Source: an uncultured Sanguibacteroides sp.
GTDB lineage: Bacteria > Bacteroidota > Bacteroidia > Bacteroidales > Marinifilaceae
Direction of reading: 5' to 3'
Assembly (NCBI RefSeq): GCF_900543425.1
Contig: NZ_UQRQ01000005.1
Location: 1,597-65,596, forward strand
DNA length: 64,000 bases
Shown: positions 1-64,000 of the stretch, in pieces
Position numbering within the stretch: the first letter of the stretch is position 1
Layout: the number at the start of each line of letters is the position of its first letter
Translations under genes and position numbers: made by a program
Notes under the pieces: generated by a model
What the model was told of the DNA's origin: nothing
The model's database searches: none
What the model saw: the letters and a program-made list of their open reading frames with translations, nothing else

Positions 1-744
1 TTCTAACATAAAAGAAGCCCATAAAGTGCCATTAGGCGAAAGCCCGCGGCCCGAAAAGTGGCGAGCAGGCAAACAATGCACTCGCATCCCCTCCATCGGT
101 CTGATACTCTCTTCCCAATCCAATTCGATAATACGATCTTTATCGTATCCCCAATACTCAAAATGCTCTCCCACTCCCAATCCGCAAATCACCTTCCCCA
201 CCCGCTGCTTAATACGCTTTACCGTCTCGTAATCCAAATGATCCCAGTGATCGTGCGAAATAATGAGATAGTCCACATCAGGAATATCGTCCGGGGTATA
301 AAGATCAGAACCCTTGAAAGGTCGAAACATAAGCGATGCTGGAAAAACATGGGTTAAAACCGGATCTACTAAAAAACGGATACCGTCCGCCTGAATGAAA
401 TAGGAAGAGTGACCGAACCATATCAATACGTCTTCTTTACGATCCAAGCGATGTAAATCTTGCTTTTGTCCGGGAAGTGATTTTTGAGGTTTCAGCCGTT
501 CCCGCTTATCGAAGAGGAAATTCCACATCGTAGCCAACTTTCCCCTATCCGAAGTCATCTGTTGTGTTGGGGTAAGGTTCTGAAACTGTCCGTTACGATA
601 GTTAGGCGACAGCTCTATACGCTCCAAGCGTTTCCCGTTTGGAGCCTTACCGAAACTGGGATGATTCAGTATTATCATAGTTATAATACCAAGTACTATA
701 ACAACCGATACAATAATAGTCAGCGTCATACGTATTATTCTCAT
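1..744 (-). CDS. MBL-fold metallo-hydrolase (NAPE-PLD-like); C-terminal end cut by window edge
   Basis: Absent from the ORF track because it runs off the window. My reverse-strand translation from the ATG at 744-742 stays open to base 1: MRIIRMTLTIIVSVVIVLGIITMIILNHPSFGKAPNGKRLERIELSPNY...DYLIISHDHWDHLDYETVKRI. It has an N-terminal TM anchor and the HxHxDH metallo-beta-lactamase motif. Confidence 0.8.
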   Translation of the reverse strand, partial: MRIIRMTLTIIVSVVIVLGIITMIILNHPSFGKAPNGKRLERIELSPNYRNGQFQNLTPTQQMTSDRGKLATMWNFLFDKRERLKPQKSLPGQKQDLHRLDRKEDVLIWFGHSSYFIQADGIRFLVDPVLTHVFPASLMFRPFKGSDLYTPDDIPDVDYLIISHDHWDHLDYETVKRIKQRVGKVICGLGVGEHFEYWGYDKDRIIELDWEESIRPMEGMRVHCLPARHFSGRGLSPNGTLWASFMLE

Positions 745-938
745 CTATTATTTTATTTATTCGATACAAATATAAACGCAAAACAAAAGACAATGAGTAT
801 ACCAATTACAGATATTCCTACCATTATTACAGATCAAAAATAAAAACCGAACAAACATTTATAACGTTATGACCTATTGACGTTTTGCTTCATACCCGTC
901 CTCTCCTTTATATATTATCCTTTATCAATTCGGTGATC

Positions 939-1003
939 GGTAATATTGGTATAACAATCCGTAATCCATATACCCGCATTTCGATTTATCCGACCTAATT
1001 TTG
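939..1003 (+). promoter_or_regulatory. 35-bp operator-like motif (939-973) plus -7 promoter box TAATTTTG (996-1003) upstream of the flavoprotein gene
   Basis: GGTAATATTGGTATAACAATCCGTAATCCATATAC matches 2383-2417 at 28/35 positions. It has the identical 23-bp offset to a TAnnTTTG box. Confidence 0.55.
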
Positions 1004-1089
1004 TCATACAAAATAGCGTACGAATACAATGACAAAACAACAATACCATATTAAAATCATCTATTTACCTATAAAATAAATTTAAACAT

Positions 1090-1629
1090 ATGAATAAAAA
1101 AATACTGGTATTATCATCAAGTCCGCGAAAAGGCGGAAATTCCGACTCGTTGTGCGATGAATTAATAAAAGGAGCAAAGGAAGCAGGTCACCAGGCAGAG
1201 AAGATATTTCTAAGGGATAAAGTTATTCATTACTGTACAGGATGCGGTATTTGTAGCATGTACGGAAAGCCCTGTCCGCAGAAGGACGATGCAGCCGAGA
1301 TTGTAGAGAAGATGATTACCGCCGACGTGATTGTCATGGCCACTCCTGTCTATTTCTATACGATGAGTGCTCAAATGAAAACAATGATTGACCGTACCTG
1401 TGCTCGTTACACGGAAATCAACAACAAAGAATTCTACTTCATTGTCACGGCAGCAGACACGAATAAACAGGCAATGGAGCGTACTCTGGAAGGATTTCGA
1501 GGCTTTTTGGATTGCCTGAACGGAGCCGTCGAGAAAGGGGCTATTTACGGTACGGGAGTATGGAAAATCGGCGAAATAGAGCACAAACCTGTCTTAAAAG
1601 AAGCCTACGAAACAGGTAAAAATATTTAA
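1090..1629 (+). CDS. iron-sulfur flavoprotein (Isf-like, flavodoxin-fold FMN reductase family)
   Basis: 179 aa. LVLSSSPRKGGNS flavodoxin-like N-terminus. CTGCGICSMYGKPC is the compact C-x2-C-x2-C-x6-C 4Fe-4S motif typical of Isf proteins. Confidence 0.7.
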   Translation: MNKKILVLSSSPRKGGNSDSLCDELIKGAKEAGHQAEKIFLRDKVIHYCTGCGICSMYGKPCPQKDDAAEIVEKMITADVIVMATPVYFYTMSAQMKTMIDRTCARYTEINNKEFYFIVTAADTNKQAMERTLEGFRGFLDCLNGAVEKGAIYGTGVWKIGEIEHKPVLKEAYETGKNI

Positions 1630-1699
1630 TGACAAATATCTCCTCGAACTAATAGGACAAAAATTTTTATCAAAAGAATATAAACCTAAAACAAAAAAG

Positions 1700-2263
1700 A
1701 TGGTCACAAAAAGTTTAATATCAATCATGATGGTTATGGCAATATTCAGCACAAATTCAGAGGCCCAAAAAACTTCGACCGGGAAAAAAGTATTAGTCGT
1801 CTATTTCTCTCGTAGTGGAAATACCCGGGCAATAGCAAATCATATCAAAGAGATTACGGGTGGAGACTTATTTGAGATTCAAGTAACAAAACCCTATCCT
1901 GCAGAATATCGTGCATGTACAGACGTCGCAAAAAAAGAGAAAGAAAATCAAGCTCGTCCAGCTCTTAAAAACAAAATCGAAAATATAGCACAGTATGATA
2001 CGATCTTTATCGGTTATCCGAACTGGTGGGGAACAATGCCTATGCCTATATTGACGTTTATCGAAAGTTATGATTTTTCAGGAAAAATCCTTATTCCGTT
2101 CTGTACCCACGGAGGTGGCGGTGAGCAGAATTGCTTTACAGACTTCATAAAACATACCGATAAATACGAGCACAAAAAAGGTTTTTTAACCAATGGAGAA
2201 AAGGCAAAATCATCACGCGAGGAAGTAGAAAAATGGCTGCATGAAATCGGAATTATAAAATAA
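1700..2263 (+). CDS. flavodoxin-like protein with N-terminal signal peptide (predicted exported)
   Basis: 187 aa. Hydrophobic leader MVTKSLISIMMVMAIFSTNSEAQ, then the flavodoxin FMN-loop VVYFSRSGNTR and GYPNWWG. Confidence 0.7.
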   Translation: MVTKSLISIMMVMAIFSTNSEAQKTSTGKKVLVVYFSRSGNTRAIANHIKEITGGDLFEIQVTKPYPAEYRACTDVAKKEKENQARPALKNKIENIAQYDTIFIGYPNWWGTMPMPILTFIESYDFSGKILIPFCTHGGGGEQNCFTDFIKHTDKYEHKKGFLTNGEKAKSSREEVEKWLHEIGIIK

Positions 2264-2382
2264 AGGGATGGACCAAAAGGGTGAGTGTATATCCCTCGTG
2301 TAGGCGGAAAGAGAATTTTAGAATTCAATTTACCGCCTATTTTTAGGCCCACCCCAAATCTATTTCATATAAAAATCAAATC

Positions 2383-2447
2383 AGTAAAATTGGTATAACT
2401 CTCTGTAATCTGTATACAAAACATACCCTTTCAACTCATTAATTTTG
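2383..2447 (+). promoter_or_regulatory. 35-bp operator-like motif (2383-2417) plus -7 box TAATTTTG (2440-2447) upstream of the polyferredoxin operon
   Basis: AGTAAAATTGGTATAACTCTCTGTAATCTGTATAC. Same motif and same 23-bp spacing to the -7 box as at 939-1003. Confidence 0.55.
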
Positions 2448-2615
2448 TATCAACATCAATACGACCAAGTATTTAATGAATAAAACAGGAAACACAATAC
2501 AATTCCCTAAATACATCAGAACCGGGGAAAAAAGATGCAAAAACAATTATCCACAGGAAAATTGTGCAGACCTATTTTCCGGTAAACTAATATTTACTCT
2601 TAAAAAACATACACC

Positions 2616-4094
2616 ATGTTACGTACTATCAGACTAACAATTGCCATCGTGAGTTTAATTCTCATCTCCCTGCTATTCCTCGATTTTACAGGAACGTTAC
2701 ATACGTGGTTCGGCTGGTTGGCCAAAATACAATTTCTGCCGGCTCTACTGGCATGGAATGTTGGTGTGGTGCTATCTCTTATCATACTGACATTCGTATT
2801 CGGACGTATTTACTGTTCCGTCATTTGTCCCCTCGGTATATTTCAAGATGTCATTTCCTGGCTGGCAGGAAAACAAAAGAAGAATCGGTTCCGCTATTCA
2901 CCCGCTTTATCTTGGCTACGATACGGCATATTAGCCGTGTTTATCATCGCCTTACTTGCAGGTATCAACTCGTTGGTCGCACTACTCGCTCCTTACAGTG
3001 CCTACGGTCGTATCGTTTCTAATCTATTCGCTCCCCTTTGGCAATGGGGAAATAACCTATTGGCTTATGGAGCCGAGAGAATAAACAACTATACATTTTA
3101 TTCCGTTGAAATATGGATGAAAAGTGCAGCGACCTTAGGTATCGCAATCACGACTTTTATCGTCCTCGCTCTATTGGCATGGCGGAACGGACGTAGTTAT
3201 TGCAACACAATTTGTCCTATTGGCACCCTACTCGGATTTTTATCTCGTTACTCCATTTTCAAACCTGTAATAGACACCTCCAAATGTAATAGTTGCGGTT
3301 TATGTGCCCGCAATTGTAAAGCATCCTGTATCGACTCCCAAAAGCACGAAATTGATTACAGCCGTTGCGTAACCTGCATGGACTGTCTGGGAATATGTAA
3401 ACGGGACGCCATCAAATACGTACGCCCCAACACGGTTAAAATCGAAAACAGAGATCAACAGATCAACAAGGCTCGTCGCAACTTTCTCACGGTAACGGCC
3501 CTGTTTGCAACAAGCACAGCACTAAAAGCTCAAGAGAAAAAAGTAGACGGCGGCTTAGCCACTATAGAAGATAAAAAAATTCCAGACCGTACCACTTCCC
3601 TCACTCCTCCCGGTTCCCTGAGTATACGCAATTTCACTAAGCATTGTACGGCCTGTCAGCTATGCGTATCGGTTTGTCCGAATCATGTATTGCGTCCCTC
3701 TGACGCTCTCTCTACATTCATGCAACCCGAAATGTCGTACGAGCGAGGCTATTGTCGTCCGGAATGTACCAAATGCTCGGAAATCTGTCCTACCGGGGCA
3801 ATTCATCCGATTACCACGGCGGATAAATCGGCTGTCCAAATCGGTCACGCCGTATGGATAAAAGAAAATTGTGTTCCTCTGACTGACGGAGTTAACTGTG
3901 GCAACTGTGCCCGCCATTGTCCGACAGAGGCTATACAAATGGTTCCCTCCGATCCGAACATATCAACCTCACTTCGGATTCCAGTAGTGAATACAGAACG
4001 CTGCATCGGTTGCGGAGCCTGTGAGTATTTATGCCCGGCACGACCTTTTAGCGCTATTTACGTGGAAGGACACCAGTCGCACCGAATTGTATAA
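2616..4094 (+). CDS. membrane polyferredoxin, NapH-like N-terminal half fused to a NapG-like C-terminal half
   Basis: 492 aa. Has TM helices and two CX3CP motifs (CSVICP, CNTICP). Two 4Fe-4S motifs (CNSCGLCARNC, CVTCMDCLGIC) come next. An internal RRNFLTVTALFATSTALKA segment follows, then four more Cys clusters (CTACQLCVSVCP, CRPECTKCSEICP, CGNCARHCP, CIGCGACEYLCP). Confidence 0.75.
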   Translation: MLRTIRLTIAIVSLILISLLFLDFTGTLHTWFGWLAKIQFLPALLAWNVGVVLSLIILTFVFGRIYCSVICPLGIFQDVISWLAGKQKKNRFRYSPALSWLRYGILAVFIIALLAGINSLVALLAPYSAYGRIVSNLFAPLWQWGNNLLAYGAERINNYTFYSVEIWMKSAATLGIAITTFIVLALLAWRNGRSYCNTICPIGTLLGFLSRYSIFKPVIDTSKCNSCGLCARNCKASCIDSQKHEIDYSRCVTCMDCLGICKRDAIKYVRPNTVKIENRDQQINKARRNFLTVTALFATSTALKAQEKKVDGGLATIEDKKIPDRTTSLTPPGSLSIRNFTKHCTACQLCVSVCPNHVLRPSDALSTFMQPEMSYERGYCRPECTKCSEICPTGAIHPITTADKSAVQIGHAVWIKENCVPLTDGVNCGNCARHCPTEAIQMVPSDPNISTSLRIPVVNTERCIGCGACEYLCPARPFSAIYVEGHQSHRIV

Positions 4095-4153
4095 CATACT
4101 TCATATTAGTAAAAAATGAACCCATTTACCACACAATTGAAGCAAGAAACACG

Positions 4154-4570
4154 ATGACCGCAAACTTAATTCACATACTGCATTCAGGCAAATATTCCTG
4201 CGTAATTGCCAATAACGGGTCGATCCGTACTTTCAAACAACCCGGAATAGCGGATTTATACGACTTACTTCAACAAGACGTCTCTTTTCTTCAGGGAGCT
4301 ATCGTTGCAGATAAAGTTGTAGGCAAAGCGGCAGCCACGTTGATGATATTGGGAAACATACAACAAGTATATGCGGATATTATCAGCCAATCGGCCCTGG
4401 AACTATTACAAAATACAGACATTCAGGTAGACTTCGGACAACTTGTCCCTTTCATTGAAAATCGGGATAAAACCGGATGGTGCCCGCTGGAATCGGCTTG
4501 TTTCGAGATCAAATCGACGAAAGATATCTTCCCTATTATACAGAATTTTATATCAAATATTAGAAAATGA
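4154..4570 (+). CDS. small conserved protein, DUF1893/TM1506-like
   Basis: 138 aa with no signal peptide. ...VADKVVGKAAATLMILG... pattern. Its stop overlaps the next ATG (ATGA), implying translational coupling in the operon. The family name is from memory only. Confidence 0.5.
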   Translation: MTANLIHILHSGKYSCVIANNGSIRTFKQPGIADLYDLLQQDVSFLQGAIVADKVVGKAAATLMILGNIQQVYADIISQSALELLQNTDIQVDFGQLVPFIENRDKTGWCPLESACFEIKSTKDIFPIIQNFISNIRK

Positions 4571-6456
4571 ATAAGAATATAATTTGTATACTAATAATTA
4601 ACCTGTTACTCTCCATCGGATCAAATGCACAATCCCGAAAAGACAGTACGCGTACGACCAGAAACTATGCCATAGATGAAGTCGTCGTTACGGGTACGCG
4701 CAATGAAACGGATATCCGGCATTTACCCATGAGTATATCGGTAATCGGACGGCATCAGATCGAACGCAGGTATGAACAATCTTTGCTACCCATACTAACC
4801 GAACAGATACCGGGATTTTTCACTACAAGCCGGAGTATTATGGGATACGGCATATCCACAGGAGCCGCCGGAGGCATGAGCTTGAGGGGTATCGGAGGCA
4901 GTCCGACAACCGGCTTACTGGTATTAATAGACGGTCACCCGCAATACATGGGATTAATGGGCCATCCGCTGGCCGATGCCTACCAATCCATGTTAGCCGA
5001 GAAAGTAGAGGTCGTACGGGGTCCCGCATCCGTTTTATACGGTTCAAATGCTATGGGTGGTGTCATTAACATCGTCACTCGTAAACAACGGGATAATGGC
5101 ATAAAAAACCATGCAAGAGCAAGTTACGGCTCTTACAACACCTTAACGACCGAGGTCTCCAATCAAATCCGGCAGGGACGCTTTACCAGCTTGGTAACCG
5201 GTTCTTACAATCGGACCGACGGACATCGTTCTGATATGGAATTTGAGCAATACGGAGGTTATGCCAAACTGGGATACGAACTAAGTCGTATCTGGAATTT
5301 ATTCGCGGATATAAACCTGACTCATTATAATACTTCTAATCCCGGTACAACGACCTCTCCCGTTTTCGACAATGATTCACGGATTACTCGTGGTGTAACC
5401 TCTTTCTCTCTCGAAAATAATTACAAACGTACGTCGGGAGCCCTGAAATTCTATTATAATTGGGGACGCCATAGAATTAACGACGGCTATTCTCGTGAAG
5501 AAGAACCCTTAAATTACCGGTTTCATTCCACGGATAAGATGTTAGGCCTCACTTGGTATCAAAGTGCCACGCTATTTACCGGTAACCGAATAACCGTCGG
5601 AGTGGATTATCAACATATCGGAGGTGAAGCATGGAATAAATTTTTGAATGGTGACCGCACGGATATCGTCAACAAATCAGAGAATGAAATAGCCGGATAC
5701 ATGGATTTTCGTCAGTCCATCGGAAGAATTTTTACTTTAAACGCGGGAGTCCGGGTAGATCACCATTCCCAAAGCGGAACAGAATGGATTCCTCAGGTCG
5801 GACTGAGTGCGCAACTCCGACAAAACGCCGAACTAAAAGCCATGATGAGCAAAGGTTTTCGAAACCCGACGCTTCGTGAACTATATATGTTCGGTTCCCA
5901 AAACCCGGACCTTAAGCCCGAACGAATCATAAACTATGAACTTTCCTGGTCCCAACGCCTGATGAGAAACACTTTGTCATATGGAATAAATCTTTTCTAT
6001 ATCAACGGAGATAACACCATTCAAACCGTAGTCATGGAAGACAACCGTCGCAGAAATATCAATACAGGAAAGATCGAAAACTGGGGAATTGAAACAAATA
6101 TGGTTTACCGGCTGAATCCGTCTTGGAATATATCAGCCAATTACAGCTGGCTACGAATGGTACATCCGGTTATAGCAGCTCCCGAACATAAGCTATATGC
6201 CGGAGCAGATTTTGCCCGGGGGAGATGGAATATATCGACAGGAGTAATGTATGTTCAGGGACTTTACACAACGGTTAAACCTTCCGAGAAAAAAGAAAAC
6301 TTTGTACTATGGAATATGCGGGGAAGTTATCGGGTCTTCCATTTTGCAGATCTTTTCGTTCGCGGAGAAAACTTGCTTGCACAAAGCTATGAAGTCAATA
6401 TCGGCTATCCGATGCCCAAAGCCACGTTTATGGGGGGAATGAATTTCAATTTTTAA
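4567..6456 (+). CDS. TonB-dependent receptor (plug + beta-barrel)
   Basis: 629 aa. Signal peptide, TonB-box/plug start DEVVVTGTR, plug motifs (VRGPASVLYGSNAMGGVINIV), and a C-terminal aromatic end ...GGMNFNF. Confidence 0.85.
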   Translation: MNKNIICILIINLLLSIGSNAQSRKDSTRTTRNYAIDEVVVTGTRNETDIRHLPMSISVIGRHQIERRYEQSLLPILTEQIPGFFTTSRSIMGYGISTGAAGGMSLRGIGGSPTTGLLVLIDGHPQYMGLMGHPLADAYQSMLAEKVEVVRGPASVLYGSNAMGGVINIVTRKQRDNGIKNHARASYGSYNTLTTEVSNQIRQGRFTSLVTGSYNRTDGHRSDMEFEQYGGYAKLGYELSRIWNLFADINLTHYNTSNPGTTTSPVFDNDSRITRGVTSFSLENNYKRTSGALKFYYNWGRHRINDGYSREEEPLNYRFHSTDKMLGLTWYQSATLFTGNRITVGVDYQHIGGEAWNKFLNGDRTDIVNKSENEIAGYMDFRQSIGRIFTLNAGVRVDHHSQSGTEWIPQVGLSAQLRQNAELKAMMSKGFRNPTLRELYMFGSQNPDLKPERIINYELSWSQRLMRNTLSYGINLFYINGDNTIQTVVMEDNRRRNINTGKIENWGIETNMVYRLNPSWNISANYSWLRMVHPVIAAPEHKLYAGADFARGRWNISTGVMYVQGLYTTVKPSEKKENFVLWNMRGSYRVFHFADLFVRGENLLAQSYEVNIGYPMPKATFMGGMNFNF

Positions 6457-6461
6457 CATAA

Positions 6462-6980
6462 ATGAATATGAAAACAACAACCGTAAAACTTTACTCGTTA
6501 CCGTACAACGAGGCAAAAACCTACCTGGTAACCACCCTATTTGTACTGGGCAATATAGTCCTGCCACAACTATGCCACCTGCTTCCTCAAGGAGGTATTA
6601 CCTGGCTTCCCATCTACTTCTTTACCCTTATCGGAGCTTATAAATACGGTTGGAAAGTCGGATTACTCACCGCCGTTTTTTCCCCGACTATCAATTCGCT
6701 GCTCTTCGGAATGCCTCTTCCGGTAGCATTACCCGCCATCCTGATGAAATCCATATTATTAGCCGTGATTGCCGGATGGTGTGCTCATCGCTTCAAATAT
6801 ATTTCGCTACCCCTTCTAATCCTGGTAGTATTTTCCTACCAGTTCATCGGCATATTGGGGGAATGGCTTCTCGTAGGAGACTTTTCCCGGGCAGTACAGG
6901 ACTTGCGTATCGGACTACCCGGTATCGGTTTACAAATTTTCGGAGGATACCTATTTATCAAACATTTAATTAACAAATAA
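6462..6980 (+). CDS. ECF-transporter S-component-like membrane protein
   Basis: 172 aa, 5-6 TM. LPIYFFTLIGAYKYGWKVGLLTAVFSPTINSLLFGMPLP resembles the substrate-capture S-component pattern. Substrate unknown. Confidence 0.5.
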   Translation: MNMKTTTVKLYSLPYNEAKTYLVTTLFVLGNIVLPQLCHLLPQGGITWLPIYFFTLIGAYKYGWKVGLLTAVFSPTINSLLFGMPLPVALPAILMKSILLAVIAGWCAHRFKYISLPLLILVVFSYQFIGILGEWLLVGDFSRAVQDLRIGLPGIGLQIFGGYLFIKHLINK

Positions 6981-6992
6981 ACATTCAACACC

Positions 6993-7199
6993 ATGATTAC
7001 ACCATTACTTATCGGAATCGGGACACAGGAAATCCTGTTTATTATCCTTGTCGTTTTACTATTTTTCGGGGGGAAAAAAATTCCCGAACTGATGAAAGGA
7101 ATCGGTAAAGGGGTACGCAGCTTTAAAGAAGGAATGAACGGTATTGAAACCACAAGTGAAAAAACAAAACCGGAAAAAGAAGAGACACCAAAACCATGA
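6993..7199 (+). CDS. tatA: twin-arginine translocase subunit TatA/E
   Basis: 68 aa. Single TM then amphipathic helix: ILFIILVVLLFFGGKKIPELMKGIGKGVRSFKEG. Confidence 0.9.
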   Translation: MITPLLIGIGTQEILFIILVVLLFFGGKKIPELMKGIGKGVRSFKEGMNGIETTSEKTKPEKEETPKP

Positions 7200-8017
7200 A
7201 CGAAACCGACGGCAGTAAAATACAAACTTTCTGGGAACATCTGGATGAATTAAGAGTTTACCTGCTAAAGATAGCAGCAGTAACGATCGTGTGCGGAATC
7301 GTGGCATTCCTGTTCAAAGAAGAACTGTTCACCATTATTCTGGCACCTAAACAAGATGATTTCATCACCTACAGGATATTCAATCTCATGAGTAGTTGGT
7401 TATCTCTGTCAGATGCAAATTCCGGAATCTTTTCCGTCAAACTGATAAATACGGGATTAGCAGAACAATTTATTATTCACGTAAAAACAGCCCTATATGC
7501 AGGTATACTTTGTGCTTCTCCTTATATCTTGTATCTGCTGTTCCGTTTTGTCTCTCCCGCTTTATACTCCAAAGAAAAAAAATATGCACTACGAATGGTC
7601 GGCGGAGGTTATGCTATGTTCATAATAGGTGTAGCACTAAACTACCTGTTAATCTTTCCGCTGACCTTTCGTTTCCTCGGTACCTATCAAGTAAGCAATG
7701 AAGTTGAAAATATGATTTCGTTACAATCGTACATGGATACTTTGCTAATGATGAACCTGATGATGGGGATCGTCTTTGAAATTCCTATTTTATGCTGGTT
7801 ACTCGCCCTATTCGGATTTATCTCCGCTCCATTTATGCGACACTACCGTCGACACGCGATTGTGATCATTCTCGTCATTGCCGCTATTATCACACCTACA
7901 TCGGATGTATTCACCCTCTCGCTGGTAGCCATGCCCATGTGTTTACTTTATGAAATAAGTATTTTACTTGTAAAACGGACTGTTCCAAAGAAGATTAAGA
8001 CAAACAATAACAGTTAA
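7196..8017 (+). CDS. tatC: twin-arginine translocase subunit TatC
   Basis: 273 aa, 6 TM. FWEHLDELRVYLLK N-terminus typical of TatC. ATGA overlap with tatA. Confidence 0.9.
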   Translation: MNETDGSKIQTFWEHLDELRVYLLKIAAVTIVCGIVAFLFKEELFTIILAPKQDDFITYRIFNLMSSWLSLSDANSGIFSVKLINTGLAEQFIIHVKTALYAGILCASPYILYLLFRFVSPALYSKEKKYALRMVGGGYAMFIIGVALNYLLIFPLTFRFLGTYQVSNEVENMISLQSYMDTLLMMNLMMGIVFEIPILCWLLALFGFISAPFMRHYRRHAIVIILVIAAIITPTSDVFTLSLVAMPMCLLYEISILLVKRTVPKKIKTNNNS

Positions 8018-8158
8018 ACGCCCTACTCCTCTCCGTTTATTTGTTGCGATTGATAATAAATCAGCAATTTATAAACTAAAAAAGTAGTTATTCCGATTTT
8101 TATTTCATATATTTGCTAAAAGTGCTAATAATAAATCGGACCTACTAAAACCGCTGTT

Positions 8159-9634
8159 ATGAAAAGATTACTCACTTTAATAGGATTTTGTTGTACCCTT
8201 ACTCTTTCCGCTCAACATTCGGACAATAGAATCAAAAACTTGATCATAACCGGTAAATACTCAGAGGCAACTATTTATATCGATTCGTTACTCGGTACGG
8301 GAATAGAATCTCCCTTCCTCTTTTTTTACGCGGGCAAGGCTAACGAAGGATTGATGCGCTATAATAATGCTTATCAATACTACAAAAAATGGTATTCCAA
8401 CGACACCACAAACCAAGATGCCAAACTGGCTATGGCCCGATCGGCTAATCTGGCCGGGCATCAAACAACCGCATTGGAATATTATGAACAATTGTCACAG
8501 GAAGACTCACTACATTTCGTCATCAACCTCTCTTTAGGCCGTCTTTACCAGCAGATCCAGGACTACCCTGAAGCCATACAGGTTTATACGAGGTTATTGA
8601 CCGTAGATTCAACCAATACCTCATTGCTTGCCAGTCTGGGAGATTGCACGAACGAATTGGGCCTTATTGCTGATGCTCTGTCTTTTTATATCCGGGCTTT
8701 CGAACAGGATAAAAACAACGGAAGAATCGCTCTAAAAGCGATCAATACCATACGTAAAGATAAAAAAATTTGGCCTGAATTCATGGATACAATCATCGCT
8801 TTGGCAGATACGGCAATTCGATATAATCCGAACTACCTGGCCTTGGCACAAGGTCGGGGAATATTAAAATACTTCAACAAATGCTACAAAGAGTGTGATA
8901 CGATATTTACCAAATTAGCTGAATCAGGAAGAGCGACCCGCGTAACTTGCAAATATTACGGATTAACTCTATTCCAATTAAAACGCTTTTTACAAGCCGA
9001 GAAATGGCTTGCCCGAGCAGATTCACTATTCATGGATGAAGAAGGTAACCACACGGATCTCGACGTTGCCCTAAGGTATGGAGAGACATTAATTCAAACC
9101 GGAAATCCCTACAAAGCACTCCAGATTTTTCAGGAAGTCGAAACACAGCTACAACCGGACAACACATTACTTTCCCGAATTTCGGTAATGAACGGTAATG
9201 CATACGGCACATCCGGAGAAAATAAAAAAGCCATACTGGCTTATTGGCTGGCTTATAAACAATATCCTGAAAACAAACAGGCAATTGCCAACCTGACCTA
9301 CCTTTGCCAACCTAAAGATTCTAACGAAAGTATTCTTATGTCACAAGGCATACTCAGAGAAAAGATGTTATTCACCTGCATTTTGTTCTTGGAAAATTAC
9401 AATGTTAAAAGTCGATATACGGAAATCATGCAGGAGTATTGCAGAGAAGTTTTAAATCATGCTTTGAAAGAAGCATTTTTGAAAAACGCCAAAAAACTAA
9501 CGGTAAGAGATCCGGAAGGCAAAAAATACACGTACTCTTACCGCGAACTTCACCGGCTTGCTAATCCACCAGAATCTCCGGCTCCACCGACTCCGCCGAC
9601 ACCGTTAACACCAAAATCCATGTCATATGACTAA
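8159..9634 (+). CDS. TPR-repeat protein with signal peptide and Pro-rich C-terminus
   Basis: 491 aa. Signal peptide MKRLLTLIGFCCTLTLSAQ, repeated A-x-x-Y-Y/L helical TPR-like units, and the tail PPESPAPPTPPTPLTP. -7 box TATATTTG at 8108-8115. Confidence 0.65.
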   Translation: MKRLLTLIGFCCTLTLSAQHSDNRIKNLIITGKYSEATIYIDSLLGTGIESPFLFFYAGKANEGLMRYNNAYQYYKKWYSNDTTNQDAKLAMARSANLAGHQTTALEYYEQLSQEDSLHFVINLSLGRLYQQIQDYPEAIQVYTRLLTVDSTNTSLLASLGDCTNELGLIADALSFYIRAFEQDKNNGRIALKAINTIRKDKKIWPEFMDTIIALADTAIRYNPNYLALAQGRGILKYFNKCYKECDTIFTKLAESGRATRVTCKYYGLTLFQLKRFLQAEKWLARADSLFMDEEGNHTDLDVALRYGETLIQTGNPYKALQIFQEVETQLQPDNTLLSRISVMNGNAYGTSGENKKAILAYWLAYKQYPENKQAIANLTYLCQPKDSNESILMSQGILREKMLFTCILFLENYNVKSRYTEIMQEYCREVLNHALKEAFLKNAKKLTVRDPEGKKYTYSYRELHRLANPPESPAPPTPPTPLTPKSMSYD

Positions 9635-9741
9635 GGTGAGACCTGTATCCTTCCGGATTTAGACCCGCCTGACCACAATACCTGATTATTTTTACATCAC
9701 AAAAAAGATTGTTTCGTAGATTATCCGATAGCGAGGAGAGA

Positions 9742-10560
9742 TCAGGTTACCTGTTTTTTACGTTTCAGCATAAACAAAACAACCCCTGACAGAATAAAAG
9801 GGATACTTAACAGCTGTCCCATGTTCAGCAACATATGCTCTTCAAAAGATTCCTGATTAATCTTTACGAATTCAATTAAAAACCTGGCCGTAAAAATAAG
9901 GGCTATGGACAAACCAAAAAAGAATCCGTTCGACACTTGTCCCCTATCCCTCTTATAAGTCATCCATAGCAAAGCAAATATAAGTAAGTAAGCAAAAGCC
10001 TCATATAACTGAGCCGGATGTCTCGGTAGCATATCCACTCTTTTAAAAATAAAGGCAAAAGGTAAATCTGTTACCTTCCCTATAATCTCGGAATTCATGA
10101 AATTGGCCAATCTTATAAATGCACCCACCAAAGGGGTTACAATAGCGATTTTATCCAATTCTCCCAAGTAATTATACTTATAACGATAACAATAAATTGC
10201 TAACGCTATTAAAATGCCCAAAGCCCCACCATGACTCGCTAATCCCTGGTAACCGGTATACTCGAACCTTCCGTCATCTATCTTAAAAGGCAAAAAGATC
10301 TCTGCTATATGAGAAGAAAAATAATCAAAATCGTAAAATAAACAATGTCCTAACCTCGCCCCCAAAACGATTCCCACAAAAACATACATAAACAAGCGTC
10401 CGAACTGTTGATCCGATCGGTGTTCTATCCGATACATATCATTCACTAATTTTGCCCCGACAAATACACCCGCGGCAAAAAGAAGGCCGTAATACCTGAT
10501 TTGAACCCCGCCGATACTAAACCAAACAGGATCTATATCCCAATTTACATAATTCAACAT
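9742..10560 (-). CDS. lgt: prolipoprotein diacylglyceryl transferase
   Basis: 272 aa polytopic. ...IRYYGLLFAAGVFVG..., HGGALG and HPAQLYEA motifs characteristic of Lgt. Confidence 0.9.
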   Translation of the reverse strand: MLNYVNWDIDPVWFSIGGVQIRYYGLLFAAGVFVGAKLVNDMYRIEHRSDQQFGRLFMYVFVGIVLGARLGHCLFYDFDYFSSHIAEIFLPFKIDDGRFEYTGYQGLASHGGALGILIALAIYCYRYKYNYLGELDKIAIVTPLVGAFIRLANFMNSEIIGKVTDLPFAFIFKRVDMLPRHPAQLYEAFAYLLIFALLWMTYKRDRGQVSNGFFFGLSIALIFTARFLIEFVKINQESFEEHMLLNMGQLLSIPFILSGVVLFMLKRKKQVT

Positions 10561-10584
10561 AAATAATCCATTACAAAAATAACT

Positions 10585-11727
10585 CTATCCGCAACCTTTC
10601 AACTCTTTTAAATCCCGGATCATCATACGGGCAAAACGTTCGGAGGCACCCGCATCTCCCAAACGTCGGTTTACCTCATCGTATTCCCGTAACATCTCAT
10701 CCCTCGCATACCCATCCGGTAATATTGCCGACAAAGCCTTCAACAGATTCCTCTCGTTCAGCTTCTGCATCAACAACTCCCGAACAACCTCTTTTCCGGC
10801 AATCAGATTAACTAAAGAGATATATTTTACCTTCACGAAAGTTTTAAAAAGAAAATAACTGAAGGCTCCACCCTCTCCACTATAACAAACGACCTGAGGC
10901 GTCTTTAATATAGCCGTCTCCAGCGTGGCCGTACCGGAAGTTACCAAAGCACATCGTGCCTGCTTCAACAACCGGTAAGTCTGCCCGTATACGATTCTGA
11001 TATCCATATCTTTTATATAGGGAGCATAATCCGTATCGCTCATGGAGGGAGCCCCCGCTATCACAAACTGGTAATCGGGAAAATGCTTTACCATCAATAA
11101 CATTTTAGGTAAGACATGCTTCAATTCTTGTGACCGACTTCCTGCCAATAAAGCAATAATCGGTTTATCGGGTAATCGGTTGACCTGAATAAAATCCGCG
11201 TACTCCTCTTCTTTATGGTCTCTGTCATGAATGGCATCCACCAACGGATTTCCCGCGTATTGTACCGTATAACCGAATTGCTTGTAGAAATCGACTTCAA
11301 AGGGAAAGATTACATACATCCTGTCTACCAATTGCTTGATCTTTTTAACTCTCCCCGTATTCCAAGCCCATATTTTAGGAGAGATATAATAAAACACGGG
11401 AATCTCGGCCGCCTTAATAAATTTAGCCACCCGCAAATTAAAACCACCGTAATCGACCAAAATAACCACATCCGGATTCCATGCCAATATGTCCCGACGA
11501 CAAGCTTCAATATTCTCTTTTATCTTTCCCAAATTCTTCAGTACTGTAAGAAATCCCATGATAGCCGTATCCTTGTAATGACGTACGATCTCGCAACCGG
11601 CATTTTTCATTAAATCTCCTCCCCATCCCCGTATAACGGCTTCCGGGTCTTCCTGTCTTAATCCTCGGATTAAATTGGAAGCATGTAAGTCTCCCGATGC
11701 TTCTCCCGCAATAATGTAATATTTCAT
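10585..11727 (-). CDS. lpxB: lipid-A-disaccharide synthase
   Basis: 380 aa. MKYYIIAGEASGDLHASNLI N-terminus and GT19 layout typical of LpxB. Confidence 0.9.
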   Translation of the reverse strand: MKYYIIAGEASGDLHASNLIRGLRQEDPEAVIRGWGGDLMKNAGCEIVRHYKDTAIMGFLTVLKNLGKIKENIEACRRDILAWNPDVVILVDYGGFNLRVAKFIKAAEIPVFYYISPKIWAWNTGRVKKIKQLVDRMYVIFPFEVDFYKQFGYTVQYAGNPLVDAIHDRDHKEEEYADFIQVNRLPDKPIIALLAGSRSQELKHVLPKMLLMVKHFPDYQFVIAGAPSMSDTDYAPYIKDMDIRIVYGQTYRLLKQARCALVTSGTATLETAILKTPQVVCYSGEGGAFSYFLFKTFVKVKYISLVNLIAGKEVVRELLMQKLNERNLLKALSAILPDGYARDEMLREYDEVNRRLGDAGASERFARMMIRDLKELKGCG

Positions 11728-11728
11728 A

Positions 11729-12208
11729 TTATAACTTTATCATCAATACCGAGGCATAAGCGGTCACACCCTCTTCCCGGCCTTCGTACCCTAAATGTTC
11801 CGTGGTCGTTGCCTTAATGGTCAGATCTTCCACCTCCATCTCCAATATCTCGGCCAAACATTCCCGCATCTCCAATACCCGCAATTTAATTTTAGGTCGT
11901 TGCAAACAAATGACACAATCGATATTACCGATAGTATACCCTTTCGTGTTTACCATATCAATGGTCCGTTTTAACAAAATCTTACTGTCAATTCCTTTAT
12001 AAGCCGGATCGGTATCCGGGAAATAAGAACCAATATCATCCAATCCGGCAGCACCTAACAACGCATCACAAATAGCATGAATCAAAACGTCACCATCCGA
12101 ATGGGCGACACATCCTTTTTCATGCTCCAATTTAATCCCTCCCAACCAAAACTCTTCTCCATCGGCCAAACGATGTACATCTATTCCAAAACCCGTTTTT
12201 ATCTTCAT
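11729..12208 (-). CDS. ispF: 2-C-methyl-D-erythritol 2,4-cyclodiphosphate synthase
   Basis: 159 aa. GFGIDVHRL, SDGDVLIHAICDALLGA and DSKILL motifs. Confidence 0.92.
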   Translation of the reverse strand: MKIKTGFGIDVHRLADGEEFWLGGIKLEHEKGCVAHSDGDVLIHAICDALLGAAGLDDIGSYFPDTDPAYKGIDSKILLKRTIDMVNTKGYTIGNIDCVICLQRPKIKLRVLEMRECLAEILEMEVEDLTIKATTTEHLGYEGREEGVTAYASVLMIKL

Positions 12209-12418
12209 AATAATTAAGTTTATTCATTGCATATTTTATAACGCTTCCCTCATTTTTCCGAAACATAAAGAGAAGGATATAAATACGAAAAGACAAAATA
12301 ACAAATATTTCATTTCAATTCCTACGGCTAAACATAAATGCCTCTGTTTTTAACCATAAAATCATTACTTTTGTTGCGTAATAGAAGGAAGATTTACAAT
12401 CATATAATAAAGATTACG

Positions 12419-13732
12419 ATGCTTATTGAAGGGAAGAGAGTAGCCTATATCACCTTGGGCTGTAAACTGAATTTTTCGGAGACTTCAACGATAAAACATA
12501 GCCTGGAACAGGTTGGAACCATAACGGTAGGAGAAAAAGAAGGAGCTGACATTTTCGTGATAAACACATGTAGCGTTACTGATATTGCAGAAAAAAAAGG
12601 ACGTCAGATGATCCGGAAAATCATCCATCGCAACCCGGGAGCCTATATTATCGTCGTCGGGTGTTACGCCCAACTTCGAGCCCAAGAAATCATGAATATC
12701 AAAGGGGTAAGCATGGTACTCGGGGCTCGGGACAAATTCAATGTCGCTCACTATTTACAACATCTCGAAACCCAAGAATCCATTCCGCCTCACTCTTGTG
12801 ATATTTTCAAAATCGAACAGTTCGATCTGGCCTATTCTTACGGAGATCGTACCCGTTGTTTTCTGAAAATTCAGGACGGATGTGACTACTTTTGTACCTA
12901 TTGCACCATTCCCTACGCCCGGGGAAAAAGCAGGAGCGCCAATATAAAAGATGTTTTGGAAGCAGCTCGCAATGCAGCTGATAAAAATATAAAGGAGATC
13001 ATACTGACAGGTGTCAACACGGGGGATTTCGGCCGGGATACCGGAGAATCGTTTTTCGAATTACTCCGAGCATTAGATCAATTGGAAGAAATGCCCCGAT
13101 TTAGGATTTCGTCCATAGAACCCAATTTGTTGACGGATGATATCATTGAATTTGTTGCCGCTTCCAAACATTTTATGCCACATTTCCACATACCGTTACA
13201 ATCCGGGAACAATGAAGTATTGAAACTCATGAAACGACGTTATAGTCGGGAGCTTTTTGCTGAAAAAATCGAAAAAATCAAATCTATTTTACCCGACGCT
13301 TTTATCGGGGTGGACGTCATTGCCGGTATGCGGGGAGAAACCGAAATGTTTTTTGAAGATACCCGAAATTTTATTTCCGAATTACACATCTCTCAACTCC
13401 ATGTATTCCCCTACTCGGAACGTTCCGGGACAAAAGCCCTGGATATTCCGTTAGCCGTTTCCACCCAAGAAAAGCACCGCCGAGTAAACCTTTTACTGGA
13501 TATTTCGGAACAAAAACTCCAATCTTTTTATCAATCATTTCAAGGACAAACTCGTCCGGTACTTTTTGAAGAGAATGAAATGGACGGTTCTATCGGTGGG
13601 TTCACGGATAATTACATTCGAGTGGAACTCCCATTCGACCGTACGCTGGTAAATCAAATCGTTCCGGTTAAATTAGGAGAAGTCAACGAAAACGGAAATC
13701 TTACAGGAAAAATCCAACTCATTCATTATTGA
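12419..13732 (+). CDS. mtaB: tRNA methylthiotransferase MtaB (radical SAM)
   Basis: ORF track starts at 12338. I prefer the ATG at 12419 (MLIEGKRVAYITLGCKLNFSE), downstream of the -7 box TACTTTTG at 12367-12374. Radical-SAM CDYFCTYC motif and TRAM-like C-terminus. Confidence 0.85.
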   Translation: MLIEGKRVAYITLGCKLNFSETSTIKHSLEQVGTITVGEKEGADIFVINTCSVTDIAEKKGRQMIRKIIHRNPGAYIIVVGCYAQLRAQEIMNIKGVSMVLGARDKFNVAHYLQHLETQESIPPHSCDIFKIEQFDLAYSYGDRTRCFLKIQDGCDYFCTYCTIPYARGKSRSANIKDVLEAARNAADKNIKEIILTGVNTGDFGRDTGESFFELLRALDQLEEMPRFRISSIEPNLLTDDIIEFVAASKHFMPHFHIPLQSGNNEVLKLMKRRYSRELFAEKIEKIKSILPDAFIGVDVIAGMRGETEMFFEDTRNFISELHISQLHVFPYSERSGTKALDIPLAVSTQEKHRRVNLLLDISEQKLQSFYQSFQGQTRPVLFEENEMDGSIGGFTDNYIRVELPFDRTLVNQIVPVKLGEVNENGNLTGKIQLIHY

Positions 13733-13871
13733 CATTCAGAAGTACTCCGTTCTCTCGTAAAAAAATACCTATTCCCGACACAAAACAGATGTATTTAACC
13801 CGTCTATAATAATTTATTTCTGTTTTATTTTATAATTTTGTCGGACAATTTAGAATCTGAAACAAGAAGGC

Positions 13872-14906
13872 ATGAATATATTAATCTCGGGAACAGCAGG
13901 ATTCATAGGTTTTTACCTTGCAAAAAGACTTTTAAACGAGAATCATACCGTTTACGGCATTGACTCCGTTAATAACTATTATGATACAACTTTAAAAGAA
14001 GAGAGACTGCAGGCATGTGGAATTAAAAATTATGAATACGGTAAAGAAATCGGATCCGGAATAGACTCGCGTTATACTTTTTGCCAAATGGATTTATGTG
14101 ACACAGAAAGATTAACAAAACTATTTACCGATCATCGTTTTGATTGTGTCGTAAACTTAGCAGCACAAGCCGGAGTCCGTTACAGTCTTACTCATCCCGA
14201 ATCCTATGTCCAAAGCAATATTGTCGGTTTTCTAAATCTATTGGAAGCCTGTCGAAAATTCCAATGTCCAAAATTGGTCTATGCATCTTCTTCCTCTGTT
14301 TACGGAAACAATCACTCCGTCCCATTCCGGGAAGACGATCAGGTAGATCACCCGATATCCATTTACGCCGCTACTAAAAAAAGCAATGAATTAATGGCTA
14401 ATACCTATTCGTATTTGTATAAATTGCAAACCATAGGGCTTCGTTTTTTTACGGTATACGGTCCGTACGGACGTCCGGATATGGCACCCATTTTATTTGC
14501 CAACGCCATTACAAATAATAAAGAGATTAAAATCTTTAATAACGGTCATCTATCCCGGGATTTCACCTATATTGATGATATCATCACCGGAATGGAAAAA
14601 ATAATTACAACTCCCGGAATAAAAAGAGAAGACTTTCCCGGTACACCAGCAACAATATACAATATCGGAAGAGGTGAACCGGTGAAATTAATGGACTTTA
14701 TCCATGTACTGGAGAAAAATTTAGGGAAAGAGGCCAAAAAGGTTTTTATGGAGATGCAACCCGGAGACGTTTATCAAACCTGGGCAGATACTACCAGGTT
14801 ACAGGAAGATTATAATTACACTCCTACCATCTCTCTTGAAACAGGAATACAACGGTTTGCAGAGTGGTTTTCTCAATCCCATTTTGTAAACCAGAAAAAG
14901 CATTAA
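13872..14906 (+). CDS. NAD-dependent sugar-nucleotide epimerase (UDP-glucuronate 4-epimerase-like SDR)
   Basis: 344 aa. GTAGFIGFYL Rossmann motif and YAATK catalytic motif. Confidence 0.8.
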   Translation: MNILISGTAGFIGFYLAKRLLNENHTVYGIDSVNNYYDTTLKEERLQACGIKNYEYGKEIGSGIDSRYTFCQMDLCDTERLTKLFTDHRFDCVVNLAAQAGVRYSLTHPESYVQSNIVGFLNLLEACRKFQCPKLVYASSSSVYGNNHSVPFREDDQVDHPISIYAATKKSNELMANTYSYLYKLQTIGLRFFTVYGPYGRPDMAPILFANAITNNKEIKIFNNGHLSRDFTYIDDIITGMEKIITTPGIKREDFPGTPATIYNIGRGEPVKLMDFIHVLEKNLGKEAKKVFMEMQPGDVYQTWADTTRLQEDYNYTPTISLETGIQRFAEWFSQSHFVNQKKH

Positions 14907-14967
14907 ACATTTGAAAGTATATTAAGAATTATTAATTTTGCCTTACCTCTAATATAAAACGAAGGGT

Positions 14968-16311
14968 ATGTTTAAGGACACGTTGAAGTTTTCTACACGT
15001 AGATTGATTCAGGCAAAAATCAACGGCGGGGCAATTCTTCTGTTCGTGGCGTTATTGGCCATGATAATAGCCAACTCTCCATTAAAAGAATATTATAACC
15101 ATTTTTTTTCACAAGAGGTCAGTTTCAATATAGGAAGTTTTAATCTTTTTCAGCAGCATGACGGAGGCTCCATGACTTTATTAGCCTTTATCAATGATGC
15201 TTTAATGGCCATTTTTTTCTTTTCGGTAGGATTAGAGATTAAACGGGAACTCTTGGTTGGTGAGTTATCTTCTCCCAGAAAAGCTTTACTGCCAGTCATC
15301 GCCGCATGTGGCGGAATGATCGTTCCCGTCCTCCTGTTCATGTCGATCGGGGAACCCGGACCGGCAACCAGAGGTGCGGCGATCCCCATGGCTACCGATA
15401 TAGCCTTCTCTTTAGGCGTACTCTCTTTACTCGGGAAGAAAGTACCCTTAAGCCTTAAAATCTTTTTAACAGCTTTTGCCGTAGTTGACGATATCGGAGG
15501 GATTATCGTCATTGCCGTTTTTTACAGCCAGCAATTGATCTCGGAATTCCTTATAGCCGCGGCAGGCATTATCCTACTGCTGTATATCGGAGGAAAAGCA
15601 GGTATCTATAATAAACTGTTCTACATCTTTCTCGGCATTGTGGTATGGTATCTGTTTGTCCAATCGGGCCTTCATCCTACTATTGCCGGAGTAATCGTGG
15701 CCTTCACGGTTCCTGCCCGACCAAAATTACGTATATACAAATACGTGAATAGCATTCGGGAAAGTTTAAAAAGATTGCCGGAAGGAGAAAACTCCAATAA
15801 TCTGATACTCACCAATTCGGAGTTGTCCATTCTAAAAAGCATAGAATCGGCTTCAGACAAAGTAATCAGTCCCCTTCAAGCGATGGACGATGATTTGCAT
15901 TCCCTTATCAACTACGTTGTTATGCCATTATTCGCCTTTGCCAATGCCAGTATTTCTTTTGAAGGATTTTCCCTTGCCTCATTACATGGGGTCTCCATTA
16001 CTATTTTCATCTCGTTGGTTTTAGGTAAATTAATCGGTATTTTTTCATTTACCTACCTTTCTGTCAAAACCGGTTGGCTTTCCATGCCGGATCGTATGAA
16101 TCAAGGTTCTTTACTCGGTATATCTATGATCGGCGGTATCGGTTTTACAGTCTCTTTATTTATAGCAAATCTGTCTTACGCGGGAATTCCAGAAATTGGA
16201 GCCACTCTTCTTAATCAAGCAAAAATCGGAATCATCGGAGGATCTCTATTTGCAGGACTCTGTGGTTACCTTATCTTAAAATACGTTCTGGAAAAAAAAA
16301 GAGAGAAATAA
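14968..16311 (+). CDS. nhaA: Na+/H+ antiporter NhaA
   Basis: 447 aa polytopic. Has NDALMAIFFFSVGLEIKRE, the ATDIAF signature, and VVDDIG. Confidence 0.9.
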   Translation: MFKDTLKFSTRRLIQAKINGGAILLFVALLAMIIANSPLKEYYNHFFSQEVSFNIGSFNLFQQHDGGSMTLLAFINDALMAIFFFSVGLEIKRELLVGELSSPRKALLPVIAACGGMIVPVLLFMSIGEPGPATRGAAIPMATDIAFSLGVLSLLGKKVPLSLKIFLTAFAVVDDIGGIIVIAVFYSQQLISEFLIAAAGIILLLYIGGKAGIYNKLFYIFLGIVVWYLFVQSGLHPTIAGVIVAFTVPARPKLRIYKYVNSIRESLKRLPEGENSNNLILTNSELSILKSIESASDKVISPLQAMDDDLHSLINYVVMPLFAFANASISFEGFSLASLHGVSITIFISLVLGKLIGIFSFTYLSVKTGWLSMPDRMNQGSLLGISMIGGIGFTVSLFIANLSYAGIPEIGATLLNQAKIGIIGGSLFAGLCGYLILKYVLEKKREK

Positions 16312-16353
16312 TTTTCAAAATAAACGGAAACCTCTATATTTGCACCTGCATCC

Positions 16354-16438
16354 GGAGAGATGGCAGAGTGGTCGATTGCGGCGGTCTTGAAAACCGTTGT
16401 GCTGCGAGGCACCCGGGGTTCGAATCCCTGTCTCTCCG
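16354..16438 (+). tRNA. tRNA-Ser (anticodon UGA), type II with long variable arm
   Basis: GGAGAGA acceptor pairs with TCTCTCC. Anticodon loop CTTGAAA, long variable arm TGTGCTGCGAGGCACC, T-loop GGTTCGAATCC. No encoded CCA. -7 box TATATTTG just upstream. Confidence 0.9.
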
Positions 16439-16448
16439 CTGAACACAA

Positions 16449-16479
16449 AGAGTCAACTAAAACTGTTGACTCTTTTTTT
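16449..16479 (+). terminator. rho-independent terminator after tRNA-Ser
   Basis: AGAGTCAAC / GTTGACTCT 9-bp stem, 7-nt loop, followed by a T7 run. Confidence 0.8.
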
Positions 16480-16656
16480 GTACACAAAATACCCACCAGG
16501 GATTCGAACGAAGTGTCTGGATAGTGTTCAAAAAGTATGTTAATCATTTTCAATTAACATTCCAATCGTATAAAAAAGTGTAGGTTGTACATCGAACGGG
16601 TATAGAAAATCACAAATCTGAAAAATGACTCTCACGCTGTTAAGAACCCTCCTACC

Positions 16657-16691
16657 GTAGATAAATTACGGATGTTTGTACCAAAATTACT
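16657..16691 (-). promoter_or_regulatory. operator-like motif (inverted orientation) upstream of the first AraC gene
   Basis: The reverse complement AGTAATTTTGGTACAAACATCCGTAATTTATCTAC matches the 939-973 motif at 27/35. It lies 42 bp upstream of the -7 box TAATTTTG (16732-16739). Confidence 0.5.
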
Positions 16692-16756
16692 GTTTTAAAA
16701 AGATAGAGAAACAAGTATAGAAGAAAGCAGTTAATTTTGTTCGGAACAAATGCTCG

Positions 16757-17659
16757 ATGATGAAAAAAGAGACGGTGAAGATAGATACGATACATCAATG
16801 CAATACCTTTCTTGGGGAAAAGACATTACATCCCTTAGTAAGTGTTATCGACCTTTCAAAAGTGAACGACAAACAACAGGCCTCATTACAATTCAATTTC
16901 TATTCCGTTTGGTTGAAAGAATGTAGATGTAACAGCTTTGCCTATGGACGACAATATTATGACTATTCGGACGGAACTCTACTTTTTTTCTCTCCCGGTG
17001 TACCCGTCGATATCGAAAGAAATCACGAGATGTTTTGTTCAAACGGGTATTTGCTGACCTTTCATCCGGATCTGATAAAAGGAACATTTCTCGGGCAACG
17101 TATGAAAGATTATACATTCTTTTTATATCAGCAGAATGAGGCCCTTCATCTTTCATCCCGCGAAAAACGAACTATTCACACTTGTATGGAAAGAATCAAT
17201 GAAGAAATTCATTGTCCTATCGATAATTACAGCAATATATTGATAATAAACAAAATAGAGCTACTATTAAACCATAGCATACGTTTCTATGACCGACAAT
17301 TTATTACGCGGCATAAAGCAAACGAAAATCTCCTAAGAAGAGTAGAGCGAATATTAAATCACCATTTTCTGGATGATCGGATAAGTGTCAGAGACATGAT
17401 CTCGACCAACTATTGCGCCGGTTTACTCCATCTATCCCCGGTCTATTTTGAAGATCTGTTGAAGCATGAATCCGGTAAGACTATGCACGAATATATTCAA
17501 CTCAAGCGTATAGACATGGCCAAAAAACAATTGTCAGGAACCAATAAAACAATTGTCAGGATCTCCGAAGAGTTAGGTTTCTCTTCTTCTCCGTATTTTA
17601 GTCGGTTATTCAAAAAATTAACAGGTTATAGTCCCAACGAGTACAGGTCTAAATATTAA
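16757..17659 (+). CDS. AraC-family transcriptional regulator
   Basis: 300 aa. N-terminal sensing domain plus a C-terminal double HTH (...ISEELGFSSSPYFSRLFKKLTGYSPNEYR). Confidence 0.85.
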   Translation: MMKKETVKIDTIHQCNTFLGEKTLHPLVSVIDLSKVNDKQQASLQFNFYSVWLKECRCNSFAYGRQYYDYSDGTLLFFSPGVPVDIERNHEMFCSNGYLLTFHPDLIKGTFLGQRMKDYTFFLYQQNEALHLSSREKRTIHTCMERINEEIHCPIDNYSNILIINKIELLLNHSIRFYDRQFITRHKANENLLRRVERILNHHFLDDRISVRDMISTNYCAGLLHLSPVYFEDLLKHESGKTMHEYIQLKRIDMAKKQLSGTNKTIVRISEELGFSSSPYFSRLFKKLTGYSPNEYRSKY

Positions 17660-17750
17660 ATCATAATTATTATCTCACTTTTATTCGTAATAAGATAGGA
17701 ACTCACATCCATACCCCAATCCGATACTAAAACGCTTATTGATAATACAT

Positions 17751-17785
17751 GAACATATGTTACAGATTTACGAACCAAAATTACG
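17751..17785 (-). promoter_or_regulatory. operator-like motif (inverted orientation) upstream of the second AraC gene
   Basis: The reverse complement CGTAATTTTGGTTCGTAAATCTGTAACATATGTTC matches the 939-973 motif at 22/35, keeping both GTAA repeats. It lies 41 bp upstream of the -7 box TATTTTTG (17825-17832). Confidence 0.45.
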
Positions 17786-17854
17786 GGTTATAAAAAATAT
17801 CTATGTTTTTTCATATAAAATCCTTATTTTTGTTATAAACCAAAAGCAATAAAT

Positions 17855-18751
17855 ATGAGTGAAATTATTAAATTAGAGACAGTTCAGGATTACAACAATA
17901 TGTTGGGTGTGGAGACCTTGCATCCGTTGGTGAGCGTGGTCGATTTTTCAACACTCGAGGTACTCGAGCACAGCCGCAAAAATTTCGGCTTTTACTGTAT
18001 ATTTCTCAAGGAACTCGATTGCGGCACACTCTTGTACGGTCGCAGTAAATACGACTATCAGGAAGGTACTCTCGTTTTTCTGGCACCGGGACAAGTAGCA
18101 GGCATAGACGACGGCGGAGAGACCCGCAATCCCAAAGGCTGGGCTTTGATTTTTCATCCCGATTTACTCTACGGAACATCTCTGGCCCGACGAATAAAGG
18201 AGTATACCTTTTTCTCTTACGAATCAAACGAGGCCTTACACATGTCAGAACGGGAACGTCAGATCATACTCAACTGCTTTCGAGAAATCCAGGAAGAATT
18301 AGAACACTCTATCGATAAACACAGCAAACAGATTATTGCCGCCAACATCGAGGTTCTGCTCAATCATTGCGTACGTTTCTATGATCGTCAGTTTATCATA
18401 CGGAAGGCCGTAAACCGTGGTCTACTGGAAAACTTTGAGGAATTGCTCTCCGCTTACTTCGATTCGGATAAACCTCAAACCATCGGACTGCCCTCCGTAC
18501 AGTATTGTGCCGATCAATTACATCTATCACCTAACTATTTCGGCGATCTGATAAAAAAAGAGACAGGCAAATCGGCACAAGAACATATACAACTGACCGT
18601 TATCAGCAAAGTTAAAGAATTATTGATAGAAAGTAACAAATCTGTCAGTGAAATCGCTTATTCTTTGGGATTTAAGTACCCTCACCATTTGAGTCGTATG
18701 TTCAAGAATCTCGTTGGCTCCACACCAAACGAATATCGGACAGTAAGCTAA
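17855..18751 (+). CDS. AraC-family transcriptional regulator (paralog of 16757..17659)
   Basis: 298 aa and collinear with the neighbour (TLHPLVSV.D, IFHPDL, LLNHC.RFYDRQFI, C-terminal HTH ...IAYSLGFKYPHHLSRMFKNLVGSTPNEYR). Confidence 0.85.
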   Translation: MSEIIKLETVQDYNNMLGVETLHPLVSVVDFSTLEVLEHSRKNFGFYCIFLKELDCGTLLYGRSKYDYQEGTLVFLAPGQVAGIDDGGETRNPKGWALIFHPDLLYGTSLARRIKEYTFFSYESNEALHMSERERQIILNCFREIQEELEHSIDKHSKQIIAANIEVLLNHCVRFYDRQFIIRKAVNRGLLENFEELLSAYFDSDKPQTIGLPSVQYCADQLHLSPNYFGDLIKKETGKSAQEHIQLTVISKVKELLIESNKSVSEIAYSLGFKYPHHLSRMFKNLVGSTPNEYRTVS

Positions 18752-18974
18752 AAATCTTTGGTAAATCTGCCAAGGATGGTACACTATCGGGAAACATGAA
18801 AAAAGGCAAGCCCTTTTTATCGCCTGCCTTTATCCTTTTGCGGTCATAGACCTTTTTCGATTTGTGTACCCGATTAAAATTGATCGGACGAGTGTGATGT
18901 TCAATCTCGGCCTCTCGGCTTGCTTTGCGATAGGCTTTGATGTAATCACGTCGAGTTAATTTACTTATCTTCAT
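18702..18974 (-). CDS. small basic hypothetical protein
   Basis: 90-aa ORF with a strongly basic N-terminal two-thirds (MKISKLTRRDYIKAYRKASREAEIEHHTRPINFNRVHKSKKVYDRKRIKAGDKK). Its 3' 50 nt overlap the convergent AraC gene, so the true C-terminus is uncertain. Confidence 0.4.
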   Translation of the reverse strand: MKISKLTRRDYIKAYRKASREAEIEHHTRPINFNRVHKSKKVYDRKRIKAGDKKGLPFFMFPDSVPSLADLPKIFSLLSDIRLVWSQRDS

Positions 18975-19054
18975 AATTACTATCTTTTGTCCTGCAAAGA
19001 TAGCTATTATTTATTTAATACCCGGAAATCAAGTGACCTCCGGATATATTATAT

Positions 19055-20134
19055 TTAAGCATCCTTTTTAGCGTATTCCGACAACTCGCATCCGTATGTA
19101 TCCACCAGAAAATTATCCAAATCGTCAGCTTTAAAAGCCAGATTCGTAATATTTTCCTGTATCTCATCCGCGTACTCGGAAAATATATCCGAAATATGAA
19201 TACGATAAGAGATATAGATCTGATTACCGTCCAACCCCAATTGATAAGGTTTCACATCCGCATTTAACAGGTAGGTTAACACGGGTTCCAGATTTTTCTT
19301 GGGAAGGATGTTAATAGGCGACGTACAGAAAAGATAGGAACGTTGATAAACAAACATACGAATCTCCGAGCTTCCTTTATGGAATGTCCAACATTCATAC
19401 CCGACCCGCGCCAGAACCGGATTTATCCCCATGCTTTCGATCGCTTTCTCACAAAAAACAGCCAAGTCTGTCAGTCCCTGTTCTTTAAAGATATTTTCCG
19501 GTAATTTTTCTCCACAAGAAGGACAATACTCGTCCTCTTCCGAAATCAACTCGTCGCAACTCCCGCACTGTACATTAAACACCGTTCGATCCATATCGGC
19601 AACCTGTTCCAACACCTGTCTCAGACAGGTTACCGGAATACCGAAACCCATGTTATCGGCCTCGGTTATTTTACTGGCTGTAATAGCAACAACCTCGTTT
19701 CGGTCATTAAACATAGGTCCCCCGCTATTACCGGGATTAACAGCTGCATCCGTTTGGATATAGTACTTATCATGAATCAACTGGCGAGGAGAAGAGACGG
19801 TTCCTTCCGTCACGGTAAAAGGCATTCCGAAAGGATAACCGGCAACATTGATCTTTTGCCCGATAGGTATCGTATCTGTCTCCGCAAAAACGATATCCGG
19901 TAAATGCGAGAAATCCCCCTCCACGTTCAACAAGGCAATATCCAAAGCCGGATTCACCAAAACCACTTTAGCCAAAAAACGATTTTTATCATTATCTTGT
20001 ATAGCCACTTGCTGAAATCCATCGACAACATGATAGTTCGTCACAAATAAATCATATCCTTTTAGATAAAAACAACTACCGGCACCTCCGGCATGATTTA
20101 CTTTATAAACCGCATTAAATATATTCTGTTCCAT
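19055..20134 (-). CDS. trypsin-like (S1/S1C) serine protease with internal zinc ribbon and C-terminal alpha/beta domain
   Basis: 359 aa. Catalytic His (TNYHVV), Asp (LDIALL) and Ser (GNSGGPMF). CGSC-x11-CPSC ribbon at aa 190-207. The C-terminal ~140 aa resemble a YbjN/T3SS-chaperone-like fold (weak call). Confidence 0.75.
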   Translation of the reverse strand: MEQNIFNAVYKVNHAGGAGSCFYLKGYDLFVTNYHVVDGFQQVAIQDNDKNRFLAKVVLVNPALDIALLNVEGDFSHLPDIVFAETDTIPIGQKINVAGYPFGMPFTVTEGTVSSPRQLIHDKYYIQTDAAVNPGNSGGPMFNDRNEVVAITASKITEADNMGFGIPVTCLRQVLEQVADMDRTVFNVQCGSCDELISEEDEYCPSCGEKLPENIFKEQGLTDLAVFCEKAIESMGINPVLARVGYECWTFHKGSSEIRMFVYQRSYLFCTSPINILPKKNLEPVLTYLLNADVKPYQLGLDGNQIYISYRIHISDIFSEYADEIQENITNLAFKADDLDNFLVDTYGCELSEYAKKDA

Positions 20135-20143
20135 GTTCTCTCC

Positions 20144-21493
20144 TTATTTGTCATTATTGTCGTTATTGTTACCTCCAAACATAGAGGCCATCATATTCTG
20201 AACATTCTTCATGTATTCTTCCATGTTTACCCCTTGCATAGCCTGCATAGCCTGTTGTTGCATCTTCTGTATCTCTTCCATATTTACTCCCTGCATAGCC
20301 TGCATCGCTTGTTGTTGCATTTGCTGAACATTTTGCATGTATTGAGACATATCCATCTCTTCCTCCGGCTCCAAATTACCTTCCATAATATCATCCATCG
20401 CTTCATGCAGGATAGATGCTGCCTCCTCCCAAGATTTAGCAGAGGTTTCCTGTAAAGCTTTCACGACAAGCGCATTCACATCATCCTGTACGTTATTATA
20501 AAAATACATTTCGTAGAACTTGTAAATGATCAGCAGGCAACAAGTCATATAATCTTCTGCCTCTAACGCATTGGAAGCCCTATCGTAAGTATTTTCAAAA
20601 TTCTCCTGTATATTTTTTAAGTTGGAACGACGTTTACCGGGAATAAAAGTTTCCACAAAATACAGGTTCTCCGCCAACTGATCTTTCGTCATAGCTTGGA
20701 TAGCCACGACCATCTCTTTACCGTGAGCCACAACTTCCGGCAACGGGATATCCTCCCGGTCCATATCGATAACCGCCTTGTTCAAATCATTAAGCAATTG
20801 TCCTTGTGGATGAGCGTAATATAAAATTTTTAATAAAGTAGTATCGACGACGTTCCATGCATACCCGTATTTACGTCCTCCCTCGAAATAACTAACGGCA
20901 TCCATACACTCTTTACAACTCAATTGCACGACATCGTACACGGAATCCACGGTCTGGGCATCATAAGGAGTAACTTTCGGTTCATAAATCCGTTTCGCCC
21001 CGAATTTTGCCTCGAATTCATCATCATATTTATCGCCAACCCGACAAATCTCTTCCAATACATAATAAATCTTATAGGGATTAATTAAGGCAATAGGACA
21101 ACTATACTCAAAAAACAATCGATCGTCCTGAAGAGAAATCCGAGCCAAATCCATATGATTGAAATTTAATCCGGCAATCCGACGCAACAGAGGGATACGT
21201 CCTTTTTCGGGAATGGAAAGAAAAGGAGCCGTGATCTTCAACCAATCATCCTCCAATTTCAAGTTAACCACTATAGATCCGTGAGGAATATCAAATTCGG
21301 TACCCTGAACATTCCCGTATTTAGTGCGGAATTCTGCATTGATGTAATCCAATAAGGCATAAAAAGAACGTAAATATTCTTTATTCTCGAAAGCCTCTAC
21401 ACTCGTGTCGAAAGAATCGACATTCAACTTGCTTTCCGTCGAGGCTATGGTGGAAAGATTAAAAGTTAAGGTTTGCTTCATAATTGCAGCCAT
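20144..21493 (-). CDS. hypothetical protein, YbjN-like N-terminal region, helical middle, Q/M-rich repeat tail
   Basis: 449 aa, 9 bp from the protease gene on the same strand (likely operon). C-terminal QQMQQQAMQAMQGVNMEEI / QKMQQQAMQAMQGVNMEEY tandem, then GGNNNDNNDK. Confidence 0.6.
   Translation of the reverse strand: MAAIMKQTLTFNLSTIASTESKLNVDSFDTSVEAFENKEYLRSFYALLDYINAEFRTKYGNVQGTEFDIPHGSIVVNLKLEDDWLKITAPFLSIPEKGRIPLLRRIAGLNFNHMDLARISLQDDRLFFEYSCPIALINPYKIYYVLEEICRVGDKYDDEFEAKFGAKRIYEPKVTPYDAQTVDSVYDVVQLSCKECMDAVSYFEGGRKYGYAWNVVDTTLLKILYYAHPQGQLLNDLNKAVIDMDREDIPLPEVVAHGKEMVVAIQAMTKDQLAENLYFVETFIPGKRRSNLKNIQENFENTYDRASNALEAEDYMTCCLLIIYKFYEMYFYNNVQDDVNALVVKALQETSAKSWEEAASILHEAMDDIMEGNLEPEEEMDMSQYMQNVQQMQQQAMQAMQGVNMEEIQKMQQQAMQAMQGVNMEEYMKNVQNMMASMFGGNNNDNNDK
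20218..20331 (-). repeat. 2 x 57-nt in-frame tandem repeat within the 449-aa gene
   Basis: Units start at 20218 and 20275 (CTTCCATGTTTACCCCTTGCATAGCCTGCATAGCCTGTTGTTGCAT vs CTTCCATATTTACTCCCTGCATAGCCTGCATCGCTTGTTGTTGCAT). Confidence 0.85.
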
Positions 21494-21838
21494 TTAATTT
21501 TTATTACTATTGTTTCATAAATCTCTATTTATCAAGATTTATAACAACCTGAATACTTCTCGATAACAAAATCACACAAACGTCATAAAATTATGAAATA
21601 ATTGATAACTCCAAAGTCTGAGAATATATTTTATTAATATTTTAAACAACGTACTTATTGCCTTCTAATCTTGCCATTCTTCCATTAATTTTTTAAGTAT
21701 TCAAATAAAAATTATTTTACTTATCTTGCGACAATGAAGAAACAACATCTTAATATTTATGAATTGATTAGAATATAACTTTACCTAATATCATTCGTAT
21801 GACATGCAAAAAACCTAATAATTACACGATCTGATAAT

Positions 21839-22741
21839 ATGAATACACCATCTTTCAAAATACCCGACGAAGGAACTCCGTTAAATCCTCTTTTGTCAAA
21901 ACAAACTTATACATACGCTGAAAAAGATAACCAAAAATTAAAAATGGATATTATCTCCCGGCCTGATCTTTCTAATGATGCTCCAGTAATCCTATTCCTT
22001 TTTGGTGGAGGATTTACCCATGGAGAAAGAGATCGGTCTGTATATAACTTTTACTTTAATCGAATGGCAGAAGAGGGATTCATTATAGTATCCATAGATT
22101 ATCGCCTGGGATTAAAAGACAATCCGGACGTATCGGCTCAAAATATAACACCCCTCGAGAAAGCCATCGATATAGCCCGGGAAGACCTGTTTGATGCTAC
22201 GTCCTACGTTCTAAAAAATGCCACAACACTACATGTGGACACCAAGACAATCATTCTTTCAGGCTCCAGTGCCGGAGCCTTGGTCGTTTTATCGGCAGAT
22301 TGGCACAAAAGAAATCCGAACAAATATTCCACGATCTTACCGCGGGAGTTTCAATACGCCGGGGTTATCAGTTTTTCCGGAGCACTTTTCAGCACGATAG
22401 GACTGCCAAAGTACGAAATAGATCCCGCCCCAACCATGATGTTTCACGGCACGGAAGATCATATCGTATTTTACAAAGGATTACGTTTAAGTACCTATTT
22501 ACTATTAGGTTCCAGCCACTTGGCTGATCTATTCACCTTAGAAAATTATCCTTTCTATTTAAAACGTTATGAAGGCATGGGCCACGAAATCTCGAAACTG
22601 GCAATGCGGGAAGACCTGGACGCCATCGTATGGTTCATTCAAAATTATATCATAAACAAAAAAAATTACAAAATCGACATCACGTTCAATGACCTAAACA
22701 GAGAAAAACGACAATTACTTTCCGTAGAAGAACATCTGTAA
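21839..22741 (+). CDS. alpha/beta hydrolase (esterase/lipase-like)
   Basis: 300 aa. Oxyanion-type LFGGGFTHG and nucleophile elbow GSSAGA. Confidence 0.75.
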   Translation: MNTPSFKIPDEGTPLNPLLSKQTYTYAEKDNQKLKMDIISRPDLSNDAPVILFLFGGGFTHGERDRSVYNFYFNRMAEEGFIIVSIDYRLGLKDNPDVSAQNITPLEKAIDIAREDLFDATSYVLKNATTLHVDTKTIILSGSSAGALVVLSADWHKRNPNKYSTILPREFQYAGVISFSGALFSTIGLPKYEIDPAPTMMFHGTEDHIVFYKGLRLSTYLLLGSSHLADLFTLENYPFYLKRYEGMGHEISKLAMREDLDAIVWFIQNYIINKKNYKIDITFNDLNREKRQLLSVEEHL

Positions 22742-22820
22742 AATTTTTACCTGAAAACAGCAACCGTCATCCGTCCTGTTCACGTATAAAATATATTATA
22801 AATATTTAATTCTGTAAACC

Positions 22821-23093
22821 ATGGAAATTATACACAACACACACGACCACAAATTTGAGATTCGGGACGGTAGACATACGGCAATCGTTGAATACAGACC
22901 CTTCAAAGAAGGAATCGATATCATACATACCTACGTTCCGCAAGAGATGGAAAACAAAGGATATGCCTCAGCCCTTGTAAAACACGCGTTAGAGTATGCC
23001 CGGGAGAATCACCTAAAAGTGATCACCACCTGTCCTTTTTCCAGAAGCTACGTGGCCCGACATCCGGAATACCAGAATTTGATATTCTCATAA
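22821..23093 (+). CDS. small GNAT-like N-acetyltransferase (YjdJ-type)
   Basis: 90 aa. ...HTYVPQEMENKGYASALVKHALEYARENHLKVITTCPF... Hairpin terminator with T-run at 23117-23147. Confidence 0.7.
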   Translation: MEIIHNTHDHKFEIRDGRHTAIVEYRPFKEGIDIIHTYVPQEMENKGYASALVKHALEYARENHLKVITTCPFSRSYVARHPEYQNLIFS

Positions 23094-23261
23094 TAGAAAC
23101 ACCGGGTCTGAAAAACAAACCTGGGATCAAAATCTCCCAGGTTTTTCATTTTAATCTTTAGAGCAAATATCATTTTATTCGATTCTTTTAAATTTTAAAA
23201 GGCCACCTTTTCTACAAATTTACGTAAATTTGGAGTGAAACACATATAAACTACTGTACTT

Positions 23262-24245
23262 ATGGAATATAGAAAGTTAGCAGATTCAGATCTTGAATTA
23301 TCCGTCATCACCTTCGGTTCATGGGCCGTAGGGAGTTGGATGTGGGGAAAAACGGAAAGAAACGACGCTATCGGAGCGATTCGTACCGCCTATGAATTAG
23401 GTGTGACTTCTATTGATACGGCTCCCGTTTACGGTCAGGGAGATAGTGAAGAAATTGTAGGAGAAGCGATCCGGGGAATTCCAAGGGATAAAATACAAAT
23501 CCTTACAAAATTCGGGATGCGCTGGGATGTAAAGAAAGGTACTTTCGCTTTTAAGAGCAAAAACAATAACGGACAAGATATCGATATATACAAGTACGGA
23601 GGCAAAGAGAGCGTGATAAAAGAGTGTGAAGACAGTCTGCGTCGTTTAAAGACAGACTACATCGACCTATATCAAATACATTGGCCGGACCCTTCTACTC
23701 CGGTAAACGAAACATTTGAAGCCGTGGCCAAATTAATAGATCAGGGTAAGGTACGTTATGCCGGAGTATGTAATTACGATACTCCGCTATTGGAAGAAGT
23801 GAAAAAAACAATTTCCATCGTTTCGGACCAAGTTCCTTTCAGCATGGTAAACCGGGAAATTCAAAATGAGATTGTACCCTATTGTATTAAACACGGTAAA
23901 TCCATTTTAGCATATAGCCCTATGCAAGGAGGTTTGTTAACGGGAAAAATGAAACCGGGTTATGTATTTGCAGAAGGGGATCACCGAAAAAATAATAAAT
24001 ATTTTACAGACGAAAATATCCAAAGAACGAACGATTTTCTGGAAAGAATAAAACCTTTAGCAGATGAAAAGGGAGCTACTCTATCCCAACTAATCATCCG
24101 CTGGACCATCGAACAACCGGGTATTACAATTGCTTTGGTCGGCGCAAGGAATGTCCGACAAGCCAAGCAAAATGCAGAGGCCATTAATGTGAAGCTATCA
24201 CACGAAGAGATCGAATTTATTAATAAACAACTGGAGACCTTATAA
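23262..24245 (+). CDS. aldo/keto reductase
   Basis: 327 aa. SIDTAPVYGQGDSEEIVG, YIDLYQIHWPD and LAYSPMQGGLLTGK motifs. -7 box TAAATTTG upstream. Confidence 0.85.
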   Translation: MEYRKLADSDLELSVITFGSWAVGSWMWGKTERNDAIGAIRTAYELGVTSIDTAPVYGQGDSEEIVGEAIRGIPRDKIQILTKFGMRWDVKKGTFAFKSKNNNGQDIDIYKYGGKESVIKECEDSLRRLKTDYIDLYQIHWPDPSTPVNETFEAVAKLIDQGKVRYAGVCNYDTPLLEEVKKTISIVSDQVPFSMVNREIQNEIVPYCIKHGKSILAYSPMQGGLLTGKMKPGYVFAEGDHRKNNKYFTDENIQRTNDFLERIKPLADEKGATLSQLIIRWTIEQPGITIALVGARNVRQAKQNAEAINVKLSHEEIEFINKQLETL

Positions 24246-24277
24246 TCGGATATGGTATTCATATTAAACATATTGTT

Positions 24278-25351
24278 ATGTCTGCTTTATTTACTCCCCT
24301 AACATTAAAGTCCGTTACACTTAGAAATCGTATCGTTCTTTCACCCATGTGTCAATATTCGGCACAAGACGGTTTTGCCGATAATTGGCATTTGGTTCAT
24401 TACGGCAGTAGAGCAGTCGGTGGAGCCGGTTTAGTCCTGGTGGAAGCAACGGCTATCTCTCCGGAAGGAAGAATTACCCCGGATGATTTGGGCTTATGGA
24501 GAGATGAACATGTCGAAAAATTAAAAACGATTACCGATTTCATTACGGAACAAGGAGCCGTCCCCGGCATACAACTTGCTCATGCCGGGAGAAAAGCAAG
24601 TACCCTATCCGAGTGGAAAGGAAAAGGTAAATTTTTAAAACCCGCCGAAGGAGGTTGGAGAACGGTAGCACCTTCACCTATAGCCTACCTGAAAAACCAT
24701 GATACGCCACAGGCATTAACAGCCGAAGGTATTCACAAAGTCATTACGGATTTTACGGATGCCGCCCGTAGGGCCATTGCAGCCGGTTTTAAAGTAATTG
24801 AGATTCACGCGGCTCACGGTTACCTTCTGCATGAATTTTTATCCCCCCTCACGAATCACCGGGAAGATTTATACGGAGGAAGTTTTGAAAATAGGATTCG
24901 ACTACTACTGGAAGTGGTTAACAGCATTCGAAAAGTCATTCGACAAGAAATACCCTTACTCGTACGCATTTCCGCAACAGATTGGGAAAAAGGAGGATGG
25001 GATCCGGAACAATCCGTTCAATTGGCCTCGATCCTGAGTAAAATTGGTGTCGATCTTCTGGATGTCTCCTCCGGAGGACTCATTGCAAACGCCGAGATAC
25101 CCATTGATTACGGTTACCAACTTCCGTTTGCAAGTATAATTCAGAGAAAAACCAGTATGCGGACAGGTAGCGTCGGCATGTTGACGGATCCCATTCAAAT
25201 GGAGACAATTTTAAGAACCGGAGAGACCGATCTGATTATTATCGGACGGGAACTATTACGTGATCCTTATTTCCCTTTGCATGCTGCCGAGCGATTAAAC
25301 GAAAAAATCGTATGGCCCGTACAATACCAAAGGGCACGCCCCATCCGTTAA
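24278..25351 (+). CDS. NADPH dehydrogenase, Old Yellow Enzyme family (NamA-like)
   Basis: 357 aa. LRNRIVLSPMCQYS and HAAHGYLLHEFLSP motifs. Hairpin TACCGGACGGTC/GACCGTCCGGTA at 25377-25404. Confidence 0.85.
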   Translation: MSALFTPLTLKSVTLRNRIVLSPMCQYSAQDGFADNWHLVHYGSRAVGGAGLVLVEATAISPEGRITPDDLGLWRDEHVEKLKTITDFITEQGAVPGIQLAHAGRKASTLSEWKGKGKFLKPAEGGWRTVAPSPIAYLKNHDTPQALTAEGIHKVITDFTDAARRAIAAGFKVIEIHAAHGYLLHEFLSPLTNHREDLYGGSFENRIRLLLEVVNSIRKVIRQEIPLLVRISATDWEKGGWDPEQSVQLASILSKIGVDLLDVSSGGLIANAEIPIDYGYQLPFASIIQRKTSMRTGSVGMLTDPIQMETILRTGETDLIIIGRELLRDPYFPLHAAERLNEKIVWPVQYQRARPIR

Positions 25352-25596
25352 AATAACCCGAACGGACATCCCCCTGTACCGGACGGTCGTTTGACCGTCC
25401 GGTAAGACCTGTTTTGCCGATCATTTCCATTTTCCTTCTTATCCATTGACCCGGCAATAAACAGATGATTATAAGAATACTACCAATCGTTTTTTTTATC
25501 AATTAAAATGTCTGCAAAAATTCAACTTATTTTTATTGACAAAATAATTTTTTTTTGCAATCTTTGTATATTATCGACTTTTAGATTTTGAATTCA

Positions 25597-26847
25597 ATGG
25601 CATATTATATTTTCATTATTTTATTGTGTGGTGCGATTGTTTTTTTACTATACAGAATACTGTATTTAAAAAAACAACTTCGATACAAAATTCAAGAAAT
25701 AAAAGACAACACTTCTTTTTCTGAAAATATTTTTGAAAATATTCAAGCATATATCTTACTGATAAATCCCGATTTCATTGTCTTAAAAACAAACTTTTAC
25801 GCCCTCACCTCCACCCAGGAGTCTTCTCCCAAAAGAGTAGGGGAACTGTTCAACTGCATAAATGCAATTGAAGCCGGAGAATGCGGAAAGGGAGAGTTAT
25901 GTAAAACCTGTATTATTCGGCAAACAATCACTAATTCCTTATTGAATAAATCCAATTTTTCAAAGTTAGAAGCTACCTTGCAAATGCAAGTATCTGATAA
26001 TAGGATTCATAATTGCCACGTTCTAATCTACGGCTCCTACATGCATACTTTACCTTCCGGGGGAATGCTGTTGACCATATGTGACATTACAGACCAAAAA
26101 CAAAATGAACTCAGATTAGAGGATACAAAAGAAAAATTTAAACGTATCGAAGAATCCAAATCCCTATTTCTTACAAGTTTAGGCCATAAAATCAGGAATC
26201 AGTTGAATGGAATTCTGGGATGGACAAGCCTTGTCATTGCAGACCAAAAACTCACGTCCGCACAACAACAAGAATACATCAACCTGATTTATCAGAATAC
26301 GGATAACCTACTTCATCTTTCTGACAATATCATTCAATTCTCGCAAGTCGATAACATTGATATTGACATCACTCCTTCTGTTTTCAATGTAAAAGATCTT
26401 TGTCAAAATTTGATTAATATTCGTTTCAGCTATTCACATCCGGATGTGAAACTTTACCTGGACAAGGCAGCAGAAGACATTATCGTATATTCTGACCAGA
26501 TGAAACTCAATCAAATCCTTCTAAATATAATTTCCAACGCTCAAAGGTTTACGAATAAAGGGTTTATTCGAATTGCTTTCCAAGTAAACAGCAGACAACA
26601 TAGCGTAGACTTTGTCGTTGAAGATACCGGATGCGGAATGTCAGCAGAACAACAGATACATCTGTTCGAACGGTTTTACAGGGGAAATGATTTTTCCGAT
26701 ACTCCAGGCTTGGGCCTCTCCATTTGTCAGGCTTATATCAAGGCATTAGGAGGTGATATCCGAGTCCAATCGAAAAAAGACAGAGGAACTTCTGTATTCT
26801 TCTCTATAAAGAAAAATGATATCCCTAAAGAAGAATTAATACTCTGA
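25597..26847 (+). CDS. sensor histidine kinase (orphan), TM anchor + Cys-containing sensor domain + HisKA/HATPase
   Basis: The track start at 25588 is TTG. The first ATG is at 25597 (MAYYIF...). H-box SLGHKIRNQLNGI, N-box NIISNAQRFT, G-boxes VEDTGCGM and GLGLSIC. No adjacent response regulator. Confidence 0.8.
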   Translation: MAYYIFIILLCGAIVFLLYRILYLKKQLRYKIQEIKDNTSFSENIFENIQAYILLINPDFIVLKTNFYALTSTQESSPKRVGELFNCINAIEAGECGKGELCKTCIIRQTITNSLLNKSNFSKLEATLQMQVSDNRIHNCHVLIYGSYMHTLPSGGMLLTICDITDQKQNELRLEDTKEKFKRIEESKSLFLTSLGHKIRNQLNGILGWTSLVIADQKLTSAQQQEYINLIYQNTDNLLHLSDNIIQFSQVDNIDIDITPSVFNVKDLCQNLINIRFSYSHPDVKLYLDKAAEDIIVYSDQMKLNQILLNIISNAQRFTNKGFIRIAFQVNSRQHSVDFVVEDTGCGMSAEQQIHLFERFYRGNDFSDTPGLGLSICQAYIKALGGDIRVQSKKDRGTSVFFSIKKNDIPKEELIL

Positions 26848-26923
26848 CCGTTTATTTAAGTATTGAGAAAATCAAAAATGGAACCTTAACTTCTTTTTTT
26901 TCGTTTATCTCCGAAAAAGAATT

Positions 26924-27859
26924 ATGGAGATATCTCAAAAACCAGAAGCTTACAAAGGGCATCTCATGGCATTGACCACCATATTGATCTATAGCTTTAA
27001 TACCAACTTCATGAAAATCGTAATGCCCGAATGGATTGGAGCCCACGGACTGGTGTTAATCCGTTGCATTACCAGCACGATAGGATTTTGGGTTATCTCA
27101 CTCTTTATTCGCACTACGCAACAAGACCACCCTTCGGGAAAAGAGATCGGTATCATTATGTTAGGAGGAGCCTTGGGCATGGGAGCAAATCTGCTACTTT
27201 ATATCAATGGTTTGGCTCTCACGGGACCCGTAGATGCTTTTGTTATCCGTACCGTACAGCCTATCGTGGTAATTGCATTAGCTGTTTTTATCCTGCACGC
27301 GAAATTTACCAGAAACAAAGCTATCGGTATCTTACTTGGTTTGGCAGGGACACTCTACATTTCAATCGTACCTCATGCAAGCGGAGCGAAAGATTCATTT
27401 ACAGGAGATATACTGATTTTCTTGGCTTCCGTCTGTTCGGCGTTATTTCTGATTTTAATCAAACCCTATACACAAAAATATAACCCGGTCATCGTCATGA
27501 AGTGGATGAGTCTGGCCGCCTTTATCGTTACATTGCCTTTCGGTATTTTTCAACTACTCCACGCTCCTATATTTACCGGAGAGGCACCCGTTCACATCTG
27601 GTTAGAACTGGGCTTCACGTTGATTTTTGCTACAATGATCGCTTATTTCTTAAACGTAAAGGCATTACAATACATCTCTCCTTTTGTGGAGAGCATTTAT
27701 ATCTACCTTCTACCCATCACGGGAGCCATCATCTCTATCGCTTTAGGACTACAGGAATTTTCTTGGCATGACCCGATCGCACTCGTATTAATCATTATCG
27801 GTTTTATCCTCATCAACAAAAAAACAAAGACAAAAGAAGCTACCACACAAAAAGTATAG
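26924..27859 (+). CDS. DMT-superfamily (EamA-like) transporter
   Basis: 311 aa, ~10 TM, two EamA-like halves. Confidence 0.75.
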   Translation: MEISQKPEAYKGHLMALTTILIYSFNTNFMKIVMPEWIGAHGLVLIRCITSTIGFWVISLFIRTTQQDHPSGKEIGIIMLGGALGMGANLLLYINGLALTGPVDAFVIRTVQPIVVIALAVFILHAKFTRNKAIGILLGLAGTLYISIVPHASGAKDSFTGDILIFLASVCSALFLILIKPYTQKYNPVIVMKWMSLAAFIVTLPFGIFQLLHAPIFTGEAPVHIWLELGFTLIFATMIAYFLNVKALQYISPFVESIYIYLLPITGAIISIALGLQEFSWHDPIALVLIIIGFILINKKTKTKEATTQKV

Positions 27860-27867
27860 ACAATACC

Positions 27868-28356
27868 TTATTTTTTATATTTCCAGACCTTTTGACAATC
27901 AAAACATTTATACGAGGATCTGAAAATAGGAAACAACACGGATAAAATCAGCAGGATGTAAACCATGATTTTATCCGGATCCTTCTTTTTACCTATATTT
28001 GTCGAACCACAAAAAGGACAACAGGTTTTATCCATACCTTTCTCCCATTTCACGATCTTAATCTCTTCCTCCCGATAAAGATCTGCCGGACAAATATAGC
28101 CTCCTTCCTTTAATATCTCTATCCCTTGTTCCAGTTTATCCGTAGGTATCAACAACTTGACTCCACCTATAGCATTAGCGTACATACCGCTCTGGGCCGT
28201 TAATTCATCCTGGATGAATGTCTCTATCCCCTCGGATTCCAAATAATTTTTAGCCATATAAGCCTCCTGAGGATAAGTAAACGTAAGAACTACACTCCAA
28301 TCCATATTTTCTTTATTTAGATTTCCTAATTTAATACTTCCAAACGACTTTTCCAT
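27868..28356 (-). CDS. DUF2007-like domain protein with C-terminal Cys4 ribbon/TM segment
   Basis: 162 aa. VLTFTYPQEAYMAKNYLESEGIETFIQDE...GGVKLLIP pattern, then CCPFCGS...CFDCQ flanking a hydrophobic segment. The true start may be the internal MDWSVV. Confidence 0.5.
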   Translation of the reverse strand: MEKSFGSIKLGNLNKENMDWSVVLTFTYPQEAYMAKNYLESEGIETFIQDELTAQSGMYANAIGGVKLLIPTDKLEQGIEILKEGGYICPADLYREEEIKIVKWEKGMDKTCCPFCGSTNIGKKKDPDKIMVYILLILSVLFPIFRSSYKCFDCQKVWKYKK

Positions 28357-28381
28357 TTATTTCTAAAGGAATTTTATTCGT

Positions 28382-29287
28382 TTACCGGAGATCCCGTTTA
28401 CTTTTTTTATCTTTTCTCCAAAGCTGATATGAGTTGATACTGTTTTGCCACAATACATAAGCGGCAGGCCCTATGGACGAAAGAGGAGACAGATACACCT
28501 GTGCCATCCAGATCGCTAATATCGTATTTTTTTGTCCTAATCCTTGTCCCCCGGCAACAACCTCTCCGTATCGTTTTCCCAACCAACGCCCGAGCAGAAA
28601 CTGAATGCAGCAAAGTAAAAAAGCCGCTACGCCAATAACCACCTCTTCTCCCAATTTCGTATTATCCTGTTGGACTATAAAAGATACGGTCTTACCTGTC
28701 ACGATTGTCAATCCCAGGGTCCATAAATAAAACGAAATACTTTGGTGTTTCTTTAACTGACGATGAATGACGGGTAGAAATTTTTCCAAGAACCAAGCCC
28801 CAGCCAAAGGCAAAATCAATAGAGGAATAACCTGTCCACAGATATAGGAAAAAGAGTCCCAGAAAGGTAAATCCCTATGCGTACCGATACAGGAAAAAAA
28901 CAAAGGAGAGACAAAGGCAACACAGAGATTACTAATCAAAGTATAAGCCGCCAAACAAGCCACATTCCCTCCTAACATCCCGGTTATTACCGTGGCGGCA
29001 ACAGCCGTCGGAGCTAAAATACATATCATCAATCCTTCCGCCAGCAAAGGATCGAAAGGAACCAATAAAGCGTAGACTACAAAACTCCCGATCACCTGAA
29101 CCCCCAACAACCATAAATGTAAACGGGAAAACTTCATATCTCTGAAAGCTAACCGACAATAAGTGACCAGCAACATGCAAAATATCAGGTAAGGAGTCAC
29201 CACGGCCAGTTGACTAAAAAAAGGATTAAATAACCCACCACTTAGCATGGCCAATGGCATCATCCAAATTTTTAAACGTTGTAACAC
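28382..29287 (-). CDS. polytopic membrane transporter, bile acid:Na+ symporter (BASS/SBF)-like fold
   Basis: 301 aa, ~9 TM, GTG start. The family assignment is from general resemblance only. Confidence 0.5.
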   Translation of the reverse strand: MLQRLKIWMMPLAMLSGGLFNPFFSQLAVVTPYLIFCMLLVTYCRLAFRDMKFSRLHLWLLGVQVIGSFVVYALLVPFDPLLAEGLMICILAPTAVAATVITGMLGGNVACLAAYTLISNLCVAFVSPLFFSCIGTHRDLPFWDSFSYICGQVIPLLILPLAGAWFLEKFLPVIHRQLKKHQSISFYLWTLGLTIVTGKTVSFIVQQDNTKLGEEVVIGVAAFLLCCIQFLLGRWLGKRYGEVVAGGQGLGQKNTILAIWMAQVYLSPLSSIGPAAYVLWQNSINSYQLWRKDKKSKRDLR

Positions 29288-29350
29288 GGCAGTAAATTTT
29301 ATACCGCAAAGAAAACGATTATAATTGAAATCTTAAAATAATATATACCC

Positions 29351-30490
29351 CTATCTCGTTAACAACACGTCTGTAATTCTATTATACAAGCGTTCATACA
29401 AGGAAGATTTACGCTGAAAATAAGCTTCTTCGATTTCCTTTATGATCCTCTTCTCAGCAGAATCTACCCACAATCTAAAGATCGGATTAACCCGGTAAGA
29501 AGGAAGAAATTGCAATAATCGATCCATATCGAATTCCGAAGCTTCGACTCCCGCCCCGGCCCGTACGGCATCATAAGCGTTACATCTCTGTTCTACGTGT
29601 ACCGGAACCATTAGAACGGGTTTACGCAAATAAAGCGCCTCGCATATAGACTCAAAACCGGCTGTCGTGGCATAAGCTTTGCAGCCATTCATATAATTTA
29701 GAAATTGTACATCGTTAATCTGATGAAGTGTAAATCCCGGCATTGCTTCCCAAGTTTCCGTAGCCATTTCTTTATCCCAAAAGAAATGAAGCGGTATCTC
29801 CGGATGCATCCGATGCCAACTCATAATATCTAAAACATAACCGCTATTAAGCATATAGCCATGAATGTAATCTCCCTTCACCGGCTTATACTGCAGCACC
29901 TCTTTCCTTAACAGGGGCGGGACAACTATTATACGAGATTTCGACGCATTCGGAAAAGAGTAAAAAGAGAGAGCCAGTTTGCGAGCCGCACCAATCGAAG
30001 TCAACCGGGTAAAAAAACGCAAAGAGGCCAATTCTAAATGAGAAATACGCGGGAATACATAATCATCATGCAAAAACATATATTGATGCCCTATACAGAT
30101 CAAAGGAATATCCGGCGGCATAAATAAATAAGTCAACCCCGTCAATAGCTCGTAAAAGTTTAGTACCATGTCAGGCTGTAACTCCTCCACCCGACGGCGT
30201 ATCAACCGCATACTTTTGACGAAAACCGGTAATTTACGTATATTATAATAAATACTTTTGGCTAACGAAGGACGTTTATTTTGCGCGGAAGGTAAAAAAT
30301 TCGGACTTTCAAACGCCAACACAGGTACATTGATTTTTTGGAGAAAAAAATTCGGAACTTGTCGTGCCTCACTTTTCCCGATTAGAACTTCGACAACTTC
30401 ATCTCCCCGCCTCGTTAACATCTCCCGCATAACAAGAGCTTGTGTGAAATGTCCCCGTCCCTCTCCCTGAATAATAAAAACAAAACGCAT
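29351..30490 (-). CDS. glycosyltransferase (GT-B, MGDG-synthase/GT28-like)
   Basis: 379 aa. MRFVFIIQGEGRGHFTQAL N-terminal G-loop. C-terminal ...TTAGFESICEALYLRKPVLMVP sugar-nucleotide binding motif. Confidence 0.7.
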   Translation of the reverse strand: MRFVFIIQGEGRGHFTQALVMREMLTRRGDEVVEVLIGKSEARQVPNFFLQKINVPVLAFESPNFLPSAQNKRPSLAKSIYYNIRKLPVFVKSMRLIRRRVEELQPDMVLNFYELLTGLTYLFMPPDIPLICIGHQYMFLHDDYVFPRISHLELASLRFFTRLTSIGAARKLALSFYSFPNASKSRIIVVPPLLRKEVLQYKPVKGDYIHGYMLNSGYVLDIMSWHRMHPEIPLHFFWDKEMATETWEAMPGFTLHQINDVQFLNYMNGCKAYATTAGFESICEALYLRKPVLMVPVHVEQRCNAYDAVRAGAGVEASEFDMDRLLQFLPSYRVNPIFRLWVDSAEKRIIKEIEEAYFQRKSSLYERLYNRITDVLLTR

Positions 30491-30500
30491 ACGAATCCTA

Positions 30501-31292
30501 TTAAGCCGTAATTTTGAATGCCTCTCTCTCCATTTTCAACGCAGTATTTTCCTCATAACTATAGATTTCCCAACGCCCGTCAGGATACTCCAACAAAGCA
30601 CTCAACGATTCGACCCAGTCCCCGGAATTCAAATAATGAATATTCCCGTAATACCTGTCAGCAGGCTGGTGAATATGTCCGCAAATAATGCCGTCAAAAT
30701 GACGACTCTCGGCAATAGACGCCAACTCTTTTTCAAAATCAGAAATATAGGAAACGGCTGATTTTACCCGATGCTTAATCGATTGAGAAAAAGAATAATA
30801 AGGTTTACCCCGCTTCCGCCTGTATTGATTAAGCACACGATTCAACCACAATAAAAAAGTATACCCGTAGTCCCCTAATTTCGCCAACCAAATCATATGG
30901 GTCGTAATATGATCGAAAACATCCCCGTGTGTCACATAGTATCGTTTCCCGTGAGAAACATGAATATAATCCTTTACTACCGAAATATTAGACAAAGTCA
31001 ACGGAGTTAATTTGTCTAAAAAGTCATCATGATTTCCACGTACATAAATCACTTCGGTTCCGTAATTTTCCATCATTTTCATGATCACCTTGATCAGATT
31101 CGTATAGGATTGTTTCCAGCGACCGAACGGATTCCTTTGTAATTTCCAACCGTCGATAATATCACCATTCAAAATCAATTTATCACAATCCACACTTTTA
31201 AGGAAGCTTGTCAGCTCTTCCACTTTCGAATGTTCTGATCCCAAATGTACATCCGACAGGATCACCGTTGCAAATTTTAATCTGTTTGTCAT
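30501..31292 (-). CDS. UDP-2,3-diacylglucosamine diphosphatase-like metallophosphoesterase (LpxH family)
   Basis: The track start at 31316 is TTG. I prefer the ATG at 31292 (MTNRLKFATVILSDVHLG). Metallophosphoesterase motifs DVHLG, GDIIDG, GNHD, GH.H. Confidence 0.75.
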   Translation of the reverse strand: MTNRLKFATVILSDVHLGSEHSKVEELTSFLKSVDCDKLILNGDIIDGWKLQRNPFGRWKQSYTNLIKVIMKMMENYGTEVIYVRGNHDDFLDKLTPLTLSNISVVKDYIHVSHGKRYYVTHGDVFDHITTHMIWLAKLGDYGYTFLLWLNRVLNQYRRKRGKPYYSFSQSIKHRVKSAVSYISDFEKELASIAESRHFDGIICGHIHQPADRYYGNIHYLNSGDWVESLSALLEYPDGRWEIYSYEENTALKMEREAFKITA

Positions 31293-31371
31293 AATTTCTT
31301 CTATCTTCTCCAACAAAATAACAAGTATTTTGTTACGAATAGATGTAGAAACAATGACTATATCATGACGT

Positions 31372-31800
31372 TTATTCCTCCAATACCATCACAAACTCTT
31401 CATGCCCAGTCATTTCTTCAATTTGTCGCTTCAATATTTTAAAACCATGACGTCCATAAAATTCAACCGCCGAGATATTTTTCGCGAAAACATTCAATTC
31501 CAGTCGTTCATATTTTCCTTTTGCAAATTGAATCAAAGTACTCCCTATCCCCGTTTTTTGCCTGTCGGGGCTCACAAACAAAGCCGCAATATAATTCCCG
31601 ACCAGAGATATAAAACCATCGATCTTCCCATTTTCCCCTTCATATATCCAGGTCTCGCTCGAAGGCAAATAGTAATTCTTCATCTTCTCGACCTGTTCTA
31701 TCCAAAAACTTTCCGGAATAAAATCATGAGCAAGAAAAGAGGCATCCAACCATATTTTTACAAGAGCCTCTCCATCCGAAATCGTATATTTACGAATCAT
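31372..31800 (-). CDS. GNAT-family N-acetyltransferase
   Basis: The internal ATG at 31800 (MIRKYTISDGEAL...) avoids overlap with the divergent gene. Acetyl-CoA motif RQKTGIGSTLI. Confidence 0.75.
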   Translation of the reverse strand: MIRKYTISDGEALVKIWLDASFLAHDFIPESFWIEQVEKMKNYYLPSSETWIYEGENGKIDGFISLVGNYIAALFVSPDRQKTGIGSTLIQFAKGKYERLELNVFAKNISAVEFYGRHGFKILKRQIEEMTGHEEFVMVLEE

Positions 31801-31872
31801 ATTATTTCTTTTACCAGATAAAGATAATAATTTTTCGTATGTTTGAAAATCAAACTTCAATTCATTTTATGT

Positions 31873-33051
31873 ATGATTCTGACCCAGTCTATCATTGATT
31901 TTATTAAACTCCACGAGAACGACAACACGGATAAATTACTACTTTCAGCCTCTAAATATCCTGAAATCAATATACCCTTAATCGTGGATCAAATCATTGC
32001 CAGACGGCAAATAAAAGAAAAACTGCCTTCCTGGTACGCTTGCCGGGAATTATTTTATCCCTCCCGTTTAGCTACAGAACAATGCTCATCCGAGATCACG
32101 GCAGAATACAAGCAAAAACTAACTCGAGGAAACACGCTATGCGATCTTACCGGCGGTTTAGGGATAGACTCATTCTATTTTTCAAAGCAAGTAAAAAAAG
32201 TGATCTACACGGAACGGTTTTCCGATTATTGCGAAGCGGCAAAACACAATTTCAGCATATTAGAAGCGAACAATATCCAGATTCTAAATCAAGAAGCCGG
32301 AGAAGTTGCCGAATCCGTTAAGGTAGATACCTTTTACATAGATCCGGCTCGCAGAACGGAAGGTAATAAACGGGTGTTCGCTTTATCCGAATGCGAACCG
32401 GATGTACTACAATTAAAACCCCTTTTGTTAGATAATGCCCAACGGGTTATTATCAAGATTTCGCCTATGGCCGATATCATGGAGACGCTGAGGCTGCTAC
32501 CGGAGACCGCTGAAATTCATGTACTTTCTGTCAGAAACGAATGCAAAGAACTTTTATACGTGTTGGAAAACGAAAAAAGAAACGCTGATCCCGTTGTCTC
32601 TACTTTCAACGTCACCTCTACCGGAAAAAAACAACTCTTTGGATTTCAACTTTCTGCCGAAAAGGAAACAGAAATAACCTATACTCCGAACATTAAAAAA
32701 TTTTTATATGAACCCAACAGCTCCATATTAAAAGCCGGAGCTTTTAAATTGCCCGCAAAACGTTTTAATGCAGAAAAATTACACCCACACAGCCATCTCT
32801 ATACTTCCGACCTATGGATTGAAGACTTCCCCGGAAGAAAATTCGTGGTCGACAAGGTCTTCGGTTTTTCCGGGAAAGGATTAAAACAACTCTACCGAAC
32901 CATTCCGCAAGCCAACATAACAACAAGAAATTTCAATTTATCGGTGAAAGATTTACGTCAAAAAAGTAAAATCACGGAAGGTGGTCCTATATACTTATTT
33001 GCAACTACATTATATCCGAATACTCCCGTTCTTGTTCAATGCCATAAATAA
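31873..33051 (+). CDS. class I SAM-dependent methyltransferase with THUMP-like N-terminal region
   Basis: The track start at 31843 is TTG. ATG at 31873 (MILTQSIIDFIKLHE...). SAM motif I LCDLTGGLGIDSF. Confidence 0.7.
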   Translation: MILTQSIIDFIKLHENDNTDKLLLSASKYPEINIPLIVDQIIARRQIKEKLPSWYACRELFYPSRLATEQCSSEITAEYKQKLTRGNTLCDLTGGLGIDSFYFSKQVKKVIYTERFSDYCEAAKHNFSILEANNIQILNQEAGEVAESVKVDTFYIDPARRTEGNKRVFALSECEPDVLQLKPLLLDNAQRVIIKISPMADIMETLRLLPETAEIHVLSVRNECKELLYVLENEKRNADPVVSTFNVTSTGKKQLFGFQLSAEKETEITYTPNIKKFLYEPNSSILKAGAFKLPAKRFNAEKLHPHSHLYTSDLWIEDFPGRKFVVDKVFGFSGKGLKQLYRTIPQANITTRNFNLSVKDLRQKSKITEGGPIYLFATTLYPNTPVLVQCHK

Positions 33052-33128
33052 ACTCCAAAACCATCGCCATCTTCAACTTTTTTATCCAATACTCGTATCA
33101 TTGAAAAGAACGATAATTAGAAAAAAAG

Positions 33129-34313
33129 ATGAAGATAAAAACGGGACAAGGAAGCATCTCCCTATTCGCTCTATTGGCCATCTACTCCATATCTATGGTA
33201 ACTTCATTACCGGGCTTGGCTATTTCCCCTATACTCGGATCTCTTGAAACCATTTTTAAAGGTGCAAGCGATTTACAATTACAAATGCTGGAATCACTTC
33301 CCTCTTTTATCATCGTCCCTTTTATCCTTTTGGCCGGTAAACTATCCATGCACGCGAATCAGAAAAAAGTCTTAATTATCGGATTAGGTATATTTTTCGG
33401 ATGCAGCATTATCTATCCGTTTGCAAATACCTTAAGCCTTCTATTGATAATCAGTGCATTATTAGGCATAGGTGCCGGAATGGTTATTCCATTCTCAACA
33501 GGTTTGATCGCAGATTACTTTACAGGCAAATACCGAACAAAACAGTTAGGCATAGTCTCTTCCATAACAAACATCACGTTAGTCTTGGCCACCTTACTGT
33601 CCGGTATTCTGGCCGATATCAATTGGCATTATTCCTTTCTGGTCTATTGCCTATCCGGGATATCCCTTTTGTTTGCCTTTAAACTGAAAAATGATCCGCC
33701 TTCCAATATAAAGGCGAAACCGACACCACATAAATCTTTTGCACTTCAGTGGCCTGTCGGTCTGATGTTATTCTATTACCTTATCACGATCCTCGCTTTG
33801 ACCATTCCATTTAATCTGGCCCTTTACATGGAAAACCTACACATTGGAAAATCCGATACATCGGGAAGCCTTATTTCGGTCTTCTTTCTGTCCATGACTC
33901 TTCCCGGCTTTTTCATCAACAAAGTCATATCCTGGTTCAAGACCTATACAAATTTTATAGCAATGGCATCTATTACGGTAGGACTAATTTTATTCGCCAT
34001 TAGAAGCGATCTGTTTACTCTTATTTTAGGAGTAATTCTAATCGGTTTGGGGTACGGATGCATGCAACCCATCATTTATGATAAAACAGCCAATAGCTCC
34101 TCTCATCCGACTTACGCTCTTGCGCTGGTCATGTCAATGAATTATATTGCTATCATTACCTATCCCTTCATACTCCGGGGGCTGGGAAATCTATTTGCAA
34201 CAGATTCATCCTATTTCCCCTTTGTATTGAATATGTTTATTAGTGCCGGCTTTACCCTGTTTATCTACTTCCGTCGAAAAACAAAAACAGTAGGAATTTC
34301 TTCGGATGAGTGA
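33129..34313 (+). CDS. MFS transporter
   Basis: 394 aa, ~12 TM. Confidence 0.75.
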   Translation: MKIKTGQGSISLFALLAIYSISMVTSLPGLAISPILGSLETIFKGASDLQLQMLESLPSFIIVPFILLAGKLSMHANQKKVLIIGLGIFFGCSIIYPFANTLSLLLIISALLGIGAGMVIPFSTGLIADYFTGKYRTKQLGIVSSITNITLVLATLLSGILADINWHYSFLVYCLSGISLLFAFKLKNDPPSNIKAKPTPHKSFALQWPVGLMLFYYLITILALTIPFNLALYMENLHIGKSDTSGSLISVFFLSMTLPGFFINKVISWFKTYTNFIAMASITVGLILFAIRSDLFTLILGVILIGLGYGCMQPIIYDKTANSSSHPTYALALVMSMNYIAIITYPFILRGLGNLFATDSSYFPFVLNMFISAGFTLFIYFRRKTKTVGISSDE

Positions 34314-34450
34314 TAAATCTTTGTCAAAGTTAAATATTGTGAGGAATTAAACCTTCATCCCTGTTTCCCGTACTTACTTTGAATACAAACAAAGCTTTAT
34401 AAATTATAGAACAATATTCTAAATTAATTAACCAAACTTCAATTTAAATT

Positions 34451-36028
34451 ATGGCAACAAATTCAAACAAAAAGGGTTCCGTAGCAAAGCTCAGCGTTAT
34501 GACTTTAGCAATCATGAACGTGGCAGCCGTAGTAAGTCTTCGGGGACTACCTGCAGAAGCTGAATACGGATTAAGCTCTGCATTTTATTATTTGTTTGCA
34601 GCTATCGTATTTCTTGTTCCAACGGCTTTAGTCGCCGCCGAATTAGCTGCAATGTTTTCACAAAAGCAAGGTGGAGTTTTCCGTTGGGTCGGCGAAGCTT
34701 ATGGAAAACGATTCGGTTTTTTGGCTATTTTTCTCCAATGGATCGAGAGTACCATCTGGTATCCGACAGTATTAACCTTCGGTGCCGTATCCATTGCCTA
34801 TATAGGGATGAACCCGACAGGAGATGCTTTATTAGCCTCCAATAAGGTCTTCACCTTAGTTACCGTATTAATTATCTACTGGGTCGCTACCTTCATCTCA
34901 CTAAAAGGATTAGGATGGGTCGGGAAAGTCTCCAAGATAGGTGCCATGGTAGGAACAATCATCCCTGCCGCCCTATTGATCATTTTCGGAATCATCTACA
35001 TCTCAACAGGTGGCCATAACAATATGGACATGAGTCAAGGTTTCTTTCCGGATTTGGCAAACTTCGATAACCTGGTTTTAGCCTCAGGTATATTTCTCTT
35101 TTATGCCGGTATGGAGATGATGGGTATTCACGTGATGGAAGTAACCCCTCCTGCCGCCAAAAACTATCCGAAAGCAATCTTCATCGGAGCCGGAATCACG
35201 GTTCTGATCTTCGTTTTAGGAACCTTCTCTTTAGGCTTGATCATTCCTGCAAAAGACATCAATCTGACACAGAGCTTGTTGGTAGGATTTGACAATTATT
35301 TGAGATACCTCCACATAAGCTGGGCCTCTCCAATCATTGCCATCGCCCTTATGTTCGGAGTACTGGCAGGAGTATTGACCTGGGTTGCCGGTCCGTCAAA
35401 AGGTATCTTTACCGTGGGTAAAGCCGGATATTTGCCTCCCTTCTTCCAAAAAACCAATAAAATAGGCGTACAAAAAAATATTCTATTCGTACAGGGAGGA
35501 GTCGTAACGATTCTGGCCTTATTATTCGTCGTTATGCCGTCCGTACAATCTTTCTATCAGATTCTTTCTCAATTGACAGTACTTCTATACCTGATCATGT
35601 ATCTATTGATGTTTTCAGGAGCCATTGTACTGCGTTACAAAATGAAAAAGGCAGAACGTCCCTTTGCCATCGGTAGAAAAGGCAACGGCCTGATATGGAT
35701 TATCGGCGGACTCGGATTCTGTGGAGCCTTGCTCGCCTTTATATTGAGTTTTATTCCGCCTTCCCAGATCAATACCGGTAGCAACACCGTTTGGTTCTCC
35801 GTTCTGATCATCGGATGTGTCGTTGTTGTCGCAACTCCGTTCATTATCTATGCTTCCCGGAAACCTTCCTGGAAAGACCCGAATGCGGATATCGAACCTT
35901 TCCACTGGGAAGAAACACCGGCTGTTGCTACAGCATCGGCCACGACCACAGCTTCCGCACCGGCACAACCAAACACAAAGCCGAATACAACAACAGACAA
36001 TACGACACCAACTACAGATAAAAAATAA
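34451..36028 (+). CDS. gadC: APC-family amino-acid antiporter, glutamate:GABA antiporter-like
   Basis: 525 aa and 12 TM, sitting in a cluster with glutaminase and glutamate decarboxylase. Low-complexity T/P/A tail at the C-terminus. Confidence 0.75.
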   Translation: MATNSNKKGSVAKLSVMTLAIMNVAAVVSLRGLPAEAEYGLSSAFYYLFAAIVFLVPTALVAAELAAMFSQKQGGVFRWVGEAYGKRFGFLAIFLQWIESTIWYPTVLTFGAVSIAYIGMNPTGDALLASNKVFTLVTVLIIYWVATFISLKGLGWVGKVSKIGAMVGTIIPAALLIIFGIIYISTGGHNNMDMSQGFFPDLANFDNLVLASGIFLFYAGMEMMGIHVMEVTPPAAKNYPKAIFIGAGITVLIFVLGTFSLGLIIPAKDINLTQSLLVGFDNYLRYLHISWASPIIAIALMFGVLAGVLTWVAGPSKGIFTVGKAGYLPPFFQKTNKIGVQKNILFVQGGVVTILALLFVVMPSVQSFYQILSQLTVLLYLIMYLLMFSGAIVLRYKMKKAERPFAIGRKGNGLIWIIGGLGFCGALLAFILSFIPPSQINTGSNTVWFSVLIIGCVVVVATPFIIYASRKPSWKDPNADIEPFHWEETPAVATASATTTASAPAQPNTKPNTTTDNTTPTTDKK

Positions 36029-36049
36029 ACTAAACTAAAAAACAAGCAC

Positions 36050-37015
36050 ATGAAACAGACTATCAAATTGTCAGACCTTAAGGCTGTTGTCGCCGAGGCC
36101 CATGAAAAACTAAAGGGATTGAAGGGAGGAGCCAACGCAAACTACATCCCTTTTTTGGCAAAAATCGACCCTAATCTGTTCGGAATAGCCATATGTCTCC
36201 CCTCAGGAGAAATTATTGAAGCAGGAGACACCAATTATGTTTTCGGTATCGAATCCATTTCTAAAGTACATACGGCCGTTCTGGTCTTACGCCAATATGG
36301 AGCCGAAACCCTACTGGAAAAGATCGGTGCTGATGCGACCGGATTACCTTTTAACTCAATTATGGCTATCTTATTGGAAAAAGATCATCCGAGTACACCT
36401 CTCGTAAACTCGGGAGCAATTGCCGCCGATAGTATGGTTAAGCCTGTCGGAGACAGTAACGCCAAATGGGCCGCAATCATCGATAACATGACCGACCTCT
36501 GCGGTAGTGAACTGATCCTACAGGATGAACTCTACAAATCAGAAACTGCCACAAACTTTAATAACCGCTCGATCGCTTGGTTATTAAAAAATTACAATCG
36601 AATATACGACGATCCGGATATGTCTCTTGACCTCTATACCCGTCAATGTTCTATGGGAGTGACAGCCAAGCAACTGGCTATCGCCGGATGTACCATTGCC
36701 AATAAAGGTAAAAACCCCGTAACGGGCAAACAGGTATTCGATGAAAAATTAGCCCCGCAAATCGTTTCTTTAATCGCTACTGTCGGTTTCTACGAACATA
36801 CCGGAGACTGGCTTTATACAAGCGGTATTCCTGCAAAAACAGGAGTTGGCGGAGGCGTTATGGGTACGCTCCCCGGAGGATTCGGTATTGCAGCCTTTGC
36901 CCCTCCCCTGGACGATGCGGGAAATTCGGTAAAAGCGCAAGCTGCCATTAAATACATCGCTCAAAAATTGAAAGTAAATGTATTTAATGGAAATAGCATA
37001 GAAATTACAGAATAA
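36050..37015 (+). CDS. glsA: glutaminase A
   Basis: 321 aa. FGIESISKV (serine-lysine catalytic motif of the beta-lactamase-like glutaminase fold), NSGAI and AKTGVGGGV motifs. Confidence 0.9.
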   Translation: MKQTIKLSDLKAVVAEAHEKLKGLKGGANANYIPFLAKIDPNLFGIAICLPSGEIIEAGDTNYVFGIESISKVHTAVLVLRQYGAETLLEKIGADATGLPFNSIMAILLEKDHPSTPLVNSGAIAADSMVKPVGDSNAKWAAIIDNMTDLCGSELILQDELYKSETATNFNNRSIAWLLKNYNRIYDDPDMSLDLYTRQCSMGVTAKQLAIAGCTIANKGKNPVTGKQVFDEKLAPQIVSLIATVGFYEHTGDWLYTSGIPAKTGVGGGVMGTLPGGFGIAAFAPPLDDAGNSVKAQAAIKYIAQKLKVNVFNGNSIEITE

Positions 37016-37099
37016 AATCTGTTTCAGTTTATAATTTTGGGATTTATGGCAAGACAAATACGATCTCTTCTGTAAATCCCAATTATACATAAATATACT

Positions 37100-37774
37100 A
37101 TGGAACCAAGAAGCAAAGTATTAGAAAAAATCCTTAACGCTCTTGTACTGGTCGGAAGTATCGCCATTATCATCGTTATATCCATCGAGTTACTATCCCC
37201 GGAAAACACATTAAGCGAACAATTTATACTTCATTTTCATCTATGGGTCTGTTCCATCTTCCTGGCTGATTTCTTTGTTCGATGGTATACAGACAGGTGG
37301 AGTAAACGCTTTTTTTTCCATAACCTGTTTTTTCTACTTGTATCCATTCCCTATCTCAACATTGTCCATGCTATAACCACAACTATCTCCCACGGCCTTT
37401 GGTTGACGTTAAGATTAATTCCCTTGGCCCGAGGAATATATGGAGTATCACTTATCGTAGGATGGATGAGCCGCAGTAAGGTCACCAATTTATTTGCAAC
37501 ATACCTGACCATCCTATTTACAACCATCTATTTTTGCAGTATTCTCTTTTTCTTTATGGAACATGGCGTCAATCCTATGGTCAAAAACTATTGGGACGCT
37601 TTCAATTGGGCCCTTATGAATGTCACCACAGTAGGTTCCAATATCTTTGGAGTTACAAAAATAGGACAGTCCCTTGCAGTCATTTTAGCTGCCGCAGGCA
37701 TGATCTTTTTCCCGATCTTCACGGCATACGTCACCACTAAATTTCAGGCCAAACGAAAAGAAGCTGAAAAGTAA
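37100..37774 (+). CDS. ion-channel protein (K+ channel-like pore domain, non-canonical filter)
   Basis: 224 aa, 5-6 TM, pore loop WALMNVTTVGSNIFG (TVGSN instead of TVGYG). Confidence 0.65.
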   Translation: MEPRSKVLEKILNALVLVGSIAIIIVISIELLSPENTLSEQFILHFHLWVCSIFLADFFVRWYTDRWSKRFFFHNLFFLLVSIPYLNIVHAITTTISHGLWLTLRLIPLARGIYGVSLIVGWMSRSKVTNLFATYLTILFTTIYFCSILFFFMEHGVNPMVKNYWDAFNWALMNVTTVGSNIFGVTKIGQSLAVILAAAGMIFFPIFTAYVTTKFQAKRKEAEK

Positions 37775-37832
37775 TCCTCGGGGACGGTTCTCAAGGTTTA
37801 AAAACATACCTTGAGAACCGTCCCCGAGGATT
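37773..37832. repeat. GC-rich palindromic element, copy 1 (25-bp perfect stem); bidirectional terminator candidate
   Basis: AATCCTCGGGGACGGTTCTCAAGGT - 10 nt - ACCTTGAGAACCGTCCCCGAGGATT, between the convergent channel and ferritin-like genes. Confidence 0.85.
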
Positions 37833-37839
37833 ATAATAA

Positions 37840-38352
37840 TCACTTTTCAAGAAGTGATTGTTTCATTCTGATAATATCTGTCAGGTAATCCTGAAGATCC
37901 TGTTCATGTTCTTCTTCTTCGGCCAGAATCTTTTTCACGATATCGCAGGTGGTAAAATCTTTACCATTCGTAAAATCTGCTATCTCCTGATACCTCAGAA
38001 TAGCGCAACGTTCAGAAGCTATGTTGTCTTTCAGTAAGCTGACAGAACCAAAGTCTTTCGGAGTATCATATTTGCACCTTGCCAGCTCGGACCATTTTTT
38101 AGGATCTAAAACAGGTACTCCTTCCAACTCAATGATGCGTTTGGCTATCATCTGAGCATGCTTACGTTCTTCTTCAGCGTGTTCTTCAAACTCACTTTGT
38201 ACATTCGGACGCATAACGCCTTCAACGACTAATGCACCTACCCAATATTGGTAATATGCCAACCATTCTTCAGACAATGCTACATTCAATTGTGAAATCA
38301 AACTTTGCACGTCAAGCTTTCCTTGCAGGATTTTTACACTTTCTTTAGCCAT
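37840..38352 (-). CDS. ferritin-like (DPS-like/bacterioferritin-related) protein
   Basis: I prefer the ATG at 38352 (MAKESVKILQG...). Di-iron four-helix-bundle ligand pattern EEW..., EHAEEERKHAQ, ...EEEEHEQDL. Confidence 0.75.
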   Translation of the reverse strand: MAKESVKILQGKLDVQSLISQLNVALSEEWLAYYQYWVGALVVEGVMRPNVQSEFEEHAEEERKHAQMIAKRIIELEGVPVLDPKKWSELARCKYDTPKDFGSVSLLKDNIASERCAILRYQEIADFTNGKDFTTCDIVKKILAEEEEHEQDLQDYLTDIIRMKQSLLEK

Positions 38353-38458
38353 AATTTTAATGTTTAGTTCATTTTGTTTTATTTCCATGTGTAACGAACA
38401 AAGAAATTTTTTGTTTGAGTAACTTAAAATTTTAACAAAGATTTCCCTCACCGATTAA

Positions 38459-38515
38459 CCCTCGGGGACGGTTCTTGGGGATCAAAAATAACCCCTAAGA
38501 ACCGTCCCCGGGGGG
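38459..38515. repeat. GC-rich palindromic element, copy 2 (imperfect ~20-bp stem)
   Basis: CCCTCGGGGACGGTTCTTGGGG - 11 nt - CCCCTAAGAACCGTCCCCGGGGGG. Shares the cores CCTCGGGGACGGTTCT and AGAACCGTCCCCG with copy 1. Confidence 0.8.
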
Positions 38516-38520
38516 TAAAT

Positions 38521-38554
38521 AAATACCCCGCAAAGGATTTTTTGCGGGGTATTT
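38521..38554 (-). terminator. hairpin terminator downstream of gadB
   Basis: AAATACCCCGCAAA / TTTGCGGGGTATTT 14-bp perfect stem, 6-nt loop, A/T-flanked. Confidence 0.7.
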
Positions 38555-38577
38555 TCAGAGCAGAACAATTATTTTGT

Positions 38578-39975
38578 TTATCTACTATGGTTAAAGCCTC
38601 TTGGTTTTTGCGGCATTTTCTTACTCCAGAGAATAGCGCTATTCGTAGGTTCTTCCAGTTTATTCAATTGATCTACACAACGTTTCATATCCTCCATCAA
38701 CAAATCTGCCAAATCGAAACCTGTTCCCTGACGAACGACAACACGCATGATAACGACATCTTCCATATCCTTAGGCATGGTATAAGCCGGAACCTGCCAA
38801 CCTTCCACGTGTAAGGCATCGGACAAATCATACAATGTCCATTTCCGTTTGGGATCATCTTTCAACTTCCAAATAAACAACGGATTCGGCATTTCATTAC
38901 TGAAGAATTCGAATATACCCATATCTTGCAACCGTTTTTTCAAATAGAAGCATACATCCAGACAATTCTGTTGTATTTGACGATAACCTTCCCATCCCAA
39001 ACGCAAGAATTGATAATATTGAGCCAATACTTGATTTCCCGGACGAGAGAAGTTAATCGAAATACTCGGGATATCGGCACCTAAATAATTTACTGCAAAA
39101 TTCATCTCTTGGGGCAAATATTGCTTGTCTTTCCAAACAACCCAACCGACACCCGGATATACTAAACCAAATTTATGCCCCGATACGCTAATAGAAAGTA
39201 CCCATTTCAACCTGAAGTCCCATACGGTGTCCGGATCGATAAAAGGATGTATAAAACCACCAGTTGCCGCATCCACATGAATACAAATCTCCCAACCTTT
39301 TTCTGCATTCAATTTATCAAGTGCATCATTGATTTCCTTCACATTATCATTTAAACCCGTAATCGTAACTCCTTGGATTGGAACCACACAGATAGTGTTT
39401 TCGTCACACATTTTCACCACTTCTTGCGGATCAAGCGTAATCTTATCCATCGTAACCGGCACCATACGCATCTCAACGTCCCAATAGATCGCAAATTTCT
39501 CCCATACGACCTGCATACAAGTAGAGATGATAAAATTCGGTTTATCGATAGGAAGTCCTTTCGCTTTCCGACGTTTTTGCCAGCGCTTTAAAGCCGCAAT
39601 ACCACCCAACATACATGCCTCAGATGATCCGACAGTACTGGTCCCCGTACAATACGGTTTTTCCGGAGAGTTCCACAACTTGGCAATAATATTCACGCAG
39701 CGACGTTCAATCTCAGCTGTTTGAGGATATTCCGTTTTATCAATCATGTTTTTATCCATGTTCTCGGTCATAACCCTTCGAGCATAATCATCCATCCAAG
39801 TAGAAACGAATGTAGCCAGATTCAAACGGGAATTCCCGTCCAACATAGCTTCATCATGAACAATTTGATAAGCAACTTCTCCGGGCATCGAACTTTTAGG
39901 CATCTCATATTTCGGAGCAACACGAGCTTCTTCCGGTGTTCCAAAAATAGGAGTGTTTGGATTTTCTGTTTTCAT
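38578..39975 (-). CDS. gadB: glutamate decarboxylase (PLP-dependent)
   Basis: 465 aa. PLP-lysine region SISVSGHKFGLVYPGVGWVVW and N-terminal ...VAPKYEMPKSSMPGEVAYQIVHDE typical of bacterial GAD. Confidence 0.9.
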   Translation of the reverse strand: MKTENPNTPIFGTPEEARVAPKYEMPKSSMPGEVAYQIVHDEAMLDGNSRLNLATFVSTWMDDYARRVMTENMDKNMIDKTEYPQTAEIERRCVNIIAKLWNSPEKPYCTGTSTVGSSEACMLGGIAALKRWQKRRKAKGLPIDKPNFIISTCMQVVWEKFAIYWDVEMRMVPVTMDKITLDPQEVVKMCDENTICVVPIQGVTITGLNDNVKEINDALDKLNAEKGWEICIHVDAATGGFIHPFIDPDTVWDFRLKWVLSISVSGHKFGLVYPGVGWVVWKDKQYLPQEMNFAVNYLGADIPSISINFSRPGNQVLAQYYQFLRLGWEGYRQIQQNCLDVCFYLKKRLQDMGIFEFFSNEMPNPLFIWKLKDDPKRKWTLYDLSDALHVEGWQVPAYTMPKDMEDVVIMRVVVRQGTGFDLADLLMEDMKRCVDQLNKLEEPTNSAILWSKKMPQKPRGFNHSR

Positions 39976-40273
39976 AACTAATTGTTTTTAATATAATGTA
40001 ACATAATGAATTAACGAGTGCATTCCTTGGCGCTCGCTAATAGTTACGGGTTATTCTACCGAAGGTTTCGGCTCCTCACAATATTTAACTACACTTGCAC
40101 TTTGCTTTACTACCTCATTCTTTTTTAATAAAAAATGGCTTAAAGAAACTTTGCCCTATTCTGGGGGAAACGCCCCTAAATTCCGGAAACAGATCACTTG
40201 TTTTTTCGGAACTTTCCCACCTGATTTTCAGTATAAACATAGAAATTGTCTAAACGAAATAAAAACCATTTTT

Positions 40274-41920
40274 ATGGAAGAAAGTTTTTTAAAGCTCATA
40301 GAACACAGTATAAAAGAGCATTGGAATTTGCCCTCTCTTTCCGACTATCAAGGGGCAAACCACACGTATAAAGATGTCGCCAGAAGAGTGGAAAAATTAC
40401 ATATCTTATTCGAAAAAAGCGATATTCGCCCGGGAGACAGAATTGCTTTGTGCAGTCGGAATACAGCTAATTGGGGAATTGCTTTCTTAGCTGCACTGAC
40501 TTACGGAGCTGTTGCCGTTCCCATTTTAAACGAATTCAAACCGGATACCATCCATCATATCATCAATCATTCCGGAACACGTCTGCTTTTTGTCGGAAAA
40601 TCGGTATGGGACGAGATAGATCACGAGGATATGCCTAACCTGGAGGGCATATTAGCCATGTCTGATTATTCGGTAATCTTTTCCAGGAGTAATAAACTGA
40701 AAGAAACCAATGCCCGCCTAAACGAACTTTTCGGGCAGAAATATCCGGAACGTTTTACAGCCAAAGACATCCAATACCGTGTAGATGCTCCGGAAGAGTT
40801 AGCCATGATCAATTACACCTCAGGAACAACCAGTTCTCCGAAAGGAGTCATGCTCCCGTATCGAAGCATGTGGTCGAACTTAAGATATGCCCTAGACCAA
40901 ATGGGATATCATCCGGGTGAAAAACTGGTATCCATTTTAACGATGGCCCATATGTACGGATTAGCTTTTGAGTTTATCTATCCATTCACCAGCGGTACCC
41001 ATATCTATTTTTTGCAGAAAATGCCATCACCTAAAATACTCAACGAAGTGTTTGCCGAAATACGTCCCCATCTTATCGTGGCCGTTCCTCTAATCATCGA
41101 AAAGATAATCAAAAAAAGAGTCTTATCACAATTAGATAAATTTCATATTAAACTTATGCTAAAAATTCCGGTTTTAAACGGAAAAATTCGTCATAAAATC
41201 AAACAAAAAATATTAGATGCTTTCGGGGGTCGATTTAAATTGCTCGCTATTGGAGGAGCAGCCTTAAACAAAGAAGTGGAAGCCTTCCTACATTCCGTTA
41301 AATTCCCTTATACGGTGGGATACGGTATGACCGAGTGCGGACCGGCCATTGCTTTCGATCATTGGGACACCTTCCGTCCCACCTCTTGCGGAAAGGTGGT
41401 GGATCGAATGGAATTAAAAATCGCCTCCTCCGACCCGGAGCAAGTCGTGGGAGAAATTCTTACCCGTGGAATGAACGTTATGGACGGCTATTACGAGAAT
41501 CCAGAAGCCACAAATACAGTATTGGATTCAGAAAAATGGTTACACACGGGCGATCTCGGCATTATCGATAAAGACGGTTACCTCTATATCAAAGGACGTA
41601 GTAAAAATATGATATTAGGACCGAGCGGCCAAAACATTTACCCGGAAGAGATTGAAGATTATCTGAATGTCATGCCTTATATCGCAGAATCTATAGTAAT
41701 CGAAAGAGAAGGAAAACTAATCGGACTGGTATATCCGGACTTCGAAGCCATGAAACAAAATAAAATATCGGCCGAGAATTTATCCAAAATTTTAGATGAA
41801 AGTCGGAAACAAGTGAATCAACAGCTCCCGGTATATAGTCAAATAGCCCGTATCATGATTCACAACGAAGAGTTTGAAAAAACACCCAAAAGAAGCATCA
41901 AACGTTATCTGTATCAATAA
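40274..41920 (+). CDS. AMP-dependent synthetase/ligase (long-chain fatty acid-CoA ligase-like), copy 1
   Basis: The track start at 40151 is an upstream extension. ATG at 40274 (MEESFLKLIEHSIKEHWN) aligns with the paralog's N-terminus. AMP motif YTSGTTSSPKGV, plus TGDLG...GRSKNMI. Confidence 0.8.
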   Translation: MEESFLKLIEHSIKEHWNLPSLSDYQGANHTYKDVARRVEKLHILFEKSDIRPGDRIALCSRNTANWGIAFLAALTYGAVAVPILNEFKPDTIHHIINHSGTRLLFVGKSVWDEIDHEDMPNLEGILAMSDYSVIFSRSNKLKETNARLNELFGQKYPERFTAKDIQYRVDAPEELAMINYTSGTTSSPKGVMLPYRSMWSNLRYALDQMGYHPGEKLVSILTMAHMYGLAFEFIYPFTSGTHIYFLQKMPSPKILNEVFAEIRPHLIVAVPLIIEKIIKKRVLSQLDKFHIKLMLKIPVLNGKIRHKIKQKILDAFGGRFKLLAIGGAALNKEVEAFLHSVKFPYTVGYGMTECGPAIAFDHWDTFRPTSCGKVVDRMELKIASSDPEQVVGEILTRGMNVMDGYYENPEATNTVLDSEKWLHTGDLGIIDKDGYLYIKGRSKNMILGPSGQNIYPEEIEDYLNVMPYIAESIVIEREGKLIGLVYPDFEAMKQNKISAENLSKILDESRKQVNQQLPVYSQIARIMIHNEEFEKTPKRSIKRYLYQ

Positions 41921-42064
41921 AAAAGCTGACTATAAAACTTCTATCTTTCAAAAAGATGGAAGATTACATATTTTTTATTATCTTGCCATAATGACAGGTT
42001 CCTTTTACTTCGGTATGGAATTTGTTTGTTATAAAAACGGGAAAAACAACTAAAATTAAAAACA

Positions 42065-42649
42065 ATGAAAACAAAAAAAAGCATCTTAATCATTGGAATA
42101 CTTATTTTTTCCTCTTTTGTAGTAACGGCAAGGGAGAAAAAGACTAAAGTAGATACAGCCGCTTTTAATCGTATCGTAGAACTCGTGAAAAGTAAAGTTT
42201 TTTACATCAATCTTGACGATGCATTTCCGAGCGGAAATAGTAGTATAACAATAGATTCAAAATACGGGAGAAAAACAATCGGCGGAGAAGGTCATGTTTC
42301 CCTGACAATGAATCAAGGAGAAATTTTTTTAATGGACACGATCGCTACCGGAAAACTTCCGTTCTTTGGCAGAGCTTATTCTGTTCCGTATGGTGAAGGC
42401 GGTGGCATTGAATTCGAGAAGGCAAAATTAACAAATGAATCATTGAAGGTCATTAAGAAACGGAAAAAACAATACGTGGAATATACCTTCCAAGTCAGGA
42501 ACCGCAATGATATTTTTTCTTTTTATGTAGAGATCTATTCCAACGGTTTTTGCAGCGTAAAAGTCAACAGTAATAACCGGGCTTCGATCTCTTATGACGG
42601 GAAAGTATCTCCTATCCCGGAAGATAAAAAGGCTATTTACATGAAATAA
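42065..42649 (+). CDS. exported hypothetical protein (signal peptide)
   Basis: 194 aa with leader MKTKKSILIIGILIFSSFVVTA. Hairpin AAAGGGC/GCCCTTT at 42651-42673. Confidence 0.55.
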   Translation: MKTKKSILIIGILIFSSFVVTAREKKTKVDTAAFNRIVELVKSKVFYINLDDAFPSGNSSITIDSKYGRKTIGGEGHVSLTMNQGEIFLMDTIATGKLPFFGRAYSVPYGEGGGIEFEKAKLTNESLKVIKKRKKQYVEYTFQVRNRNDIFSFYVEIYSNGFCSVKVNSNNRASISYDGKVSPIPEDKKAIYMK

Positions 42650-42752
42650 GAAAGGGCATAAAGGCCCTTTTCTCAATTCTTAAAAAAACTCATCCCTTGC
42701 GTTATCTGAAAATAATTTCTTAAATTTGAATTTTGTATCATCATATAATGCA

Positions 42753-44402
42753 ATGGAAGAAAGTTTTTTATTCTATATAGAACAAAGTATTAAAGAAAAT
42801 TGGGATCGTCCGGCCCTGACTGACTACAAAGGGGTAAATTGCAGTTACAAGGACGTAGCCCGAAAAATCGAAAAATTACATATCCTTTTTGAAAATGCCG
42901 GTATCAAACGAGGAGACAAGATCGCTTTATGCGGACGTAATTCCACCAATTGGGGAATCGCTTTTTTAGCCACCCTATCATACGGGGCCGTAGCTGTTCC
43001 CATTTTGAACGAATTCAAAACGGATAATATTCACAATATCGTCAATCATTCCGAAGCTAAATTATTGTTCGTGGGAAGTGTCGTATGGGAAGGATTAAAT
43101 GAAAATTCCATGGAACTTTTAGAGGGAATTATCAGTATGGAAGATTACTCGTTGCTTATTTCGCGTAGTCATTCTCTAACGGAAGCCCGCAATCGATTGA
43201 ACGAATTTTTCGGGAAAAAATATCCAGAGCGTTTTAAACCGGAGAACGTTAATTATCAATACGATAATTTAAAAGACCTGGCAGTCATTAACTATACCTC
43301 AGGAACAACCAGCTTCTCGAAAGGGGTAATGCTTCCGTATCGAAGCTTATGGTCAAATTTGAAATTTGCCTTTGGTGTATTTGGCAAACTACCGGAAGAA
43401 CGGGTCATTTCCATGTTACCCATGGCTCATATGTATGGTCTGGCTTTCGAATTCATTTACGAATTCGCCAGCGGCGCACATATTTTCTTTTTAACTCGTA
43501 CTCCTTCCCCGAAAATCATTGCGGAAGCTTTTGCCACGATCAAACCGAATTTAATCATATCAGTACCGCTTATCATTGAAAAGATCATTCGTAAAAAGGT
43601 ATTTCCCACGTTAGAAAAACCGATTATGAAGTTATTATTAAACCTTCCTCTCATCGATAAAAAAGTAAAACAATCTATTCGGCAAAAAGTCATTGATGCT
43701 TTTGGAGGTAATTTTAAAGAACTTATTATCGGAGGGGCAGCTCTTAATAAAGAGGTAGAGGAATTTTTACGTTCCATAGACTTCCCCTATACCGTTGGGT
43801 ATGGAATGACAGAATGCGGTCCCATTCTTTCCTACGACGGGTGGGAGACATTTAAAAAAGGCTCTTGCGGAAAAGCTGTTCCGCGAATGCAATTAAAAAT
43901 CGACTCTTCCGATCCTGCCCATATTGTAGGTGAAATATTAGCCAAAGGAGATAACCTGATGTACGGTTATTATAAAAACGAAACGGCAACCAAAGCGGCT
44001 TTTACCCCCGACGGATGGTTACACACGGGAGATTTGGGTCTGATAGATCCCGACGGTTATCTATATATCAAGGGACGCAGTAAAAATATGATCCTGGGAC
44101 CGAGCGGTCAAAACATATACCCGGAGGAGATTGAAGATCAAATTAATAATCTTCCATATGTTGCGGAATCCATCGTAATTGAAAAAGAAGGTAAACTAAT
44201 TGCCCTGATTTATCCGGATTTTGAAGCTGCCACCGCAGACCATAAGGAATCAGAAGAGTGTCTTACTACTATCATGGAAGAAAATCGCCAGGAAGTCAAT
44301 AAAACACTTCCCGCCTACAGCCAGATAACAAAAGTAAAAATCTATAATGAGGAGTTTGAGAAAACTCCTAAACGTAGTATCAAACGTTATTTATACCAAT
44401 AA
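42753..44402 (+). CDS. AMP-dependent synthetase/ligase (long-chain fatty acid-CoA ligase-like), copy 2
   Basis: ATG at 42753 (MEESFLFYIEQSIKENWD), downstream of the -7 box TAAATTTG (42721-42728). Collinear with copy 1, including the identical C-terminus EEFEKTPKRSIKRYLYQ. Confidence 0.8.
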   Translation: MEESFLFYIEQSIKENWDRPALTDYKGVNCSYKDVARKIEKLHILFENAGIKRGDKIALCGRNSTNWGIAFLATLSYGAVAVPILNEFKTDNIHNIVNHSEAKLLFVGSVVWEGLNENSMELLEGIISMEDYSLLISRSHSLTEARNRLNEFFGKKYPERFKPENVNYQYDNLKDLAVINYTSGTTSFSKGVMLPYRSLWSNLKFAFGVFGKLPEERVISMLPMAHMYGLAFEFIYEFASGAHIFFLTRTPSPKIIAEAFATIKPNLIISVPLIIEKIIRKKVFPTLEKPIMKLLLNLPLIDKKVKQSIRQKVIDAFGGNFKELIIGGAALNKEVEEFLRSIDFPYTVGYGMTECGPILSYDGWETFKKGSCGKAVPRMQLKIDSSDPAHIVGEILAKGDNLMYGYYKNETATKAAFTPDGWLHTGDLGLIDPDGYLYIKGRSKNMILGPSGQNIYPEEIEDQINNLPYVAESIVIEKEGKLIALIYPDFEAATADHKESEECLTTIMEENRQEVNKTLPAYSQITKVKIYNEEFEKTPKRSIKRYLYQ

Positions 44403-44406
44403 AATA

Positions 44407-44438
44407 AAAAGGAGCTGTCGGAAAGGATAGCTCCTTTT
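44407..44438 (+). terminator. hairpin terminator
   Basis: AAAAGGAGCT - 12 nt - AGCTCCTTTT immediately after the stop codon. Confidence 0.7.
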
Positions 44439-44691
44439 CATATAAAACTCTACTTTGCAAATACCCATTAAGTATTGGAGTCTACTTCTCTGTTACTTTT
44501 GTATGTCTTGTACAAAAAGCCCTTTTACATCATCAATCAATATACTGATTATCAGTAGAATAATTGACAATTTTGTCTATATAGTAACACATAAACCATT
44601 TTGTTATACTCGAATTAAATGTTCAAAGACGATTTTTGTCCGTTCTGTATAAAACCTTTATAATCTTACGATTTACAATATTAAAATACAA

Positions 44692-44713
44692 TTAATAAAC
44701 GTTCGTTTATTAA
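44692..44713. promoter_or_regulatory. 22-bp palindrome TTAATAAACG-TT-CGTTTATTAA
   Basis: Perfect 10-bp arms, related to the palindrome at 44846-44863. Confidence 0.4.
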
Positions 44714-44832
44714 TATCCATGAGCGTTTAAATGATAAAATAAAGTATGAATATGTGATTTGTAAATTAACTACGTTATAGTCAGATGTATAAAAGACTTG
44801 TTTGTTTTTTTGAATATATGATTTGTTTTGCT

Positions 44833-44863
44833 TAAATTTGGTTTCATAAAACGAACGTTTTAT
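44833..44863 (+). promoter_or_regulatory. -7 box TAAATTTG (44833-44840) followed by palindrome ATAAAACG-AA-CGTTTTAT (44846-44863)
   Basis: The palindrome sits between the promoter box and the ATG at 44890, a typical repressor position. Confidence 0.45.
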
Positions 44864-44889
44864 TATCATCTAATATTAAACAATAGAGT

Positions 44890-46320
44890 ATGAAAATGCA
44901 CATAATCAGTCTTGTTACTTATGTTTTAGTATCTACATTATTTATTTCTTGTATCAAAAAAATCGATTTATCCGAGAAACAAGAAGAAGAAGAGCAGAAA
45001 GAAAAAGAAGAGATTGCTTATATTTATCCATTTAAGAGCGAATCCCACGATATCACAGCTGAACTTGTCATTAAGACGGACGGTAAAATCGACTTAAAAG
45101 AGATTGAAGCAGAAATCCCCCCTTTGAAATACAATAAGTCCTGGTTATTCCTCTTAACACAGGATGATTGTAGTCAAACAGCTTATTGCAATACATGGGC
45201 GGCCATTCACGGTAAACCGTTATCTTCAAAATACTATTACGATGCCGCACATTTAAAAGCCGGAGACTTACCGCCGGATAGCTACAATCTCGGAAAAACA
45301 TTGGGTTGTACCGACGGTGCAGGTAATGAGGTACGTTTTTCTTTCACGACGACACTTGCACCCGAATGGGAATGGATGAACACGAAACCTTCCGTACAAG
45401 TCGGTTTCACCCAAAATTACTACCGTTTCTATATGAAATCCGGCCTTATTTGGAATAACGTTATCGAAATGGTCAATTACGGCGTCGGCATAGCCTTCCA
45501 TGATGTAAAAACCTCCATGGTTCACGATCCGGATAGCATCAAAGCACATTATATAGCCTCCCAAGGGATTATTTCAGACAAACTATCGGGACGGGGATGC
45601 AAGGTCTTAGCAGAACCCAATGGCAATAAGACTTACGTGGAAGCGGCTCTAAAATATGATCCGATCCAGATCATGACGGCACAAAGCGAAGCCTCTACCT
45701 TATATCCGTTTAAAACGACAAATGATTTACACAAACAATTACTGAACAGGTACTTCTACTCTCCGGAACAAACCCAAAAAGCCATACAGTCCGAATTACA
45801 AAAAAGAAAGGAAGAGAGAACTGCCATTTTAATCGGAGTTCACAAAACCGATCCCGATTGGGCACAATTTCTCCTTTGGCTTAACAATACTTACGGAAAA
45901 GACGGGGACGATTCTGTTTGGTCTCCCAATATGGAAGAGTATTACGAGTATAATTACTACCGTATCCACAGTATTATTAAAAAGCAACTCAACAACAACA
46001 CGTTGAAATTAACCATTACTTTACCATCCAAAGCATACTTCTATTACCCCTCCATTACCATTAATTTAAGTCATCTAAAAAAGCAACATATCACCTCCGT
46101 TATCTCCGGAAATACCGTTAGTGGATTATCTTACGAAGATCATCATAACGGCCTTATGCTGAACATCGATTGCCGGAAATTCCTATCGGATCACGCTACC
46201 CATTTTGTCAAAAAATATGAATCCGACAAAACACCATCCAACCGAAACGATGCTCTCTATTTTATAAATTGCTTAAAGGACTCCGACAAAAAAAGAGAAT
46301 TACTGAAAAGAATAAAATAA
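44890..46320 (+). CDS. lipoprotein, hypothetical; possible CE4/NodB-like deacetylase fold
   Basis: 476 aa. Lipobox STLFISC, then an acidic linker SEKQEEEEQKEKEE. Weak NodB-like motif series LLTQDDC ... GIAFHDVKTSMVHD ... LAEPNGN. Confidence 0.5.
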   Translation: MKMHIISLVTYVLVSTLFISCIKKIDLSEKQEEEEQKEKEEIAYIYPFKSESHDITAELVIKTDGKIDLKEIEAEIPPLKYNKSWLFLLTQDDCSQTAYCNTWAAIHGKPLSSKYYYDAAHLKAGDLPPDSYNLGKTLGCTDGAGNEVRFSFTTTLAPEWEWMNTKPSVQVGFTQNYYRFYMKSGLIWNNVIEMVNYGVGIAFHDVKTSMVHDPDSIKAHYIASQGIISDKLSGRGCKVLAEPNGNKTYVEAALKYDPIQIMTAQSEASTLYPFKTTNDLHKQLLNRYFYSPEQTQKAIQSELQKRKEERTAILIGVHKTDPDWAQFLLWLNNTYGKDGDDSVWSPNMEEYYEYNYYRIHSIIKKQLNNNTLKLTITLPSKAYFYYPSITINLSHLKKQHITSVISGNTVSGLSYEDHHNGLMLNIDCRKFLSDHATHFVKKYESDKTPSNRNDALYFINCLKDSDKKRELLKRIK

Positions 46321-46361
46321 AGATTGTGCCGGAAATGGTTAAACTATTTCCGGCACAATCT
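46321..46361. terminator. bidirectional hairpin between convergent genes
   Basis: AGATTGTGCCGGAAAT - 9 nt - ATTTCCGGCACAATCT, a 16-bp perfect stem. Confidence 0.8.
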
Positions 46362-46387
46362 TTTCCAAACAAACTCGTAAAGCTTTA

Positions 46388-46804
46388 TTATTCCAAATCA
46401 GGCTGTATCGTCACGTTAAATGTTACGTCGGTAGTTCCGATTGTATTCCTGAGTACGATCTTATATCTTCCTGAATCCTTTGTTTTCGCCTCTTTTAGAG
46501 TAACGGTCACCTTATTTTTTTGTATATCGATACCTTCCGAAGGCTGATACAACTTACCATCCTTATACACCTCACAAGTTGCCTCCGGTTGCGAGGTGTA
46601 TTCAATATAAAAGGAAACGATCTGCCCTTCGAAACCTTTAACATTAAGACTTTTAGGAATTTTCTGGGTTATCACCGGTTGAACACCCGTACCACGAAGT
46701 ACCCCCTCCGTAACATCACGATTCTCTGATTCCTTAACATCGTTATTTTTAAACCCGGTAAAACTTACAAATAACATTAAAACAACTAATAATTTCTTCC
46801 GCAT
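46388..46804 (-). CDS. small secreted single-Ig-domain protein (I-set-like), paralog A
   Basis: 138 aa. Signal peptide MRKKLLVVLMLFVSFTGF, then PVITQKIP..VKGFEGQIVSFYIEY...EVYKDG...VTVTLKEAKTKDSGRYKIVLRNTIGTTDVTFNVTI. -7 box TATTTTTG (minus strand) at 46838-46845. Confidence 0.7.
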   Translation of the reverse strand: MRKKLLVVLMLFVSFTGFKNNDVKESENRDVTEGVLRGTGVQPVITQKIPKSLNVKGFEGQIVSFYIEYTSQPEATCEVYKDGKLYQPSEGIDIQKNKVTVTLKEAKTKDSGRYKIVLRNTIGTTDVTFNVTIQPDLE

Positions 46805-46999
46805 AATCTCTCAATTTAAACTAATTAATACATTTTACAAAAATAGACAAAATAAATTTTAGAAAAAAAATTACCGATCTTTTTAATCAAAATAATCTTA
46901 CACGTAACGCACGATTCCTGATTCTTAAAAAAACCAGAATATAATTCTTGATAAAATAATTCAGATTTACAATTAGATAAAAATTCAAATTAGATAAAC

Positions 47000-48001
47000 C
47001 ATAGTACCAGAGAACTATAAAAATATTCTTTAATTATGGGGAATCAGGTATCTTCCGTGGGATATTCATAATATTTTTAGAAACATCTTTTTATCGAAAT
47101 AAGAAAACTATAAAATTTTTCGGTTTCATAACTCTAAAACCCGAATCCTCATTATCGACTATAATTTCCTCTTCATCCTTGTTAGAAATGAAAAATAGAT
47201 GAATCTACACTAAAAACGTCGATTATCTTATCACTTGAAGGTAGCTTGCCTCTTTTGTTTCCAACAGTATCACAACTGGAAGATCCTGAGCCAAAGGTAT
47301 TCCCATCGTGAAAATAATCTCCCAAGAAATAATTGTAAGCTGCACGTTCTAATCTCTCGTCACCCACGGAGGGGAATCATTCACATTTGCTTATCAAACT
47401 CTACAAGATCCGGAACGGCACTTCTGTTAAAAAGCCAATCCCCCGGCAAAAACAAAGAATCCACAGGTAACGTATAAGGCTTCTTCTGAAAATAAACAAA
47501 TTACGGAGAATTAGCGGATAAGCAATCACGGATAACACAAAGAAACCTATTCACATCAGCAAAATAAATCTCCGTTGTAACAGGTAATTCTCCAGATTAA
47601 CATGTCCCGTTAAATTCACAAACATATTTGACATAAACCTTGACACCGAATCGAGTAAACCATTTAACCAATCATTCTCAAAAAAATAAAGAATCCAAAA
47701 ACAACGAATAGAGTCAGTAAACTGATCACCCCGTGACAAGCGAAATAGGCTAAAAAATAAGAGATTCCCCCAAAAATAAACTAGGATAAAAAGGGCAAGA
47801 AACCCAATAAAAGAGATAAGTATACAAACCGAAAGAAAGGGAATAAAAACTGACATTCATCAGGATGGAAACATCGAACACGATAAAATTTACTAGCGTG
47901 AAAAACAGTAATCTTCCCAAGAAGTTTGCGGTCACAATCTCCCCGTTATTCAAGGAGCAGCCCCATAACATTTCCATCGCTTTAAACCAGCCTCCCCTCA
48001 A
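47000..48001 (-). pseudogene. decayed, internally deleted paralog of the 1105-aa membrane protein gene
   Basis: ~47027-47435 aligns by eye to 49903-~50328, and ~47436-48001 aligns to ~51975-52545 of the intact gene, at an eyeball-estimated ~75% nt identity. Track fragments 47182..47367, 47551..47856 and 47750..48001 translate to recognisable pieces (NFLGRLLFFTLVNFIVF, DWLNGLLD, TGHVNLENYLLQR, VFSVDSSIF) in different frames. Confidence 0.8.
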
Positions 48002-48281
48002 GGCTGTCCTATTAAATTAATTATAAAAAGCACGTCAACAATATTGGAATAAAAAATCATATAAACTTTAGACTTGAGCATGACTTATAAAATTCAATCC
48101 AACAAAAAGTTAAACAAATTATTTTTTAATACTAATATCAGTTGACAAAAACTATTAATTAACAACATTAAGAATAGATTAAATATATTCCTACAAGAAA
48201 AATTAATTTGATTCATTATATAAAGAATTGGCTCGAGATATACTTTTAATCCCAAAACCAATTCTTGTCAAATACAACATG

Positions 48282-48701
48282 TTAATTATCCGGATCAGCA
48301 TAGATCTTTACATTAAATATCACGTTAGTCTCTCCTGCCGAATTTTTAAGCACAATCTTATATTCCCCTGAATCTTGCCGAGCAGCACATAATAGTTTAA
48401 CTGTTAGAACTTCACTAGTAAAAGAAACATCTTCCGAAGATTGCCATAGTTCGCCATCTTTATATATTTTATAAGTAGCCTCTGGATTTGCAGTAAAATT
48501 AATTTCAAATTTAACAATTTGTCCTACAAAACCTTTTACATTACCATCACGAGGAGTCGTATAGTTAACAACAGGTTTACTCGGTGGTGCAAAAAGTAAT
48601 ATTTTACTAATATTGACATCACTAATTTTTTCTACTTCTTGACTTCTAAACCCTGTAAAACTTAAAAATAAGATCAAAACAAATAATATATTTATTTTCA
48701 T
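48282..48701 (-). CDS. small secreted single-Ig-domain protein (I-set-like), paralog B
   Basis: 139 aa. MKINILFVLILFLSFTGF leader, then PVVNYTTP..VKGFVGQIVKFEINF...KIYKDG...LTVKLLCAARQDSGEYKIVLKNSAGETNVIFNVKI. Confidence 0.7.
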   Translation of the reverse strand: MKINILFVLILFLSFTGFRSQEVEKISDVNISKILLFAPPSKPVVNYTTPRDGNVKGFVGQIVKFEINFTANPEATYKIYKDGELWQSSEDVSFTSEVLTVKLLCAARQDSGEYKIVLKNSAGETNVIFNVKIYADPDN

Positions 48702-48884
48702 TGTCTCAAATTTAGATGATTAATTATTTTATTTTTTAATAATATAAGATCATAATAATTATAATATAACAAATCATGATCTCCTTTACCCGTAATTTCA
48801 TATTTCTTGGCACAACAACAAGAATATTTATATAAAATTTAATGTTACTGGCAAATTTCATCGAAATAAATATACAATAAGATG

Positions 48885-49295
48885 TTATTCATTAGGATAT
48901 ATCTTCACATTAAATTTGGCTTCAGCTGTTCCAGCTTTATTCCAAAGCACAATTTTATATTCCCCAGAGTGAGCTAATTTTACATTCTTTATAGTACATT
49001 CCATCGTGTCTTGATTTTTACTAATATTTCCAGAACCAAATTGTTCACCATCCTTTAATATTACAAATTCAGTAGACGCATCTGCAACAAATTCAATAGC
49101 AAATGTCATAATCTGACCTTCAAAACATTTAACCTCACCATTACGAGGAATCGTTCTAGTTATCACAGGCGCTTGCGACAAAACAGCATATAACTCCTTA
49201 GAAATATTAAGACTGTTAGAAGTTACCACCTCTTTATTTTTAAACCCCGTAAGACTTACAAATAACATTAAAACAAATAATAATTTTTTCTTCAT
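48885..49295 (-). CDS. small secreted single-Ig-domain protein (I-set-like), paralog C
   Basis: 136 aa. MKKKLLFVLMLFVSLTGF leader, then PVITRTIP..VKCFEGQIMTFAIEF...VILKDG...MECTIKNVKLAHSGEYKIVLWNKAGTAEAKFNVKI. Confidence 0.7.
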   Translation of the reverse strand: MKKKLLFVLMLFVSLTGFKNKEVVTSNSLNISKELYAVLSQAPVITRTIPRNGEVKCFEGQIMTFAIEFVADASTEFVILKDGEQFGSGNISKNQDTMECTIKNVKLAHSGEYKIVLWNKAGTAEAKFNVKIYPNE

Positions 49296-49488
49296 AGTCG
49301 TAAATTTTAATTAGTTAATATAATTTGCCAATTTAAATAATATACATTGTCGACATTAATAATATATTTATAACTAAAAGATATATCACAATAAACATCA
49401 ACATAACGATCATCTCAGATCATCATTTTTCATTCTCAAAAGCAGTTAAAATCAGTTATTATTACACCAGTATGCAATAAATTAAACA

Positions 49489-52400
49489 TCACTCTTTTAC
49501 TTTTACCCATTTCACGGCATCAGCCACAAGTCCCTGAGAATACTCTTCATTCATTTTTTTATCACTTAGTGTTACCCTTGCGTTTTCAGTAAAATCAAAT
49601 ACTCCAAGAGAGACCCAACATCCCAAGTCGTCCTCTCCCGGAGCAACAACCACTTCATGCTCTTTTCTGCCATCAAAAACGGTATAAAAACGTGAAGTTT
49701 CTTGCTTTTTCTTTTCTGATAAAGAAGAGAATTCAATCCAATCAGGAATACTTTTCCGACCGCCACCGGCGAAGGTCGTATAGTAAAAAAAAACCTCATA
49801 CTTCCCTGCTTCAGGCAACCGAACACTCCATTCCACTTTTTGTTTACCTTCGCTAACTTCTTTATAAAGCGCACTTCGCACCGGGAAACCATAGAAATGT
49901 TCTTTAATCGTGGGTAACCAAGTATCTTCCGTGAGATATTCATAATATTTTTTAGAAACATCTTTTTGCCGGAATAAAGAAGTTATAAAATTTTTCGGTT
50001 TTACGATTCTAAAACCCGAATCCTCATTATCAACTATAATTTCGTCGCTGCTCGAAGCGAAAATAGACGAATCCACACTAAAAACACCGGTTATCGTGTC
50101 CTTACTCAAACAACTTGCCTCTTCCGGCTCTAATCGAATCATTGAAGGAAGATTCTGAGCCAATGGCGTTCCTATGCTAAAAACTGCCTTTAAACTGGAA
50201 ATCCGAGATACACGTGTTCTGATTTCCTTTGCCTCGTGAGGGGGAATAATCCATGCCTGATGAAATTCTGTCTCGACAAGACCGGGCACATCACTCCTAT
50301 TGAATACCTTAAAACAGTACAGCCAATAGGGTTCGTCTATTCCCGTAATCTTTATTGCCCGAGGTTCTCTGATATCAAGTATAGGCAATCGGTTGGTATG
50401 ATACCAATCCTCCACGAGTGAGTCCAAACGAACCCCGAAGGCCAGATGAAATTGGTCAAAAAACACTTTTGCGGTCGTCTCTCTGAAAAAATTGTTTGCT
50501 AGAAAACCATGATAAAACTGACGAAATGGTTCGTTTCCCACTAACAAAGAGATATATGAATACAACTCCTCGCTTTTTTTACGAATGATATTTTCCAGCA
50601 CTTCCGGTAACAATGAATGGTCATATAAAGCATCTTTCAGGCTATTATGACTCAGATATTCCACGGCAACATAATCATCAACGGGAGAAGACCATGCTTT
50701 AAGACCTCCATACCTGCGGGCCACGTTAGCCAGAACATCATGTAAAATCGGGTATTCCCGGGAAGCAATAAATGTCGTTTTACCCCGCATCATGGGACGT
50801 ATATCACAACTACCCTCTCCAAATAACGTTTTAATATCACGCAACTTCATTCTTATATCCATAAAATTCTCTTTTTCCTCCTCGGCTTTACCATCCGGAC
50901 TTTCAAAAGGATAACCTTTTATAGAATAGGCTTTCTCGGGAAGAAAAACAAGTCCTCCCTGCACTCTCTCTCCACCTCTTTGCATCACTCCTGGAAAACA
51001 ATAAAAAGCAACAGGCACTTCCAAGAGCGTCACCCAACGATACGGGTATTGCTGTATCGGATCATGAATTTCTCGCTCCTTATTATAAAAACTTGCGATA
51101 TAACATTTTTCCAGAAATTTCGGCGTTTGTATACATTCTTCACTCTCCATACCACGTTTAATATGCGAGAGTCTTGACACGATAGTGTCTTTCAGTAAAA
51201 TATCGTAATCCTTAAGAAGGTACTCGTGATCAGGCAAATAATAGAGTTCCAAACGAACAGGACCTAACGAGGCCATCCGTTTCTTGTAATGTCCAATACA
51301 AAGACTAATACCCGGCATACCATGATCAAAAGCAAACACGGTTTCTCCTTCTCTCTCGCTAACAACATCTCCCTGAGAAATAGCCGTCAGCATGGGATCA
51401 TGTTCCACGCTTAAACTATAGCGGGAAAAATTTACATCCCGAACTCCCGACTCCCCGTATGGAGGCACACAAACCGGATACCAGACACATTCAGGCGTGA
51501 GTAACTTGTAATCTTTACCGCAAAAGGCAGGTGAATAACCGAAACCATATATACCGATACGATTTACTCTCGAAAAATTGTAGTCTCGTGTGATCACGTC
51601 CAGAAAACACAGGTCATTGTCAACACCTCCCTCGTAACTCATAACAACCTCGCAGTTCTCTCCCGGCTTTAACTCTTTACCCGTGATCAATGCCTGGTGA
51701 TCCTTACGGAAAGAAACGGGTTGACCGTCAATATCGAGACGATTCACGGTCAAACCCGGGTTAAGGTAAATCACGAGAGGGATTACAACAGATGCTCGAT
51801 TTGTAACGGTCAACTCGCTGACCACGGAGATATCACCATTCCCGAGCTCCTTCACCTGCAAATCATTCCGTACCACACGGGCTGCAGGATGTTTACCATG
51901 TTCGGCGTAAACCTGCCTGTAAATCTCCCGGTTCATATTAACGGAAGTGTGACGAACGTAATAAGCAAAAGCCAGTCCACAAGCGAAAACAAAAAATCCA
52001 CAAGCAACACCCACGGTTTTTCTGAAAATAAGCAAATCATTGGGAATTCGCGGGTAAGGAATCACGGACAACACCAGAAAACCTATTCCCGTCAACAAGA
52101 TAAATCCCCGTTGCAACAAGTAATTCCCCAGGTTAACGTGACCCGTGAAATCCGAGAACATGCTCGGTATAAATCGTGCAACCGGGTCAAGCAAACCATT
52201 TAACCAATCGCTCCCGAAAAAAATAAAAACTCCAAGAACAGCAAATAGGATCAGTAAGCTGATTCCCTGGTGACGAACGAAGAGGGCCACGAGATAAGAA
52301 ATTCCCAAAAAATAAACCAGGGTAGGCAAGGTTAAGGTAACCCAATAAAAAAGATAGGCCCATAAATCGAAAGAGCGGGAATAAAAATTGGCGTTGATCA

Positions 52401-52806
52401 AGATGGAAACGCCGAACACGATAAAATTCACAAGTGTGAAAAACAATAATTTCCCCAAGAAGTTTCCGATGACAATTCCGCAGTTACTCAAGGGACGGAC
52501 ATGTAACGCCTCCATTGCTCTTAGCCTGGCCACCCTCGAATCACCAGTAATGTAACCGATGACGAAAAGCAACTGAACAAAATTAAAGTAATAGGCCGCC
52601 TTGTAAGCCATGGATGATGGAAAGACTTGTGAGATCCAATCCAACGAGGAACGAAACAAATCATTTACCGAGCCGGCCGATGCCGGGGTGAACAGGTAAA
52701 CAAGAAGCCCAACAATGGAAAGGATGGTAAATATACCAAAAACAACAGTCCTGCAGGAAGATTTAAGCTCGTATAAAGTGATCACAAAAACAGCACGCTT
52801 ATCCAT
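49489..52806 (-). CDS. giant membrane protein: ABC-2-permease-like 7-TM N-terminus + M1-aminopeptidase-like extracytoplasmic body lacking HEXXH + golvesin-like C-terminal beta domain
   Basis: 1105 aa. About 7 hydrophobic helices in aa 20-290, then a long soluble region. I found no HEXXH or GxMEN in the translation. The C-terminus W..RLPEAGKYEVFFYY...GCWVSLGVFDF...VTLSD...GLVADAVKWVKV fits the golvesin C-terminal-like pattern. No ABC ATPase gene is nearby. Confidence 0.6.
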   Translation of the reverse strand: MDKRAVFVITLYELKSSCRTVVFGIFTILSIVGLLVYLFTPASAGSVNDLFRSSLDWISQVFPSSMAYKAAYYFNFVQLLFVIGYITGDSRVARLRAMEALHVRPLSNCGIVIGNFLGKLLFFTLVNFIVFGVSILINANFYSRSFDLWAYLFYWVTLTLPTLVYFLGISYLVALFVRHQGISLLILFAVLGVFIFFGSDWLNGLLDPVARFIPSMFSDFTGHVNLGNYLLQRGFILLTGIGFLVLSVIPYPRIPNDLLIFRKTVGVACGFFVFACGLAFAYYVRHTSVNMNREIYRQVYAEHGKHPAARVVRNDLQVKELGNGDISVVSELTVTNRASVVIPLVIYLNPGLTVNRLDIDGQPVSFRKDHQALITGKELKPGENCEVVMSYEGGVDNDLCFLDVITRDYNFSRVNRIGIYGFGYSPAFCGKDYKLLTPECVWYPVCVPPYGESGVRDVNFSRYSLSVEHDPMLTAISQGDVVSEREGETVFAFDHGMPGISLCIGHYKKRMASLGPVRLELYYLPDHEYLLKDYDILLKDTIVSRLSHIKRGMESEECIQTPKFLEKCYIASFYNKEREIHDPIQQYPYRWVTLLEVPVAFYCFPGVMQRGGERVQGGLVFLPEKAYSIKGYPFESPDGKAEEEKENFMDIRMKLRDIKTLFGEGSCDIRPMMRGKTTFIASREYPILHDVLANVARRYGGLKAWSSPVDDYVAVEYLSHNSLKDALYDHSLLPEVLENIIRKKSEELYSYISLLVGNEPFRQFYHGFLANNFFRETTAKVFFDQFHLAFGVRLDSLVEDWYHTNRLPILDIREPRAIKITGIDEPYWLYCFKVFNRSDVPGLVETEFHQAWIIPPHEAKEIRTRVSRISSLKAVFSIGTPLAQNLPSMIRLEPEEASCLSKDTITGVFSVDSSIFASSSDEIIVDNEDSGFRIVKPKNFITSLFRQKDVSKKYYEYLTEDTWLPTIKEHFYGFPVRSALYKEVSEGKQKVEWSVRLPEAGKYEVFFYYTTFAGGGRKSIPDWIEFSSLSEKKKQETSRFYTVFDGRKEHEVVVAPGEDDLGCWVSLGVFDFTENARVTLSDKKMNEEYSQGLVADAVKWVKVKE

Positions 52807-53067
52807 AACATTCTGACGTTTATAAATTAACCAATTTCTCCATACACAGAGAAATAAGGAATCATTCCATGAAAAAAGACAATCCCAACTGCACTTAATG
52901 AATCAATATAATTTCTCAAAATTAGAAAAAATAATAATATACACAAATAATATTAATGAATATATCATTAATATATACAACAAAACAAAATCACCTTTAA
53001 AGTATCATCATATAACTACCAATAAAGTAATTCATTACCCGAATTCACAATAAATGTTCTCATATCG

Positions 53068-53553
53068 CTACTCTACCTTCACCCACTTCACGGCATCGGC
53101 CACCAACCCTTGCGTTGATTCTATCCTGTCACTCAAGGTTACTTTGGCGTTTTTAGAAATTTCTACCTTAAACGTAGCTTTAACAGATCCGAATTCATTC
53201 GTGAGTACAATATCATATATCCCAGTGTCACTTAATTCTGCATTTTCTATTTTAACTGTAGCTTTTCCTTCCGTATATACAAGATTACCTGAATTATCAC
53301 CTAATACGCCATCTTTATACACTTCCACGAAAACGGCAGGTTCTGCCATAAATTCAATATAAAATGTAATAATTTGCCCCACATAACCTCTAACATCCCC
53401 ATCCGGAACTATTTTTGTTATCACAGGTTTATTTCCTTTGAAAGAAAATAATTCTCGCCTGACATCAGGACCATTCGATACCTCTAACTCTTTATTCTTA
53501 AATCCCGTAAGAGCAACAAACAACACTAAAACAAATAAAAATATCCTCTTCAT
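53068..53553 (-). CDS. small secreted Ig-domain protein, paralog D, chimeric with the C-terminal ~24 aa of the giant-protein family
   Basis: The track start at 53586 is TTG. I prefer the ATG at 53553 (MKRIFLFVLVLFVALTGF), 31 nt downstream of the minus-strand -7 box TACATTTG (53584-53591). Ig body PVITKIVP..VRGYVGQIITFYIEF...EVYKDG...ATVKIENAELSDTGIYDIVLTNEFGSVKATFKVEI, then the tail AKVTLSDRIESTQGLVADAVKWVKVE. Confidence 0.7.
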   Translation of the reverse strand: MKRIFLFVLVLFVALTGFKNKELEVSNGPDVRRELFSFKGNKPVITKIVPDGDVRGYVGQIITFYIEFMAEPAVFVEVYKDGVLGDNSGNLVYTEGKATVKIENAELSDTGIYDIVLTNEFGSVKATFKVEISKNAKVTLSDRIESTQGLVADAVKWVKVE

Positions 53554-53966
53554 AACATTAATTAATGTAGTTAATATATTTTTCAAATGTAAAATATATC
53601 GCTAAATCATCCAAACAATGTACAATAAAGTTTTATCACAACACAACAAACACCATTATTAAAATAAAAATTCCATTATTTCAATAAAAAATAATTTTTC
53701 GGCCAATTTACATCTCACGTTTACGAAGAAATTTTACAAAAAATGCTCCACGCTAAAAAAGAGGACGTTTTTGCATCCTGTAAAAAACTATATTCCTTTA
53801 GAAAATACTTAAAGCACCTACGATTATATATATCGTTCAAAATCTTCACTATCCTCCGATGTTTTTTTAATCCGGTCAATGTATGCACATAATGTAGCAT
53901 CATAGTTATAAACCCTATCGTCTACAACTAAGCTATATCAGATTCTCATTTATCTCTCCGGAAAGA

Positions 53967-54902
53967 TTATACCAATAAATAGACCGTATAGATCAAATAG
54001 ACTGCAAACAGTAAAATCCCCTCCCAACGTTCAATCCGAAATCCCGTACGCATAAAAGGGAGTACAATGACAGCCGAACCTAACATGACTGCCATATCCA
54101 ATATATTAATCTGATCTGTTTGGATAGGAGTAATTGTTGCCGTAGCTCCCAGCACGGCGAATAAATTGAATATATTGGAGCCGATTACATTCCCGATAGC
54201 GATGTCCGTCCGTTTTTTCAAGGCGGCAACGACGGAAGTCGCTAACTCCGGCATACTCGTTCCGGCGGCAACGATGGTCAATCCGATTACGGCTTCACTC
54301 CATCCCAAGGTTTTGGCAATAACCACGGCATTTTTTACCAACATATCCGATCCCCAAACCAATAAAAATAGTCCTCCGATCACCAGTACTACATCCAATA
54401 ACCAACTTTTCGTCGGTTTCATCTCCTGCTCTCCTTCGATAACCTCCCCTTTTTTGGCCTTATAGACACATAAGAACATATATCCCGCGATTCCTACTAA
54501 AAACAGGATTCCGGATAGGCGTCCGAAACGTCCGTCACTAAACAAAACCACAAAAAGCAGAGAAGCGACAAGCATAATCGGGGTATCGATTCGAATCAAT
54601 CGTCTATCTACCTGCAAAGGGTAGATCATGGCGGAAATCCCTAAAATCACACAAATATTAAAAATATTGGAACCGATTACGTTTCCGACAGCAATGCTAC
54701 TTATACCATCCAACGCCGACTTTACACTAACCACTAATTCGGGAGCGCTCGTACCCAAGGCTACAACCGTTAAACCGACGACCAAAGGGGAGATCCCAGC
54801 CCGAACTGCCATGGATGAACTTCCCTTTACCAGAAAGTCCGCCCCGAAATAGAGTATCACCAGGGATAATACAACTAAAATTACACTTAATATCATAGGC
54901 AT
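53967..54902 (-). CDS. Ca2+/Na+ antiporter (CaCA family, YrbG-like)
   Basis: 311 aa with two alpha-repeat motifs (GTSAPELVVS... / GTSMPELATS...) and GNVIGSNIFN present twice. Confidence 0.85.
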   Translation of the reverse strand: MPMILSVILVVLSLVILYFGADFLVKGSSSMAVRAGISPLVVGLTVVALGTSAPELVVSVKSALDGISSIAVGNVIGSNIFNICVILGISAMIYPLQVDRRLIRIDTPIMLVASLLFVVLFSDGRFGRLSGILFLVGIAGYMFLCVYKAKKGEVIEGEQEMKPTKSWLLDVVLVIGGLFLLVWGSDMLVKNAVVIAKTLGWSEAVIGLTIVAAGTSMPELATSVVAALKKRTDIAIGNVIGSNIFNLFAVLGATATITPIQTDQINILDMAVMLGSAVIVLPFMRTGFRIERWEGILLFAVYLIYTVYLLV

Positions 54903-54940
54903 TTATTATATAAACTCTTTTCCTTTACAATCGTAAAGAA

Positions 54941-54985
54941 TATATTTGAAGTTTCAAAATTATAAACTAATTTAGTGTATACACT
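54941..54985 (+). promoter_or_regulatory. -7 box TATATTTG (54941-54948) and 12-bp perfect palindrome AGTGTATACACT (54974-54985) upstream of mntH
   Basis: The palindrome lies ~26 nt downstream of the promoter box, in the divergent intergenic region. Confidence 0.4.
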
Positions 54986-55016
54986 CAAAAATAAGTCTAT
55001 TTTTACAAAAGAACTT

Positions 55017-56279
55017 ATGCTTAAGCATTTAAAACAATTATTCAGTACGGCCAAACACAATCCCAGCTTCGGAGGGCTTGAAATATTGAAATACATCGGC
55101 CCCGGTTTACTGGTAACGGTCGGTTTCATTGACCCGGGAAATTGGGCTTCCAACCTGGCGGCAGGTGCAGAATACGGCTATGCCCTTCTCTGGATGGTTA
55201 CACTATCTACCGTTATGCTAATTATTTTACAACATAACGTGGCTCACTTGGGCATAGCTACCGGCCTTTGTTTGTCGGAGGCCGCAGCAACCCACCTAAA
55301 ACCCAAACATGCCAACCTAATTCTCGGATCTGCAGTATTAGCTTCAATCTCAACTTCATTAGCCGAAATTTTAGGCGGAGCTATCGCCCTGGAAATGCTT
55401 TTCCATATTCCGATAAAAGCCGGTTCCCTCTTGGTTCTCCTCTTTGTTACGATTATGCTTTTCACCAATACTTACCGGATTATCGAAAAATGGATCATCG
55501 CTTTTGTCTCCATCATCGGTCTCTCTTTTATTTACGAACTTTCGCTCGTCGATATCGATTGGGGTACCGCCGGAACGGCTTGGATAACTCCCTCTTTTCC
55601 AAAAGGTTCGATGGTCATCATCATGAGCGTTCTCGGGGCTGTCGTGATGCCTCATAATCTATTTCTCCACTCGGAGATCATTCAGAGTAGACAATGGAAT
55701 ATTCAGGACGATAAGGTTATCAAAAAACAATTGCGCTACGAATATGCCGACACCATTTTATCGATGTTTATCGGTTGGGCGATCAATAGCGCCATGATTC
55801 TTCTGGCAGCTGCCAGCTTTTTTAAACACGGAACTCCCGTTACGGAATTAGAACAAGCCAATACCTTACTCCAGCCCCTTCTGGGAAACAATGCCGCTAT
55901 CATCTTCGCGGTCGCCCTGCTCTTTGCGGGGATCGCCTCTACTATCACTTCGGGCATGGCTGCAGGTTCTATTTTCGCCGGTATGTTTAAAGAACCTTAC
56001 GACATAAAAGACAATCATTCCCGGTGGGGAGTACTCATCTCGTTGCTATTGGCTTTCGGATTGATTTTAATTGTTTCCAACCCCTTTCAAGGACTTATCT
56101 ACTCCCAAATGGCTCTCAGCATACAACTTCCCGTCACCATTTTTTTACAAGTACATCTAACCTCTTCCGAGAAGGTCATGGGAAAATATAAAAATTCCAC
56201 CTACACGAAATATTTACTTTACGTGATCGGTGGAATTGTAACTCTGTTAAATATTATGCTATTAATCAGTTTCTTTTAA
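55017..56279 (+). CDS. mntH: Nramp-family divalent metal (Mn2+/Fe2+) transporter
   Basis: The track start at 54975 is GTG. First ATG at 55017. GPGLLVTVGFIDPGNWASN (DPGN motif) and MPHNLFLHSE motifs. Confidence 0.85.
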   Translation: MLKHLKQLFSTAKHNPSFGGLEILKYIGPGLLVTVGFIDPGNWASNLAAGAEYGYALLWMVTLSTVMLIILQHNVAHLGIATGLCLSEAAATHLKPKHANLILGSAVLASISTSLAEILGGAIALEMLFHIPIKAGSLLVLLFVTIMLFTNTYRIIEKWIIAFVSIIGLSFIYELSLVDIDWGTAGTAWITPSFPKGSMVIIMSVLGAVVMPHNLFLHSEIIQSRQWNIQDDKVIKKQLRYEYADTILSMFIGWAINSAMILLAAASFFKHGTPVTELEQANTLLQPLLGNNAAIIFAVALLFAGIASTITSGMAAGSIFAGMFKEPYDIKDNHSRWGVLISLLLAFGLILIVSNPFQGLIYSQMALSIQLPVTIFLQVHLTSSEKVMGKYKNSTYTKYLLYVIGGIVTLLNIMLLISFF

Positions 56280-58459
56280 TTTTCGATAACCGAATCATGA
56301 CGGGCGACTCTCATAACACCCTGAATTCGTTTCAATCTGGAGATCAATTGAGAAAGATGTTCCGTATTTCCGACTAAAACGGTAATTTTTCCATCAAACA
56401 AACCTTCGCTCGAATTAATGGCCAACCCTCTCAACGTGATTCCGGGATCCTTCGAAATAACTTCCGTAATCTTATTAACCATCCCAGCATCCTCTCGTCC
56501 CACAATATTCAAAACCGTCTGATACGAAGTCGTCCCCTCATTCGTCCATTGCGCCTTTACGATTCGATAAGGATAACGTTTTTCCAAATCCATGGCATTC
56601 TTACATTGTTTCCGGTGAATCTTAATTCCCTCTCCGATCGAAACAAATCCCAAAATTTCATCTCCGAAAACAGGATTACAACACCTGGCAAACTTATAAA
56701 CGACATTATCCACATTTCGGTCAATCAACAAGACATCTTCTTCTACTCTTTTAGGATGAACGATCTGCACCTCTTTCGCGGGAACGACAGGTTTTTCTTC
56801 CTCTTTCGGCTTCGTGATCCACTCCTTAATTTCGGTCATCGTGTGCTTTCCTTCCGCGATTCCCTGGTACAGGTCAATGGCAAACTTATACTTATAATGT
56901 TGTTGCAAGCGTCTTATTACCTCGTCTGTTAATTCCAGCTTCCAATTTTTAAAACGGCGTATCAACATCTCTTTACCTAATTCCGCCTGAGCCCTTGATT
57001 GTTCGGTCAGGTATTGCCGGATCTTATTCCGGGCCTTGGAGGTTACTGCAATATTTAACCAATCGGCACTCGGTTGCTGATTATTGGAAGTTAAAATAGA
57101 AACCTGGTCCCCGTTTTTTAAAACATAGCGCAGGGTTTCATTCCTCTGGTTCACCTTTCCTCCCACGCATTTAGATCCCACATCCGTATGTATGGCGTAG
57201 GCAAAATCCAACAAAGTAGCACCTGCCGATAAGGTTTTCAAATCTCCTGCCGGAGTAAACACATGTACCTCCTTATCCTGCAAATTAATTTTTATATCTC
57301 CCAACAAATCGACAGCTCCGACCTCGGGACTTTCTAAAATATCCCTTAACTCGGCTAACCAGTTTTCAATCGCCTTATCGGCCGTTCCTCCTTTATACTT
57401 CCAATGAGCGGCAAATCCTCTTTCGGCTATTTCATCCATTCGTTCGGTTCGGATTTGTACCTCTACCCAACGATTATTCGGTCCTAAAACAGTTGTCTGC
57501 AACGACTCATACCCATTCGATTTAGGTACGGAAAGCCAATCTCGTAAGCGTTGTGGGTTAGGTGTATATTTATCGGCCACAATAGAATATACACGCCAAC
57601 AATCGGCTTTCTCTTCCGGACCCCTGCTATCCAAAATAAAACGAACGGCAAAAATATCGTATATTTCCTCAAACTCCACCTGTTTCTTACGCATCTTATT
57701 TAAGATGGAAGCTATTGTTTTCGTACGATATTTCACTTTATACTTTATGCCCCGTCGATTCAATTCTTCCACAATCGGAGCTATAAATTCCGCGATATAT
57801 TTCTCACGGGTATCTTTCGAATCTTCCAATTTACGGGAGATCTCCTCGTATATCCTTGGCTCCTCGTAATGTAAAGCCCTATCCTCCATTTCCGATTTTA
57901 CGTTATACAATCCTAACCGGTGTGCAAACGGAATATAAATAAATCTCGTTTCCTGAGCCAACCTCAATTGTTCTTCGCGGGAAAACGAATCCGCCCGACG
58001 CAAATCATAAATTTTCTCTGCCAAAAAGATCAATTGTACGCGCACATCCTCCGCGAAACTAAGTAACAGTTTACGAAAGTTATCCGAGTCCACGATTGCA
58101 TGCGTTGCATATATACGACTGATATTACGTAAACCGGATAGAATTTGGGCTACTTTAGCCCCGAACAATTCCCGAATTTCCTGTTCTGACAAGCAGTCGC
58201 TCTCTGCTACTTTATGTAACATGGCACAAATAATAGAAGTTCTTCCTAATCCGATCTCAGAAGTAATGATAAGCCCCACTTCCAACATACGAAACATCTC
58301 TTCTCTATCGGCCTCAGGCACATTTTTACTCCCTTTCGTAGCCATATTAAATGCCTTACGGACCAAACGAATATCCTCTTTAGAGATCAAATTCTTACAT
58401 GATTTCAAAAGCAACCTATACTTTTTTAAAATAACCTCTTTGGCTATATCTTCTGCCAT
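56276..58459 (-). CDS. bifunctional RelA/SpoT-family (RSH) (p)ppGpp synthetase/hydrolase
   Basis: 727 aa with HD-domain N-terminus, synthetase motifs (...YRTKTIASILNKMRKK..., DIFAVRFIL, GYESLQTTV), a TGS domain and a C-terminal ACT-like domain. Confidence 0.9.
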   Translation of the reverse strand: MAEDIAKEVILKKYRLLLKSCKNLISKEDIRLVRKAFNMATKGSKNVPEADREEMFRMLEVGLIITSEIGLGRTSIICAMLHKVAESDCLSEQEIRELFGAKVAQILSGLRNISRIYATHAIVDSDNFRKLLLSFAEDVRVQLIFLAEKIYDLRRADSFSREEQLRLAQETRFIYIPFAHRLGLYNVKSEMEDRALHYEEPRIYEEISRKLEDSKDTREKYIAEFIAPIVEELNRRGIKYKVKYRTKTIASILNKMRKKQVEFEEIYDIFAVRFILDSRGPEEKADCWRVYSIVADKYTPNPQRLRDWLSVPKSNGYESLQTTVLGPNNRWVEVQIRTERMDEIAERGFAAHWKYKGGTADKAIENWLAELRDILESPEVGAVDLLGDIKINLQDKEVHVFTPAGDLKTLSAGATLLDFAYAIHTDVGSKCVGGKVNQRNETLRYVLKNGDQVSILTSNNQQPSADWLNIAVTSKARNKIRQYLTEQSRAQAELGKEMLIRRFKNWKLELTDEVIRRLQQHYKYKFAIDLYQGIAEGKHTMTEIKEWITKPKEEEKPVVPAKEVQIVHPKRVEEDVLLIDRNVDNVVYKFARCCNPVFGDEILGFVSIGEGIKIHRKQCKNAMDLEKRYPYRIVKAQWTNEGTTSYQTVLNIVGREDAGMVNKITEVISKDPGITLRGLAINSSEGLFDGKITVLVGNTEHLSQLISRLKRIQGVMRVARHDSVIEN

Positions 58460-58642
58460 ACTGCAAAATTTTAGTGATTTATACGAACTTATTAATCATT
58501 GCAAAAAGAGTGCCGTCCATTTTCAATTAACATGATTTACGGGAAGTAAATTGACTGACGACAATCGTTATGATAATACGCCATGTGTACATGAATATTT
58601 TCCCACGATAAACGCAGAAAAATAAAAAATGTTTTAATGCGG

Positions 58643-60388
58643 TTAATTTACCGGTATTATTTTTATCTCGTAATTAGAACGGAAATGAACCAAATACAAT
58701 CCACAATTTTCCATTCCCCCTCCAGGCAACATTTTAAACTTAAACCGTGTGAATAAGGTCTCCTTATCCTCCGTTCCCAAATGTCCCAACGCCTGACTGC
58801 CGTAATCGGCGACCTGTTTCATAAAAAACAATCCGATATCAAAAGCCCGGTTTACGATCGAAGTAGGTTCCGAATAAAAATATTTCCGGTGTCGTTCTGC
58901 AAAATTCCGAGCCGCTTCCGACTGGTAGTCGATATAACTATTCATGAACAATTTCACATTCAATTTAAAGAATACATCGTCTCCCAATGTCGTATATTTC
59001 AACCAATCCGGGAAGCCGATAACCGTTACCTTATAACTATCGGGCAAAGCCGACAATACCGGTAAAACCCGACTCGCCGCCGCTTCATTAACCGTGGGAA
59101 ACAGTATAATATTCTCCGTATGCGGTTTTAAGAGTATTTTTAACGTATCCACCGTTATACTCGAATTCCAATCTATCGTTTCCATTGTCACATCCGGTTG
59201 TAACCGATATTTCACCAAATACGGCAATTGACTCTCCTCCGTATTAGCGGGAACCCCATTTGGGCGGATAACCACAAGATTGGCTCCTGCACTATTTTTT
59301 ACAATCCAATCGGCCATATTTTCGAGTAAAGTAGCCGTAGAGGTATTTACCTGAATAAAATTCGGGAAACGTCCCAAGCCTTCCGTCCGGGCAGACAAAG
59401 GATATACCATAGGAATACTCTTATCATACAACTGATCCGCTACGACTTGAAAAGTATTGGCATATACAGGCCCTAATATCAATTGAGGATTAAAATGATT
59501 CAGCTCGTTAGCTATCATCCGCACCTTGCTTGGATCCCGTTCCGTATCGAACACCTGAAGATCAACCGAATATCCATCCTTTTTTAAGCTGTCAACGGCC
59601 ATTAATATCCCTTCATAAAACTGTACAAAAGGCTCTGATTTCGAATACAAAGTCCATTTCTCTTCCTGCTGTTCAGCCATCAGCGAATCCAGCACAACGG
59701 GCCTCTCTTCAGGATATTGATTATTATTCAAATAGAAAGGCAAAAGCAACGCCACTCTTACCTGATAGGAAGAAACCGGACGTCCGACATATGTCGATAC
59801 CGGACGCTGCACCTCGTCTTCTATCCTCTTTATTTCCCGATCGACCTCTTCTTTCACGTCCTGTGCGGCAGCCCGTAAGGCCTCGACCTCTGCTTCTTCC
59901 CGGGCCTGTCGGTCCTCCCATGCTAATTCCGCATTCAAAGCATTCTTATCTATCTGTTTTAAAGTCAAGCGAACGACAGAACCCGTCGGAATAGGATCTT
60001 TCTCGTTATATTCCGGGTTATCCTTCAATATACGTTTCAGACGAATTCCAAACTTACGGGATAAAGAGTATAGGGTCTCCTTAGGTTTGATCTTATGGTA
60101 ATAAAATTGATTATCCAAACGTTTAAAAGGCTCCACATAAGGAATCTTTAATATTTCATGAATTGTCAGATTATTGTCTTTTTTCTCGTTCAGGGCCTTT
60201 ACTTCTTCCACGCTAACTCCATAAGCCTTACAAATGGAAAACAATGTCTGTCCAGGTTCCACCGTATGCAGATAATATGTTTTTCCTTTCCAAACAACCA
60301 TCTCTTTCGAACGTTCAATCTTTACGTCCTGCGCATTTACACCTCCTATCCACCCAAGGAAAACGAACAACAATATAATTCTGACCAT
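58643..60388 (-). CDS. LysM-domain protein with periplasmic-binding-protein-like C-terminal domain
   Basis: 581 aa. Signal peptide, two LysM repeats (YYLHTVEPGQTLFSICKAYGVSVEEVKALN; YHKIKPKETLYSLSRKFGIRLKRILKDNP), a charged coiled linker, then a PBP type-I-like region. Confidence 0.75.
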   Translation of the reverse strand: MVRIILLFVFLGWIGGVNAQDVKIERSKEMVVWKGKTYYLHTVEPGQTLFSICKAYGVSVEEVKALNEKKDNNLTIHEILKIPYVEPFKRLDNQFYYHKIKPKETLYSLSRKFGIRLKRILKDNPEYNEKDPIPTGSVVRLTLKQIDKNALNAELAWEDRQAREEAEVEALRAAAQDVKEEVDREIKRIEDEVQRPVSTYVGRPVSSYQVRVALLLPFYLNNNQYPEERPVVLDSLMAEQQEEKWTLYSKSEPFVQFYEGILMAVDSLKKDGYSVDLQVFDTERDPSKVRMIANELNHFNPQLILGPVYANTFQVVADQLYDKSIPMVYPLSARTEGLGRFPNFIQVNTSTATLLENMADWIVKNSAGANLVVIRPNGVPANTEESQLPYLVKYRLQPDVTMETIDWNSSITVDTLKILLKPHTENIILFPTVNEAAASRVLPVLSALPDSYKVTVIGFPDWLKYTTLGDDVFFKLNVKLFMNSYIDYQSEAARNFAERHRKYFYSEPTSIVNRAFDIGLFFMKQVADYGSQALGHLGTEDKETLFTRFKFKMLPGGGMENCGLYLVHFRSNYEIKIIPVN

Positions 60389-60587
60389 ACTATTTCATTT
60401 ACAATAAACAACCTATTTCATAAAGGGAAAACTCATTTTATAAATACCAAAATCCCCTTTTCATAGCAAAAATAGTAAAATAGTAATAGATAATTGAAAA
60501 ATCTCTGCTATTTTTGCCAGAGAAAGAGATCAATCCATCATTCTGAATAAAAAGCGGGAAGGTGAAAAATTCAAACACATAAAATTT

Positions 60588-61415
60588 ATGAGTGTATTCA
60601 ATACGAAAAAAATCATATTTTGGAGCATCAACTTGTTGGTAGCCGTGTTACTTCTTTTTCTTACCGGTTATATTGTCCTTCAACGTTTAGACAGTTACAC
60701 CTTACATGGTCAATACATTTCTGTACCTGATTTGCGCGGACTTACTCCTTCGGAGGCGGCTCCATTCCTCCAAGAGAAAAATTTATTCGCTATCGTAGTC
60801 GATTCTATCTACGACGATCACGCCAAGGCGGGAGCTGTCGTCGAGCAATTTCCGTCTCCCGAATCCAAGGTAAAAAACAGCCGGACGATCCAACTCACCA
60901 TCAATGCCAACGCACCGGAAAAACTAATCTTCCCGAATCTAAAAAATACGGCATTCAGACAAACGATACAGAAGTTAAAAAATATCGGTTTCAATATCGG
61001 CCAACTAAAATATACCTCCTCCAACTTTAAGAATTTGGTACTGGGTTTTATGTATAAAGACGAACCTATTGAACCCGGAGACATCATCCAGAAAGGGGAG
61101 AATATCGATATTATATTAGGAGATGGGAATACAAGTAATAATCAGGTTTTCATCCCGAATCTACGAGGCAAGACGTTAGAAGAGGCCAAAACTCTTATTC
61201 TGCTGTCTTTTTTAAACATAGGAGAGATTATTAACGATGAAACCGTCCGCACTCCACAAGATCAACTCGAAGCTTTTATCTACCAGCAATCGCCTGATAT
61301 CGAAGAACATCCTAAGACCACATTGGGAAGTCATATAACGATTTATTTGACAAAAGATCAGGAGAAATTAGTCGTGCAGGACACTCTTTCCATTGAAACA
61401 CAAGAACAACGATGA
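60588..61415 (+). CDS. PASTA-domain membrane protein
   Basis: 275 aa. N-terminal TM, then three PASTA-like repeats (VPDLRGLTPSEA..., FPNLKNTAFRQ..., IPNLRGKTLEEA...). Confidence 0.75.
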   Translation: MSVFNTKKIIFWSINLLVAVLLLFLTGYIVLQRLDSYTLHGQYISVPDLRGLTPSEAAPFLQEKNLFAIVVDSIYDDHAKAGAVVEQFPSPESKVKNSRTIQLTINANAPEKLIFPNLKNTAFRQTIQKLKNIGFNIGQLKYTSSNFKNLVLGFMYKDEPIEPGDIIQKGENIDIILGDGNTSNNQVFIPNLRGKTLEEAKTLILLSFLNIGEIINDETVRTPQDQLEAFIYQQSPDIEEHPKTTLGSHITIYLTKDQEKLVVQDTLSIETQEQR

Positions 61416-62476
61416 TCGAAGAAACAGAAGATATAGACGAACTGAACGAAGAGGAAGAACAAGAGCAGGAATTATTCGAACATTTTCGTCTGGAAGCAGA
61501 CTCCGGTCAAGCTCTTTTACGAATCGACAAATTCCTGGTAGACCGGATTCCTAATGCTTCGCGTACCAAAATACAAGACGCTGCCGAAGCGGGTAATATA
61601 TTGGTAAACGGAAAACCCGTGAAACCCAATTACAAGGTAAAACCCAAAGACGTGGTTTCGGTTATGATGTCTCACCCGAAAAGAGAGATCACGATCATTC
61701 CCGAAAACATTCCTCTCCATATTGTTTATGAGGACGATGACCTGTTAATTATAAACAAAGCGCCCGGTATGGTAGTACACCCTTCTTTCGGCCATTACAC
61801 GGGCACATTGGTCAATGCCTTAGCTTGGCATTTAAAGGACAATCCTCTTTTTAAAGAAAATGATCCCCGACCGGGACTTGTTCACCGGATAGACAAAGAT
61901 ACTTCCGGCTTACTGGTCATTGCCAAGACAGAAGAGGCTAAAACAAAACTTGCCTTACAGTTTTTTAACAAAACTTCCGACCGGAAATACGTTGCCGTCT
62001 GCTGGGGTAACCTGGAAGAAGATAACGGTACGATCATCGGTAATATCGGCAGAAACCTCTCCAATCGAAAAGTTATGGGCGTCTTTCCCGAAGGCAGCGA
62101 ATACGGTAAGCATGCCGTTACCCACTACCATGTATTAGAACGTCTCGGATATGTAAATGTCATTGAGTGCGTACTTGAAACCGGAAGAACCCATCAGATC
62201 CGGGCTCATTTCAAGCATATCAAACATCCGTTATTCAACGACCCGGAATACGGTGGTAACGAGATACTGAAAGGAACGACTTTCAGCAAATACAAACAAT
62301 TTGTACAAAACTGTTTCGCGATCTGCCCCCGTCAGGCTTTACATGCCAAAACATTAGGGTTCGTTCATCCGACAACGGAAAAATACATGGCTTTCGATTC
62401 GGAAATTCCGGACGACATGCAACAGCTGATTTCCAAATGGAGAAACTACGTCATAAACAGAGAGTTGGAAGAATAG
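61412..62476 (+). CDS. rluD: 23S rRNA pseudouridine synthase, RluA/RluD family
   Basis: 354 aa. S4 domain (RIDKFLVDRIPNASRTKIQ) and catalytic HRIDKDTSGLLV. Confidence 0.85.
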   Translation: MIEETEDIDELNEEEEQEQELFEHFRLEADSGQALLRIDKFLVDRIPNASRTKIQDAAEAGNILVNGKPVKPNYKVKPKDVVSVMMSHPKREITIIPENIPLHIVYEDDDLLIINKAPGMVVHPSFGHYTGTLVNALAWHLKDNPLFKENDPRPGLVHRIDKDTSGLLVIAKTEEAKTKLALQFFNKTSDRKYVAVCWGNLEEDNGTIIGNIGRNLSNRKVMGVFPEGSEYGKHAVTHYHVLERLGYVNVIECVLETGRTHQIRAHFKHIKHPLFNDPEYGGNEILKGTTFSKYKQFVQNCFAICPRQALHAKTLGFVHPTTEKYMAFDSEIPDDMQQLISKWRNYVINRELEE

Positions 62477-62485
62477 TTCAACTCT

Positions 62486-63793
62486 TTAAGCAAAAACGTA
62501 TTTCAACATAAACAACACGGTCAATATATACATGACCAAATTCAGATCCCGAAATTTTCCACTCAATATCTTCAACAAAGCATAGGATAACATACCCAGC
62601 ACAATTCCCTCGGCAATAGAATAGGTTAAAGGCATCATAATAATGGTAATAAAAGCAGGAAGTACTTCCGTTATATCGCCGAAATTAATTTTTACCACAG
62701 AATCAAACATAAATACGCCTACCATGACCAGTACTCCCGCGGTGGCCACACCAGGAACCAATAAAAACAAAGGAGAAAAGAAAAGGGAAATCAAAAAAAG
62801 TAAACTCACGGTAAAGGCGGTAACACCGGAGCGTCCACCCTCTGCTATTCCTGCCGCACTCTCGGCATAAGTCGTAGTTGTTGACGTTCCCAAAACAGCA
62901 CCGACGGTTGTACCCAATGCATCGGACAACAAAGCCTGTTTTATCCGCGGAATTTTTCCTTTCGCATCAACCATTCCCGCTTTATTAGCCGTTCCGACTA
63001 AAGTCCCCAAGGTATCGAATATATCCATAAAAATCAGAGAGAAAATCGCAATCAGCATATCGGGAGCCAGAATGGAACGAAAATCAAATTTAAAAAATAC
63101 GGGACTCAAAGAATGAGGGACAGCTATCGGAGAAAAATTTTCAGGCAACCGAGTGATACCCAATGGAATCCCGATTAACGTACAAATAACAATCACGTAA
63201 AAAAGAGCTCCTTTGACTCGTTTTGCCATCAAAACACCTCCTAATATGATACCCGATATGGCCAAAATAACCGATGGAGTAAATTTTCCCAATGTAACAA
63301 AAGTTACGGGATCCGAGACCACAATTCCGGCATTTTTCAATCCGATAAAGGCTATAAACAGACCGATCCCAACCGAGATTGCCTGCCTTAGACAAGCAGG
63401 AATAGCATTTACGATCAGTTCGCGGACATTAAATACAGTCAACAAAATAAAAACCAATCCTTCCACGAATACAGCGGTCAATGCCTCCTGCCAGGAATAA
63501 CCCATGCCCTGTACTAAGGTGAAAGCAAAAAAAGCATTTAATCCCATACCCGAAGCCAAAGCAAAAGGCAATTTTGCCACCACAGCCATCAATAACGTTG
63601 CTATCGCAGCAGACAAAGCCGTAGCCGTAAATACGGCTCCCTTATCCATCGAGGCGGCAGACAAAATATCAGGATTCACAGCCAGAATATACGACATGGT
63701 TAAAAAAGTCGTTATACCTGCCATTATCTCCGTTTTGATTCGCATAGTACGCGGATCAAATCCAAATAACAATGCTAAAATTCTCATCGTCAT
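62486..63793 (-). CDS. NCS2-family purine (adenine/guanine/hypoxanthine) permease, AzgA-like
   Basis: 435 aa, ~13 TM. N-terminal FGFDPRTMRIKTEIMAGITTFLTMSYILAVNP is typical of AzgA-type permeases. Confidence 0.8.
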   Translation of the reverse strand: MTMRILALLFGFDPRTMRIKTEIMAGITTFLTMSYILAVNPDILSAASMDKGAVFTATALSAAIATLLMAVVAKLPFALASGMGLNAFFAFTLVQGMGYSWQEALTAVFVEGLVFILLTVFNVRELIVNAIPACLRQAISVGIGLFIAFIGLKNAGIVVSDPVTFVTLGKFTPSVILAISGIILGGVLMAKRVKGALFYVIVICTLIGIPLGITRLPENFSPIAVPHSLSPVFFKFDFRSILAPDMLIAIFSLIFMDIFDTLGTLVGTANKAGMVDAKGKIPRIKQALLSDALGTTVGAVLGTSTTTTYAESAAGIAEGGRSGVTAFTVSLLFLISLFFSPLFLLVPGVATAGVLVMVGVFMFDSVVKINFGDITEVLPAFITIIMMPLTYSIAEGIVLGMLSYALLKILSGKFRDLNLVMYILTVLFMLKYVFA

Positions 63794-63795
63794 AA

Positions 63796-63835
63796 TTAAA
63801 AAAACGGTTATGTCTTTTAAAAGACAAAACCGTTT
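63796..63835 (-). terminator. hairpin + T-run terminator after ychF, abutting the permease start codon
   Basis: Minus strand: AAAACGGTT...(nested TGTCTTTT/AAAAGACA)...AACCGTTTT, followed by TTTTTTTAATT and then the ATG. Confidence 0.65.
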
Positions 63836-63855
63836 TGATTATCGTTTTTCCTGCA

Positions 63856-64000
63856 TTATACGTTAAACCGGAAATTCATCATATCACCGTCCTGTACCAC
63901 ATAATCTTTTCCCTCCACGGACATCTTTCCTGCTTCCTTGCATTTAGCCTCCGATCCCAAAGTGATAAAATCTTCATACTTAATAACCTCCGCCCGGATA
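63856..64000 (-). CDS. ychF: ribosome-binding ATPase YchF, C-terminal 47 codons only (5' part beyond window)
   Basis: My translation gives [47 protein letters not shown], the characteristic YchF C-terminus. Confidence 0.85.

What the first reader, a model, noticed from the sequence alone, without database searches (positions are those of the whole stretch)
46388..53591. Expanded locus of four small secreted, titin-like (I-set pattern) single-Ig-domain proteins interleaved with a giant membrane protein
Four minus-strand paralogs (A 46388-46804, B 48282-48701, C 48885-49295, D 53068-53553) each encode a near-identical Sec-type leader (MKKKLLFVLMLFVS[LF]TGF[KR]) followed by one ~95-aa domain. 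There is no lipobox Cys and no obvious T9SS C-terminal domain.

The shared framework is PV[IV].....P....V[KR][GC][FY].GQI..F.I[EN][FY]......[VI].KDG..............[VC].[IL]......[DH][ST]G.Y.IVL.N..G.....F.V.I.

The x-KDG C-strand, the D-S-G-x-Y F-strand and the N-x-x-G G-strand are hallmarks of the metazoan I-set Ig domain (titin, twitchin, telokin type). The absence of the Cys pair also matches intracellular muscle Ig modules. Typical bacterial Big_1/2/3 domains do not show this signature.

Framework positions are conserved across the paralogs while the predicted loop segments differ. Each gene has its own AT-rich 180-260-bp upstream spacer, and TAnnTTTG boxes are seen for A and D. The two middle genes look visibly more AT-rich than the flanking DNA.

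The genes are physically organised as [giant membrane gene]-[Ig gene(s)] modules that have been duplicated. My inference is a diversifying family of secreted binding or decoy modules functionally tied to the giant membrane protein, possibly eukaryote-like (host-mimicking or horizontally acquired). I cannot name any characterised system with this architecture.
Basis: partly seen in the sequence, partly recalled or inferred. Interest (0 to 1): 0.85.

Follow-up and report, generated by a model that had tools for sequence, protein, structure and literature searches.

The report
Bacterial titin-like Ig gene array
A gut bacterium (Sanguibacteroides/Gabonibacter group) carries four genes for small exported proteins that fold like the immunoglobulin modules of animal muscle titin; such genes always sit beside a huge membrane protein resembling a transporter that has lost its motor, a conserved pairing whose function is still unknown.

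Summary
Four minus-strand ORFs (A-D) encode a 14-15-residue hydrophobic leader, a variable linker and one about 95-aa domain. All four pass Pfam's I-set threshold. The AlphaFold model's best 50 PDB matches are titin, myomesin, MLCK and other metazoan Ig domains.

The family is small and was found only in Odoribacteraceae. NCBI already labels members "immunoglobulin domain-containing protein". Its most canonical members are 40-45% identical to nematode and mite titin-like domains.

The "giant" has seven predicted TM helices. It combines an ABC-2-permease-like membrane domain, an M1-aminopeptidase fold lacking HEXXH/GxMEN in all 94 relatives examined, and a Golvesin_C/CBM-like domain.

Ig-then-giant is a conserved two-gene unit in at least four different neighbourhoods. 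More distant giant paralogues have an ABC ATPase upstream instead. Their TM2-TM3 cytoplasmic loop is their most conserved part, whereas in the Ig-linked clade it is the least conserved.

The window's locus is a birth-and-death array of such units: one intact giant, one pseudogene, and a 3.4-kb deletion fusing D to a giant's tail.

Ortholog dN/dS is 0.20-0.56, so selection is purifying, not diversifying.

Best reading: periplasmic Ig adaptor subunits of an ATPase-less membrane scaffold. This is inferred, not shown. A eukaryotic origin is plausible but unproven.

The parts
46388..46804 (-). Ig gene A (138 aa): leader, about 20-aa linker, one I-set domain. It is the orthologue of the Ig gene downstream of the giant in S. 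justesenii and G. massiliensis (73% aa).
   Evidence: ORF. Pfam I-set 38.9 bits. AF2 domain pLDDT >90. Foldseek best matches are titin and myomesin. Orthology. dN/dS 0.20.
46838..46845 (-). TAnnTTTG box (TATTTTTG) 34-41 nt upstream of the ATG of A. It is a candidate Bacteroidota -7 promoter element.
   Evidence: The motif is only marginally enriched window-wide, so the evidence is weak.
47017..47998 (-). Pseudogene of a second giant paralogue. Pieces matching giant residues 91-291 and 834-972 lie in different frames, with an internal deletion of about 540 codons.
   Evidence: tblastn of the giant against the window. blastn synteny. Only broken 83- and 101-aa ORFs are found here.
48282..48701 (-). 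Ig gene B (139 aa), GC3 16%. Orthologue of G. massiliensis Ig2 (88% aa).
   Evidence: Pfam I-set 33.7 bits. (composition). (orthology). dN/dS 0.33.
48885..49295 (-). Ig gene C (136 aa), GC3 23%. Orthologue of G. massiliensis Ig1 (96% aa).
   Evidence: Pfam I-set 31.3 bits. (composition). (orthology). dN/dS 0.25.
49489..52806 (-). Intact giant gene (1105 aa). It comprises an ABC-2-permease-like membrane domain with 7 predicted TM helices (aa 21-285), an M1-aminopeptidase fold without a zinc site (about 305-805), a beta-sandwich, and a Golvesin_C/CBM6-35-36-like domain (about 960-1105).
   Evidence: Pfam Golvesin_C 39.3 bits, with weak Peptidase_M1 and ABC2_membrane_2 hits. AF2 pLDDT 79. Foldseek matches IRAP, ERAP1 and F3 at E about 1e-15. 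The PDB profile search finds PepN and the xanthan lyase CBM. No HEXXH or GxMEN. Hydropathy.
53068..53553 (-). Ig gene D (161 aa). It is an I-set protein whose last about 27 residues derive from the C-terminus of a deleted giant.
   Evidence: Pfam I-set 36.7 bits. The unfused 134-aa orthologue is P0005/L007 at 96% identity.
53071..53163 (-). Remnant of the last about 30 codons (Golvesin_C end) of a deleted giant, fused in frame to D. The deletion junction is at about 53159; relative to L007, 3.38 kb is missing (L007 10396-13779).
   Evidence: tblastn, 62% identity to giant aa 1071-1104. blastn against L007 shows two collinear blocks abutting at window 53159.
53584..53591 (-). TAnnTTTG box (TACATTTG) 31-38 nt upstream of the ATG of D.
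   Evidence: weak evidence.
52917..52924 (-). TAnnTTTG box (TAATTTTG) 111 nt upstream of the giant's ATG.
   Evidence: weak evidence.
53762..53779 (-). Terminator-like hairpin plus T-run between the Na+/Ca2+ exchanger gene and D. It marks the upstream boundary of the array.
   Evidence: Terminator-like sites are not enriched over shuffles.

Best explanation
**What the genes are.** A-D are functional genes for Sec-exported, single-domain I-set immunoglobulin proteins. The family was found only in Odoribacteraceae.

**The partner.** Their conserved genetic partner is a roughly 1100-aa inner-membrane protein. It has an ABC-2-permease-like membrane domain. Its large C-terminal part is inferred to be periplasmic, and combines a catalytically dead M1-aminopeptidase fold with a carbohydrate-binding-module-like Golvesin_C domain.

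**What distinguishes this clade.** In more widespread paralogues, an ABC ATPase gene sits directly upstream of the giant, and the TM2-TM3 cytoplasmic loop is almost invariant. In the clade found here, the Ig gene occupies the upstream position instead. No ATPase gene lies directly upstream, that loop has drifted, and the periplasmic loops are the better conserved parts.

**Most likely mechanism (inferred).**
- The Ig protein is released into the periplasm.
- There it acts as a binding or adaptor subunit of the membrane protein, recognising a ligand or regulating the pseudo-peptidase/CBM ectodomain.
- The membrane protein itself no longer works as an ATP-driven transporter.

**The array.** The window's locus is a tandem birth-and-death array of [Ig then giant] units. 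Three giants have decayed or been deleted. That leaves four divergent Ig variants beside one intact giant, possibly serving it as alternative adaptors.

**Shown:** domain identities, export leader, conserved adjacency, lack of catalytic motifs, pattern of loop conservation, purifying selection, array history.

**Inferred:** periplasmic location, physical interaction, loss of ATPase coupling, adaptor role.
For: **Ig identity**
- All four window proteins pass the Pfam I-set threshold. Relatives score up to 59 bits over the full model.
- The family profile hits titin I65-I70 at 6e-82, and the best 60 PDB sequence hits shown are all metazoan Ig-superfamily proteins.
- The AF2 domain has pLDDT >90. 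Its best Foldseek matches are titin M4, M10 and Z1Z2, myomesin and MLCK, with TM 0.8-0.89.

**Export**
- The n-region is MKKK, followed by 14-15 uncharged residues.
- There is no Cys, and no T9SS or lipoprotein Pfam hit.

**Linkage**
- An Ig gene lies 77-201 bp upstream of the giant in 11 of the 12 scorable clade-I giants.
- Gene tables place the pair in at least four unrelated neighbourhoods:
  - Na/Ca-exchanger to deacetylase;
  - MscL to P-type ATPase;
  - FloA to ornithine decarboxylase;
  - DUF3332 to RecG.
- Further Ig-giant pairs occur on other Butyricimonas and Odoribacter contigs.
- All four extra Ig proteins looked up had a giant immediately downstream.

**Giant**
- M1 fold.
- No HEXXH or catalytic GxMEN in 94 of 94 relatives; one distant paralogue has a GFMEN string at residue 754, in the part that aligns C-terminal to the M1 catalytic motifs.
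- Golvesin_C corresponds to a CBM6-35-36-like domain, which in the Bacteroides proteins Cbeg4 and Cbeg5 acts as a lectin (PMC9166713).

**ATPase versus Ig**
- 30 distant paralogues have an ABC_tran ATPase 0-87 bp upstream; the representative checked is followed by OEP, HlyD and AcrB genes.
- The TM2-TM3 loop is 77% identical within that clade, against 43% overall. In the Ig-linked clade it is 42% against 54% overall and carries a 2-residue deletion.
- Periplasmic loops 40-66 and 200-232 are relatively more conserved in the Ig-linked clade.
- Some other paralogues without an upstream ATPase gene have a different small signal-peptide protein there, for example an fn3 protein and a weak CarboxypepD_reg-like hit.

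**Selection**
- dN/dS is 0.20-0.56 for Ig orthologues and 0.12-0.21 for giants.

**Array history:**
Against: - No direct evidence of interaction, location or expression. No co-folding run was available.
- Ig genes A, B and C have stayed under purifying selection although their cis giants decayed. For A, dS is 0.83 against S. justesenii, where the downstream giant is also only a remnant. A strict 1:1 obligate complex is therefore unlikely; they must act in trans or independently.
- The intact giant's orthologues in L007 and G. massiliensis have no Ig gene directly upstream.
- Topology is not settled. TM2 falls below a simple hydropathy threshold, and the 25 residues after TM7 carry four K/R. 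A periplasmic ectodomain is therefore inferred, not shown.
- No canonical A-x-A signal-peptidase site follows the leader. The leader is more conserved than the domain, so it might be retained as an anchor.
- An ATPase encoded elsewhere cannot be excluded.
- The two clades differ in make-up (orthologues against paralogues). The loop-conservation contrast is therefore normalised within each clade but is not a formal test.
Confidence: 0.5

Rival explanations
1. Host-directed eukaryote mimic. The Ig proteins leave the cell, for example in outer-membrane vesicles, and bind host Ig-superfamily partners or matrix as decoys or adhesins. Linkage to the giant would reflect only a shared export or release route.
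For: - The domain is genuinely titin/I-set-like.
- The most canonical members are 40-45% identical to metazoan titin-like domains.
- The named members come from Butyricimonas, Gabonibacter and Sanguibacteroides, genera I know as animal-gut anaerobes.
- There is a precedent for a eukaryote-like protein in gut Bacteroidales: B. fragilis ubiquitin (PMC5705921, listed).
Against: - There is no lipobox, T9SS CTD or other signal for crossing the outer membrane.
- Tight, repeated adjacency to an inner-membrane protein in several neighbourhoods is not expected for a free effector.
- Selection is purifying rather than arms-race-like, and loops are no more variable than strands.
Confidence: 0.12
2. Assembly or stability factor. 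The Ig protein, possibly kept in the membrane by an uncleaved and unusually conserved leader, is needed to fold, insert or stabilise the giant. It would have no ligand-binding role. Eukaryotic single-pass Ig proteins that escort transporters are the analogy.
For: - The leader is 65% identical among paralogues whose domains are about 42% identical, and the LTGF motif is kept across genera.
- No canonical A-x-A cleavage site is visible by reading the sequence.
- The upstream gene position is conserved.
- A neuroplastin-PMCA complex is among the structural matches, as an analogy only (rank 23).
Against: - The hydrophobic stretch is only 14-15 residues, which is typical of a cleaved signal peptide and short for a membrane anchor.
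- Ig genes persist for long periods without a cis giant.
- Four divergent copies beside one giant are hard to explain by a pure chaperone role.
Confidence: 0.15
3. No functional coupling. The Ig genes are independent periplasmic proteins that were merely co-duplicated with the giant. B and C, with extreme AT bias, are drifting towards pseudogenes.
For: - GC3 is 16-23% for B and C, against 41% for the giant.
- Giants decay while Ig genes remain.
- The intact giant's orthologues lack an upstream Ig gene.
Against: - The Ig-then-giant order is kept in at least four unrelated neighbourhoods across Sanguibacteroides, Gabonibacter, Butyricimonas and an Odoribacter isolate.
- Within the loci examined, the Ig family was never found away from a giant or a giant remnant.
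- B and C have intact ORFs, with dN/dS of 0.25-0.33 against orthologues.
Confidence: 0.1

Closest known systems
Metazoan I-set immunoglobulin domains (titin, twitchin/telokin, myomesin, MLCK; Pfam PF07679)
   Same: - Same sequence family by HMM: 31-59 bits against a threshold of 23.7.
- The profile hits titin I65-I70 at 6e-82.
- Same predicted fold, with rmsd 1.1-2.8 A and TM up to 0.89.
- The DxGxY and NxxG motifs are present, and the Cys pair is absent as in many titin modules.
- The B. synergistica member is 40-45% identical to nematode and mite titin-like domains.
   Different: - A single domain behind a bacterial Sec leader, not a cytoplasmic multi-domain filament.
- The four window copies have replaced the C-strand Trp (Y or L before KDG), whereas Butyricimonas members keep it.
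- Encoded in an operon-like pair with a bacterial inner-membrane protein.
I-set domains already known in prokaryotic contexts: Caudovirales decoration and tail proteins (Hoc type) and stalks of bacterial fibrillar adhesins
   Same: - I-set is one of the three Ig-like families reported on tailed phages (Fraser et al., as cited in PMC4332376).
- It is listed as a stalk domain of bacterial fibrillar adhesin-like proteins (PMC8286594).
- Phage tail, Hoc and 'I-set domain' proteins match the model at E about 1e-5.
   Different: - Those are domains appended to virion proteins or repeated in long surface fibres.
- Here it is a stand-alone 135-145-aa exported protein.
- There is no sequence match in phage genomes, and the phage structural matches are weaker than titin (1e-8).
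ATPase-linked paralogues of the giant (ABC ATPase, giant, then OEP-HlyD-AcrB genes) in Odoribacteraceae, Marinifilaceae, Calditrichia and other MAGs
   Same: - Same overall architecture and length.
- Same dead M1 fold and Golvesin_C domain.
- 25-30% identity over the full length.
   Different: - They have a 303-326-aa ABC_tran ATPase gene 0-87 bp upstream and a nearly invariant TM2-TM3 loop (KRDKKLDTAEVIYVRPMSN).
- The window's clade has an Ig gene upstream instead, and a variable, shortened loop.
- Neither version has been characterised experimentally as far as I could find.
M1 zinc aminopeptidases (PepN, ERAP1, IRAP, tricorn factor F3)
   Same: The N-terminal beta domain plus thermolysin-like domain fold is recovered by Foldseek at E about 1e-15 and by profile search against PepN at 2e-4.
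   Different: - No HEXXH(18)E zinc site and no catalytic GxMEN exopeptidase motif in any of the 94 family members.
- In the alignment, the HEFFH of the Legionella enzyme faces non-His residues.
- Fused to a membrane domain and a CBM-like domain.
- A pseudo-enzyme, not a member in the catalytic sense.
Eukaryote-like proteins of gut Bacteroidales, e.g. Bacteroides fragilis ubiquitin (BfUbb)
   Same: A small protein of eukaryotic type in a gut Bacteroidales lineage with narrow taxonomic distribution (PMC5705921 and PMC3463472, listed).
   Different: - BfUbb is, from my recollection, much closer to its eukaryotic counterpart; I did not read that figure here.
- BfUbb has a shown function in intraspecies antagonism.
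- Here identity is at most 45%, divergence within the family is deep (20-40%), and no function is shown.
Ig-domain ancillary subunits of eukaryotic membrane transporters (neuroplastin/basigin with PMCA or MCTs). Analogy only.
   Same: A small Ig-domain protein paired with a large polytopic membrane protein. A PMCA-neuroplastin chain appears among the structural matches (rank 23).
   Different: - Those subunits are single-pass membrane proteins in eukaryotes.
- No homology of the partners is implied.
- No interaction has been shown here.

Membership tests
Pfam I-set immunoglobulin domain (PF07679) | Score at or above the curated gathering threshold (23.7 bits) over most of the 90-position model | tested here: met
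   A 38.9, B 33.7, C 31.3 and D 36.7 bits, covering model positions 4-9 to 90. Relatives score 23.7-59.3 bits.
Pfam I-set immunoglobulin domain (PF07679) | Ig beta-sandwich whose nearest solved structures are I-set domains | tested here: met
   AF2 domain pLDDT >90. The best 50 Foldseek PDB matches are metazoan Ig domains, mostly titin, myomesin, MLCK, palladin and myotilin, with TMt up to 0.89.
Pfam I-set immunoglobulin domain (PF07679) | A/A' strand switch and C' strand without C'' (the topological definition of the I-set) | not testable with these tools
   Only a DSSP string is returned (8 strand segments). Sheet pairing could not be inspected.
Pfam I-set immunoglobulin domain (PF07679) | Core motifs: C-strand Trp, F-strand D-x-G-x-Y, G-strand N-x-x-G | tested here: inconclusive
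   D(S/T)GxY and NxxG are present in all four copies. The C-strand Trp is replaced by Y or L in the window copies but present in Butyricimonas members, for example EWFYNG.
Bacterial Ig-like families (Big_1/2/3 and others) | Pfam match to a Big_* model | tested here: not met
   No Big_* hit at E<=1 for any of the four proteins.
Bacteroidota lipoprotein or T9SS cargo | Lipobox Cys after the leader, or a C-terminal T9SS sorting domain | tested here: not met
   There is no Cys in or after the leader. No CTD-type Pfam hit. The mature proteins end a few residues after the Ig domain.
Sec/SPase I signal peptide | Positively charged n-region, 7-15-residue h-region, and small residues at -3/-1 | tested here: inconclusive
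   The n- and h-regions fit: MKKK followed by 14-15 uncharged residues. The only candidate site, (S/A/I/V)-x-T before GF, is non-canonical. No signal-peptide predictor was available.
M1 zinc aminopeptidase (giant gene) | HEXXH-(18)-E zinc site and GxMEN motif | tested here: not met
   No HEXXH in the window giant or in any of 94 relatives. The only G.MEN string is GFMEN at residue 754 of one distant paralogue, in the part that aligns C-terminal to the M1 catalytic motifs. The fold is retained.
ABC-2-type transporter permease (giant gene) | Pfam ABC2_membrane match above threshold | tested here: not met
   ABC2_membrane_2 scores only 12.7 bits against a threshold of 27.2. Homology rests on the ATPase-linked paralogues.
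ABC-2-type transporter permease (giant gene) | Cognate ABC ATPase gene adjacent, and a conserved coupling loop | tested here: not met
   No ATPase gene lies next to the window giant or directly upstream of any Ig-linked giant. The TM2-TM3 loop is the least conserved region in this clade.
Golvesin_C / CBM6-35-36-like domain (giant gene) | Pfam PF25275 at or above the gathering score | tested here: met
   39.3 bits against 31.6. The family profile also reaches the Paenibacillus xanthan lyase C-terminal module.
Known anti-phage defence systems (PADLOC) | Match to any PADLOC model | tested here: not met
   No hit for Ig A, Ig B or the giant.

The most novel reading that the evidence does not exclude
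An ancestor of Odoribacteraceae captured a muscle-type I-set module from an animal, directly or through a phage. It was co-opted as a periplasmic subunit. That subunit took the place of the ABC ATPase as the dedicated genetic partner of an ABC-2 / pseudo-M1 / CBM membrane protein. The result would be a new, ATP-independent envelope machine. Its specificity would be set by interchangeable Ig adaptors, and the four-gene array in this window would be such an adaptor panel.
Probability: 0.2. Interest if true: 0.75.

Novelty: new variant of a known kind. Interest (0 to 1): 0.5.

Why it matters
If the reading holds, this is a clean natural example of two things.

1. **A canonical animal-type immunoglobulin module working inside a bacterial envelope.** It is a stand-alone subunit rather than a stalk repeat of an adhesin or a phage decoration.

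2. **An ABC-2-type membrane protein that has swapped partners.** It has exchanged its cytoplasmic motor for a periplasmic binding protein, while keeping a dead peptidase and a lectin-like domain as scaffold.

Both proteins belong to families with no experimental characterisation. These families are multi-copy in the Odoribacteraceae genomes scanned, with several giant loci each in G. massiliensis and B. muris. A function would therefore annotate many genes.

The narrow taxonomic range and the 40-45% identity to metazoan titin-like domains also make the family a usable test case for animal-to-bacterium domain transfer.

If instead the pairing is only a co-duplication, the finding reduces to an already annotated Ig-domain family and is ordinary.

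Tried and rejected
- **NCBIfam and PADLOC.** NCBIfam gave no meaningful hit for the Ig proteins or the giant. PADLOC gave none, so the locus is not a known defence system.
- **Phage origin.** tblastn of the Ig domain against 50,697 phage records found nothing. BFVD structural matches to phage tail and Hoc I-set domains exist but are weaker than titin.
- **Catalytic M1 peptidase.** Rejected: no HEXXH or catalytic GxMEN in 94 relatives.
- **Diversifying selection.** Rejected gene-wide: dN/dS is 0.20-0.56 and loops are not more variable than strands. There were too few sequences for per-site tests.
- **Recent gene conversion as the cause of leader similarity.** Synonymous differences in the leader are somewhat lower than in the domain for some pairs (pS 0.22-0.45 against 0.5-0.68). 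That rests on about 13 synonymous sites, so it is inconclusive.
- **Promoter and terminator scans.** Sigma-70-type promoter and terminator scans showed no enrichment. TAnnTTTG was only marginally enriched.
- **Census of distant single-domain relatives.** The exhaustive representative search was swamped by many-domain metazoan proteins. It could not list distant single-domain bacterial relatives. Unnamed metagenomic multi-I-set proteins, one with NHL repeats, may be bacterial, but their origin could not be checked.
- **Literature.** Searches for the giant family, for golvesin in bacteria, for I-set in Bacteroidota and for Odoribacteraceae Ig proteins found no characterisation.

Full report

Yes. 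The ORF list shows four minus-strand ORFs at the stated coordinates: A 46388-46804, B 48282-48701, C 48885-49295 and D 53068-53553. They flank a 1105-aa ORF at 49489-52806.

The four proteins are 41-44% identical, with 32 invariant columns. Each has three parts:
- an MKKK-type n-region followed by 14-15 uncharged residues;
- a poorly conserved linker of about 20 residues;
- one domain of about 95 aa.

There is no Cys near the leader. No lipoprotein, T9SS or Big_* Pfam hit was found.

Some details of the finding need correcting.
- The leaders are 65% identical on average, not near-identical. The linker is 20% identical and the domain about 42%.
- Strands and loops are equally conserved, at 43% and 40%.
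- B and C are strongly AT-biased (GC3 0.16 and 0.23, against 0.41 for the giant). A and D are less so.
- TAnnTTTG boxes lie upstream of A, B, D and the giant, but the motif is barely enriched in the window.

**2. What are the small proteins?**

All four exceed the curated Pfam I-set threshold, scoring 31-39 bits against 23.7. Relatives from Butyricimonas reach 59 bits over the full model.

A profile of the wider family hits titin I65-I70 at 6e-82. The best 60 PDB sequence hits shown are all metazoan Ig-superfamily proteins.

The AlphaFold2 model of A has pLDDT >90 over residues 41-134, while the leader and linker are low. Its best 50 Foldseek PDB matches include titin M4, M10, Z1Z2 and I21, myomesin, MLCK, palladin and myotilin. 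Target-normalised TM-scores reach 0.89, with rmsd of 1.1-2.8 A.

**3. Distribution of the Ig family**

Two word-indexed searches of 5.8 billion clusters found only 9 and then 28 clusters. All named ones come from Sanguibacteroides, Gabonibacter and Butyricimonas. Several are already called 'immunoglobulin domain-containing protein' and carry precomputed PF07679. Protein A is 100% identical to a protein of 'uncultured Sanguibacteroides sp.'.

An exhaustive HMM search with the domain profile gave 8243 hits. The list is dominated by many-domain proteins. The named ones are hemicentins and nematode Ig proteins. The best single-domain score to the window-type profile is only 30-38 bits.

The more canonical B. 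synergistica domain is 40-45% identical (72-77 bits) to single domains of titin-like proteins of Trichuris, Mesorhabditis, Strongyloides and a mite. That is higher than its 18-26% identity to the window's copies.

An unnamed metagenomic protein with 22 I-set repeats plus NHL repeats may be bacterial. It is less similar, at 41 bits.

I-set domains are already recorded on tailed phages (Fraser et al., as cited in PMC4332376) and as stalks of bacterial fibrillar adhesins (PMC8286594).

**4. What is the giant?**

- **Pfam:** Golvesin_C above threshold, plus weak Peptidase_M1 and ABC2_membrane_2 hits.
- **AF2 model** (pLDDT 79): seven long helices up to residue 303, then beta and alpha/beta domains.
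- **Foldseek:** aligns about 650 residues to M1 aminopeptidases (IRAP, ERAP1, F3) at E about 1e-15.
- **Family profile against PDB:** reaches PepN (2e-4) and the Paenibacillus xanthan lyase C-terminal module.
- **Catalytic motifs:** none of 94 family members has HEXXH. The only G.MEN string is a GFMEN at residue 754 of one distant paralogue, in the part that aligns C-terminal to the M1 catalytic motifs. The fold is a pseudo-peptidase.
- **Golvesin / xanthan-lyase module:** this is a CBM6-35-36-like domain that acts as a lectin in the Bacteroides proteins Cbeg4 and Cbeg5 (PMC9166713).
- **Topology:** hydropathy, the K/R-rich N-terminus and the TM2-TM3 loop suggest N-in with a C-terminal ectodomain in the periplasm. 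This is an inference. TM2 is only weakly hydrophobic, and the start of the ectodomain is K/R-rich.

**5. Linkage**

- In S. justesenii the syntenic locus, between a Na/Ca exchanger gene and a Polysacc_deac_3 gene, reads Ig142-giant1108-Ig135.
- G. massiliensis has an expanded version.
- A close relative of the window's organism (L007) has D-giant1101-giant.
- A second, unlinked locus in the same group has Ig142-giant1087, between MscL and a P-type ATPase.
- Butyricimonas has Ig138-giant1109 between FloA and ornithine decarboxylase, and Ig136/152-giant1100 between DUF3332 and RecG.

A scan of one genome per species with a giant profile returned 78 loci. These are mostly Odoribacteraceae, often many per genome, plus a few MAGs labelled Marinifilaceae, Calditrichia, Cytophagia and Gemmatimonadales.

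An HMM of the Ig family finds an Ig ORF 77-201 bp upstream of the giant in 11 of the 12 scorable giants that are at least 43% identical to the window's. It finds none next to the 25-30%-identical paralogues.

**6. What the distant paralogues have instead**

- 30 have a 303-326-aa ABC_tran ATPase gene 0-87 bp upstream. The representative checked is followed by OEP, HlyD and AcrB genes.
- Others have an ECF sigma factor upstream, tandem giants, or other small signal-peptide proteins such as an fn3 protein and a weak CarboxypepD_reg-like hit.

Conservation differs between the two clades.

| Region | ATPase-linked clade | Ig-linked clade |
|---|---|---|
| Overall identity | 43% | 54% |
| TM2-TM3 cytoplasmic loop (aa 89-107) | 77%; most conserved region (KRDKKLDTAEVIYVRPMSN, recognisable even in Calditrichia) | 42%; least conserved region; carries a 2-residue deletion |
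| Periplasmic loop 40-66 | 25% | 53% |
| Periplasmic loop 200-232 | 49% | 76% |

I read this as loss of ATPase coupling and gain of periplasmic constraints in the Ig-linked clade. It is an inference from conservation only.

**7. History of the window's array**

- Against L007, the window aligns at 99.2% up to position 53159, then resumes 3.38 kb further on in L007. This is a clean deletion. It removed the first giant and fused D in frame to that giant's last 30 or so codons. The unfused 134-aa D exists in L007.
- Positions 47017-47998 hold a frameshifted, internally deleted giant pseudogene.
- S. justesenii and G. massiliensis keep a remnant of a giant N-terminus after their last Ig gene. G. 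massiliensis also keeps a 71-aa C-terminal remnant after Ig2.
- Orthology is A = Ig4/Sj_dn (73%), B = Ig2 (88%), C = Ig1 (96%) and D = L007_D (96%). Ig3 plus giant1108 have no counterpart in the window.
- Paralogues are saturated at synonymous sites, so the duplications are old.

The locus is thus a birth-and-death array of [Ig then giant] units.

**8. Selection**

Nei-Gojobori dN/dS between orthologues is 0.20 (A), 0.33 (B), 0.25 (C) and 0.56 (D, few changes). For giants it is 0.12-0.21.

The Ig genes are therefore maintained by purifying selection, including those whose cis giant has decayed. This argues against pseudogenes and against gene-wide diversifying selection. It also argues against a strict one-to-one obligate pairing.

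**9. Mechanism**

The best-supported reading (confidence about 0.5) is that the Ig proteins are exported to the periplasm. There they act as binding or adaptor subunits of an ATPase-less ABC-2 / pseudo-M1 / CBM membrane scaffold. The four divergent copies could then serve the remaining giant or giants.

The rivals are:
- a host-directed mimic released from the cell;
- an assembly or anchor factor that uses the unusually conserved leader;
- mere co-duplication without functional coupling.

None of these can be excluded without localisation, interaction and expression data.

**10. Novelty**

The Ig identity is already in public annotation. I-set domains are known in phages and in bacterial adhesins.

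I found no description of the following:
- the conserved Ig-giant unit;
- the Ig-or-ATPase alternative upstream of the giant, with its matching shift in loop conservation;
- the dead-peptidase nature of the giant family;
- the array's history.

I rate this a new variant of a known kind, of moderate interest. Interest would be higher if an animal origin or a physical Ig-giant complex were demonstrated.

Noticed in passing
window 48282-49295 (genes B and C): Third-position GC is 16% for B and 23% for C, against about 40% for neighbouring genes and 31-38% for paralogues D and A. Both ORFs are intact and under purifying selection. The cause is unexplained; candidates are codon usage, expression level or a different history.
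   Followed up: partly
window 40151-44402: Two paralogous AMP-binding (acyl-CoA-ligase-like) genes of 589 and 558 aa flank a DUF4251 gene. The same trio lies next to the array in S. justesenii and G. massiliensis.
   Followed up: no
L029 5050-15012 and about 30 other loci (e.g. L022, L068, L076): There is a conserved five-gene block: ABC ATPase, giant (pseudo-M1/Golvesin_C), OEP, HlyD-type adaptor and AcrB-type RND pump. It is present from Odoribacteraceae to Calditrichia MAGs. An ABC-2-like protein with a dead peptidase ectodomain sitting next to a complete RND efflux set is itself uncharacterised.
   Followed up: partly
L055 5433-5948; L061 5500-5973; L053 5466-5852; L058 5474-5971; L069 5111-5542: Other giant paralogues without an upstream ATPase gene are preceded by different small signal-peptide proteins. 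One is an fn3 protein above the Pfam threshold. Weak, below-threshold hits suggest CarboxypepD_reg-like, PEGA-like and DUF4307-like proteins; one has no hit. This hints that 'small exported protein plus giant' is a general theme.
   Followed up: partly
L031, L044, L047, L043 (Gabonibacter, Butyricimonas, Odoribacter): Two or three full-length giant paralogues sit in direct tandem, with no small gene between them.
   Followed up: no
L018 5441-5851 (Butyricimonas synergistica Ig protein): This single-domain bacterial protein is 40-45% identical over 80-94 residues to individual Ig domains of nematode (Trichuris, Mesorhabditis, Strongyloides) and mite titin-like proteins. That is closer than it is to the window's own family members (18-26%).
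   Followed up: partly
L001 against L004/L005: The G. massiliensis and S. justesenii records are 99-100% identical in Ig3, Ig4 and the second giant. They differ, however, in what lies upstream: the G. massiliensis locus has extra units, and further upstream an ABC ATPase, a GldF/GldG-like permease and a thioredoxin gene, whereas S. justesenii has the Na/Ca exchanger gene directly upstream. The array has therefore been rearranged or expanded between very close relatives.
   Followed up: no
P0102 (2500 aa, 10.7-kb JGI metagenome contig): This is an unnamed protein with 22 I-set repeats followed by NHL/teneurin-type beta-propeller repeats, encoded as one intron-less gene on a short metagenomic contig. 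It may be a bacterial multi-I-set protein. Its origin could not be checked.
   Followed up: no

What the first reader, a model, noticed from the sequence alone, without database searches (positions are those of the whole stretch)
53068..53148. Chimeric Ig gene carries the last ~24 codons of the giant-protein family, and that tail differs only by synonymous changes
Paralog D ends ...FKVEISKN-AKVTLSDRIESTQGLVADAVKWVKVE*. The giant protein (49489-49584) ends ...FDFTEN-ARVTLSDKKMNEEYSQGLVADAVKWVKVKE*. The other three Ig paralogs stop right after the FNV.I strand, so D has acquired this tail.

I compared the codons by hand. In QGLVADAVKWVKV, 7 of 13 codons differ between the two copies (cag/caa, gga/ggg, ctt/ttg, gct/gcc, aaa/aag, gta/gtg, aaa/aag). 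In VTLSD, 3 of 5 codons differ (aca/acc, cta/ttg, gat/gac). All 10 differences are synonymous. The segment between these two blocks is diverged and differs in length.

Similarity also continues about 25 nt past the stop codons (ATTACCCGAATTCACAATAAAT vs ATTACACCAGTATGCAATAAAT). This shows that a giant-gene 3' end was recombined onto an Ig gene.

A synonymous-only pattern argues that the tail is under purifying selection in both contexts and is not a decaying scar. It could be a terminal beta-strand pair, a docking or strand-complementation tag, or a sorting signal shared by the Ig protein and the giant protein.
Basis: seen in the sequence. Interest (0 to 1): 0.65.

Follow-up and report, generated by a model that had tools for sequence, protein, structure and literature searches.

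The report
Deletion scar fusing two neighbouring genes
The extra tail on this small Ig-domain gene is the leftover end of a neighbouring 1,100-codon gene that a 3.4-kb deletion removed, so its synonymous-only differences were inherited from that gene and do not show that the tail has a function now.

Summary
Ig gene D (53068-53553, minus strand) ends in 29 codons matching the C-terminus of the 1105-aa protein at 49489-52806. All codon differences in the two conserved blocks are synonymous.

The donor was a lost paralog, not that protein. A close relative's contig (L001; flanks 99-99.9% identical) has D ending FKVEINE* after 134 aa, a 160-nt spacer, then an intact 1101-aa paralog, giant1. Giant1's last 92 nt match the window's tail at 90 of 92 positions, and its 3' flank aligns collinearly with the window's (86.5%). 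The window therefore carries a 3385-nt deletion with 1 nt of microhomology at 53159, in frame by chance.

The synonymous differences are ordinary giant1/giant2 paralog divergence (whole gene pS 0.68, pN 0.19). The motif A-D-A-V-K-W is nearly invariant across 75 family members, so the pattern predates the fusion.

The tail is the last three strands of a Golvesin_C (CBM-like) beta-sandwich and is modelled with no confident structure on D.

The fused protein occurs, letter for letter, on about 12 contigs from several assemblies. It is therefore neither an assembly artefact nor confined to one genome assembly, but it shows no variation with which to test selection. The array holds other remnants of the giant-gene family.

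Verdict: a recent deletion scar, of low interest.

The parts
53160..53553 (-). Ig gene D proper. It has an N-terminal hydrophobic segment and one I-set Ig domain, residues 1-131 plus the first base of codon 132 (its second base, 53159, is the ambiguous junction base).
   Evidence: Pfam I-set, E 5e-9. 390 of 394 nt are identical to the unfused D ortholog on L001. In the AlphaFold model residues 41-135 have pLDDT of about 90 or more.
53159..53159 (-). Deletion junction. This single T could come from either side (1 nt of microhomology).
   Evidence: The match to L001 D runs through L001 position 10395. The match to L001 giant1 starts at L001 position 13780. Both map to window 53159, so 3385 nt are missing.
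53068..53158 (-). Remnant of the deleted paralog giant1: its last 29 codons (SKNAKVTLSDRIESTQGLVADAVKWVKVE) and its stop codon, now read in frame as the tail of D.
   Evidence: With the junction base (53068-53159), 90 of 92 nt are identical to L001 13780-13871, the 3' end of an intact 1101-aa gene. The tail corresponds to strands 1075-1083, 1092-1095 and 1097-1102 of the C-terminal beta-sandwich in the model of the paralog. On D, residues 138-161 have pLDDT below 50.
52807..53067 (-). Former giant1-giant2 spacer, now the spacer between the D fusion and giant2.
   Evidence: It is collinear with L001 13872-14145. The first ~120 nt after the stop codon are nearly identical, and the spacer as a whole is 86.5% identical.
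49489..52806 (-). giant2, the surviving intact paralog (1105 aa). It has an ABC-2-like membrane N-terminus, an M1-aminopeptidase-like fold without HExxH, and a Golvesin_C domain.
   Evidence: Pfam Golvesin_C, E 8e-10. 66% amino-acid identity to L001 giant1. Model pLDDT 84. Foldseek E of about 1e-15 to M1 aminopeptidases. No HExxH or GxMEN in any of 75 family members.
47017..48186 (-). A second decayed copy of the giant gene. Fragments match residues ~39-284 and ~853-972, with frame changes and a large internal deletion.
   Evidence: tblastn of giant1 and giant2 against the window and blastn against the G. massiliensis GM7 locus.
48885..49295 (-). Ig paralog C (136 aa), without a tail.
48282..48701 (-). 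Ig paralog B (139 aa), without a tail.
46388..46804 (-). Ig paralog A (138 aa), without a tail.

Best explanation
The tail of D is a deletion scar.

The ancestral arrangement, preserved on a close relative's contig, was: Na/Ca exchanger gene, Ig gene D (134 aa), a 160-nt spacer, giant1 (1101 aa), a spacer, giant2.

In the window's lineage one illegitimate deletion of 3385 nt, with 1 nt of microhomology, removed three things: the last two codons and stop of D, the spacer, and codons 1-1072 of giant1. The remaining 29 codons of giant1 happened to be in frame with D, which has a one-in-three chance. D therefore now reads through them to giant1's stop codon and uses giant1's 3' flank.

The amino-acid identity with synonymous-site saturation between this tail and giant2's C-terminus is old paralog divergence. 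It arose under strong constraint on the last strands of the Golvesin_C (CBM6/35/36-like) sandwich in full-length proteins, before the fusion.

Shown here: the deletion, its breakpoints, its direction and its recency.

Inferred: on D the tail is an unstructured, probably functionless and tolerated appendage. Three terminal strands of a sandwich of about ten strands cannot fold alone.
For: 1. L001 carries D ending FKVEINE* (134 aa), followed by a full 1101-aa giant1 ending ...FDFSKNAKVTLSDRIESTRGLVADAVKWVKVE*.
2. The window from 53159 downstream is collinear with the giant1 3' end and spacer of L001. The tail matches at 90 of 92 nt and the first ~120 nt of the spacer are near-identical. The window upstream of 53159 matches D at 390 of 394 nt.
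3. The breakpoints are mapped to the base, 3385 nt are missing, and the join is in frame.
4. A short contig of run X1 continues from the tail into giant1-type sequence (TGTATTCGATT) rather than into D.
5. Over the whole gene, giant1 versus giant2 gives pS 0.68 and pN 0.19. Of the identical residues, 47% use different codons, and eight runs of 10 or more identical residues carry 30-80% synonymous codon differences. The tail is therefore not special.
6. Family-wide conservation in the 75-sequence alignment: A1095 in 74, D1096 in 75, A1097 in 75, V1098 in 69, K1099 in 75, W1100 in 70.
7. Pfam does not report Golvesin_C on D, so only a fragment is present. The tail has pLDDT below 50.
8. None of eight other members of this Ig family has the tail.
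9. The same array contains other remnants of the giant-gene family: window 47017-48186, and in G. massiliensis GM7 a 5'-truncated 437-aa copy and a free 71-aa tail ORF.
Against: - The fused protein is the common form in the databases. The exact 161-aa sequence is on about 12 contigs from several assemblies. The unfused D and intact giant1 are on one Logan contig only, and X1 may be that same sample. The fusion is therefore at least tolerated, and a selective advantage cannot be excluded.
- L001 is a metagenome-type contig with mosaic similarity: 99-99.9% to the window on the left, 98.5% to GM7 over giant2. It could be partly chimeric, although the D-spacer-giant1 stretch exists in neither of the other genomes.
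- The fold of the tail was predicted without any alignment depth over the tail.
- No reads from the window's own sample could be found.
Confidence: 0.9

Rival explanations
1. One reading: the tail is a functional module on D. It could be a strand-complementation or docking tag, a terminal beta-hairpin or a sorting signal, kept by purifying selection in both the Ig protein and the giant protein.
For: - The fusion is in frame.
- The exact protein is found on about 12 contigs from several samples.
- The motif is the most conserved part of the giant family, so it is important in its native context.
Against: - The synonymous pattern predates the fusion.
- After the fusion there is 1 synonymous and 1 non-synonymous change.
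- The fusion genes on the two contigs whose DNA was compared are 486 of 486 nt identical to the window, and the other carriers encode the identical protein, so no diverged allele is on record. This reflects recent common descent, not retention over time.
- No other Ig family member has the tail.
- The tail is not a known sorting domain: D and giant2 gave no T9SS C-terminal domain or other such hit in Pfam or NCBIfam at E up to 1.
- The tail is modelled with pLDDT below 50.
- An in-frame outcome has a prior chance of one in three.
Confidence: 0.07
2. The junction is an assembly artefact, and the real genome has intact D and giant1.
For: No reads of the window's own sample could be inspected.
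Against: - The identical junction and protein occur on about 12 contigs built by different assemblers from different samples: ENA ERZ19634599 (k119, MEGAHIT-style contig), Logan ERR1620280, and NCBI records.
- There is no repeat at the breakpoints that could collapse an assembly, only 1 nt of microhomology.
Confidence: 0.01
3. The tail was copied onto D from giant2, or from another distant paralog, by gene conversion or recombination, rather than left behind by deletion of the adjacent gene.
For: D's tail and giant2's tail are identical in 13 of 13 and 5 of 5 residues.
Against: - The tail differs from giant2 at nearly every synonymous site, and the linker differs in length.
- The tail is 90 of 92 nt identical to giant1 of L001.
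- Collinearity continues through giant1's 3' flank into giant2.
Confidence: 0.02

Closest known systems
Chimeric ORFs and gene remnants made by illegitimate deletion between adjacent bacterial genes (ordinary gene decay in tandem paralog arrays)
   Same: Both breakpoints lie inside coding sequence and there is almost no microhomology. The intact donor gene sits at the same position in a close relative. Other truncated copies lie in the same array.
   Different: The join happens to be in frame, so the remnant is translated as a 29-residue extension of a small secreted Ig-domain protein. This allele is the common one in public assemblies.
Golvesin_C domain (Pfam PF25275; 'CBM6-CBM35-CBM36_like_2'). 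It is found in Dictyostelium golvesin, Bacillus GL1 xanthan lyase and the Bacteroides lectins Cbeg4/Cbeg5 (PMC9166713)
   Same: The tail is, by descent, the last three beta-strands of such a domain. The full domain is present in giant1 and giant2.
   Different: D has only about 25 of the 132 profile positions and Pfam does not report the family on it. It cannot be called a Golvesin_C or CBM protein.
Donor-strand complementation tags of chaperone-usher pilus subunits
   Same: A short terminal beta-strand segment is attached to an Ig-like domain.
   Different: - No incomplete acceptor fold was identified.
- D's Ig domain is modelled as complete with high confidence.
- There is no chaperone or usher gene nearby.
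- The tail's origin is explained by a deletion.
This is a resemblance only, and no complex was modelled here.

Membership tests
Remnant of a deleted neighbouring gene (deletion-generated fusion) | An intact donor gene lies at the corresponding position in a close relative. | tested here: met
   L001 has D (134 aa), a 160-nt spacer and giant1 (1101 aa) between the same flanking genes.
Remnant of a deleted neighbouring gene (deletion-generated fusion) | Both flanks are collinear and near-identical up to a sharp breakpoint. | tested here: met
   390 of 394 nt match on the left and 90 of 92 nt on the right. The breakpoint is at window 53159 and 3385 nt are missing.
Remnant of a deleted neighbouring gene (deletion-generated fusion) | The junction is supported by independent data and is not an assembly error. 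| tested here: met
   The exact fusion protein is on about 12 contigs from several assemblies. Two were checked and are 486 of 486 nt identical. Reads of the window's own sample were not available.
Golvesin_C domain (PF25275) | A match to the whole domain profile (about 132 positions) above the gathering score. | tested here: not met
   D gives no PF25275 hit at E up to 1. Only the last 29 residues derive from the domain. giant2 (E 8e-10) and L001 giant1 (E 1e-11) do meet the criterion.
Immunoglobulin I-set domain (PF07679) | A profile match above the gathering score. | tested here: met
   D scores 36.4 bits against a cut-off of 23.7. A, B and C score 31-39 bits.
C-terminal sorting signal (for example a T9SS C-terminal domain) | A match to a known C-terminal sorting-domain model. 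| tested here: not met
   No such family was reported for D or giant2 in Pfam or NCBIfam at E up to 1.
Tail under purifying selection in the D context | dN/dS below 1 among changes that arose after the fusion. | tested here: inconclusive
   There are only 2 changes against the donor ortholog, 1 synonymous and 1 non-synonymous. There is no variation among fusion-bearing contigs.

The most novel reading that the evidence does not exclude
The in-frame remnant has been co-opted. The three orphan Golvesin_C strands on D pair with the CBM-like domain of the surviving giant2, or with another D molecule. This would tether the secreted Ig protein to the membrane protein, which could explain why the fused allele predominates in sequenced members of this lineage.
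Probability: 0.04. Interest if true: 0.5.

Novelty: new member of a known kind. Interest (0 to 1): 0.15.

Why it matters
The main value is as a caution. A synonymous-only pattern between two gene fragments shows selection over their shared history, not in their present contexts. One close relative was enough here to show that the pattern was inherited from a gene that has since been deleted.

Biologically, the finding documents rapid gain and loss of genes in an array found so far only in Gabonibacter (family Odoribacteraceae). The array combines single I-set Ig genes with about 1,100-aa proteins made of a membrane domain, a catalytically dead M1-like fold and a CBM-like domain. Three genomes show three different arrangements. 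The array itself may deserve study; the tail does not.

Tried and rejected
A genome-wide search for the motif and extraction of the window's own genome were therefore not possible.
- The scan of genome contigs with a giant-family alignment found only G. massiliensis GM7.
- The scan of metagenome contigs with the D fusion found nothing.
- The look-up of sequencing runs found no run of the window's own sample. The only holder, X1, is a low-depth relative with the unfused form and may be the same sample as L001.
- The word-indexed homolog search with D returned only the unfused ortholog.
- The search of 1.84 billion representative proteins with D matched through the Ig domain: each hit's best-scoring stretch lay mainly in it, mostly in huge multi-Ig proteins. 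It revealed no tailed relatives.
- A PDB sequence search with the C-terminal domain found nothing.
- Similarity past the stop codons between the D flank and the giant2 flank was tested and is not significant on its own.
- Assembly artefact and gene conversion from giant2 were both rejected, for the reasons given under the rival explanations.

Full report
**Observation**

The minus-strand ORF at 53068-53586 most likely starts at the ATG at 53553, giving 161 aa. It encodes a hydrophobic N-terminal segment and one I-set Ig domain (Pfam E 5e-9). It then continues with ...FKVEISKNAKVTLSDRIESTQGLVADAVKWVKVE*.

The 1105-aa protein at 49489-52806 ends ...FDFTENARVTLSDKKMNEEYSQGLVADAVKWVKVKE*. Over the two blocks the Nei-Gojobori pS is about 0.89, which is saturated, and pN is about 0.04. 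Ig paralogs A, B and C stop 2-6 residues after the last Ig strand.

The claimed similarity beyond the stop codons is weak taken alone. About 6-8% of shuffled or random AT-rich controls reach the same score.

**What the tail is, structurally**

The 1105-aa protein has three parts:
- an ABC-2-like membrane N-terminus;
- a middle region with an M1-aminopeptidase fold (Foldseek E of about 1e-15 to IRAP, ERAP1 and F3), with no HExxH or GxMEN in any of 75 family members;
- a C-terminal Golvesin_C domain (PF25275, E 8e-10).

The Golvesin_C domain type is also known as CBM6-CBM35-CBM36_like_2 and occurs in the Bacteroides lectins Cbeg4/5 (PMC9166713). In the AlphaFold model (pLDDT 84) the shared tail corresponds to the last three strand elements of that sandwich: 1075-1083, 1092-1095 and 1097-1102. 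D therefore carries a fragment of a domain, not a domain, and Pfam does not report Golvesin_C on D.

**Where the tail came from**

A homolog search with D returned a single cluster. Its representative is a 134-aa protein, 96% identical, ending FKVEINE*.

That protein's contig is L001, a Logan assembly of SRR30480186. It has the same upstream genes as the window (RelA/SpoT, Nramp, Na/Ca exchanger). The order is then D (134 aa), a 160-nt spacer, an intact 1101-aa paralog that I call giant1, a spacer, and the ortholog of the window's 1105-aa gene (giant2). Giant1 ends ...FDFSKNAKVTLSDRIESTRGLVADAVKWVKVE*.

Alignments show:
- the window upstream of position 53159 matches D of L001 at 390 of 394 nt;
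- from 53159 downstream the window matches the 3' end of giant1 at 90 of 92 nt;
- the match continues through giant1's 3' flank into giant2.

The breakpoint is a single ambiguous T at 53159. Relative to L001, 3385 nt are missing (L001 10396-13780). This segment comprises the end of D with its stop, the spacer, and giant1 codons 1 to about 1072. The join is in frame.

The direction of the event is unambiguous. In giant1 the junction lies in a hairpin turn inside a conserved sandwich (WVSLGVFDF | SKNAKVTLSD), and none of eight other members of this Ig family has a tail.

**Why the synonymous pattern says nothing about the present**

Giant1 and giant2 are old paralogs with 66% amino-acid identity. 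Over the whole gene pS is 0.68 and pN is 0.19. Of the identical residues, 47% use different codons. Eight runs of 10 or more identical residues carry 30-80% synonymous codon differences.

The C-terminal motif is the most conserved stretch of the whole family. In the 75-sequence alignment, whose members are only 22-94% identical to the window's giant2 overall, the counts are A1095 in 74, D1096 in 75, A1097 in 75, V1098 in 69, K1099 in 75 and W1100 in 70. The constraint therefore acted on full-length proteins before the fusion.

Since the split from the unfused relative the tail has two changes, GCC/GCT (synonymous) and CAA/CGA (Q/R). That is too few to test anything.

**Is the fusion real, and how widespread is it?**

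The exact 161-aa fusion protein is on about 12 contigs from several assemblies, including ENA ERZ19634599, Logan ERR1620280 and NCBI records. The two contigs I compared are 486 of 486 nt identical to the window's gene. This rules out an assembly artefact, and the allele is not confined to one genome assembly. The absence of any variation points to one recent event inherited by a clonal lineage.

The unfused D with intact giant1 was found on one contig only. A short contig of run X1 also shows the giant1-type continuation at the junction. It carries the same two variants as L001, so it may be the same sample. Reads from the window's own sample could not be found.

**The locus is decaying generally**

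- The window holds another decayed copy of the giant gene at 47017-48186, with an internal deletion and frame changes.
- Gabonibacter massiliensis GM7 was the only genome found in the species collection. It is about 93% identical to the window over giant2 and Ig genes C and B.
- GM7 has a third arrangement: a 5'-truncated 437-aa giant ORF next to a thioredoxin gene, then giant2, Ig C, Ig B, a free-standing 71-aa Golvesin_C tail ORF, an extra Ig gene, an intact third giant and Ig A.

C-terminal remnants of giant genes are thus recurrent products of deletions in this array.

**Likely consequence**

The AlphaFold model of the fusion gives a confident Ig domain (pLDDT of about 90 or more for residues 41-135). 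Residues 138-161 have pLDDT below 50 and are not docked on the Ig domain. The caveat is that the alignment had no depth over the tail.

I infer that the tail is a tolerated, unstructured appendage. The real genetic change is the loss of giant1.

**Verdict**

It got there by deletion of the adjacent paralog, and there is no evidence of selection on the tail in its new context.
- Confidence in the deletion-scar explanation is 0.9. The chance that the tail has been co-opted is about 0.04-0.07.
- Interest is low.

Noticed in passing
window 47017-48186 (-): Decayed copy of the giant gene between Ig B and Ig A. Fragments match residues ~39-284 and ~853-972, with a large internal deletion and frame changes. 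At the nucleotide level it is closer to giant2 of GM7 (75%) than to GM7's third giant (67%).
   Followed up: partly
L009 (G. massiliensis GM7, LN913013.1) 2743-4056 and 8984-9199: GM7 has a 5'-truncated 437-aa giant ORF abutting a thioredoxin gene. It is only about 72% identical at the nucleotide level to giant1 of L001. GM7 also has a free-standing 71-aa ORF that is just a Golvesin_C tail (...KNAKVTLSDRKSDEKNSQGLVADAVKWVKVEE*), lying between two Ig genes. Three genomes therefore show three different arrangements of this array.
   Followed up: partly
window 49489-52806 (-) and 75 homologs (alignment A5): The giant family (about 1,060-1,140 aa) occurs in Gabonibacter, Sanguibacteroides, Butyricimonas and Odoribacter, with one hit in Zixibacteria. 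It has an M1-aminopeptidase fold, yet none of the 75 members has HExxH or GxMEN. It looks like a membrane-anchored pseudo-peptidase with a CBM-like end, and its function is unknown.
   Followed up: partly
window 46388-46804, 48282-48701, 48885-49295, 53068-53553 (-): In a library of 1.84 billion representative proteins, the best matches to the single-Ig proteins are 3,000-7,000-aa multi-Ig proteins with 10-26 matched repeats at about 27-30% identity. Only four small single-Ig representatives exist. The N-terminal hydrophobic segment has an invariant T-G-F and no cysteine, so it is not a classical lipobox.
   Followed up: no
window 52807-54902 vs L001: Divergence from L001 is mosaic: Na/Ca exchanger gene 99.9%, D 99.0%, giant1-giant2 spacer 86.5%, giant2 94.6%. 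L001's giant2 is 98.5% identical to GM7. Either recombination between lineages occurs inside the array, or the metagenome contig is partly chimeric.
   Followed up: partly
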